Assembly: GCF_013122565.1 (NCBI RefSeq)
Contig: NZ_CP053258.1
Origin: Escherichia coli
GTDB lineage: Bacteria > Pseudomonadota > Gammaproteobacteria > Enterobacterales > Enterobacteriaceae
Strand: one strand, 5' to 3'
Length of the DNA: 64,000 bases
Numbering within the stretch: position 1 is the first letter of the stretch; the number at the start of each line of letters is the position of its first letter. The notes beneath the pieces were generated by a model, which saw nothing but the letters and a program-made list of their open reading frames with translations, searched no databases and was not told where the DNA came from. The translations under genes and the position numbers were made by a program. Positions 1-64,000 of the stretch are shown piece by piece.

Positions 1-84
1 TAAGTTTTCAGATAGCGCCTCTCTTAATGCCGCTGCGATCGGGTATACTCGGGCGGCAATCTGGGATTTCCGGGGGGAGACAAT

Positions 85-2073
85 TTGCGCGTAAGTCGCT
101 CGTTAACAATCAAGCAGATGGCAATGGTGGCAGCCGTTGTCCTGGTGTTCGTTTTTATTTTTTGCACCGTTTTGCTGTTCCATCTGGTCCAGCAGAATCG
201 CTATAACACGGCTACGCAACTGGAAAGCATTGCTCGCTCTGTCCGCGAACCCTTATCTTCAGCTATTTTGAAAGGCGATATTCCCGAAGCGGAAGCTATT
301 CTTGCCAGCATTAAACCGGCTGGCGTGGTCAGCCGTGCCGATGTAGTGCTGCCTAACCAGTTCCAGGCGCTGCGTAAAAGATTTATTCCAGAGCGTCCGG
401 TGCCGGTAATGGTTACTCGCCTGTTTGAGCTACCGGTTCAAATCTCGCTGGGCGTCTACTCGCTCGAACGTCCGGCAAATCCGCAGCCAATTGCCTATCT
501 GGTGCTACAGGCGGATTCCTTCCGTATGTATAAGTTCGTGATGAGCACCCTCTCAACGTTAGTGACCATTTACTTACTTTTGTCGCTTATCCTGACCGTC
601 GCCATCAGCTGGTGTATTAATCGACTGATTTTACATCCGTTACGCAATATTGCTCGCGAACTTAACGCCATCCCTGCCCAGGAGCTTGTTGGTCACCAAC
701 TGGCATTACCACGTCTGCATCAGGATGATGAAATCGGTATGTTGGTGCGCAGTTACAACCTTAACCAGCAATTGCTGCAGCGCCATTATGAAGAACAGAA
801 CGAAAATGCGATGCGCTTCCCGGTGTCGGATTTGCCGAACAAAGCCTTGCTGATGGAGATGCTGGAGCAGGTTGTCGCGCGTAAACAAACCACCGCGCTG
901 ATGATCATCACCTGTGAAACCCTGCGTGATACTGCGGGCGTGCTGAAAGAGGCGCAACGAGAAATTCTGCTGCTGACGCTGGTGGAAAAACTCAAATCGG
1001 TACTGTCGCCACGTATGATCCTCGCGCAGATTAGCGGTTATGACTTTGCTGTCATTGCCAATGGTGTACAGGAACCGTGGCACGCAATCACCTTAGGTCA
1101 GCAAGTGCTCACTATCATGAGCGAGCGCCTGCCGATTGAACGTATTCAACTCCGTCCGCACTGTAGCATTGGCGTGGCGATGTTCTACGGCGATCTCACC
1201 GCCGAACAGCTTTACAGTCGCGCTATTTCTGCGGCATTTACCGCTCGCCATAAAGGCAAGAATCAGATTCAGTTCTTTGATCCGCAGCAGATGGAAGCCG
1301 CCCAGAAGCGGTTGACGGAAGAGAGCGATATCCTTAATGCACTGGAAAATCATCAGTTTGCTATTTGGTTACAGCCACAGGTCGAGATGACCAGCGGTAA
1401 ACTGGTCAGTGCGGAAGTGTTACTGCGTATCCAGCAACCGGATGGCAGTTGGGACCTGCCGGATGGCTTAATCGATCGCATTGAGTGCTGTGGGCTGATG
1501 GTTACCGTCGGTCACTGGGTGCTGGAAGAGTCCTGTCGATTGCTTGCAGCCTGGCAAGAGCGCGGCATTATGCTGCCCTTGTCGGTAAACCTCTCTGCGC
1601 TGCAACTGATGCACCCAAATATGGTGGCGGATATGCTGGAACTGTTAACCCGCTATCGCATTCAGCCGGGAACACTGATTCTGGAAGTGACAGAAAGCCG
1701 ACGTATTGACGACCCTCATGCTGCGGTGGCAATCCTCCGTCCGCTGCGCAATGCCGGAGTTCGGGTGGCGCTGGATGATTTCGGCATGGGCTACGCAGGG
1801 CTGCGTCAGCTGCAGCATATGAAATCGTTGCCAATCGACGTACTGAAAATCGACAAAATGTTTGTTGAAGGCTTGCCGGAAGATAGCAGCATGATTGCTG
1901 CAATTATCATGCTGGCGCAGAGCCTGAACTTACAAATGATTGCCGAAGGCGTGGAGACTGAAGCACAACGCGACTGGCTGGCAAAAGCGGGCGTTGGTAT
2001 TGCCCAGGGCTTCCTTTTTGCTCGCCCACTCCCTATTGAAATCTTCGAAGAGAGTTACCTGGAAGAAAAGTAG
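85..2073 (+). CDS. pdeK: c-di-GMP phosphodiesterase PdeK (YhjK), membrane-anchored HAMP / degenerate GGDEF / EAL protein
   Basis: 662-aa ORF with hydrophobic N-terminus; C-terminal EAL-type domain (EVLLR variant); no canonical GGDEF motif; position upstream of dctA. Start uncertain: ORF opens with TTG at 85, first ATG at 118. Confidence 0.85.
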
Positions 2074-2219
2074 CTACCCCAAACTGATTACAAAACTTTA
2101 AAAAGTGCTGGTTTGTGCGAGCCAGCTCAAACTTTTTAACCTTTTTGTTTCAATTATGATCCAGGTACATTTCTGTGATGTTGTCTGGGTGTTATTTTAA
2201 GGCCGCAGGTACCCCATAA

Positions 2220-3542
<1,323 letters not shown>

Positions 3543-3556
3543 TCTCATCACTTATG

Positions 3557-3588
3557 CCCGCACTCCCTTCCCCGAGTGCGGGTGTTTG
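3557..3588 (+). terminator. Putative intrinsic terminator of dctA
   Basis: GC stem cccgcactc / gagtgcggg with 8-nt loop followed by tgtttg, 15 nt after the dctA stop. Confidence 0.5.
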
Positions 3589-3762
3589 CGCATAATTGAC
3601 CCCTGTGCCTGAACTTACCACCTGGGTGAGTTCAGGTTTATTTCACTTCTTCCGTGACATTTTCATGTTCTTGCGGTCTAACACGAAGTGTTTTTAACGT
3701 CATTTAGACTGACCGACAACGGGCAGTTTTTTTATTACCAGGATAGTTGATCAGGGGTTCAC

Positions 3763-5259
3763 ATGCAGGGCACAAAAATTCGACTTTTAGCGGGCGGTTT
3801 GCTGATGATGGCCACTGCTGGCTATGTGCAGGCAGATGCGCTCCAGCCTGATCCAGCATGGCAACAGGGGACGCTTTCCAACGGTTTACAGTGGCAAGTG
3901 CTGACCACCCCCCAGCGTCCCAGCGATCGTGTTGAAATTCGCCTGCTGGTTAATACCGGTTCGCTCGCCGAAAGTACACAACAGAGCGGGTACAGTCACG
4001 CCATCCCTCGTATTGCGCTAACGCAAAGCGGTGGCCTTGACGCAGCACAGGCGCGTTCATTGTGGCAGCAGGGGATCGACCCTAAACGCCCTATGCCGCC
4101 GGTAATTGTCTCTTATGACACCACGCTGTTTAATCTGAGTTTGCCCAATAACCGTAACGACTTGCTGAAAGAAGCGCTCTCTTATCTGGCAAATGCCACT
4201 GGCAAACTGACCATCACACCAGAAACCATCAACCACGCGCTGCAAAGTCAGGACATGGTGGCAACCTGGCCTGCCGATACTAAAGAGGGCTGGTGGCGTT
4301 ATCGTCTGAAAGGATCAACCCTGTTAGGTCACGATCCTGCCGATCCGCTGAAACAACCCGTTGAAGCGGAAAAAATTAAAGATTTCTATCAGAAATGGTA
4401 CACCCCGGATGCAATGACGCTGCTGGTGGTGGGAAACGTTGATGCGCGCTCGGTCGTCGACCAAATCAACAAAACGTTTGGCGAACTGAAAGGCAAACGT
4501 GAAACGCCAGCTCCGGTGCCGACGCTTTCTCCGCTGCGTGCGGAAGCGGTGAGTATTATGACTGACGCGGTGCGTCAGGACCGGTTATCTATCATGTGGG
4601 ATACGCCGTGGCAGCCGATTCGTGAATCAGCCGCACTGCTGCGCTACTGGCGTGCGGACCTGGCCCGTGAGGCGCTGTTCTGGCATGTTCAGCAAGCGTT
4701 AAGCGCCAGTAACAGCAAAGACATCGGTCTTGGATTTGACTGCCGTGTGCTGTATCTGCGTGCGCAGTGTGCCATCAACATCGAATCACCAAACGACAAG
4801 CTGAACAGCAACCTTAATCTGGTGGCGCGTGAACTGGCGAAGGTTCGCGATAAAGGTCTGCCGGAAGAAGAGTTCAATGCGTTAGTGGCGCAAAAGAAAC
4901 TGGAGCTGCAGAAACTGTTTGCCGCCTATGCGCGAGCTGATACCGATATTCTGATGGGCCAGCGGATGCGTTCGTTGCAAAATCAGGTTGTCGATATCGC
5001 GCCGGAGCAATATCAGAAACTGCGCCAGGATTTCCTTAATAGCCTGACGGTAGAGATGTTAAATCAGGATCTGCGTCAGCAGTTGTCGAATGATATGGCA
5101 TTAATACTGCTGCAGCCTAAAGGCGAGCCGGAATTTAACATGAAAGCGTTGCAGGCGGCCTGGGATCAAATCATGGCCCCATCTACCGCCGCTGCGACCA
5201 CCTCTGTCGCCACGGATGACGTACATCCTGAAGTTTCGGATATTCCACCCGCACAGTAA
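3763..5259 (+). CDS. yhjJ: YhjJ, periplasmic M16-peptidase-family protein (probably non-catalytic)
   Basis: 498-aa ORF with N-terminal signal peptide (MQGTKIRLLAGGLLMMATAGYVQA); M16-like N-terminal region reads SHAIPR where active enzymes have HxxEH. Confidence 0.85.
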   Translation: MQGTKIRLLAGGLLMMATAGYVQADALQPDPAWQQGTLSNGLQWQVLTTPQRPSDRVEIRLLVNTGSLAESTQQSGYSHAIPRIALTQSGGLDAAQARSLWQQGIDPKRPMPPVIVSYDTTLFNLSLPNNRNDLLKEALSYLANATGKLTITPETINHALQSQDMVATWPADTKEGWWRYRLKGSTLLGHDPADPLKQPVEAEKIKDFYQKWYTPDAMTLLVVGNVDARSVVDQINKTFGELKGKRETPAPVPTLSPLRAEAVSIMTDAVRQDRLSIMWDTPWQPIRESAALLRYWRADLAREALFWHVQQALSASNSKDIGLGFDCRVLYLRAQCAINIESPNDKLNSNLNLVARELAKVRDKGLPEEEFNALVAQKKLELQKLFAAYARADTDILMGQRMRSLQNQVVDIAPEQYQKLRQDFLNSLTVEMLNQDLRQQLSNDMALILLQPKGEPEFNMKALQAAWDQIMAPSTAAATTSVATDDVHPEVSDIPPAQ

Positions 5260-5266
5260 TAAATAA

Positions 5267-5298
5267 CCCGGCAGCGTTTCTTCTGCGCTGCCGGGATT
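5267..5298 (+). terminator. Putative hairpin terminator after yhjJ
   Basis: Stem cccggcagcg / cgctgccggg directly after the yhjJ stop; weak T tract. Confidence 0.4.
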
Positions 5299-5457
5299 AA
5301 CGGTAATGAATAAGTTGCCGTGATATACCCGCAGAGATTTTTCCAGGCACGGCGGTAGCGTGCAGATAACCATTCATTATTAGAATAAACTTACGGCTGT
5401 GTGAGTTTAATTATTTATTGGCTGAATAAATTGCCAGGAAATAGATGGTGTTAAATA

Positions 5458-5718
5458 ATGGCCTATCATATAGAAATATGGGAAATTGAAGAAACTGATA
5501 AAGTAGTAAAATATGAATTTGGACCTATATCTTCTGACTATTGTAGATCTGATTACGGCGAGTTCGTGATAGATAAAAGAACGGGGGAGATGACATTAGT
5601 CAGACTGGTTAAAAACGATTCGGCTAATAAATTTTATTTGCGAGCGAGTTTTAAGATTCTGACCTGTTGGCGAAAGGGCTATTTGCCAAAAACAAGGAAT
5701 GAGCTTCTTAATAAGTAA
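5458..5718 (+). CDS. Hypothetical small protein (86 aa), AT-rich accessory ORF
   Basis: ATG-initiated ORF, very low GC, first of five co-directional small ORFs; no family recognised. Confidence 0.4.
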   Translation: MAYHIEIWEIEETDKVVKYEFGPISSDYCRSDYGEFVIDKRTGEMTLVRLVKNDSANKFYLRASFKILTCWRKGYLPKTRNELLNK

Positions 5719-5779
5719 CTTTGCATAATAAGTGAATTTTCCCATTTTTGGGGGGCAGTCGTTGATTCTTACACAGTTT

Positions 5780-6028
5780 ATGTTATGGGTGCAGAAAAAC
5801 ACTGGGCATAATATTAAAAGCAATGCCAATACCTTATCAACCAGCATAGTTATTGATTTTGATAATGATATCCATATTGCCAGATTTACAGGTTGGGATG
5901 ATTTAAGTTGTATGTCAGAAGTTATATGCGTTGAATCGGGTGATTATAAATTAAATCAGCGAAATGAATTCCATACTTATGATTCGCTAAGGATAATATT
6001 TGATGCTTTAATAGAAAGCATACAGTAA
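5780..6028 (+). CDS. Hypothetical small protein (about 82 aa from first ATG; 98 aa if non-ATG start at 5732)
   Basis: ORF in the same AT-rich cluster; start codon unclear and no convincing RBS. Confidence 0.3.
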   Translation: MLWVQKNTGHNIKSNANTLSTSIVIDFDNDIHIARFTGWDDLSCMSEVICVESGDYKLNQRNEFHTYDSLRIIFDALIESIQ

Positions 6029-6088
6029 CTTTTTTCTTAGTAAGAAAATAATATACACGAGTATATCTAATTAAATTTAGGATAGGCT

Positions 6089-6568
6089 ATGGATTTTCAC
6101 CTGGATATTTTGCTCCCTACACGTTTCGCTCCAGAGGAACTAGATCTACAAGAGGTTATGGTTCACTGGGGTGGGGAAACCTTTCATCGCGACCCTCCTG
6201 TATACGCCTGGTGTAATCATTATCTCTTGCAGAGATGTAATATACCGATTACTTATGGCCAACCTTTAGATGAGCACATAGACTTTAATGAATACCATAT
6301 TTACAACTTCAATGGTTCTATAGTCGATGAGCTGGAAATGGCTGTGAATAAAGGAAAGGATATTTCAACCGATCCTATAATTAAAATTATTAACAACCTG
6401 ATTAGCAAAAAGTACAGGGGGTGGTTAATCTTGTCATTAGATGATGAAAAAATAGAAGTAATTAAAAATATAAGTTCCCAGTGTTCTTTTCAATCGTTAT
6501 TAGTTGATGGACTAAAATGGGAAAGACCACATGGGGTGGCAATATTATATAATTCACACTTAATTTAA
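6089..6568 (+). CDS. Hypothetical protein (159 aa), AT-rich accessory ORF
   Basis: ATG start preceded by aggatagg RBS-like sequence; no recognised motifs. Confidence 0.45.
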   Translation: MDFHLDILLPTRFAPEELDLQEVMVHWGGETFHRDPPVYAWCNHYLLQRCNIPITYGQPLDEHIDFNEYHIYNFNGSIVDELEMAVNKGKDISTDPIIKIINNLISKKYRGWLILSLDDEKIEVIKNISSQCSFQSLLVDGLKWERPHGVAILYNSHLI

Positions 6569-6585
6569 TTAATGAAAGGAAACAT

Positions 6586-6888
6586 ATGTATCGTGCAAAG
6601 GTTGTTTGGCTTACAGATAAAGAAGGTGGTAGAAGGAGCGCTCCTCCCATCGGTAGATACTATCCCGTCTCCAGATTTCCAGAGGAGCAAACTGACTGGC
6701 AAAATAATGCATGGAGTGTTGTTTTTGAATTGGAAAAACCTAATGTAACCGATGGACGTATCGTTTCAATGGGGGGCGTTCAGTTCCTTTTCGATACTGC
6801 CCCTGCACAATGGATGACTAAGTACGAGGCATTTGAAATCTACGAAGGACCAAGAAAAGTCGCAGATGTATTCTTGATAGAAAATTAA
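6586..6888 (+). CDS. Hypothetical protein (100 aa)
   Basis: ATG start preceded by aaaggaaa RBS; 17 nt after the previous ORF stop, suggesting an operon. Confidence 0.45.
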   Translation: MYRAKVVWLTDKEGGRRSAPPIGRYYPVSRFPEEQTDWQNNAWSVVFELEKPNVTDGRIVSMGGVQFLFDTAPAQWMTKYEAFEIYEGPRKVADVFLIEN

Positions 6889-6948
6889 TTTTATTTATGT
6901 CAGTCAATTTAAGCATATTTGCGACTCAACGCATGTTCAGGAGTGTAA

Positions 6949-7482
6949 ATGCGCTACAAAAAAGTCATGCTATTATTGCTAACAGTCATTCTTTGCTTAA
7001 CCGGTCTTTATTCCTGCAACAAAAATTTTCTCTTACTCTGGGATGCCAATAATATTTATGTCAGTACAAAAAATAATATCGATAAAGACAAGGTGAAAAT
7101 AGAATTCGGCATCAGCGTCAACACGATCAACCGAGAAACGGATGCCGAATTATTTGCTGACAGAGATAAGTATACCGTGCTCTTCGATGGTAGCCTGAAA
7201 AGCAAGATGATAAACGAGTACGGCGAAAATGATTTTTTAATTACCTACGATGACCGCTGCTATTTATCATTTCGTCAATTTAAAACCAATCGTCGTCATC
7301 AACATGACTATTATTTTTACTTCTTTAACAAGGATGGGAATGTCTTCGTCACGGTCGAAATTAAAGGTGAGAACCCGCTTAAATTTACACGTAGTTTAAA
7401 TGATATGCGTCAGCAGTTTTCACCATTCCGTAAGGGTAGCACTTCTCACTCCTGCAAGGTTATTTCTTCAGATCCTTCTTAA
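6949..7482 (+). CDS. Hypothetical putative lipoprotein (177 aa)
   Basis: ATG with aggagtg RBS; N-terminal signal-like sequence ending LTGLYSC (lipobox-like cysteine); 3' end overlaps the convergent lipoprotein gene by about 23 nt. Confidence 0.45.
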   Translation: MRYKKVMLLLLTVILCLTGLYSCNKNFLLLWDANNIYVSTKNNIDKDKVKIEFGISVNTINRETDAELFADRDKYTVLFDGSLKSKMINEYGENDFLITYDDRCYLSFRQFKTNRRHQHDYYFYFFNKDGNVFVTVEIKGENPLKFTRSLNDMRQQFSPFRKGSTSHSCKVISSDPS

Positions 7483-9502
7483 ACACTGGTTCTGGACAAT
7501 CACGACCAAAATGCGCAGCCCAGTCAAAAAATTTACCGTTTTTCACGTAGCGTTGATAAATTAATGCACCGGTTTCTGGATCAAGATATCTGACCCAACT
7601 TGCAGCATGGCATAAGACGGCAGCCCATGCTTGGGTTTTAGGGTGAAGTAAATAGGCAGATTGTTCGGCCCATTCCGCAGCCTGCCAGCGGTAATGCAAA
7701 AAGTGATCATCAGCGGTGGGGATCGCGTGGCGAATACGTTTATTTTCTTTACGACTTATCCATTGATCGTTATTGCTGTATTCAAAGGGGGACGAATATT
7801 GCCCGCTGGTAATGGCATAATCGGGATACATTTCATAAGCCACTAATTCGATACCACTGAAACGCAAAAGCCGCGCAGCTTCGTATTGTGCCTGGGCGCG
7901 TTGCTTATCAGGGATGTTTTTATTTTTCGCTATCGCCATTAAATCAGCCAGTTTTTGTGCGGCCTGGCGATAATTGGGAATATCAAACCAATTGATGGCC
8001 TGCTGATATTGACCATGACGTATTAATCGTCTCCCTAATAGCGCACGTAATTTAACATCCGTTGGAATGATATCTGGCGAAATATAATAACCGTAATTGC
8101 TATTGTTTAAATCTACAGGTTTTAAAGGGTGCTGAGGTGCCGGTACGTTGTTTTCAACAAACGCCTGTAACTCCGGCAAGGTCAAAACGTTTTCTGCAAC
8201 CCAGGCTAAATCGGCCCAATAGAGATCTTTCGCCTGGTAAAACAATGCAGCCGCCTGAAGATAATCATCGCGTTTTAATGCTAAAATCGCCTGCTCACTG
8301 GCAATACGGCAAGATGGGATAGTAACTTTATCTCCATGATAATAAGGGCTTTCCTGGTCCATACTTCCCCACATTTCATCGGTCGGGAACAGCGGGACTG
8401 CGCGAGCATAGTGACGCGTTGCCAGTGGAATATCTCCGGCTCGTAATGCCATTTTTGCTTTTAACCATTCGCTTAATCCACTTTCTGGCGCATCCTCCAA
8501 CAGCGTTTGTGCTAACGAATAATTTCCTGCCCGATACGCCAGTGCTGCCAGTCGATCGCTATAACTAAATCCTTTAACTCTGTGTTGACTTAGCAACTTA
8601 ATTAAACGGTCGCGATGCGTTGGACAGGTATAATCTACAAGGTCTTCAGTACAGGCTTCGCTAACATACCCCCAGTCATGACGAATAAAGAGCTCTGCGA
8701 TTACCAGTTGCTGAACCAGTGGATCATCAATAACCGATTCCAGCAGTGGTAAATTTTTCTCCCTGGTTAGATATAGCGAAATCATTCGTAACGAAGCTTT
8801 CCCGGAGGGCGAACCCTGGGCCGCTTGCCGGGCATAAATTTTTACTGCCGCAGCGACATCACCTTTTTTCAGATAATAATGCCCAATCTGACCGAGACTG
8901 GCGAGAGAGAGCTGCTCAGGATCGGCTGCGCCATTACGGACCTCTTCAATGATTTGCTGATAACGTTGTATGGCCTGCTCAGCAATTTCCTGATTAAAGC
9001 CGCCTTTATTGATTATAAGATCGAGATTGTCGTCAGTGGCATCAAATCCCCCTCTTGCCAGACTATATAGCGCAGCAAGACGCCATTCCCCTTGCTCTGT
9101 TTTCGGTAAGGCTAATAATTGCTGAAAGTAAGGGCTATCGTATTTTCCCTGATGAAAATCCTTAGCTCCTGAATAATAAAGCCACTGCGCATCAGATAAT
9201 GGTTTCTGCAATTTTTGCGCGATTTCCAGTGACCTATTTTGCACAGGAGACTCAGCATCATCATCTGTATTTTCCTGCGTTGCCTCCGCGGGCGTATTTT
9301 CATGCCATATTGGTAAACCAGGATCGCGTTTAGCCAACTGTTGTACTTCAAAGACAAAACTGCCATTTGGCATTTCCAGCAGTGCGCTATTGCGGTCAGT
9401 TAACAGATGGTTAGGAATAAATGGTCCACAGGCATTAACATTGGCGCTAATTAGTGAGAGAAATACAATAACGGAAATCCGCGATCTATTAGGGGATAAC
9501 AT
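7460..9502 (-). CDS. Putative outer-membrane/periplasmic lipoprotein with TPR/Sel1-like helical repeats (about 681 aa)
   Basis: Long ORF; most plausible start is the ATG preceded by aaggagag RBS giving MLSPNRSRISVIVFLSLISANVNAC (signal peptide plus lipobox-like Cys); several degenerate A/Y/L-rich helical repeats. Function unknown. Confidence 0.6.
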   Translation of the reverse strand: MLSPNRSRISVIVFLSLISANVNACGPFIPNHLLTDRNSALLEMPNGSFVFEVQQLAKRDPGLPIWHENTPAEATQENTDDDAESPVQNRSLEIAQKLQKPLSDAQWLYYSGAKDFHQGKYDSPYFQQLLALPKTEQGEWRLAALYSLARGGFDATDDNLDLIINKGGFNQEIAEQAIQRYQQIIEEVRNGAADPEQLSLASLGQIGHYYLKKGDVAAAVKIYARQAAQGSPSGKASLRMISLYLTREKNLPLLESVIDDPLVQQLVIAELFIRHDWGYVSEACTEDLVDYTCPTHRDRLIKLLSQHRVKGFSYSDRLAALAYRAGNYSLAQTLLEDAPESGLSEWLKAKMALRAGDIPLATRHYARAVPLFPTDEMWGSMDQESPYYHGDKVTIPSCRIASEQAILALKRDDYLQAAALFYQAKDLYWADLAWVAENVLTLPELQAFVENNVPAPQHPLKPVDLNNSNYGYYISPDIIPTDVKLRALLGRRLIRHGQYQQAINWFDIPNYRQAAQKLADLMAIAKNKNIPDKQRAQAQYEAARLLRFSGIELVAYEMYPDYAITSGQYSSPFEYSNNDQWISRKENKRIRHAIPTADDHFLHYRWQAAEWAEQSAYLLHPKTQAWAAVLCHAASWVRYLDPETGALIYQRYVKNGKFFDWAAHFGRDCPEPVFKKDLKK

Positions 9503-10694
9503 TGAACTCTCCTTGTATTTTTTTATTGCAGCGCGCCCATCCCAGCGGACTGCTTTCTCCGGCACGCAGCTGCCTGTCGCTTATCCTTACAAAATGCAGG
9601 CTGGATGAGCCAGGTTGCACCTGATAGTGGCTTACTCCATCAGCGAATAGACAATCTGCATTGGGCAGAATTATTTGTTTTGGCAACGGCGCATCAATTA
9701 CGCCGCTGTTTTTAAAGGCCAGATCAAAAAGTTGCTTGTCTGTATGTTGAGTAATTATTAACGACCAGCGCGGAGTCAGCGGTTGATGTCGAATCACGGC
9801 TTCCAGTGTTGTCAGTGACCAGGCGCGGCGATCGCCTGCTAACGGTAGCCGAAACCATACCAACCCCTGTAATCCACGCGGTGGTTGCTGTTCTATATAT
9901 TGAATAAACTCGGCAATCGTTTGTGGAGATACACTTAGTTCTTGCATTTCATCAGCAACGTATAGCGGGGATTCGCTTTCGACACGATTATCACTGGTGA
10001 GTGCGGAGCCATAAGCGGGCAATGCGATGAAAAAAGGGTGCGTGGTTTGCCTGGCATATTGCTTTACCCAACGCTGCGCCAGACTGACATCTAACAGGCC
10101 TTTTTCGGGCGACAGCACGTTATGTACCTGGAAAACCGAAGTGTCCGCAATCCGCAATAATCGAGCGAGATGTGGTGATTCAAGCCAGGTGGGCAGGGCG
10201 GTAACGCTGAGTTTTAGATTTGTGGGAAGTGCCTGATGTAACGCACTAAGTAGGGTCTGATATTCCGGCAATTTTGCTGTTGGCGCGTCATAATCAATTT
10301 CCACCCCTGCCAGTGTAATACCTGCGTTTTGCCACTCACGTTGGGTTTGTTGAATATGCTGTATTATTTGCTGGTTATTAAGCCCTGTTAGCTGACCATC
10401 GAGTCGCGCGACCAGCCAGACCGGGCGACCATCCTGCTTAATAAGCGAAGTATTCACCGCAAAATGTCGGATGCCTTCCTGTAGATGAAATTGCATCCCG
10501 AGTATGCGCAGTGTAGAAAAAAGTGAACGGCTTTGTTTTAGAGCGCTGGTATGTTCTGCTGTCCATACACGTTGCCAGATATAGGCTTGCTGATCAAAGC
10601 GAAGCGGCTGTGAGGGGGTAAATAAATTATGCAGCCCATAACCCAGGCAGATCAGAAGAAGTGAAGCTGCAATAATCCTTTTGCAAGATGGCAT
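9489..10694 (-). CDS. Putative secreted or membrane-anchored protein (401 aa), DUF3142-like by recollection
   Basis: ORF with N-terminal hydrophobic segment (RIIAASLLLICLGYGL); stop overlaps the start of the downstream lipoprotein gene by about 14 nt, suggesting translational coupling. Confidence 0.6.
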   Translation of the reverse strand: MPSCKRIIAASLLLICLGYGLHNLFTPSQPLRFDQQAYIWQRVWTAEHTSALKQSRSLFSTLRILGMQFHLQEGIRHFAVNTSLIKQDGRPVWLVARLDGQLTGLNNQQIIQHIQQTQREWQNAGITLAGVEIDYDAPTAKLPEYQTLLSALHQALPTNLKLSVTALPTWLESPHLARLLRIADTSVFQVHNVLSPEKGLLDVSLAQRWVKQYARQTTHPFFIALPAYGSALTSDNRVESESPLYVADEMQELSVSPQTIAEFIQYIEQQPPRGLQGLVWFRLPLAGDRRAWSLTTLEAVIRHQPLTPRWSLIITQHTDKQLFDLAFKNSGVIDAPLPKQIILPNADCLFADGVSHYQVQPGSSSLHFVRISDRQLRAGESSPLGWARCNKKIQGEFNVIP

Positions 10695-10788
10695 ATTGTC
10701 ACGGCATAACGATCATCAACAGGGCGGTAGTGTACTGCCGAAACTATTAACGGAGAACGAATATCTACCCGTTCTCCGTCAAAAACCA

Positions 10789-11718
10789 TTATGCAGGCAT
10801 TGCTTCACGCGGGATAATCGCGCCGCGATACTGAATAACGGTACTTGCGGTCAGGTGCCCGCGTTTCGCCGCGTCTTCCGCACTGCCGCCCGTCAAACGT
10901 ACCGCCAGATAACCGGCACTGAAAGAGTCGCCAGCTGCGGTGGTATCGATCACTTTTTCTTTCGGCAGTTTCACCGCTGGAACATCCACTAACCCTTCGC
11001 CAGCAATAGACACCAGGCAAGAATCCGCCCCGCGTTTCACCACCACTTCTTTCACGCCCGCGTTATGGGTGCGCGCAATGACGTCTTCCACCGGCTGTTG
11101 ACCCCACAGCGCGTCTTCATCGTCCAGCGTCAGGAAGGCGATATCCGTGCATTCCAGCATTTGTTGGTACACCTGCTGTGTCTCTTCTTTGCTGGCCCAC
11201 AGGCGCGGACGATAGTTATTGTCGAAAATCACTTTTCCGCCGTTGGCGCGGCATTCGCGCAGCAGGGAAAGCAGCTTTTCGCGGCTGGTCGGGCTTAAGA
11301 TCGCCAGGCTAATCCCGCTCAGGTAGAGATAATCGAAATTCGCCAGCTCTGCACAAATCGCCGCAGACTGCTCGCTCTCCAGCCAGAATTTGGCAGCGGC
11401 TTCGTTACGCCAGTAGTAGAACGTACGTTCGCCGGTGCTGTCGGTTTCAATGTAGTAAAGGCCCGGCAGACGGTTTTCCATCCGTTGGGTCAGGGAAGTA
11501 TCAACGTTCTCGCCGTGCCAGGCGTCCAGCATCTGCTGGCTAAAACTGTCCGTTCCCAGCGCCGTTACGTAATGAACGGTTAATGCCGCAGGATCGACCT
11601 GACGGGCGATATAGACGGAAGTGTTCAGGGTATCGCCGCCGAAACCGCGCTTAACGTCCGCGCCTTTCTCGGAAAGCTCAATCATGCATTCGCCAATCAC
11701 GGCAATCTTTTTGGACAT
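10789..11718 (-). CDS. kdgK: 2-dehydro-3-deoxygluconokinase KdgK
   Basis: 309 aa from MSKKIAVIGECMIEL; PfkB-family sugar kinase; the ORF track extends 28 codons further upstream. Confidence 0.9.
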   Translation of the reverse strand: MSKKIAVIGECMIELSEKGADVKRGFGGDTLNTSVYIARQVDPAALTVHYVTALGTDSFSQQMLDAWHGENVDTSLTQRMENRLPGLYYIETDSTGERTFYYWRNEAAAKFWLESEQSAAICAELANFDYLYLSGISLAILSPTSREKLLSLLRECRANGGKVIFDNNYRPRLWASKEETQQVYQQMLECTDIAFLTLDDEDALWGQQPVEDVIARTHNAGVKEVVVKRGADSCLVSIAGEGLVDVPAVKLPKEKVIDTTAAGDSFSAGYLAVRLTGGSAEDAAKRGHLTASTVIQYRGAIIPREAMPA

Positions 11719-11948
11719 AGTCGTGAACCTGATCTGTAAAAAATTAGCGTTAGTTTGCGCTGTGGTGGTTTGCTGGTCAACCATATTAAAACAGTGTTCC
11801 ATTATTTTTTTGAGCCAGAACGTATTCCTGAAAGATTCCGTTGTAGAGGGGGAAATTTACCCCGGCCAGGCGGTAAAGTTCTGCCCTTGCGCGCCGATAA
11901 TCTTTGTCGAGTCCGGGCAGCATCACTTTTAAACACAGGACATCTTTG

Positions 11949-12716
11949 ATGATAAGGCAGGTTATCCAGCGAATAAGCAACCCTGAAGCAAGCATCGAGA
12001 GCTTGCAGGAACGGCGTTTTTGGTTGCAGTGTGAGCGTGCTTACACCTGGCAGCCGATCTATCAAACATGCGGACGGTTAATGGCCGTGGAGCTATTAAC
12101 GGTGGTCACGCATCCCTTGACCCCTTCGCAACGCCTGTCGCCGGATCGCTATTTTACTGAAATCACCGTCAGCCATCGGATGGAGGTTGTGAAAGAGCAG
12201 ATTGATTTGCTGGCGCAAAAAGCCGACTTCTTTATAGAACACGGCCTGCTGGCATCGGTCAATATTGATGGCCCTACGCTCATCGCTCTGCGTCAGCAAC
12301 CAAAAATCCTGCGCCAGATTGAGCGTCTTCCCTGGCTGCGTTTCGAACTGGTGGAACACATCCGTCTGCCGAAAGATTCAACCTTTGCCTCGATGTGTGA
12401 ATTTGGCCCGCTGTGGCTGGATGATTTTGGTACCGGGATGGCAAATTTCTCTGCGCTAAGTGAAGTGCGTTATGACTACATCAAAATCGCGCGAGAACTG
12501 TTTGTGATGCTGCGTCAGTCGCCGGAAGGCCGCACACTCTTTTCTCAGCTTTTACATCTAATGAATCGCTATTGTCGCGGGGTGATTGTCGAGGGCGTAG
12601 AAACACCGGAAGAGTGGCGTGATGTTCAGAACTCGCCCGCATTCGCCGCACAAGGCTGGTTTCTTTCACGCCCGGCACCGATAGAAACGCTGAATACGGC
12701 GGTTCTGGCGCTATAA
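11949..12716 (+). CDS. pdeH: c-di-GMP phosphodiesterase PdeH (YhjH), EAL-only protein
   Basis: 255 aa from MIRQVIQRISNPEA; EAL domain with ELL variant motif. Confidence 0.9.
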   Translation: MIRQVIQRISNPEASIESLQERRFWLQCERAYTWQPIYQTCGRLMAVELLTVVTHPLTPSQRLSPDRYFTEITVSHRMEVVKEQIDLLAQKADFFIEHGLLASVNIDGPTLIALRQQPKILRQIERLPWLRFELVEHIRLPKDSTFASMCEFGPLWLDDFGTGMANFSALSEVRYDYIKIARELFVMLRQSPEGRTLFSQLLHLMNRYCRGVIVEGVETPEEWRDVQNSPAFAAQGWFLSRPAPIETLNTAVLAL

Positions 12717-12785
12717 GCTGCCTCATTTTCCGCCTGGCTGGACTATCTTTAGGACTGGCACAGGAAGAATATGAGGAAGCGAACG

Positions 12786-14846
12786 ATGAGCAAGGCAGGC
12801 AAAATAACCGCTGCGATTTCAGGGGCTTTCTTGTTGTTGATTGTCGTGGCGATCATTTTGATTGCAACTTTTGACTGGAATCGACTCAAACCGACCATCA
12901 ACCAGAAAGTCTCTGCGGAGTTGAATCGTCCGTTCGCTATCCGTGGCGATCTGGGCGTGGTGTGGGAGCGGCAAAAACAGGAAACCGGCTGGCGCAGCTG
13001 GGTGCCGTGGCCCCATATACACGCGGAAGACATCATTCTCGGCAACCCACCAGATATTCCCGAAGTCACGATGGTGCATTTGCCACGCGTAGAGGCAACG
13101 CTGGCACCGCTGGCGCTGCTGACCAAAACGGTCTGGCTGCCGTGGATCAAGCTCGAAAAGCCCGACGCGCGCCTGATTCGCCTCTCTGAAAAGAACAATA
13201 ACTGGACGTTTAATCTTGCCAACGATGACAACAAAGACGCGAATGCAAAGCCGTCGGCATGGTCGTTTCGGCTGGATAATATTCTGTTCGATCAAGGGCG
13301 GATCGCTATTGATGACAAAGTAAGCAAAGCGGATCTGGAAATTTTTGTTGATCCGTTAGGCAAGCCGCTGCCGTTCAGTGAAGTTACTGGATCGAAAGGT
13401 AAAGCGGATAAAGAAAAGGTCGGCGATTACGTTTTTGGCCTGAAGGCGCAGGGACGTTATAACGGTGAACCGCTCACGGGTAAGGGGAAAATTGGCGGTA
13501 TGCTGGCGCTGCGTGGCGAAGGGACGCCGTTTCCGGTACAGGCTGATTTCCGTTCAGGTAATACCCGTGTTGCTTTTGATGGCGTCGTGAATGACCCAAT
13601 GAAGATGGGCGGTGTCGATTTACGGCTTAAATTTTCTGGCGATTCACTGGGTGATCTCTATGAACTGACGGGCGTTCTGCTGCCCGATACCCCGCCGTTT
13701 GAAACGGATGGTCGGCTGGTAGCGAAAATCGACACAGAAAAATCGTCGGTCTTTGATTATCGCGGCTTTAATGGGCGCATTGGCGATAGCGATATCCACG
13801 GTTCTCTGGTCTACACCACCGGCAAGCCACGACCAAAACTGGAAGGTGATGTCGAGTCGCGGCAATTGCGGCTGGCGGACCTGGGACCGTTGATTGGCGT
13901 TGATTCCGGGAAAGGAGCAGAAAAGTCGAAACGGTCTGAACAGAAGAAGGGTGAAAAAAGCGTTCAGCCTGCGGGCAAAGTGCTGCCTTATGATCGCTTC
14001 GAAACCGATAAATGGGACGTTATGGATGCCGATGTTCGCTTCAAAGGCCGACGTATCGAGCATGGCAGTAGCCTGCCGATTAGCGATCTTTCTACTCATA
14101 TCATCCTCAAAAATGCTGACCTGCGCCTGCAACCGCTGAAATTTGGCATGGCGGGCGGCAGCATTGCGGCGAATATTCATCTGGAAGGCGATAAAAAGCC
14201 GATGCAGGGGCGGGCAGATATTCAGGCTCGTCGACTGAAACTGAAAGAACTGATGCCCGATGTGGAACTGATGCAGAAGACGCTGGGGGAAATGAACGGT
14301 GACGCGGAACTACGCGGTAGCGGTAACTCGGTGGCGGCACTTTTAGGCAACAGTAACGGCAACCTGAAACTGTTGATGAATGACGGGCTGGTGAGCCGCA
14401 ACCTGATGGAGATTGTTGGGCTGAATGTCGGCAACTACATTGTCGGTGCGATATTTGGTGACGATGAGGTGCGGGTGAACTGCGCGGCGGCGAATCTTGA
14501 TATTGCCAACGGCGTGGCGCGCCCGCAGATCTTTGCTTTCGATACGGAGAACGCGTTGATTAACGTTACCGGCACGGCAAGTTTTGCTTCGGAACAGCTG
14601 GATTTGACTATTGATCCGGAGAGTAAAGGAATTCGGATTATCACACTGCGTTCGCCGCTGTATGTGCGTGGGACGTTTAAAAATCCGCAGGCTGGGGTGA
14701 AAGCCGGGCCGTTGATTGCTCGCGGAGCCGTTGCGGCGGCACTGGCAACGCTGGTTACGCCAGCGGCGGCGTTACTGGCGCTGATCTCACCTTCCGAAGG
14801 GGAGGCTAATCAGTGTCGGACGATTTTGTCGCAGATGAAGAAGTGA
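12786..14846 (+). CDS. yhjG: AsmA-family protein YhjG
   Basis: 686 aa from MSKAGKIT; N-terminal TM anchor then large periplasmic domain typical of the AsmA family. Confidence 0.85.
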   Translation: MSKAGKITAAISGAFLLLIVVAIILIATFDWNRLKPTINQKVSAELNRPFAIRGDLGVVWERQKQETGWRSWVPWPHIHAEDIILGNPPDIPEVTMVHLPRVEATLAPLALLTKTVWLPWIKLEKPDARLIRLSEKNNNWTFNLANDDNKDANAKPSAWSFRLDNILFDQGRIAIDDKVSKADLEIFVDPLGKPLPFSEVTGSKGKADKEKVGDYVFGLKAQGRYNGEPLTGKGKIGGMLALRGEGTPFPVQADFRSGNTRVAFDGVVNDPMKMGGVDLRLKFSGDSLGDLYELTGVLLPDTPPFETDGRLVAKIDTEKSSVFDYRGFNGRIGDSDIHGSLVYTTGKPRPKLEGDVESRQLRLADLGPLIGVDSGKGAEKSKRSEQKKGEKSVQPAGKVLPYDRFETDKWDVMDADVRFKGRRIEHGSSLPISDLSTHIILKNADLRLQPLKFGMAGGSIAANIHLEGDKKPMQGRADIQARRLKLKELMPDVELMQKTLGEMNGDAELRGSGNSVAALLGNSNGNLKLLMNDGLVSRNLMEIVGLNVGNYIVGAIFGDDEVRVNCAAANLDIANGVARPQIFAFDTENALINVTGTASFASEQLDLTIDPESKGIRIITLRSPLYVRGTFKNPQAGVKAGPLIARGAVAAALATLVTPAAALLALISPSEGEANQCRTILSQMKK

Positions 14847-14885
14847 TGAGGTTGGATTGTGTTTGCTGGTGAGTTCGGGAGCAGC

Positions 14886-15075
14886 GTGTTCCCCTCACCC
14901 TAACCCTCTCCCCAAAGGGGCGAGGGGACTGTTTTGTGCGTGTTGAAACAACGAGTACCGCTTTTCCGTTCACTTTCTGGGGGGAGGGCTGTTATGTTCG
15001 CGATATAACATCTCGCTCCGCTTTTCTCCCTCTCCCTTTCAGGGAGAGGGCTGGGGTGAGGGTGGCAGCCCGCAC
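14886..15075. repeat. Intergenic palindromic repeat unit: two inverted copies of a ccctcaccctaaccctctcccc-type motif
   Basis: cccctcaccctaaccctctccccaaaggggcgagggg near 14890 and its reverse complement (gggagagggctggggtgaggg) near 15040; a third copy lies at about 16724. Family name not assigned. Confidence 0.5.
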
Positions 15076-15080
15076 GATAC

Positions 15081-16403
15081 TTACAACGACTGATGTCGCG
15101 TCTCATGGGTCAGCAGCAGGGCGATTAACGTCAAGCCAGCCATCGCCGCCAGATATAACCCCACCGCACCTAACCCGTAGTTAGTCTGCAACCAGGCTGC
15201 GATATACGGCGCAACGGAAGCCCCGAGAATCGACGATACGTTGTAAGAGAACGATGCTCCGGTGTAACGCACTTCTGTCGGAAACAGCTCTGGTAACAGC
15301 GCACCCATCGGCCCGAAGGTCAGCCCCATCAGACTTAACCCCAGCAGCAGGAAGGCAAAAACCAGAATGGGGTTGCCAGAACCGAGCAGCGGGTTAAAGG
15401 CGAACAGCGCGAACAGGATGATCAGCGTGGTGATAATTACCATGCTTTTACGGCGACCAAAGGCATCAGCCAGTAATCCGGCGACTGGCACCATCACGCC
15501 AAAACCAATAACTGCCATCATCAGCATCCACAACACTTCGTTACGTGGCAGGCCAAGCCCAACTGGCGCGGCGGCGGTACTAAAGGTCATAGAGTAGACC
15601 GTCATGATGTAAAACAGCGTATAGGTTGCCAGCATGATGAAGGTACCGAGCACCGTGACGCGAACATGTTTGGTCAGCAGCGTACCCAGCGGGATCTTCA
15701 CCTGTTTTTTCGCTTTAGCGACTTTCTCAAACACCGGCGACTCATGCAGCGACACGCGAACATACAGGCCGATAATGACCAGCACCGCCGAGAAGATAAA
15801 CGGCACACGCCAGCCCCAGCTCATAAACTGCTCGTCGGTCAGTAGCCAGGAAAGCAGCAAGAAAGTGCCGTTGGCAAAGAAGAAGCCAATCGGTGCGCCC
15901 AGCTGCGGGAAGGAGCCATACAGTGCACGTTTACGCGGTGGGGCGTTTTCAGTCGCCAGCAGCGCCGCGCCGCCCCATTCACCGCCTAAGCCCAGACCCT
16001 GACCAAATCGAGCCAGCGCCAGCAGCAGCGGGGCGAAAATACCAATCGTGGCATAGCCCGGCAGCAGACCAATCACCACGGTCGAAATCCCCATCGTTAG
16101 CAACGAGGCGACCAGCGTCGCTTTACGCCCAACGCGATCGCCAAAATGACCAAATACGGCAGAGCCAATGGGGCGCGCGACGAAGGCGATGGCGAAGGTG
16201 GCGAGCGACTGTAGCGTTGCTGCCGTTGGATCGCCCTGCGGAAAGAAGATATGCGGAAACACAATAACGGCCGCAGTGGCGTAAATGTAAAAGTCGAAGA
16301 ACTCAATGGCCGTGCCAATGAGAGAGGCGACAAGGACTTTATTACGCGAGTTGATCGGCGTGTATTCTTGCTCGTGGTCGAGTGTTGTGGCTGTTGCTTG
16401 CAT
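15081..16403 (-). CDS. yhjE: MFS transporter YhjE
   Basis: 440-aa ORF with 12 predicted TM helices; recognised as YhjE. Confidence 0.9.
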   Translation of the reverse strand: MQATATTLDHEQEYTPINSRNKVLVASLIGTAIEFFDFYIYATAAVIVFPHIFFPQGDPTAATLQSLATFAIAFVARPIGSAVFGHFGDRVGRKATLVASLLTMGISTVVIGLLPGYATIGIFAPLLLALARFGQGLGLGGEWGGAALLATENAPPRKRALYGSFPQLGAPIGFFFANGTFLLLSWLLTDEQFMSWGWRVPFIFSAVLVIIGLYVRVSLHESPVFEKVAKAKKQVKIPLGTLLTKHVRVTVLGTFIMLATYTLFYIMTVYSMTFSTAAAPVGLGLPRNEVLWMLMMAVIGFGVMVPVAGLLADAFGRRKSMVIITTLIILFALFAFNPLLGSGNPILVFAFLLLGLSLMGLTFGPMGALLPELFPTEVRYTGASFSYNVSSILGASVAPYIAAWLQTNYGLGAVGLYLAAMAGLTLIALLLTHETRHQSL

Positions 16404-16721
16404 AATCTTTTCTTATTTTTTGGCTAACGAATAGCCATATTACGCACAGCAAAAGTGATATTTCAATGTGTAACAAATCGCGGAAATGGTCAAAAATAAG
16501 GCAAAAAGGGGATAATGTTTAGGCCAGTGATTTTTCTTCTATGAAATGCTTCACATAATTTTATAAATAGTGGATAAAACTGGTTTCAGGTTAAATAAAA
16601 GTTACCAACTGGATTTATATGCTGGGGTTATGAGTTGGTATGAAATTGTTTGCTCCTGAAGAGATGTGGTTTCAGGTGGTTATGTGCATGTCATTGCCTG
16701 GTCTCTGGCTGGCTTGTACCC

Positions 16722-16765
16722 CCTCACCCTAACCCTCTCCCCGGAGGGGCGAGGGGATCGACCGT
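16722..16765. repeat. Third copy of the ccctcaccctaaccctctcccc-type intergenic repeat
   Basis: ccccctcaccctaaccctctccccggaggggcgagggg, near-identical to the copy at 14890. Confidence 0.45.
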
Positions 16766-16794
16766 GCGTTTATCAGGCATTATAAACCAATGAA

Positions 16795-17808
16795 TTACCG
16801 CTGCGTTTTCCCCGGCATTCGCGGGTCGTCTTTATATTCGGCGGTGGCAATCCACGCCGCGCAAAACAGCGTCAAACGGGCGAAGAAGTAGAAAAATGCC
16901 ATCAGCCCCAGCACGGAACCAAATGCTGCGCCAGAGGGGGATTTCATCAACGATGGCAGGGTGTAGGTCATCACGATTTTAATCACTTCAAAACCAATAG
17001 CAGCCAGAAATGTTCCGCGAATCAGGGCTTTTTTGCGCGGACGGTGGCGCGGTAACCGCCAGAAGATCCAGAAGAAAAGCAGATAGTTGGCGAAGATGGA
17101 AATCGCCAGGCCAATCAACCGCCACGTCGGTTTCAGCCACTCAATGCTGTTCAGGTGCAGGGCGCTAATAATCATTTGCTGCGCCGAACCGGCAACCGAG
17201 GTGATCGAAAGCGTCACAATCAGCGCAATCAACAAACCAATCAGCGAAATAAAATCACGCAGATATTTTACCCAGAACTTCTCCTGATCTTGCGGCGAGC
17301 GTTCCCAGACATCGCGCGACTGGGCACGAATCGCTTCACGCAGGTTACCCATCCAGTTGATGCCGGAATAAAGTGCCACCGCCAGGCCGACAAGCCCTAC
17401 AGTCGTACGCTGCTGAACGGCGGTGTTGATGGTGTTTTTCAATGTGGCGGCTAGCGTCGGATCGCTGATGTTTTGCAGAATTTTGTCGAAGATATCCTGT
17501 AGCAACATCGGATGGGAGGCCAGCACAAAGCCCCCTGCGGCAAACGACACCATCAAAATCGGGATCATCGACAAAAATGAGAAATAGGTGATAGCTGCAC
17601 CAAACTGGTTACCCAGCCGATCGTTAAAGCGTTCTGTCGCGCGAATCAGGTGCGCAATAACCGGTTGGCGTTGGACTTTTTCGGCAGTGGTGGTGACGGT
17701 TTCCAGCGCCTGGCTAACTTTGCCGCCTTTCTCGCTATTATCCAACGGCTTAATCGGCTCGTGCTCCAGATCCTGGGTGGGACGTTTGATCTCGTTTTCC
17801 TGCGTCAT
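16795..17808 (-). CDS. yhjD: Inner-membrane protein YhjD (YihY/RNase BN-like family)
   Basis: 337-aa ORF; hydrophilic N-terminus followed by multiple TM segments. Confidence 0.9.
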   Translation of the reverse strand: MTQENEIKRPTQDLEHEPIKPLDNSEKGGKVSQALETVTTTAEKVQRQPVIAHLIRATERFNDRLGNQFGAAITYFSFLSMIPILMVSFAAGGFVLASHPMLLQDIFDKILQNISDPTLAATLKNTINTAVQQRTTVGLVGLAVALYSGINWMGNLREAIRAQSRDVWERSPQDQEKFWVKYLRDFISLIGLLIALIVTLSITSVAGSAQQMIISALHLNSIEWLKPTWRLIGLAISIFANYLLFFWIFWRLPRHRPRKKALIRGTFLAAIGFEVIKIVMTYTLPSLMKSPSGAAFGSVLGLMAFFYFFARLTLFCAAWIATAEYKDDPRMPGKTQR

Positions 17809-17856
17809 CCGCTCTTTTGTCCTTCTGTCGTGGTCATTCTTAAAAAGTATAGTCGG

Positions 17857-18756
17857 TCAGTCCAGGTACTCTTTCATTACGCCAGCCAGCCACTGCATAA
17901 ACAGGTTTACACGCCGGGAAAGCTCCCGACGCTGCGGATAAACCAGCGAAAGGGAGAGCGGCTCGGCACGGTAGCCTGGCAACACTTCAATAAGCCGCCC
18001 GGCACGCAGGGCTTCGCGCACGGCAATGCGCGGGATCTGAATAATCCCCAGACCGGCAAGACCGGCGGCGAGATAGTTTTCGCTACTGTTTACCGTCAAC
18101 ATGCCGCCAGACTTAAACCACTGGACGCCATTAACGCTGGCAACCTCAAAACCTAACGGATGTACACCCAGGTGCGGTGTATAACGCACTATTGCGTGTG
18201 AAGTCAGATCATCGGGGCTTTGCGGATAACCAAAGCGCGTCAGATAGTGCGGACTGGCACAGTTGACCATGGTCAGTTTGCCGAGGGGACGGGCGATAAC
18301 GCCATCTTCCGGTAACGCGCCAGTGCGTATCACGCAATCAAAACCATCATGAAGAATATCTACCGGACGGTCATGGCTACTCAGTTCCAGCTCAATTCCC
18401 GGATGCAGATAGAGAAATTCCGACAGGCGCGGCAGTAACAGGCTTTTCGCGATTCCTGGCGGGATGTCGATGCGTAATTTACCGCTGATACTGGTGGCAT
18501 CCTGTTGAAACAGACCGTCCAGTTCGCTGAGATTACTCAACACATCTTTTGCCCGTTGATAATAGGTCATGCCTTCTGGCGTGAGTTTGACCCGTCGCGT
18601 GGTGCGCTGGAGAAGCTGGGTGCCAAGTTGATGTTCCAGTGCCTGTATCTGGCGCGAAACACTTCCCTTTGGCAAAGCAAAGAAATCCGCCGCGCGGGAA
18701 AAACTTTCCAGCTCCGCGACTTTGATGAACAACTGCATTGCGTGAATTTTATCCAT
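17857..18756 (-). CDS. yhjC: LysR-family transcriptional regulator YhjC
   Basis: 299 aa from MDKIHAMQLFIKVAE; N-terminal HTH plus LysR substrate-binding domain; track ORF has a 24-codon N-terminal extension. Confidence 0.85.
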   Translation of the reverse strand: MDKIHAMQLFIKVAELESFSRAADFFALPKGSVSRQIQALEHQLGTQLLQRTTRRVKLTPEGMTYYQRAKDVLSNLSELDGLFQQDATSISGKLRIDIPPGIAKSLLLPRLSEFLYLHPGIELELSSHDRPVDILHDGFDCVIRTGALPEDGVIARPLGKLTMVNCASPHYLTRFGYPQSPDDLTSHAIVRYTPHLGVHPLGFEVASVNGVQWFKSGGMLTVNSSENYLAAGLAGLGIIQIPRIAVREALRAGRLIEVLPGYRAEPLSLSLVYPQRRELSRRVNLFMQWLAGVMKEYLD

Positions 18757-19274
18757 TTCTTTGACCGATTGTTGTTCACAGCGAAACAGTAACGCGCATA
18801 TCGCATTGTTTATTGTTTTTTCTAACATCTAATGCCGGGTTTCACAATGTTGTCATAACGAATGTGGCGATTTCTCAGCAGGAAAAGGGCGGAATAGCTT
18901 TATGAGAAGGTGAATCCCCTTAAACAGAGCGTATTTTTCAGCGATTCCCTTTAAAGTGAATAGAGGATGTATTGGCTATTTGTGCTTATTTTTGTCTCAT
19001 TGCCGTTTGTTATTTTGGCTTGTGGTCGCGGAATTTCATTTTTAATTGCATGCGTACTAACCACCAATATAAGGAAATCCTCAAAATTGTTTTAAATAGT
19101 GCCCTCGACATGTAATTTCAGGCGTTTAGCTGTAACTATTTATATCGGTAACTATTTTCTACGCGTCATCTCTGTAGAATGGCCACCGCCAAATGGCGAA
19201 TTCTTATTTTTTCTCGCGGGTAATACCCTTCCACTACTTAAGTCTTTTTAACGTATTCAGGTGGAGATTCAGTT

Positions 19275-19877
19275 ATGCAAATAGTCATGTTTGACAGGCA
19301 GTCAATATTTATTCATGGAATGAAAATCAGTTTACAGCAGCGTATTCCAGGAGTGAGTATTCAGGGGGCCAGTCAGGCAGACGAGTTATGGCAAAAGCTG
19401 GAAAGTTACCCTGAAGCCTTAGTTATGCTCGATGGCGATCAGGATGGTGAGTTTTGCTACTGGTTGCTGCAAAAAACCGTGGTGCAATTTCCTGAGGTTA
19501 AGGTGTTAATTACGGCGACGGATTGCAATAAACGGTGGTTACAGGAAGTTATCCATTTTAATGTGCTGGCCATTGTGCCTCGTGATTCAACCGTCGAGAC
19601 ATTTGCGTTGGCGGTAAATAGTGCGGCGATGGGGATGATGTTTCTGCCTGGAGACTGGCGAACGACGCCGGAAAAGGACATTAAAGATCTCAAATCGTTA
19701 AGCGCCCGCCAGCGGGAGATTTTAACCATGTTAGCGGCGGGTGAATCAAATAAAGAGATCGGCAGGGCGCTGAATATCAGTACCGGAACGGTAAAAGCGC
19801 ATCTGGAATCCCTGTATCGCCGTCTGGAAGTGAAAAATCGCACCCAGGCGGCAATGATGTTAAATATCTCCTCCTGA
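19275..19877 (+). CDS. yhjB: LuxR/FixJ-type response-regulator-like protein YhjB
   Basis: 200-aa ORF with C-terminal LuxR HTH (LSARQREILTMLAAGESNKEIGRALNISTGTVKAH). Confidence 0.9.
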   Translation: MQIVMFDRQSIFIHGMKISLQQRIPGVSIQGASQADELWQKLESYPEALVMLDGDQDGEFCYWLLQKTVVQFPEVKVLITATDCNKRWLQEVIHFNVLAIVPRDSTVETFALAVNSAAMGMMFLPGDWRTTPEKDIKDLKSLSARQREILTMLAAGESNKEIGRALNISTGTVKAHLESLYRRLEVKNRTQAAMMLNISS

Positions 19878-19886
19878 AGAGGATAA

Positions 19887-19926
19887 TTTTACAGCCAGCA
19901 GGAAGTTAGCGGCTGGCTGTAAAAAT
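19887..19926. terminator. Bidirectional intrinsic terminator between convergent yhjB and treF
   Basis: Stem cagccagc / gctggctg flanked by tttt upstream and aaaaata downstream. Confidence 0.6.
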
Positions 19927-19927
19927 A

Positions 19928-21607
<1,680 letters not shown>

Positions 21608-21981
21608 TTATCGGGCTTTTCTTTAAGGGTAGTCATTCGCTCCGCCTGGTGGGCGACAAAGCGTGCGGTGGATCACGTTTATTAACCTGTCAAAAAATAT
21701 AACGCACTAATATCCATGGAATTTATAAAAATACAGATTTCGTGTTGTTTTTCATTTTCAGAACATTCAATCCTGCTCTCGCCGCAATCATGATATGCCA
21801 TTCCTGATCTGGGTAATAGGCACAGGCTATCTTATTGATAGTTTATATTCATGTAATTGATTGATTCCTATCAAAAAGCGTATCTCCCTGTTTTTTATGA
21901 TGGCTTTGTCTCGCAGAGACGTTTGCAGCATTCTGGAAAATTTTCTGGGTCACAATAACTCACCACCGTGAGGGAAGAATA

Positions 21982-23379
21982 ATGAAAATGGTCTCACGTA
22001 TTACCGCGATCGGCCTGGCTGGCGTCGCGATTTGCTATTTAGGGTTATCTGGTTATGTGTGGTACCACGATAATAAACGTAGTAAACAGGCCGATGTTCA
22101 GGCATCTGCTGTCAGTGAAAATAATAAGGTTTTAGGCTTTCTCCGCGAAAAAGGATGCGACTATTGTCATACGCCTTCGGCAGAATTACCCGCCTATTAT
22201 TATATTCCTGGCGCGAAACAGTTGATGGATTACGACATAAAGCTTGGATATAAATCTTTTAACCTCGAGGCCGTGCGTGCGGCTCTGCTGGCTGATAAAC
22301 CCGTTTCGCAAAGCGATCTGAATAAGATTGAATGGGTGATGCAGTATGAAACTATGCCGCCAACGCGTTATACCGCGCTACACTGGGCGGGTAAGGTGAG
22401 TGATGAAGAGCGCGCGGAAATACTCGCCTGGATTGCAAAACAGCGCGCGGAATATTACGCCAGCAATGATACTGCTCCGGAGCATCGCAATGAACCGGTG
22501 CAGCCCATCCCGCAAAAACTGCCTACCGATGCGCAAAAAGTGGCGTTGGGCTTTGCGCTGTATCACGATCCCCGTTTATCGGCTGATAGCACCATTTCAT
22601 GCGCTCATTGCCATGCGTTGAATGCGGGGGGTGTCGATGGCAGAAAAACATCGATTGGTGTTGGTGGCGCAGTTGGGCCGATTAACGCGCCGACGGTATT
22701 TAACTCAGTATTTAACGTTGAGCAGTTCTGGGATGGTCGTGCGGCAACATTGCAGGATCAGGCTGGTGGACCGCCGTTGAACCCGATTGAAATGGCGTCG
22801 AAATCCTGGGACGAAATTATTGCTAAGCTGGAAAAAGATCCGCAGCTTAAAGCGCAGTTCCTCGAAGTCTATCCGCAAGGTTTCAGTGGCGAAAATATTA
22901 CTGATGCCATTGCTGAATTTGAGAAAACATTAATTACGCCGGATTCCCCATTTGATAAATGGTTACGTGGAGATGAGAATGCGCTGACGGCGCAACAGAA
23001 AAAAGGCTATCAATTATTTAAAGATAATAAATGTGCAACTTGTCATGGTGGAATTATTCTCGGCGGACGTTCCTTCGAACCGTTGGGGCTGAAAAAAGAC
23101 TTTAACTTTGGGGAAATTACGGCGGCGGATATTGGTCGTATGAATGTGACTAAAGAAGAGCGTGATAAATTGCGTCAGAAAGTACCCGGTTTACGTAACG
23201 TTGCTTTAACGGCACCGTACTTCCATCGCGGTGACGTGCCGACGCTGGACGGGGCGGTGAAACTGATGTTGCGCTATCAGGTAGGCAAAGAGCTGCCGCA
23301 GGAGGATGTGGATGATATCGTAGCTTTCCTGCACAGTCTGAACGGGGTGTACACGCCGTATATGCAGGATAAACAATAA
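21982..23379 (+). CDS. ccp: Di-haem cytochrome c peroxidase Ccp (YhjA)
   Basis: 465-aa ORF with N-terminal anchor and multiple CxxCH haem-binding motifs (CDYCH, CAHCH, CATCH). Confidence 0.9.
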   Translation: MKMVSRITAIGLAGVAICYLGLSGYVWYHDNKRSKQADVQASAVSENNKVLGFLREKGCDYCHTPSAELPAYYYIPGAKQLMDYDIKLGYKSFNLEAVRAALLADKPVSQSDLNKIEWVMQYETMPPTRYTALHWAGKVSDEERAEILAWIAKQRAEYYASNDTAPEHRNEPVQPIPQKLPTDAQKVALGFALYHDPRLSADSTISCAHCHALNAGGVDGRKTSIGVGGAVGPINAPTVFNSVFNVEQFWDGRAATLQDQAGGPPLNPIEMASKSWDEIIAKLEKDPQLKAQFLEVYPQGFSGENITDAIAEFEKTLITPDSPFDKWLRGDENALTAQQKKGYQLFKDNKCATCHGGIILGGRSFEPLGLKKDFNFGEITAADIGRMNVTKEERDKLRQKVPGLRNVALTAPYFHRGDVPTLDGAVKLMLRYQVGKELPQEDVDDIVAFLHSLNGVYTPYMQDKQ

Positions 23380-23387
23380 TTAATTTG

Positions 23388-23421
23388 ATCGCCCGAACAG
23401 GAATGTTTGGGCGATTTTTAT
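23388..23421 (+). terminator. Putative intrinsic terminator of ccp
   Basis: Stem atcgcccgaaca / tgtttgggcgat followed by ttttta. Confidence 0.5.
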
Positions 23422-23490
23422 TACGATAATAAAGTCTGTTTTTAATATTATCATGTTAAATGTTTATATTATAAAAAGTCGTTTTTCTGC

Positions 23491-23510
23491 TTAGGATTTT
23501 GTTATTTAAA
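23491..23510 (+). promoter_or_regulatory. GAD box (GadE/GadX-W binding site) upstream of gadA
   Basis: Exact match to the 20-bp motif ttaggattttgttatttaaa, about 80 nt upstream of the gadA start. Confidence 0.65.
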
Positions 23511-23589
23511 TTAAGCCTGTAATGCCTTGCTTCCATTGCGGATAAATCCTACTTTTTTATTGCCTTCAAATAAATTTAAGGAGTTCGAA

Positions 23590-24990
23590 ATGGACCAGAA
23601 GCTGTTAACGGATTTCCGCTCAGAACTACTCGATTCACGTTTTGGCGCAAAGGCCATTTCTACTATCGCGGAGTCAAAACGATTTCCGCTGCACGAAATG
23701 CGCGATGATGTCGCATTCCAGATTATCAATGATGAATTATATCTTGATGGCAACGCTCGTCAGAACCTGGCCACTTTCTGCCAGACCTGGGACGACGAAA
23801 ACGTCCATAAATTGATGGATTTGTCGATCAATAAAAACTGGATCGACAAAGAAGAATATCCGCAATCTGCAGCCATCGACCTGCGTTGCGTAAACATGGT
23901 TGCCGATCTGTGGCATGCGCCTGCGCCGAAAAATGGTCAGGCCGTTGGCACCAACACCATTGGTTCTTCCGAGGCCTGTATGCTTGGCGGGATGGCGATG
24001 AAATGGCGTTGGCGCAAGCGTATGGAAGCTGCAGGCAAACCAACGGATAAACCAAACCTGGTGTGCGGTCCGGTGCAAATCTGCTGGCATAAATTCGCCC
24101 GCTACTGGGATGTGGAGCTGCGTGAGATCCCTATGCGCCCCGGTCAGTTGTTTATGGACCCGAAACGCATGATTGAAGCCTGCGACGAAAACACCATCGG
24201 CGTGGTGCCGACTTTCGGCGTGACCTACACCGGTAACTATGAGTTCCCGCAACCGCTGCACGATGCGCTGGATAAATTCCAGGCCGACACCGGTATCGAC
24301 ATCGACATGCACATCGACGCCGCCAGCGGTGGCTTTCTGGCACCGTTCGTCGCCCCGGATATCGTCTGGGACTTCCGCCTGCCGCGTGTGAAATCGATCA
24401 GTGCTTCAGGCCACAAATTCGGTCTGGCTCCGCTGGGCTGCGGCTGGGTTATCTGGCGTGACGAAGAAGCGCTGCCGCAGGAACTGGTGTTCAACGTTGA
24501 CTACCTCGGTGGTCAGATTGGTACTTTCGCCATCAACTTCTCCCGCCCGGCGGGTCAGGTAATTGCACAGTACTATGAATTCCTGCGCCTCGGTCGTGAA
24601 GGCTATACCAAAGTACAGAACGCCTCTTACCAGGTTGCCGCTTATCTGGCGGATGAAATCGCCAAACTGGGGCCGTATGAGTTCATCTGTACTGGTCGCC
24701 CGGACGAAGGCATTCCGGCGGTTTGCTTCAAACTGAAAGATGGTGAAGATCCGGGATACACCCTGTACGACCTCTCTGAACGTCTGCGTCTGCGTGGCTG
24801 GCAGGTTCCGGCCTTCACTCTCGGCGGTGAAGCCACCGACATCGTGGTGATGCGCATTATGTGTCGTCGCGGCTTCGAAATGGACTTTGCTGAACTGTTG
24901 CTGGAAGACTACAAAGCCTCCCTGAAATATCTCAGCGATCACCCGAAACTGCAGGGTATTGCCCAGCAGAACAGCTTTAAACACACCTGA
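23590..24990 (+). CDS. gadA: Glutamate decarboxylase alpha
   Basis: 466 aa from [20 protein letters not shown]; PLP-dependent decarboxylase; called gadA rather than gadB because gadX follows it. Confidence 0.9.
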
Positions 24991-25009
24991 TAACATAACG
25001 TTGTAAAAA

Positions 25010-25054
25010 CCGAATGCCCAGCCTTTAAAAAAACAGCTGGGCATTCGGTTGCTT
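25010..25054 (+). terminator. Putative intrinsic terminator of gadA
   Basis: 13-bp stem ccgaatgcccagc / gctgggcattcgg after the gadA stop. Confidence 0.55.
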
Positions 25055-25359
25055 ATTAATCGCAATAATATATTGGCTGTCTATTCATCGTGTTAATAAG
25101 ATATATGCTATATGAATGTTTATTAAATGTAGCGATTATATGTAATGTCACGAAAAGGGATTATTTGCTTACTATTAATTTCCCTACGTTCTTAAACATG
25201 TTTTTTGTATTATAAATCCAGTCATCCTGCCCGTAGAACATCACACATTATCATCCTGTTCTCCCGCTTCGTTTAAATTTTTTATCAATCAATTTGACTT
25301 AAGAGGGCGGCGTGCTACATTAATAAACAGTAATATGTTTATGTAATATTAAGTCAACT

Positions 25360-26184
25360 ATGCAATCACTACATGGGAATTGTCTAATTGCGTACGCTAG
25401 ACATAAATATATTCTCACCATGGTTAATGGTGAATATCGCTATTTTAATGGCGGTGACCTGGTTTTTGCGGATGCAAGCCAAATTCGAGTAGATAAGTGT
25501 GTTGAAAATTTTGTATTAGTATCAAGGGATACACTTTCATTATTTCTCCCGATGCTCAAGGAGGAGGCATTAAATCTTCATGCACATAAAAAAGTTCTTT
25601 CATTACTCATTCATCACTGTAGCAGAGATATTCCTTTTTTTCAGGAAGTTGCGCAACTATCGCAGAATAAGAATCTTCGCTATGCAGAAATGTTACGTAA
25701 AAGAGCATTAATCTTTGCGTTGTTATCTGTTTTTCTTGAGGATGAGCACTTTATACCGCTGCTTCTGAACGTTTTACAACCGAACATGCGAACACGAGTT
25801 TGTACGGTTATCAATAATAATATCGCTCATGAGTGGACACTAGCTCGAATCGCCAGCGAGCTATTGATGAGTCCAAGCCTGTTAAAGAAAAAATTGCGCG
25901 AAGAAGAGACATCATATTCACAGTTGCTTACTGAGTGTAGAATGCAACGTGCTTTGCAACTTATTGTTATACATGGATTTTCAATTAAGCGAGTCGCAGT
26001 GTCCTGTGGATATCACAGCGTGTCGTATTTCATTTACGTCTTTCGAAATTATTATGGGATGACGCCCACAGAGTATCAGGAGCGATCGGCGCAGGGATTG
26101 TCGAACTGTGACTCGGCGGCAAGTATGGTTGCGCAAGGAAATTTTTACGGTATTGACTGTTCTGCGGAAGAAATAAGATTATAG
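25360..26184 (+). CDS. gadX: AraC-family acid-resistance regulator GadX
   Basis: 274-aa ORF with C-terminal AraC-type HTH. Confidence 0.9.
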   Translation: MQSLHGNCLIAYARHKYILTMVNGEYRYFNGGDLVFADASQIRVDKCVENFVLVSRDTLSLFLPMLKEEALNLHAHKKVLSLLIHHCSRDIPFFQEVAQLSQNKNLRYAEMLRKRALIFALLSVFLEDEHFIPLLLNVLQPNMRTRVCTVINNNIAHEWTLARIASELLMSPSLLKKKLREEETSYSQLLTECRMQRALQLIVIHGFSIKRVAVSCGYHSVSYFIYVFRNYYGMTPTEYQERSAQGLSNCDSAASMVAQGNFYGIDCSAEEIRL

Positions 26185-26200
26185 AGTTTTACTCAGGCAT

Positions 26201-26306
26201 AAAAAAAACCCGGCATAGGGGACCGGGAAGAGGATAGTCTGCCGTCTCCAGACTAATAAACCGTTATAACACTCCCTGTTGGCACGGGAAACTTTGTGCT
26301 CTCAGT
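26201..26306 (-). ncRNA. gadY: Small regulatory RNA GadY (antisense to the gadX 3' end)
   Basis: Minus-strand sequence ACTGAGAGCACAAAGTTTCCCGTGCCAACAGGG...CCCCTATGCCGGGTTTTTTTT matches GadY as I recall it, ending in a GC hairpin plus U8; lies in the gadX-gadW intergenic region. Confidence 0.7.
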
Positions 26307-26552
26307 AAGTTAAATATAACTTTTACTGGAAATAAGATCAGCCATTTTTTTATAAACATAAGCTATACGCTGTGTGAAAATATATTCTTATTGCATTTAC
26401 TAATTTTTAATCAACTGTTATGCAAAACTACTTTTTGGATAAATTTTGGTCCTACCAAATATGGCAGTTTTTGCACTAAGAAACAGTCTGGCATCATTTC
26501 ATTAGTATACTGAAATTGAAATAATCGCAGTAATGAAATATAAGGGATAATC

Positions 26553-27281
26553 ATGACTCATGTCTGCTCGGTGATCCTCGTTCGTCGTTCATTCGATATT
26601 TATCATGAACAGCAAAAAATATCGCTGCATAACGAGAGTATCCTGCTGCTGGAGAAAAATTTGGCAGACGATTTTGCGTTTTGTTCACCGGATACGCGAC
26701 GACTGGATATCGATGAGCTGACAGTTTGCCATTACTTACAAAATATTCGTCAGCTACCACGCAATTTAGGGTTACATAGCAAAGACCGTTTGTTAATTAA
26801 CCAGTCACCCCCCATGCCACTGGTGACGGCGATTTTTGATAGCTTCAATGAATCCGGGGTAAATTCACCGATACTGAGCAATATGCTCTACCTTTCCTGT
26901 TTATCGATGTTTTCTCATAAGAAAGAACTTATCCCCTTACTTTTCAATAGCATCAGCACTGTTTCAGGAAAAGTTGAACGCCTTATTAGCTTTGATATCG
27001 CTAAACGTTGGTATCTGCGCGATATCGCGGAAAGAATGTATACCAGCGAGAGTCTCATCAAAAAAAAGTTGCAGGATGAAAACACCTGTTTCAGTAAAAT
27101 ATTACTCGCCTCCAGGATGTCGATGGCCAGACGATTACTCGAGTTACGTCAAATTCCTCTGCATACTATTGCGGAAAAATGTGGCTATAGCAGTACATCG
27201 TACTTTATAAACACATTTCGACAATATTATGGTGTAACGCCACATCAGTTTGCGCAACATTCGCCAGGTACCTTTTCCTGA
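26553..27281 (+). CDS. gadW: AraC-family acid-resistance regulator GadW
   Basis: 242-aa ORF, paralogous to GadX, C-terminal AraC HTH. Confidence 0.9.
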   Translation: MTHVCSVILVRRSFDIYHEQQKISLHNESILLLEKNLADDFAFCSPDTRRLDIDELTVCHYLQNIRQLPRNLGLHSKDRLLINQSPPMPLVTAIFDSFNESGVNSPILSNMLYLSCLSMFSHKKELIPLLFNSISTVSGKVERLISFDIAKRWYLRDIAERMYTSESLIKKKLQDENTCFSKILLASRMSMARRLLELRQIPLHTIAEKCGYSSTSYFINTFRQYYGVTPHQFAQHSPGTFS

Positions 27282-27643
27282 CATATTTCGCATTTGAATA
27301 TTGGTCAGGATCTCACACCTGCTTCATGTGAAACTCTTCCCTGATGATTTCTGCCGGGCTACCGGCTAGTTCTCTTTCGCAGTTTGCCAGGCGGTATAGG
27401 TATTTTCAGGAGGAAAAGACTCGGCATGTTTGGGATTATTAAGCTGACAATTCATACGATTACGGGAATGTGGGTCAGTATTGTGTTGTTCAAATTGATG
27501 ACGAATGGCTGGAGTGGTTTCTACTTTCAGTGCTGTGTACTAAGCCTGGTATTCCTGACGGTTAGCTGGTTGTTGAGTGGTGAATGGTTAGCAGGAAAGA
27601 GTAAGGCTGAACCCTCACGTTCAACCTTACTCTCATTTACACG

Positions 27644-30600
27644 TTACGCTTTTTTAAAGCGGACAAAGAGATGTTCCACTACAACAAAAAAGACCGGAAC
27701 GAAGTAAATTGCCAGCACTGTTGCGGCAAACATCCCGCCCATCACGCCGGTACCTACCGCGTTTTGCGCGCCAGAACCGGCACCATGACTGATAACCAGC
27801 GGCAGCACGCCGAGAATAAAGGCCAGAGAGGTCATCAGGATTGGGCGTAAACGCATCCGTGCCGCTTCGATGATTGCCTCTATCGGCGTTTTCCCTTCTT
27901 TCTGCATCATCTCAACGGCAAATTCGACAATCAGGATGGCGTTCTTGGCGGAAAGCCCGATGGTGGTCAGCAAACCAACCTGGAAGTAGACGTCATTACT
28001 TAAGCCGCGCAGATCGGTGGCCAGTAATGCGCCAACGACGCCTAACGGAACAACCAACATCACCGAGAACGGAATTGACCAGCTCTCATAGAGTGCGGCG
28101 AGGGCGAGGAACACCACGACCAGTGAAATGGCATACAGTGCAGGAGCCTGGTTTGAGGATAACGCTTCCTGATACGACAGCCCGGTCCATGAGTAGCCGA
28201 CGCCTGCCGGAAGTTTAGCGACCAGGTCTGCCATAAATTTCATAGCGTCGCCGGTACTTTTCCCGGCCGCCGCTTCACCTAAAATCTCCATTGACGGGAT
28301 GCCGTTGTAGCGTTCCAGTCGCGGTGAACCATAGGTCCATTCGGTAGACGAGTAGGCAGAAAGCGGTGCCATCGTGCCAGAGGCGTTGCGTACATACCAT
28401 TGGTTGATGTTATCCGGCAACATACGGAATGGCGTGCCTGCCTGGACATACACTTTTTTCACCCGCCCCTGGTTGAGGAAGTCGTTCACGTAGCTGCTGC
28501 CGAAGGCGGTGGAAATTGTCTGGTTGATATCAGACAGCGCCACGCCCATCGCTTCAGCTTTCGCAGCGTTGACGTTGACTTTGAACATCGGCGTATCTTC
28601 CAGGCCGTTCGGGCGTACCCCGGTGACCTGATTCGGTGATTGCGCTGCCAGTGATAACAGCTCGTTTCGCGCCTGGGTTAGTTTTTCGTGCCCCAGGTTA
28701 CCGTTGTCCAGCAGTTCCATATCAAAACCTGACGCGGTACCCAGTTCAGCCACCGCGGGTAAGTTGAATGGGAAGACGACGGCTTTATTGATACTGCTTA
28801 ACGCAATCATTGCCCGCTGAATGATCGCGGTAACCGAGTTTTCCTCACCGACACGTTCAGACCACGGCTTGAGACTGATAAACGCCAGGCCGTTGTTTTG
28901 CCCCTGGCCGCTGAAGCCAAAGCCGCCAACGGTAAATACCGACTGGACATTATCTTTCTCTTTAGTCAGATAATAATCCGTCACCTGTTGCAGCACTTTC
29001 GTGGTGTTAACCATGGTGGCACCGGAAGGTAACTGCGCGGTGGTCATAAATACCCCCTGATCCTCTTCTGGTAAGAAAGAGGTCGGCGTGCGCAGGAACA
29101 GCACCGCCATCCCGGCGCAAATCAGGAGGTAGACCACCATGTAGCGACCGGTACAACGCAACAGCGAGCGGGTGCTATCGGTATAGTGCTGAGTTGATTT
29201 TTCAAACAGCGTGTTGAAGCGTGCGAACAGGGCGTTAGGTTTATGACCGCCTTCCGGCGCGGCTTTCAGAATGGTGGCGCACAGGGCAGGGGTCAGGCTC
29301 ATTGCCACAAATACTGAAAGCAGCATGGAGGAGATCAGCGTGATGGAGAACTGGCGGTAGATCTCCCCGGTTGCACCGCTCATAAAGGCCATCGGCATAA
29401 ACACTGCGGAAAGAACAACGGCAATCCCGACCAGCGCACGTTGGATCTGCCCCATCGATTTATGCGTCGCTTCCTTCGGCGGTAGCTTATCTTCCGCAAT
29501 GACACGCTCGACGTTCTCCACCACCACGATGGCGTCATCCACCAGTAACCCTATCGCCAGCACCATCCCGAACATAGTCAACGTGTTGATGGTGAAACCG
29601 ACCGCCGACAAGATCGCAAACGTCCCGAGAATAACCACCGGTACGGCAATCGTCGGGATGATTGTGGCACGGAAATTCTGCAAAAACAGATACATGACCA
29701 GGAAGACGAGGATGATAGCCTCAACCAGTGTTTTGAAAACTTCCTGAATAGAAATTTCGATAAACGGCGTGGTGTCGTAAGGATAAACCGTCTTCAGACT
29801 TGCCGGGAAATAGGCTGATAAGCGGTTCAGTTCCTCTTTGACTGCCCGCGAGGTATCCAGGGCGTTTGCTCCGGCAGCCAGTTTGATGGCGATCCCGGCA
29901 GCAGGTTTGCCGTTATAGCGCGCCACGGTGGAATAATCTTCCGCCCCAAGTTCGACGCGGGCGACATCACGCAGCAGCACTTGCGAACCATCTTGCTGAA
30001 CTTTCAACAGGATTTTGCCAAATTCTTCCGGCGTTTGCAGACGCGTCTGCACAATGATCGAGGCGTTTAGTTGCTGGTCTGCTGCCTGTGGCATGCCACC
30101 CAGTTGACCACCAGAAATCTGGTTGTTCTGCACCTTAATCTGGGAAATAACATCGGAAGGTACCAGGTTATATTTATTGAGTTTTTGCGGATCCAGCCAG
30201 ATCCGCATGGCGTACTCGGAACCAAAGAGCTGTACGCTACCAACGCCCGCGGTACGGCTTAGTGGGTCTTTGATATTAGACGCTACATAGTCCGCGATAT
30301 CGTACTGGTTGAGGCTGCCGTTATCAGAAATAAACGCCGCTACCATTAGGATATTACTGCTCGATTTATCGACGCTAATCCCCTGCTGCTGCACTGCTTC
30401 AGGTAATGAAGGCATAGCGAGTTGCAGTTTATTTTGCACCTGAACCTGTGCGATATCAGGAGATGTCCCAGTCTCGAAGGTCAGAGTGATAGAGGCATTA
30501 CCCGCCGCATCACTGGTTGAAGACATGTACATCAGGCCATCAAGCCCATTCATATTTTGCTCAATCACCTGAGTGACCGAGTCTTCTACCGTTTGCGCAT

Positions 30601-30757
30601 CGGCACCCGGATAGGTAGCGCTGACGGTAATGGTCGGTGGCGCAATCTGCGGATACTGCGCAACCGGTAAGTTCATGATCGCCAGACCACCTGCAAGCAT
30701 CATAATAATGGCAAGTACCCAGGCAAAAACCGGGCGATCAATAAAATAGTTAGCCAT
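27644..30757 (-). CDS. mdtF: RND multidrug efflux pump permease MdtF
   Basis: 1037-aa AcrB-like RND transporter. Confidence 0.95.
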
Positions 30758-30781
30758 GAAAGTCCCCTTAAGCCTGCAACG

Positions 30782-31939
30782 TTATTGTTTCGATTCGGTG
30801 CTGGCGTTTTCCTGGCCGGAGGAAATTGCTCGTGCTTTGATACCCGGACGAATGCGTTGCAAACCGGAAACGATCACCCGATCGCCAGCCTGCAAGCCAG
30901 AGGTGACGACCCACTGGTCGCCGATGGCTTTGCTGGCTTCAATTTCGCGTAGCTGCACGACATCGTCTTTATCCAGAATGAGCGCCGTTGCTTTACCCTG
31001 GGCGTTGTGGGTGACGCCTTCCTGCGGCACCAGTAATACATTCTGGCGGCTACCTTCATCCACTAATGCCGTGACATACATGCCAGGCAGCAAGTCACCA
31101 TTTGGGTTGGGGAAAATCGCCCGTAACGTCACGGAGCCCGTGGTTTCATCCACCGTCGGGTCGGAGAATTTCAACGTGCCGGTCTGGCTGTAACGTTTAC
31201 CATTTTCCAGATTGAGCTGTACTGGCGTACTGCCCTGAATCTGTTTGATTTGCCCATTGGCGACCTCTTCTTTCATACGCAAGAAATCCTGCACCGACTG
31301 CGTGAGATCGACATAAATCGGGTCCAGACGTTGTATGGTAACCAGCGAATCTGCCTGATTAGCGGTAACGAGTGCGCCAACGGTCACCGACGATTTCCCG
31401 CTGACGCCCGTAATCGGCGAGGTGACATTCGCGTATTGCAGATTGATCGTCGCCTGTTCAACAGCCGCTTTGGCGACGGTGACATTGGCTTCTGCTTCAT
31501 TCAGCTGGGTGCGCGCGGTGTCGTAATCCTGACGGCTAACGTAGTTGGTCTTCAGCAACGATGCCTGGCGGTTAAAGGTGATGCGGGCATTGCTGGCGGT
31601 AGAGAGCGCTTTCGCCAGCGAGCCTTTGGCGGAGTTTAGCTCGGCCTGTAAAGGTGCAGGGTCAATCTGGTACAGCGAATCGCCCTGGTTCACTTTATCG
31701 CCTTCGATAAAGTTGCGTTTAATGATAATACCACCCACCTGGGGACGTATCTCGGCAACTTCATAAGGAACGGTTCTACCGGGCAATTCGCTCAACACAT
31801 TGACCGAACCGGGGGAGAGTGTGACGACACCGACCTCAGGCGTCATGGCGGCGGCGTTTTCCGCCGATTTGTCATCGCAGGCGGTGAGCATCGCGCCGCA
31901 GAATAACAACGGTATTAACAGCTTTCTTCTTCTGTTCAT
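30782..31939 (-). CDS. mdtE: RND efflux membrane fusion (periplasmic adaptor) protein MdtE
   Basis: 385-aa ORF with lipoprotein signal (LLFCGAMLTAC); AcrA-like; 24 nt upstream of mdtF. Confidence 0.95.
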   Translation of the reverse strand: MNRRRKLLIPLLFCGAMLTACDDKSAENAAAMTPEVGVVTLSPGSVNVLSELPGRTVPYEVAEIRPQVGGIIIKRNFIEGDKVNQGDSLYQIDPAPLQAELNSAKGSLAKALSTASNARITFNRQASLLKTNYVSRQDYDTARTQLNEAEANVTVAKAAVEQATINLQYANVTSPITGVSGKSSVTVGALVTANQADSLVTIQRLDPIYVDLTQSVQDFLRMKEEVANGQIKQIQGSTPVQLNLENGKRYSQTGTLKFSDPTVDETTGSVTLRAIFPNPNGDLLPGMYVTALVDEGSRQNVLLVPQEGVTHNAQGKATALILDKDDVVQLREIEASKAIGDQWVVTSGLQAGDRVIVSGLQRIRPGIKARAISSGQENASTESKQ

Positions 31940-32277
31940 TTTAGTCCCTGAAAATTCTTGAGAAATAACGGTTCTTTAAATTGCGCGCGAGGAGAGATAT
32001 GAGGGATTTACAGACCAGCGGCATAGTGGGGTTGTCAGCCAGTAAGGTGGGATACAGGCACAGTGATCGACATGGTGAGGTCAACGACAAAAAAAATGTT
32101 GCCGTTCTGCCAACAGTTCCTGCCAGCATTCGGGCAACGAAGGGTTCTACTGGTGGATACACATACCAGGGGAATAAAGTCGTTTTAGCCTCTCCTTTAG
32201 TAATCACCGGGGGTAATGAAATCAGCATCTGCATCCCTCGTCATGCCAGCCATCAATTTCAGTTGCTTATGTCCTGA

Positions 32278-32805
32278 CTAAAAATAAGATGTGATACCCA
32301 GGGTGACGATGTCGCTCATACGTCTTAGTTTCAGCTTGTACATAATGTTGAATTTCTGAATCTTTAATGTTTGTTGCGAAATATTGAGCGTCGACGTGAT
32401 ATTGCTTTCATTTTTATTTTTCAGAATCAGTTGCATAATTTTGAACTGATTATGTGAAAAACATAATTCTGAATTCTTATGGGGCAAGTGTTTACCATAA
32501 GTAATCTCAAGAAGATTTTTGATACTTTCTTTGCGGCTGACAAAATAAATAGGCGCTTTAGCTTTTAGTTTACTGATGTGATAAGGTGCCAAAACAATAA
32601 TTCTCTCGGCATCTAATTTCTCCAGAAATTTAATCGCTTCTTCATCAAGGATATGATTGTGATAGGTATCAATGATAACCTTGAAGGGTTTATTGCCTAC
32701 TTTTTTGATCTCTGACAGGGAATTGATTTTTATCATTTCGTGATTATCTTTCAACTGCCAAAAGCCCTGTAAAAGAAAAGAATCTTTCGTCATGAGAAAA
32801 ATCAT
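32278..32805 (-). CDS. gadE: LuxR-family acid-resistance master regulator GadE
   Basis: 175 aa from MIFLMTKDSFLLQGFWQL; track ORF has a 26-codon N-terminal extension. Confidence 0.9.
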   Translation of the reverse strand: MIFLMTKDSFLLQGFWQLKDNHEMIKINSLSEIKKVGNKPFKVIIDTYHNHILDEEAIKFLEKLDAERIIVLAPYHISKLKAKAPIYFVSRKESIKNLLEITYGKHLPHKNSELCFSHNQFKIMQLILKNKNESNITSTLNISQQTLKIQKFNIMYKLKLRRMSDIVTLGITSYF

Positions 32806-33603
32806 AACTTGCTCCTTAGCCGTTATCGTTTCGAACATGTCATCCTTTTCATTATTTACATCCTTGTCCGAATCGTTGTTCAATATAGTAAACGCCTATA
32901 AGAACTTTGCCCTTCGTGAACTAATACGTCTATTAACACTAATCAATACTTCAGATTTATCCATCACGCACTCCATATATTGATCCTAAGTAAAATTCCT
33001 GGTTGTTATCAATTTGTAAACAGTGAACAAAAAGTTAACGTTTGCGGATTACTGCCCAAGAATAAGTTATCAATAACCAGTTTGTGATCTCTGAAGAATA
33101 TTACTAAAGTTAAAATGTAATCCGATTTAAATATCGAGTCTCCTTGTTTCGACTTAAGCTGGCAATTGGATTGCCAGCTTTCTTTTAACGCATTGAAATT
33201 ACCTGAGTAAATAACGCATTCATGTCTTCAGGTTTTTATATAGCGTCTGGAGACACGGATATTTATGCAATGTAATCAACGCCAGTTGCAATAAAATGAA
33301 CCCGGATTACTTATTTAACCGCCCATATCATCAACGCTTACGGAACTCTTTGTTCACTTTCCCACAGCACTTTTAAAACATTAAACCTGACTACGGAAAA
33401 TATCAGCCATGATAATGTTTGAAATGGCTAATTTGCCATGGAATGAAAAAATTTAGATTAAATTCAGTAGGTTGAAATAATCACCAGCAGGTGATTATTT
33501 CAATGATAGTGCGAAAATGATCTGCAACGCTGTGAAGCGGAGAGAGTATTAATTAGATCATAGTCACATCAAGTGACTATGATCCAGATGACAACCGGGA
33601 TAA

Positions 33604-43666: not shown

Positions 43667-45019
43667 TTAACGCATTGTCACGAACTCTTCTGCCGCCGTT
43701 GGGTGAATGGCGACGGTATTGTCGAAGTCTTTTTTGGTTGCGCCCATCTTCAGCGCCACCGCGAAGCCCTGCAACATTTCGTCCATACCAAAGCCAATGC
43801 CGTGAATACCGACAATCTTCTCTTCTGGCCCAACGCACACCAGCTTCATGCGGCACGGCTGGCGGTGAGTGGTGACGGCGGTATACATCGCGGTGAAAGA
43901 GGATTTATACACTTTCACCTGATCGTCGCCGTACTGCTCGCGCGCCTGCGGTTCCGTTAAACCAACAGTACCAATCGGCGGATGGCTGAAGACCACGGTC
44001 GGAATGTTGCTGTAATCCAGATGCTCATCCGGCTTGTTATTAAACAGGCGTTCAGAGAGGCGGCGACCCGCTGCAACTGCCACCGGTGTCAGTTCTACTG
44101 CACCCGTGTTATCGCCCACCGCGTAAATACCTTCAATGTTGGTGTTTTGATATTTATCGACGACGATATAGCCTTTTTCGTTGGTTTTAACGCCAGCGGC
44201 TTCGAGGTTGATGTTGTCATTGGCAGGCTCGCGACCAATCGCCCAAATCAGGCAATCCACCGTTTCACTGCGACCATCTTCCAGCTCCAGCGTCAGGCTA
44301 CCATCGGCATTTTTCACTACCGCTTTCGGGATGGCGTTGGTGTGCAACTGCGAGCCTTCGGCGTTCATCACTTCGACCAGCGTTTCAGAGATCATCGGGT
44401 CGAAGCTGCGCAGCGGCGCATGTTTACGCACAAACAGATGCGTTTTCGCGCCGAGGCCGTTAATCACGCCCGCCAGCTCAACGGCGATGTAACCCGCGCC
44501 AACAACCGCCACGCGCTCTGGCAAAGCAGGAAGGGCGAAGAAGCCATCAGAATCAATACCGTATTCCACGCCCGGAATATCCGGGTGGCTCGGACGACCG
44601 CCGGTGGCGATCAGAATATGATCGGCCGTGATGGTTTCACCGTTAACTTCCAGCGTTTTGGCATCAACGAAGCGGGCAAAGCCTTTGATTACATCAACGT
44701 TATTTTTACCGAGCACGTTTTCATAGGAAGTATGAATACGGTCGATATAGGCGGTACGGCTGGCGATCAACGTTTCCCAGTTGAATTTATTGATCGTGGT
44801 ATCGAAACCATAATCCGGACCGTACATGTGGATCGCTTCACGGATTTGCGCCGCGTGCCACATCACTTTCTTCGGTACGCAGCCGACGTTCACGCAGGTG
44901 CCGCCCAGCTCTTTGGCTTCAATCAGCGCGCATTTCTGACCGTACATAGCCGCGCGGTTGATGGAGGCAATACCGCCGCTGCCGCCGCCGATGGCGATGT
45001 AATCATAGTGTTTAGTCAT
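43667..45019 (-). CDS. gor: Glutathione reductase Gor
   Basis: 450-aa ORF with FAD-binding GGGSGG motif and redox-active CVNVGC disulfide. Confidence 0.95.
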
Positions 45020-45090
45020 GACAGAGTGTCCTTATCGTTGATTACCGCGATTGTAGCGCGAGACGTAATAGGTGCCAGCGATGGCTGCAA

Positions 45091-45933
45091 TTACTCCGGC
45101 ACGATCCAGCTTACGGTGGCGTGCCCGGTGCCAGCCGGAACCAGTTTGCTGTGCAGCCACGGCAGCACGTTATTCATCTGCTGTTCCAGCTTCCACGGCG
45201 GGTTAATCACAATCATGCCGGAAGCGGTCATGCCACGGCGATCGCTGTCTGGCAGTACCGCCAGTTCAATTTGCAGAATTTTGCGAATGCCAGTCGCTTC
45301 CAGGTCGTGGATCATGCGCTTAATTTGCTGACGCAGCACCACTGGATACCACAATGCGTAAGTGCCAGTGGCGAAACGTTTGTAGCCTTCTGCTATCCCG
45401 CTGACCACCGCCTGATAGTCGATTTTCATTTCATACGGCGGGTCGATAAGGATTAAACCACGGCGGGAAACCGGCGGCAGCTTGGCTTTAAGCTGCTGGA
45501 AACCGTCGGCTTTTTCCACGCGTGCGCGGCTGTCTTTCTGAAATTCAGAACGCAGCAACGGGTAATCGCTCGGGTGCAGTTCGGTCAGTTGCAGGCTGTC
45601 CTGTTCACGCAGTAACTGACGAGCAATCAACGGCGAACCGGGGTAGTAACGCAACTGACCGCTACGGTTGAAGTGTTTTACCACATTGATGTACGGCTCA
45701 AGCTCCGCAGGCAAATCGTCCTGCTGCCAGATACGGGCGATACCTTCGAGATATTCGCCGGTACGCTCGGCATGTTCGCTGCCTAACTGATAACGCCCGG
45801 CCCCTGCGTGGGTATCGAGATAGAGAAACGGTTTATCTTTCTCTTTCAGCGACTCGATGATCAGGCTCTGAACGGTATGTTTAAGGACGTCGGCGTGGTT
45901 GCCAGCGTGAAAGCTGTGGCGATAACTGAGCAT
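45091..45933 (-). CDS. rlmJ: 23S rRNA m6A2030 methyltransferase RlmJ (YhiR)
   Basis: 280 aa from MLSYRHSFHAGNHADVLKH; track ORF has a 17-codon N-terminal extension. Confidence 0.9.
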   Translation of the reverse strand: MLSYRHSFHAGNHADVLKHTVQSLIIESLKEKDKPFLYLDTHAGAGRYQLGSEHAERTGEYLEGIARIWQQDDLPAELEPYINVVKHFNRSGQLRYYPGSPLIARQLLREQDSLQLTELHPSDYPLLRSEFQKDSRARVEKADGFQQLKAKLPPVSRRGLILIDPPYEMKIDYQAVVSGIAEGYKRFATGTYALWYPVVLRQQIKRMIHDLEATGIRKILQIELAVLPDSDRRGMTASGMIVINPPWKLEQQMNNVLPWLHSKLVPAGTGHATVSWIVPE

Positions 45934-46135
45934 GGGTAAAGGTGTTCCGGTAAGTAAAAATCGGCCCGTATTCGGGGCGCACAAAAGTCTATCAGGACAG
46001 TATACCGAAAAGAGGCCGCCGCCGCGAAAGCGTAACGTTTCTCATTGAAATTCACTACACTTAACCCCATGCTACACACATTATGTAAAGCGCCTGTTGA
46101 GCGCTTCCTTAACCTCTTTAACCAGGACTGCGCTA

Positions 46136-48178
46136 ATGACGAATCCGTTACTGACTCCCTTTGAATTGCCTCCGTTTTCTAAAATTCTCCCGGAACATGT
46201 CGTTCCAGCCGTGACTAAGGCATTGAACGACTGCCGCGAAAACGTGGAGCGCGTAGTAGCGCAAGGGGCACCGTACACCTGGGAAAATCTCTGCCAGCCG
46301 TTGGCGGAAGTGGACGATGTGCTGGGGCGTATCTTCTCCCCGATCAGCCACCTGAACTCGGTGAAAAATAGCCCGGAACTGCGTGAAGCGTACGAACAAA
46401 CCCTGCCGCTGCTGTCGGAATACAGCACCTGGGTAGGGCAACATGAAGGGCTGTATAAAGCGTATCGCGACCTGCGCGATGGCGATCATTACGCCACGCT
46501 GAACACGGCGCAGAAGAAAGCGGTTGATAACGCACTGCGCGACTTTGAACTCTCTGGCATCGGTCTGCCGAAAGAGAAACAGCAGCGTTACGGCGAAATT
46601 GCTACCCGTCTTTCTGAACTGGGCAACCAGTACAGCAACAACGTCCTCGACGCGACGATGGGCTGGACCAAACTCGTTACCGACGAAGCGGAACTGGCGG
46701 GAATGCCTGAAAGCGCGCTGGCTGCGGCAAAAGCCCAGGCTGAAGCGAAAGAGCTGGAAGGCTACCTGCTGACGCTGGATATCCCAAGCTACCTGCCGGT
46801 AATGACCTACTGCGACAACCAGGCTCTGCGCGAAGAGATGTATCGTGCTTACAGCACCCGCGCTTCCGATCAAGGTCCGAACGCCGGTAAGTGGGACAAC
46901 AGCAAGGTGATGGAAGAGATCCTCGCGCTGCGTCACGAACTGGCGCAACTGCTGGGCTTTGAAAACTACGCCTTTAAATCCCTTGCCACTAAAATGGCAG
47001 AAAACCCGCAGCAGGTGCTTGATTTCTTAACCGATCTGGCAAAACGCGCGCGTCCGCAAGGTGAAAAAGAGCTGGCGCAACTGCGTGCCTTCGCTAAAGC
47101 CGAATTTGGCGTGGATGAGTTGCAGCCGTGGGATATCGCGTACTACAGCGAAAAACAAAAACAGCACCTCTACAGCATCAGTGACGAACAGCTGCGTCCG
47201 TACTTCCCGGAAAACAAAGCGGTTAACGGCCTGTTTGAAGTGGTTAAGCGTATTTACGGCATCACCGCTAAAGAGCGTAAAGATGTTGATGTCTGGCATC
47301 CGGATGTACGTTTCTTCGAACTGTATGACGAGAACAACGAACTGCGCGGTAGCTTCTACCTCGACCTGTATGCCCGTGAAAACAAGCGCGGCGGGGCGTG
47401 GATGGATGACTGCGTAGGCCAGATGCGCAAAGCTGACGGTTCTCTGCAAAAACCGGTCGCGTATCTGACCTGTAACTTTAACCGCCCGGTAAATGGTAAA
47501 CCGGCGCTGTTCACTCACGACGAAGTGATCACCCTGTTCCACGAGTTCGGTCACGGCCTGCACCATATGCTGACCCGCATTGAAACCGCCGGTGTTTCCG
47601 GGATCAGCGGGGTGCCGTGGGATGCGGTCGAACTGCCGAGTCAGTTTATGGAAAACTGGTGCTGGGAGCCGGAGGCGCTGGCGTTTATCTCCGGACACTA
47701 TGAAACCGGCGAACCGCTGCCGAAGGAGCTGCTGGATAAAATGCTGGCGGCGAAGAACTACCAGGCGGCGCTGTTTATTCTGCGCCAGCTGGAGTTCGGC
47801 CTGTTCGATTTCCGCCTCCATGCCGAGTTCCGCCCGGATCAGGGAGCGAAAATCCTCGAAACTCTGGCAGAAATCAAGAAACTGGTTGCCGTAGTACCGT
47901 CTCCATCCTGGGGCCGTTTCCCGCATGCTTTCAGCCATATTTTCGCCGGTGGTTATGCCGCAGGTTACTACAGCTACCTGTGGGCCGACGTGCTGGCGGC
48001 AGATGCCTTCTCGCGCTTTGAGGAAGAGGGCATTTTCAACCGTGAAACCGGGCAGTCGTTCCTCGACAACATTCTGAGCCGTGGCGGTTCAGAAGAGCCG
48101 ATGGATCTGTTCAAACGCTTCCGTGGTCGTGAACCGCAGCTGGATGCGATGCTGGAGCATTACGGCATTAAGGGCTGA
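46136..48178 (+). CDS. prlC: Oligopeptidase A (PrlC/OpdA), M3 zinc metallopeptidase
   Basis: 680 aa from [14 protein letters not shown]; HEFGH zinc-binding motif present. Confidence 0.95.
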
Positions 48179-48185
48179 TCATTCA

Positions 48186-48938
48186 GTGAAAATCTGCTTA
48201 ATTGATGAAACAGGCACCGGAGACGGTGCCTTATCTGTTCTGGCGGCCCGCTGGGGGCTGGAGCACGATGAAGACAACCTGATGGCGCTGGTGTTAACGC
48301 CGGAACATCTGGAATTGCGCAAGCGTGATGAGCCAAAACTTGGCGGCATCTTTGTTGATTTTGTTGGCGGAGCGATGGCGCACCGACGCAAATTCGGCGG
48401 TGGTCGCGGTGAGGCGGTGGCGAAAGCGGTGGGCATTAAAGGCGATTATTTGCCGGATGTGGTGGACGCCACCGCAGGGCTGGGGCGCGATGCCTTTGTG
48501 CTGGCTTCAGTCGGCTGCCGCGTGCGGATGCTGGAGCGTAATCCAGTCGTTGCCGCATTGCTCGACGACGGCCTGGCGCGTGGTTATGCGGATGCGGAAA
48601 TCGGCGGCTGGTTGCAGGAGCGGTTGCAGTTAATTCACGCCTCCAGCCTGACGGCGCTAACCGATATTACCCCACGCCCGCAGGTGGTCTATCTCGATCC
48701 GATGTTCCCGCATAAGCAGAAAAGCGCGCTGGTGAAAAAAGAGATGCGCGTGTTTCAGTCGCTGGTGGGACCGGATCTTGATGCCGATGGATTACTGGAG
48801 CCTGCACGCTTGCTGGCGACCAAACGCGTGGTGGTAAAGCGCCCGGACTACGCGCCACCGCTGGCGAATGTCGCCACGCCAAACGCGGTAGTCACTAAAG
48901 GGCATCGCTTTGATATTTATGCCGGAACGCCGGTGTAA
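48186..48938 (+). CDS. rsmJ: 16S rRNA m2G1516 methyltransferase RsmJ (YhiQ)
   Basis: 250 aa if initiated at GTG ([10 protein letters not shown]...), 8 nt after the prlC stop; the track ORF extends upstream into prlC. Confidence 0.85.
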
Positions 48939-48986
48939 AAGTAAAGCGGGGTAGCGATAACGCTACCCTGCTTTCTGCAAGAATAA

Positions 48987-50456
48987 TTAATGGCTTTCCG
49001 GCGTCGCAATCATGCGTTTCAGCCACGGCACCATCAACAGCATCACAACTGCAACGCCCAGCGTGACCAGACCAATCTTACCAAACACGTTGGTATAGAC
49101 GGGCAACGTCTCAAGCGGATCGGTAATGTTGTCCGGCACCGCGGTAAATGTTGCCACATAGCCGCCCAGCAAGAACGCGGCAGCCTGCGTCAGGAACCAC
49201 ATCCCGAGAATAAAGCCCATCAAATGCTGCGGCACCAGGGCAGCAATCATCGCCAGGCCAAGGGCGCTAATAAACAGTTCACCTAAGCTCTGGAATAAGT
49301 ACACCAGCACGATAAACCATGGCGATGTCAGCCCTTGTGCATCCGCAAACCACATTCCCGCAGCTGCCGCCGTCAAAAAGCCCAGTGAGCACATAAACAT
49401 GCCGAGAGTAAATTTCATCGGCATCGAGAGGTCTTTGCCTTTGTTACCCAGATGCGTGTAAATGCCTGCCAGTATTGGGCTGGCGAGTACCACCCAGAAC
49501 GGGTTAAGCGCCTGGAAGCTGACCGGGTTGATGGAAAAACCGAGAATTTCATGATGCACGTTGTTGATGGCAAAGAAGTTCAGCGATGTTGGCATCTGGG
49601 CGTAGAGAATGTAAAACACCACCGCTTCGAGCATCAGGACAAAGGCGACAAACATTTTATTGCGCCCGGTTTTATCCAGCTTGAATGCCTGACGAAAGAA
49701 GATGATGGTGACGACGATGGAGAGAACAATCAGCACCAGATTGGCGACTTCTACGTTGTGCATCAGCCAGGCACAGACGAAGATCATCACCACGCTGCCA
49801 AGTAACACGTACAACAGTTTGCTGAAGCTCATCGGCCGGAAGTCGGGTTCAGAACCAATGTCTTTCACCATTCCACGACAGGCGATGTAAACCAGTAATG
49901 CGATAATTAACCCCGCCCCGCACAGGTTGTAGGTGACAGAATAACCGAATCTATCAGCGATCACAGGGGCCAGCGATAACGCTATCAACGAGCCGATATT
50001 GATCGACATATAGAACAGGGTGAATGCGCCATCAAGCCGCGGATCTTTCGGCGGATAGCACTTCGAAAGCAAGCTGGCTGGGTTAGCTTTAAACAGGCCG
50101 TTACCGACAGCGATAGTCCCCAGGGCGATGAAAATCAGGTCAGGCTTAAGTAGCGACAGGCCGGTCATGAAGTAGCCAATCGCCAGCACAAGTGCTCCGA
50201 GAACGATGGTGCGTTTGGTCCCCAGCAGGTGGTCGCCGACATAGCCGCCAATGGAAATGAGGCCATAGACCAGCGCAGCAAAAGCACCAAAAGTGACAAA
50301 AGCCTGCTCTTGCGAGAATCCAAGCTGTTTAACGAAGAAAACCGCCAGTACGCCCTGCACGCCGTAGTAGCCGAATCGCTCCCATAACTCGACAAAAAAG
50401 ATCATGAAAAATGGGCGAGGTTGCTGCAGCATCCCCATGGGTGTTGTTGTATTCAT
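48987..50456 (-). CDS. dtpB: Proton-dependent di/tripeptide transporter DtpB (YhiP)
   Basis: 489-aa POT-family membrane protein. Confidence 0.95.
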
Positions 50457-50670
50457 ATTTATTAACCTTCCAATACCATCCTGAAAAGTATGAACGCGTA
50501 AGGGATAACGCGCGAAAAAGTTTACATCTGTCAGAGATTCTTAATATTGATGCGGTGAATAGATTAATACACTATTACAACAGAAAATAACCAGCTGATC
50601 ACACTAATGATGGAAAATATGATGGTGTTAAATGTTGTATTGGCAGGGGGTTTTGATTGCGTGCGCAGAT

Positions 50671-50704
50671 CGTAGGCCAGATAAGGTGTTTACGCTGCAT
50701 CAGG
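50671..50704. repeat. Single REP unit
   Basis: gtaggccagataaggtgtttacgctgcatcagg resembles the REP consensus. Confidence 0.45.
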
Positions 50705-50719
50705 TAACAAGGCGCGCCA

Positions 50720-50748
50720 AAAAGCAAAACGCCCGCATATGCGGGCGT
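50720..50748 (-). terminator. Intrinsic terminator of uspA
   Basis: Palindrome acgcccgcat / atgcgggcgt followed on the minus strand by a T-rich run, about 25 nt after the uspA stop. Confidence 0.55.
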
Positions 50749-50773
50749 TCAGGAACACGTCGTGGAGAGAAGA

Positions 50774-51208
50774 TTATTCTTCTTCGTCGCGCAGCGGAAC
50801 AATCAGCATATCAACGTGAACGGTGTTGATCAGCTGACGTGCGGAAGACATCAGTTTGCTCCAGAAGTCCTGGTGGTGACCACAAACCACCAGATCCATA
50901 TCGTATTTCTTGATTGCATCGACCAGAACCTGGCCCAGGTCGCCGCTGCCGCTCAGGGTTTCAGTGATTGGGTAGCCTGCATTAGTGGAAAGCTCGGTCA
51001 GCGCATGATGTGTCTCTTCAGAGATGCGTTTCTGCATATCACCCAGATTCACATCAATAAGCCCGGTGTATAGGTCAGAGTAGTTTACATCTACGTGGAT
51101 CAGAGAAACTTTCGCATTATAGGGGCGAGCCATAGAGACTGCTTTCTCTACCAGAACTTTGCTTTCCGGGGAGAGATCGACCGCGATGAGAATGTGTTTA
51201 TAAGCCAT
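50774..51208 (-). CDS. uspA: Universal stress protein A
   Basis: 144-aa ORF recognised as UspA. Confidence 0.95.
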
Positions 51209-51598
51209 AGTGTTACTCCTTCCATAAAGTTGTCGATGACTGGCCAGCTAGCGTTTCTTGTGCCGTTACGTCACCCGCGTCCTGCGAACTACGTGCGCGG
51301 GGCTAACCCAGCCGTAAAGATTCAGTGTTAAGACCATCCTTACCTTATAGCGACCCGGATGATCCGTCAATCCGCCTTGCTTACCCGTTAGATAAACAAA
51401 TTTTCGACATGAATATATTGATAGTGGTTAACCTTCTGGAAAAAAAACAACCTGATCTCCTACACTATCTATAGAGCCGCTCGGATGTTGGTCACCACAA
51501 AAGCGGTTTCTCCAGGACCTGGTGTTAACTGATTGGCAGCGTATCGGGAGCGGTAGCCCCGGGGTGGAACTCCGCGGGCAGGTCGCCGGGGAGGAGGT

Positions 51599-51934
51599 AT
51601 GATAAGCACCGTCGCATTATTTTGGGCTTTATGTGTCGTTTGCATTGTTAACATGGCGCGCTATTTCTCATCACTACGCGCGTTGTTAGTGGTACTGCGT
51701 AACTGCGATCCATTGCTCTATCAATATGTTGATGGAGGGGGCTTTTTTACCTCACATGGTCAACCCAACAAACAGGTGCGTCTCGTTTGGTATATCTATG
51801 CCCAACGTTATCGCGATCATCACGATGATGAGTTTATTCGCCGCTGTGAGCGGGTGCGTCGGCAGTTTATTCTGACCAGCGCATTGTGTGGTCTGGTGGT
51901 GGTCAGCCTGATTGCGTTGATGATTTGGCATTAA
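51599..51934 (+). CDS. uspB: Universal stress protein B (small membrane protein)
   Basis: 111-aa ORF with two hydrophobic segments; divergent from uspA. Confidence 0.95.
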
Positions 51935-52011
51935 GCACTTCAGCAATAATAACGCATAAAAAAAGCGGGCCAGTAAACTGATCCGCTCGAGACTGATTAC
52001 AAACGCAAAAT

Positions 52012-52111
52012 TGCCTGATGCGCTACGCTTATCAGGCCTACATAATCTCTGCAATCTATGGAATTTGCATGTTTTTGTAGGCCGGATAAGGCGTTCACGC
52101 CGCATCCGGCA
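52012..52111. repeat. REP/BIME element (two inverted REP units) between uspB and pitA
   Basis: gcctgatgcgctacgcttatcaggcctac and tgtaggccggataaggcgttcacgccgcatccggca. Confidence 0.6.
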
Positions 52112-52177
52112 TGAACAAAGCGCACTATGTCATAATCTGAAGCGGGCCAGCTGACCCGCTCGTTTTGGTGTGTACGA

Positions 52178-53677
52178 TTACAGGAACTGCAAGGAGAGCC
52201 AGTACAGCCCGCCGGAAAGCAGTACCGCAGCCGGAAGGGTAAACACCCAGGCCATCAGAATGCTGGTCACGGTTTTACGCTGTAAGCCGCCACCATCTAC
52301 CACCATCGTCCCCGCGACAGAAGAGGAGAGTACGTGAGTAGTGGAAACCGGCATCCCGGTATAACTCGCCAGGCCGATAGACACTGCCGCAGTCATCTGG
52401 GCAGACATCCCCTGAGCGTAGGTCATGCCTTTCTTACCGATTTTCTCACCGATAGTCGTTGCCACACGACGCCAGCCAATCATCGTACCGATACCTAACG
52501 CCAGCGCGACCGCCATGATGATCCACACCGGTGCATACTCGATGGTGCTAAGCATGTCGGACTTCAGTTTCTTCAACAGGCGCTGATCGTCAGCACTCAC
52601 GCCAGGCATCTTCACCACTTTGTCGATAGTGTCAGAAACGCACAGCATAATGCGGCGCATCTGGCTACGTTGATCAAGCGACAGCTTGTCGTAGCTTTCC
52701 ACATCGGTAGTCAACATGCCTTTCAGGCGATTGAGCGCGTTAATGGTATTCGACGGATGGCAATGGAACTCCGCAGGTTGCGTTGCGCCAGCTTCCGGAG
52801 CCGGTACTAACTGATCAGCACCGGTAGCTTGTTTCAGCAGCGCAGGATGCTGCTCAAAGTAAGCTTCGACGTTGTTGATGGCATCACGGGTACGGGTAAT
52901 TTCGTAGCCAGTGGCATTCATGTTCACCACGAAGCCTGCTGGTGCGACACCAATCAATACCAACATAACCAGACCAATGCCTTTCTGACCATCGTTCGCG
53001 CCGTGCGAAAACGCCACGCCGATAGCGGAAAGGATCAGCGCAATACGCGTCCAGAACGGCGGCTTTTTCTTGCCGTCTTTCTTTTCACGCTCCGCTGGGG
53101 TCAGGTGGATACGGGCGCGTTTCTTGGTGCCGCTCCAGTAGCGACGCAGCAAGAAAATCAGACCGCCAGCAAACACCAGGCCGACAATAGGGGAAACGAT
53201 CAGAGAACCGAAAATACTTAATACTTTCGGGATATTGAGTGCATCCACCACTGACGTCCCGGTCATCAACGCATTGGTTAAACCAATCCCGATGATCGCG
53301 CCAATCAGCGTATGAGAGCTGGATGCAGGTAAACCAAAGTACCAGGTACCCAGGTTCCAGATAATCGCTGCCAGCAACATAGAGAACACCATGGCAAGGC
53401 CATGAGACGATCCCATATTAAGCAGCAGATCCGTCGGCAGCATATGCACAATGGCATAGGCAACACTCAGACCACCCAGCAAAACACCCAAAAAGTTGAA
53501 CACCGCCGCCATAACCACGGCGAGCTGAGAACGCATCGCGCGGGTATAGATAACGGTTGCCACGGCGTTGGCTGTGTCATGGAAACCATTGATGGCTTCG
53601 TAGAACAGCACAAAAGCCAGTGCAAGCAATAATAACAGCCCGGTATGCAAATCCAGGCCAGCAAACAAATGTAGCAT
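52178..53677 (-). CDS. pitA: Low-affinity inorganic phosphate transporter PitA
   Basis: 499-aa polytopic membrane ORF recognised as PitA. Confidence 0.95.
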
Positions 53678-53908
53678 AGGACGTTACGCCATTTTGAGGA
53701 CATGAACGCGGCGCATTATCAGTGACTTTCGCGGCGCGGGCAAAGTGAAATATAGACTTTTTTTGATTTGCCTCCTGTATGGATTTCACTCAAAAAATAA
53801 TTATCTTATATAATTCAGGCAAATACTTCCTTTTAGTAATATTGATGCTGGTGCGACCACTGAGGAATCTTTACAATTCACGCCCGTTTTTTCTTAGAGG
53901 AGCGCAAC

Positions 53909-55111
53909 GTGGAAAGGTTTGATGCCATTATTATAGGCGCTGGTGCGGCGGGTATGTTCTGTTCTGCGCTGGCAGGTCAGGCAGGACGCCGGGTTCTGCT
54001 GATCGATAATGGTAAAAAACCAGGGCGCAAAATCCTCATGTCTGGCGGTGGGCGCTGCAACTTTACCAACCTTTATGTCGAACCGGGCGCTTATCTGAGC
54101 CAGAATCCGCATTTTTGTAAGTCTGCACTCGCGCGTTTTACCCAGTGGGATTTCATTGATCTGGTCAATAAACACGGCATCGCCTGGCACGAGAAAACGT
54201 TAGGACAACTCTTCTGCGATGACTCCGCGCAGCAGATTGTCGACATGCTGGTGGATGAGTGCGAGAAGGGCAATGTGACCGTCAGATTGCGTAGCGAAGT
54301 GCTGAGCGTGGCGAAGGATGATACAGGCTTCACGCTTGAACTGAACGGCATGACTGTCGGTTGCGAAAAGCTAGTCATCGCGACCGGTGGACTGTCAATG
54401 CCGGGGCTGGGCGCGTCGCCGTTTGGTTATAAGATTGCCGAACAATTTGGCCTCAACGTGCTGCCGACCCGCGCGGGTCTGGTGCCATTCACTCTGCATA
54501 AACCGTTGCTCGAAGAGTTACAGGTGCTGGCGGGCGTGGCGGTGCCTTCTGTGATTACCGCTGAAAACGGCACCGTTTTCCGTGAGAACTTACTCTTCAC
54601 CCACCGCGGCTTGTCTGGACCGGCGGTGTTGCAAATTTCCAGCTACTGGCAACCGGGGGAATTTGTCAGCATCAATCTGCTACCGGATGTGGATCTCGAA
54701 ACCTTCCTGAATGAGCAGCGTAACGCACATCCGAATCAAAACCTGAAAAACACACTGGCGGTTCATCTACCGAAGCGGTTGGTTGAACGCTTACAGCAAC
54801 TCGGGCAAATCCCGGATGTCTCGCTAAAACAGCTCAACGTGCGTGACCAACAGGCACTGATTAGCACATTGACCGACTGGCGCGTACAACCCAACGGCAC
54901 TGAAGGCTATCGCACTGCCGAAGTGACGCTCGGCGGCGTGGACACCAACGAACTCTCTTCACGGACGATGGAAGCGCGCAAAGTGCCTGGGCTGTACTTT
55001 ATCGGCGAAGTGATGGACGTTACCGGCTGGCTGGGGGGCTATAACTTCCAGTGGGCGTGGTCGAGTGCGTGGGCTTGTGCGCAGGATTTGATTGCAGCGA
55101 AGTCGTCCTGA
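53909..55111 (+). CDS. yhiN: Putative FAD-dependent oxidoreductase YhiN (HI0933-like flavoprotein)
   Basis: 400-aa ORF with N-terminal dinucleotide-binding motif GAGAAG. Confidence 0.9.
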   Translation: MERFDAIIIGAGAAGMFCSALAGQAGRRVLLIDNGKKPGRKILMSGGGRCNFTNLYVEPGAYLSQNPHFCKSALARFTQWDFIDLVNKHGIAWHEKTLGQLFCDDSAQQIVDMLVDECEKGNVTVRLRSEVLSVAKDDTGFTLELNGMTVGCEKLVIATGGLSMPGLGASPFGYKIAEQFGLNVLPTRAGLVPFTLHKPLLEELQVLAGVAVPSVITAENGTVFRENLLFTHRGLSGPAVLQISSYWQPGEFVSINLLPDVDLETFLNEQRNAHPNQNLKNTLAVHLPKRLVERLQQLGQIPDVSLKQLNVRDQQALISTLTDWRVQPNGTEGYRTAEVTLGGVDTNELSSRTMEARKVPGLYFIGEVMDVTGWLGGYNFQWAWSSAWACAQDLIAAKSS

Positions 55112-55372
55112 GCTATTTTTCCTAAAGATGAAAATTATTAGAGTCGCATTAAAAATGAGCTAATTTTGATAGTGGCTATCTTGTGATTATTTTCTAATGA
55201 GCCCGTGAACTGACCCCCCCATGCTTAATATAAGGTGGAGGGAAAGGTGATTGAAAACTCACCCAGTGGGCTGATCTTTATAAAATATGAACAGGTTGAA
55301 AAAAACAGTAACTTTGCTGTTTTTTATACTTAACCACTATGCATTAATGCTGCGTTATTTCATTCTACCTAA

Positions 55373-55412
55373 GAAAAACCAGCGTTACGCAAATGGTCAA
55401 CGCTGGTTTTAT
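55373..55412 (-). terminator. Putative intrinsic terminator of yhiM
   Basis: Stem aaccagcgtt / aacgctggtt followed on the minus strand by tttttctt, just downstream of the yhiM stop. Confidence 0.5.
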
Positions 55413-55426
55413 CCGGTACGTTGCAA

Positions 55427-56479
55427 TTATTTTTTAGCAGAACCCGCTTCTAATATTGAAACGATTGAGAACAACGTAAAGCATACCGCTCCCAAACCGA
55501 CCAGAACCCGCGAAGGAATAAAATATCCCATGTCGGTCTGCGCCATTTCCGCTAGAAACGATGCCAGGAAAAGGCAAAACAGGCAGGTGAAGACGGGAAT
55601 CATCGGTATTCTGTTGGCTAAAGAACAGGTCCGTCTCCAGACCAGTGCCAGTAGCCAGACTTTTGAGAATATGCTGTAACAGATCATTCCGAGGCAAATG
55701 AGAATAATGCCGGGGGCCAGTCGGGCGCTTGCATCGGAACTGACTAACACATATATGCCCTGCAGCACCGTGATTGAGCCGAGAAAAATAACCCAATAAC
55801 ACCACAGCCAGTGCTCTTTGGAAGAGAACGTATTACGTGTTTGATGGACGATTGTGGCAACAAGGCCAATTAGACAGGCACAGATTGCGGTTAACCCAAG
55901 CAATACGTGACCGGCGACATAATGCGGAGTTATGTCGGCACTACGTAACAGCGTAATAGACCAAATGAAACCGAGCAGAGTGAGCAAAACGGGAACGGCA
56001 ATGAGGCAATTACCGATTAATGAAGAATAAGCCTGTACCGGTGTTCCGTCGCTCTTGCTCCCCGCTGCGTTTTTAGGAATGAGCAGAAAGTGACCGGATG
56101 ACGCTGCCACCGTCGATACACAGGCGGCAATCATACCAACGCCGAAAATAACATGGCCGGCGACAAACTCGTCTGCCATCACATCATTACCTGCTAACAG
56201 TGTCCAACCCCATATCATGGTGATAATTGACCCCGCATAGCCAATAATGGGGAACAATGTATTGTAAAACGTATTAACGCCGCGCGTGAGCTGCGAAATG
56301 ATAATAAATGCGGTAGTGAATAATGCCAGGCATATGGCTGCCAGAGAAATCAGCACATGACCCGCGACGAAATACTCGCTTTGCCCTGAACTTTCCAGCA
56401 CAAAGCCACCTAACGCGATACAAATCAAGCCCATAATTAAAGGGATTAATTTGAAAAGCCACCCGATATATATGTTCAC
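55427..56479 (-). CDS. yhiM: Inner-membrane acid-resistance protein YhiM
   Basis: About 350 aa from VNIYIGWLFKLIPLIMGL (GTG start); repeated FVAGHV motifs in TM helices; track ORF extends 33 codons upstream. Confidence 0.85.
   Translation of the reverse strand: MNIYIGWLFKLIPLIMGLICIALGGFVLESSGQSEYFVAGHVLISLAAICLALFTTAFIIISQLTRGVNTFYNTLFPIIGYAGSIITMIWGWTLLAGNDVMADEFVAGHVIFGVGMIAACVSTVAASSGHFLLIPKNAAGSKSDGTPVQAYSSLIGNCLIAVPVLLTLLGFIWSITLLRSADITPHYVAGHVLLGLTAICACLIGLVATIVHQTRNTFSSKEHWLWCYWVIFLGSITVLQGIYVLVSSDASARLAPGIILICLGMICYSIFSKVWLLALVWRRTCSLANRIPMIPVFTCLFCLFLASFLAEMAQTDMGYFIPSRVLVGLGAVCFTLFSIVSILEAGSAKK

Positions 56480-64000: not shown

Follow-up and report, generated by a model that had tools for sequence, protein, structure and literature searches.

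The 798-bp region between hdeD and gadE in an Escherichia coli genome very probably corresponds to the gadE sensory integration region of K-12

Introduction

gadE is the master gene for acid resistance in E. coli. GadE governs how both E. coli and Shigella survive the acid of the stomach, and the gadE region receives more than ten converging signals. In a stretch of 64,000 nucleotides from E. coli (RefSeq assembly GCF_013122565.1, contig NZ_CP053258.1; hereafter the window), gadE is preceded by about 800 bp in which the initial annotation found no convincing gene and which it described as an unusually long, AT-rich untranslated region. What this stretch carries, and whether any of it is translated, is the question addressed here. 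Long control regions which take many inputs are known, examples being the rpoS leader and the csgD-csgB intergenic region; like the gadE region these are several hundred nucleotides long, AT-rich, silenced by H-NS, subject to many transcription factors and sRNAs, and located upstream of a master regulator. They are unrelated to the gadE region in sequence, however, and the sRNA of the gadE region differs in being encoded in cis, on the strand opposite the leader. A gadE sensory integration region with promoters P1-P3 was reportedly described by Ma et al. in 2004 and by Sayed and Foster in 2009, and the small RNA ArrS is said to have been described by Aiso et al. in 2011 and 2014.

The hdeD-gadE intergenic region and its counterpart in K-12

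The acid fitness island lies in the window in the reverse of its K-12 orientation, and the region of interest is delimited by the following features.

33604-34176, minus strand: hdeD coding sequence (190 aa; ORF list), with 100% amino acid identity to K-12 HdeD; upstream neighbour of the gap
32806-33603, minus strand: hdeD-gadE intergenic region, exactly 798 bp, bounded by listed ORFs
32278-32805, minus strand: gadE coding sequence (175 aa; 528 nt) with its ATG at 32805 and 99.4% amino acid identity to K-12 GadE

The two genes are co-directional with hdeD upstream, as at the gadE sensory integration region. The length of about 800 bp and the lack of a credible gene were both borne out, as the gap measures 798 bp and the ORF list contains nothing longer than 63 aa within it; among the stretches of the 64-kb window that are free of ORFs of at least 100 aa, it ranks second in size. 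It is also AT-rich as first described (G+C of 35.5% vs 48.3% for the whole window), with the refinement that the AT-richness runs on through the gadE coding sequence (G+C of 0.30-0.345 in 200-nt windows). Because the coding sequence is equally AT-rich, low G+C characterises this segment of the island, and the gap is not special in this respect.

In K-12 MG1655 the hdeD-gadE gap is likewise 798 bp long (3657568-3658365); arrS is the sole feature annotated in it, and gadF lies just downstream of gadE. The alignment of the two gaps is free of indels, with approximately 97% identity. Positions are given below either in the window or relative to gadE, position -n corresponding to window position 32805+n. 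Sixteen of the 27 substitutions relative to K-12 fall within the 165 bp closest to hdeD, a further cluster is found at -220 to -189, and none occurs between -486 and -221, an interval which spans ArrS, the ArrS promoter and the T2 transcript starts. Single substitutions are found at -31, giving ATG where K-12 has ATA, and at -104 in the T1 leader. At least 80% of a 1-kb query spanning the gap was recovered from 5403 of the 5426 complete E. coli genomes in the collection at 95-99% identity, and none of the genomes exceeded 98.3% identity to the query.

The window thus shares with the K-12 region of promoters P1-P3 the same flanking genes, the same 798 bp and a collinear sequence, with ArrS, its promoter, the T2 region and the P3 core identical. 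This agrees with the published description of a gadE promoter that is 'unusually long' at 798 bp and counts among some eight intergenic regions of such size in E. coli (PMC3708157). The gap is therefore very probably the orthologue of the K-12 gadE sensory integration region, that is, promoter and leader DNA with ArrS, which upholds the identification proposed in the initial annotation; the region is an ordinary one and already known. One part of the first description needs narrowing, since published leaders reach 566 nt at most and not all of the roughly 800 bp is untranslated leader; the other 232 bp comprise the P3 promoter region and the 3' trailer of hdeD.

Transcript starts and promoters

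An alignment to the K-12 promoter map had been proposed as a check, and the absence of indels allowed both the published 5' ends and ArrS to be placed. The gadE 5' ends reported for K-12 (PMC3708157) were carried over by alignment, the local sequence being identical or nearly so, and are expected by homology at the following positions.

32826, minus strand: 5' end T (-21)
32929, minus strand: T1 start (-124, promoter P1)
33122 and 33129, minus strand: T2 5' ends (-317 and -324)
33371, minus strand: T3 start (-566, promoter P3)

The -21 end is suspected in the same paper to be a processing product (PMC3708157). T1 sits in a run of 37 nt (-141 to -105) that is invariant across Escherichia, and the T3 start is at the edge of a conserved block (0.95-0.97 identity). 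The T2 ends fall within the stretch complementary to ArrS, 5-12 nt from the ArrS 5' end, and GATATT at -330 to -325 could be the -10 element for the -317 end. The named -10 and -35 elements of P1, P2, P3 and ArrS are weak matches and were absent from the output of a consensus promoter scan.

In K-12 more than ten regulators act on the region, with antagonism between H-NS and ArcA and with autoactivation by GadE at P1, and deletion analyses showed that P3 is required for full activity (PMC3708157). Occupancy across the locus depends on H-NS/StpA (PMC12266141), and gadE mRNA is bound by CsrA (PMC11210196); the final 60 nt of the leader in the window contain three GGA motifs, one of them within the ribosome-binding site.

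ArrS

The initial annotation mentioned an antisense small RNA against the gadE leader that it could not place. ArrS is present opposite the 5' leader and was located exactly by the same alignment, K-12 arrS being b4704 (3657985-3658054, minus strand).

33117-33186, plus strand: ArrS antisense sRNA (70 nt), carried over from K-12 arrS by the indel-free alignment, 70/70 nt identical
33156-33180, plus strand: ArrS intrinsic terminator hairpin (11-bp stem), followed by TCTTTT
33082-33109, plus strand: candidate ArrS promoter read from the sequence (TTGTGA, 16 nt, C-TAAAGT), with the start G33117 lying 7 nt downstream

The sequence, the antisense position and the terminator are all the same as those of K-12 ArrS. 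The RNA is complementary to -381 to -312 of the T3 leader of gadE. Its predicted fold (-20.2 kcal/mol, z = -3.84) was better than those of all 200 shuffles, and the terminator, which was also recovered as inverted repeat I4, is the only terminator-like site in 32700-33700. We infer the TTGTGA/C-TAAAGT pair to be the ArrS promoter; it was absent from the output of a simple promoter scan, and the block that contains it is 85-86% conserved in non-coli Escherichia. In the alignment ArrS itself is nearly invariant across Escherichia species. A scan of 31500-35500 with Rfam 15 (E<=1) gave no match to ArrS and returned only ES205/GadF (32089-32160) and a chance match to a miRNA, which suggests that the library holds no ArrS model and that the result is not counter-evidence.

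Transcription of ArrS in K-12 is acid-induced and dependent on sigma-S and GadE (PMC6755755). The RNA is antisense to the longest gadE leader, its action is linked to RNase III, and it also acts in trans via Hfq (PMC6755755, PMC6212723, PMC5145812). The position of the T2 ends inside the ArrS-complementary stretch fits the published shaping of the leader by ArrS pairing and RNase III (PMC6212723, PMC5145812).

Regulator motifs

A search for GAD-box-like motifs, also proposed with the initial annotation, gave no support at the level of the full consensus. The GAD box is the GadE/RcsB binding site, with the 20-bp consensus TTAGGATTTTGTTATTTAAA; the best match in 32806-33603 had 8 mismatches out of 20, where shuffled sequence typically reaches 6-7, so that the 20-mer is not above chance in this interval. 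A perfect copy is found elsewhere in the window (23491-23510). Matches to the 15-nt GadE ChIP-exo motif were found only with 3 mismatches, at 33092 and 33228, which is not above the AT-rich background. The elements considered further were as follows.

32970-32989 (-184 to -165), minus strand: GAD-box-like element TTAGGATCAATATATGGAGT, matching 11/20 consensus positions, not significant alone; its core TTACTTAGGAT is conserved from Escherichia to Citrobacter
32983-32989 (-184 to -178), minus strand: TTAGGAT core, kept in all Escherichia and in Citrobacter amalonaticus
33391-33410, minus strand: GadX/GadW-type box ATGGCTGATATTTTCCGTAG, matching 18/20 positions of the ChIP-exo motif (PMC4918353)

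The TTAGGATCAATATATGGAGT element, situated 41-60 nt upstream of T1, is probably the site of GadE autoregulation at P1. P1 was reported to contain a GAD box and to be autoactivated by GadE (PMC3708157), in agreement with the position of the TTAGGAT element. The GadX/GadW-type box is located 20-39 nt upstream of T3 and overlaps the -35 position; its 5' 14 nt are inside an invariant run (-628 to -592), and the whole box is inside the block of 0.95-0.97 identity. Matches to the GadX/GadW motif number 15 in the whole window, against 3.8 expected. Regulator action on the region in this genome would follow by homology to K-12, the motif evidence for it consisting of the GadX/W-type box and the TTAGGAT core.

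Conservation within Escherichia

A scan of species-representative genomes for GadE recovered six Escherichia lineages (the E. coli representative, Escherichia sp. MOD1-EC7003, strain E69, E. whittamii, E. albertii and Escherichia sp. E1V33), and hdeD is upstream of gadE in all six. Eight Escherichia sequences were aligned, and identity to the window was calculated in 30-nt bins for the four non-coli lineages.

-630 to -556: P3 block, identity 0.95-0.97, with 37 invariant nt (-628 to -592) and the T3 start at its edge
-381 to -259: ArrS block, identity 0.85-0.99, comprising ArrS and its promoter side
-200 to +1: proximal leader, identity 0.85-1.0, with invariant runs of 37, 29, 17 and 41 nt
33190-33345 (-385 to -540), minus strand: variable spacer, identity 0-0.5 in 30-nt bins against the four non-coli Escherichia

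The three noncoding islands are under stronger constraint than the GadE protein, because identity across the gadE coding sequence reaches only 0.88-0.90 between the same lineages and the window, and they mark the functional parts of the region. The spacer is largely deleted or unalignable outside E. coli. An IS1 element was observed at about -400 in E. coli strain PCP06022.

Translation start of gadE

The program-made ORF list gives gadE as a TTG-started ORF of 201 aa (32278-32883, minus strand) whose last 175 codons are GadE. Part of the gap would be coding if translation began upstream, either at this TTG or at an intervening ATG (giving 186 aa), and the signals bearing on the choice are listed below.

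32812-32818, minus strand: Shine-Dalgarno sequence TAAGGAG, 6 nt before the gadE ATG; invariant in 8/8 Escherichia
32836-32838, minus strand: in-frame ATG 11 codons upstream of gadE (-33), with AAGGA 4 nt upstream
32881-32883, minus strand: TTG of the 26-codon extension (ORF list), rejected as a start

The frame upstream of gadE is open for 30 codons, and three of the five variable sites in -60 to -1 are third positions in the frame of the extension; a frame of 25-30 open codons has, however, a calculated chance of about 11-16% at this base composition. The TTG is moved out of frame by a 1-nt insertion in strain E69, E. whittamii, E. albertii and E1V33, where an in-frame TGA lies across it. 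The ATG at -33, preceded by its AAGGA, is present in 10 of the 11 sequences examined, the exception being K-12, the strain in which GadE function was defined, which has ATA. It is the ATG at 32805 that is served by the invariant, perfect TAAGGAG at optimal spacing, and the AAGGAG of this ribosome-binding site is kept in C. amalonaticus. GadE homologues from Citrobacter, Kluyvera, Yokenella, Kosakonia and [Enterobacter] lignolyticus (43-53% identity) are 176 aa long, and those of the five genera share the N-terminus M-I-(F/L)-x-x-T-K-D; PGAP assigns 175 aa to gadE in other strains. The extended form of 186 aa was absent from a collection of 15 billion predicted protein sequences. One entry of 186 aa (P0001) was set aside as evidence for an N-terminal extension, its extra residues being an internal duplication, and the TRAINSPOTTER supplements make no mention of GadE.

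Translation of gadE from either upstream start is accordingly judged highly improbable. The 26-codon extension, already doubted in the initial annotation, is not real given the perfect ribosome-binding site at 32805, the start shared by the homologues, the break in frame in sister lineages and the 175 aa given by PGAP. The initial annotation had named a different gadE start codon as evidence that would count against it; on examination the evidence supports the ATG at 32805, and from these comparisons the annotated start is taken to be correct, with the ATG at 32838 possibly serving as at most a minor alternative.

Small ORFs within the region

The other observation named as counting against an untranslated region was a translated ORF within it. 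Two candidates were considered and neither was supported.

32896-32976 (-171 to -91), minus strand: 26-codon upstream ORF MECVMDKSEVLISVNRRISSRRAKFL, with its ATG at 32976 and AGGA 7 nt upstream
32792-32983, plus strand: 63-aa antisense ORF

The antisense ORF was rejected, as a 1-nt indel breaks its frame in sister species and the protein collection contains no copy of it. The 26-codon ORF, which overlaps P1, would be read from the T2 and T3 leaders and could influence gadE as a leader peptide or by coupling, in which translation is tied to the stability or termination of the leader. Besides the AGGA before its ATG, its start, frame and stop are kept in 8/8 Escherichia sequences even though its first nine codons carry several substitutions. 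The pattern of substitution nevertheless points away from a peptide, with codons 10-24 invariant at every nucleotide, third positions included, and the variable codons changing at positions 1, 2 and 3 alike, with no third-position bias. In the homologous stretch of C. amalonaticus both ATGs are missing and stop codons are present, and the neighbouring DNA motifs are kept. The ORF is absent from the K-12 RefSeq annotation and from the Ribo-RET small-ORF supplement (Stringer 2021), gadE being poorly expressed in the conditions used there; its only occurrence among the 15 billion predicted proteins is a mis-named JGI call, and a full-text literature search returned no report of a gadE uORF.

A translated small gene at this position is thus very unlikely, and the ORF was rejected as a gene for want of a coding signature and for the lost start and the stops in Citrobacter. 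Because third positions are invariant and the variable codons change at all positions, the constraint would act on DNA or RNA and not on a peptide; the P1 promoter and the leader RNA account for it best. Taken together, either form of Escherichia-specific translational control in the leader, the uORF at 32896-32976 read from T2/T3 or a GadE longer by 11 residues from the ATG at 32838, seems quite unlikely; if true, regulation in wild strains would depart from the K-12 model.

The hdeD trailer

The approximately 130 nt after hdeD fold into two strong, perfect hairpins (z = -7.7).

33556-33584, minus strand: hdeD-proximal hairpin with a stem of 12-14 bp (inverted repeat I2; fold)
33472-33503, minus strand: second perfect hairpin of 14 bp (inverted repeat I1; fold), of which other species keep only part

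The first is probably a 3'-end or terminator structure of hdeD. Across species 95% of its cells are paired, and two pairs are changed on both sides, reflecting a single evolutionary split. Compensation in the second hairpin was considered for the K-12 differences at -688 and -680 and rejected, as these positions are not paired. In functional terms the trailer is a part of hdeD and not of gadE.

Proposed working of the region

Identity, coordinates, structure, motif matches and conservation were established in the window itself, and transcript starts and regulator actions are carried over from K-12 by homology. Read in the direction of gadE, the region would begin with the hdeD trailer of about 130 nt and its two strong hairpins, followed by the conserved P3 block, in which the GadX/GadW-type activator box would serve the longest transcript, T3, with its 566-nt leader. 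The variable spacer comes next, and then the ArrS gene on the opposite strand, whose 70-nt RNA is fully complementary to -381 to -312 of the T3 leader, with the P2/T2 5' ends predicted to lie within the complementary stretch. Beyond this the conserved P1 region would supply the TTAGGAT element for autoactivation by GadE and the T1 start at -124, and the highly conserved final leader would lead to the perfect ribosome-binding site and the ATG at 32805.

From published K-12 work, P1-P3 would be driven by EvgA, YdeO, GadE, GadX/W, RpoS, PhoP, ArcA and MnmE and silenced by H-NS/StpA, and ArrS would pair in cis with T3, resulting in RNase III-dependent processing and stabilisation; the gadE mRNA would also be bound by CsrA, as published (PMC11210196). 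For annotation, the region may be labelled gadE promoter and leader with ArrS at 33117-33186 (plus strand), and the gadE start stays at 32805.

gadE loci beyond Escherichia

Four loci outside Escherichia encode an orthologue of 176 aa whose N-terminus is the same, and they differ from the window in that the neighbour is not hdeD.

Citrobacter amalonaticus: upstream neighbour slp, upstream gap 530 bp
[Enterobacter] lignolyticus: neighbour adiA/adiY-like, upstream gap 150 bp
Yokenella: neighbour adiA-like, upstream gap 128 bp
Kosakonia: neighbour adiA-like, upstream gap 36 bp

Two further contigs, labelled 'Flavobacterium' (L008) and 'Streptomyces' (L009), were rejected as distant homologues, being E. 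coli-like contamination, with homopolymer indel errors in L008.

The short gaps of Yokenella, Kosakonia and [Enterobacter] lignolyticus (36-150 bp) would be in keeping with a region that is mostly functionless AT-rich spacer, brought in when the acid fitness island was acquired horizontally and silenced by H-NS, in which only a short proximal promoter matters. The whole island is indeed AT-rich, and -385 to -540 is missing from sister species or cannot be aligned there, and tolerates an IS1 insertion in one strain. The pattern of conservation largely refutes this explanation, however, as the three distal blocks surpass the coding sequence in conservation; both ArrS and the TTAGGAT element are still present in Citrobacter, and P3 was needed for full activity in the published deletion analyses (PMC3708157). 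A functionless spacer is therefore extremely improbable, and the reading of the gap as a gadE control region is retained.

Among the four non-Escherichia loci, collinear similarity to the window was found only in the Citrobacter region, at -381 to -245 and -194 to -127. C. amalonaticus carries an ArrS-like antisense unit upstream of its gadE homologue, with a GC-rich hairpin, a U8 tail and a plausible promoter. Because only Citrobacter is collinear and has such a unit, the full 798-bp architecture is specific to Escherichia, as a derived elaboration, and ArrS is older than the genus, with a recognisable homologue in C. amalonaticus. The comparative additions refine the known picture and do not alter it; what seems to be new here is the near-invariance of ArrS across Escherichia together with this homologue and the compensatory change in its stem, the hairpin of the C. 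amalonaticus unit keeping its pairing through a change from A-T to G-C.

Variation at the hdeD-gadE locus within E. coli

The nucleotide sequence of the region was compared with 5426 complete E. coli genomes, the closest of which was at most 98.7% identical over the 12 kb from 26000 to 38000, while the 1 kb surrounding the hdeD-gadE intergenic region (32700-33700) was at most 98.3% identical to any of them. Despite this lower nucleotide closeness to complete genomes, HdeD is 100% and GadE 99.4% identical to the K-12 proteins. The DNA may come from a lineage which these genomes do not include, e.g. Shigella or an atypical E. coli. In E. coli PCP06022 (NZ_CM129876.1) an IS1A element was identified in the hdeD-gadE gap approximately 400 nt upstream of gadE, which adds approximately 777 bp at a site just upstream of the terminator side of ArrS, the antisense small RNA, and cuts off P3, the farthest upstream gadE promoter, from ArrS, P2 and P1.

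GadE variants of 186 and 185 amino acids (P0001 and P0002, respectively) are also found in public E. coli genomes and contain short internal tandem duplications, e.g. KAKAPIYFVSR and KKVGNKPF. A hdeD-gadE locus nearly identical to that of K-12 was found on contigs of assemblies labelled 'Flavobacterium paronense' (NZ_JAUFQN010000010.1) and 'Streptomyces sp. DH24' (NZ_JARVKW010000110.1); homopolymer indels in the former lower the apparent GadE identity to 71%. The presence of the E. coli locus in these non-enterobacterial assemblies is most likely contamination.

gadE loci outside Escherichia

Upstream of the gadE homologue in Citrobacter amalonaticus (PQMB01000002.1), at a distance of approximately 340-420 nt, an ArrS-like antisense unit was identified (positions 2575-2660 of compared locus L012, antisense strand), with a promoter-like pair (TTGTAG...TAGTAT) and a hairpin (GCTGGCGA/TCGCCAGC) that carries a U8 tail. 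In [Enterobacter] lignolyticus, Yokenella and Kosakonia (loci L013, L014 and L015) the gadE homologue immediately follows arginine-decarboxylase-type genes (adiA, or adiA plus an adiY-like gene), and genes for hdeA, hdeD and an amino-acid permease are found close by; these are acid-resistance modules which are wired differently.

Features flanking gadE, and a probable gadA promoter box

Two features were located on the 3' side of gadE:

32089-32160 (-), GadF/ES205 small RNA from the gadE 3' UTR (Rfam, 105 bits vs gathering score of 86)
31981-32277 (+), 98-amino-acid ORF running antisense across GadF and the gadE-mdtE spacer

The GadF/ES205 match is full length, with the terminator and U8 tail present. 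Counterparts of the ORF in other strains are annotated by PGAP as 'hypothetical protein' (WP_001205329.1, WP_001205333.1), while no counterpart is annotated in the K-12 RefSeq record; the ORF is probably a spurious call.

Another motif was located elsewhere in the window:

23491-23510 (+), GAD box TTAGGATTTTGTTATTTAAA, matching 20 of 20 consensus positions

This is presumably the gadA promoter box, and two GadX/W-type motif matches lie immediately upstream of it, at 23408-23451.

Other structures and ORF-poor DNA

One further structure was noted:

35217-35259, near-perfect palindrome forming a hairpin in the hdeB-yhiD spacer

The hairpin is probably a bidirectional terminator; a microRNA family which scored weakly on both strands was rejected as a chance match.

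The longest run in the window lacking ORFs of at least 100 amino acids is 5260-6088 (829 bp), adjoining yhjJ. The surrounding 1.8 kb is at least 80% covered in just 170 of the 5426 complete E. coli genomes, in which four small hypothetical proteins are annotated there.
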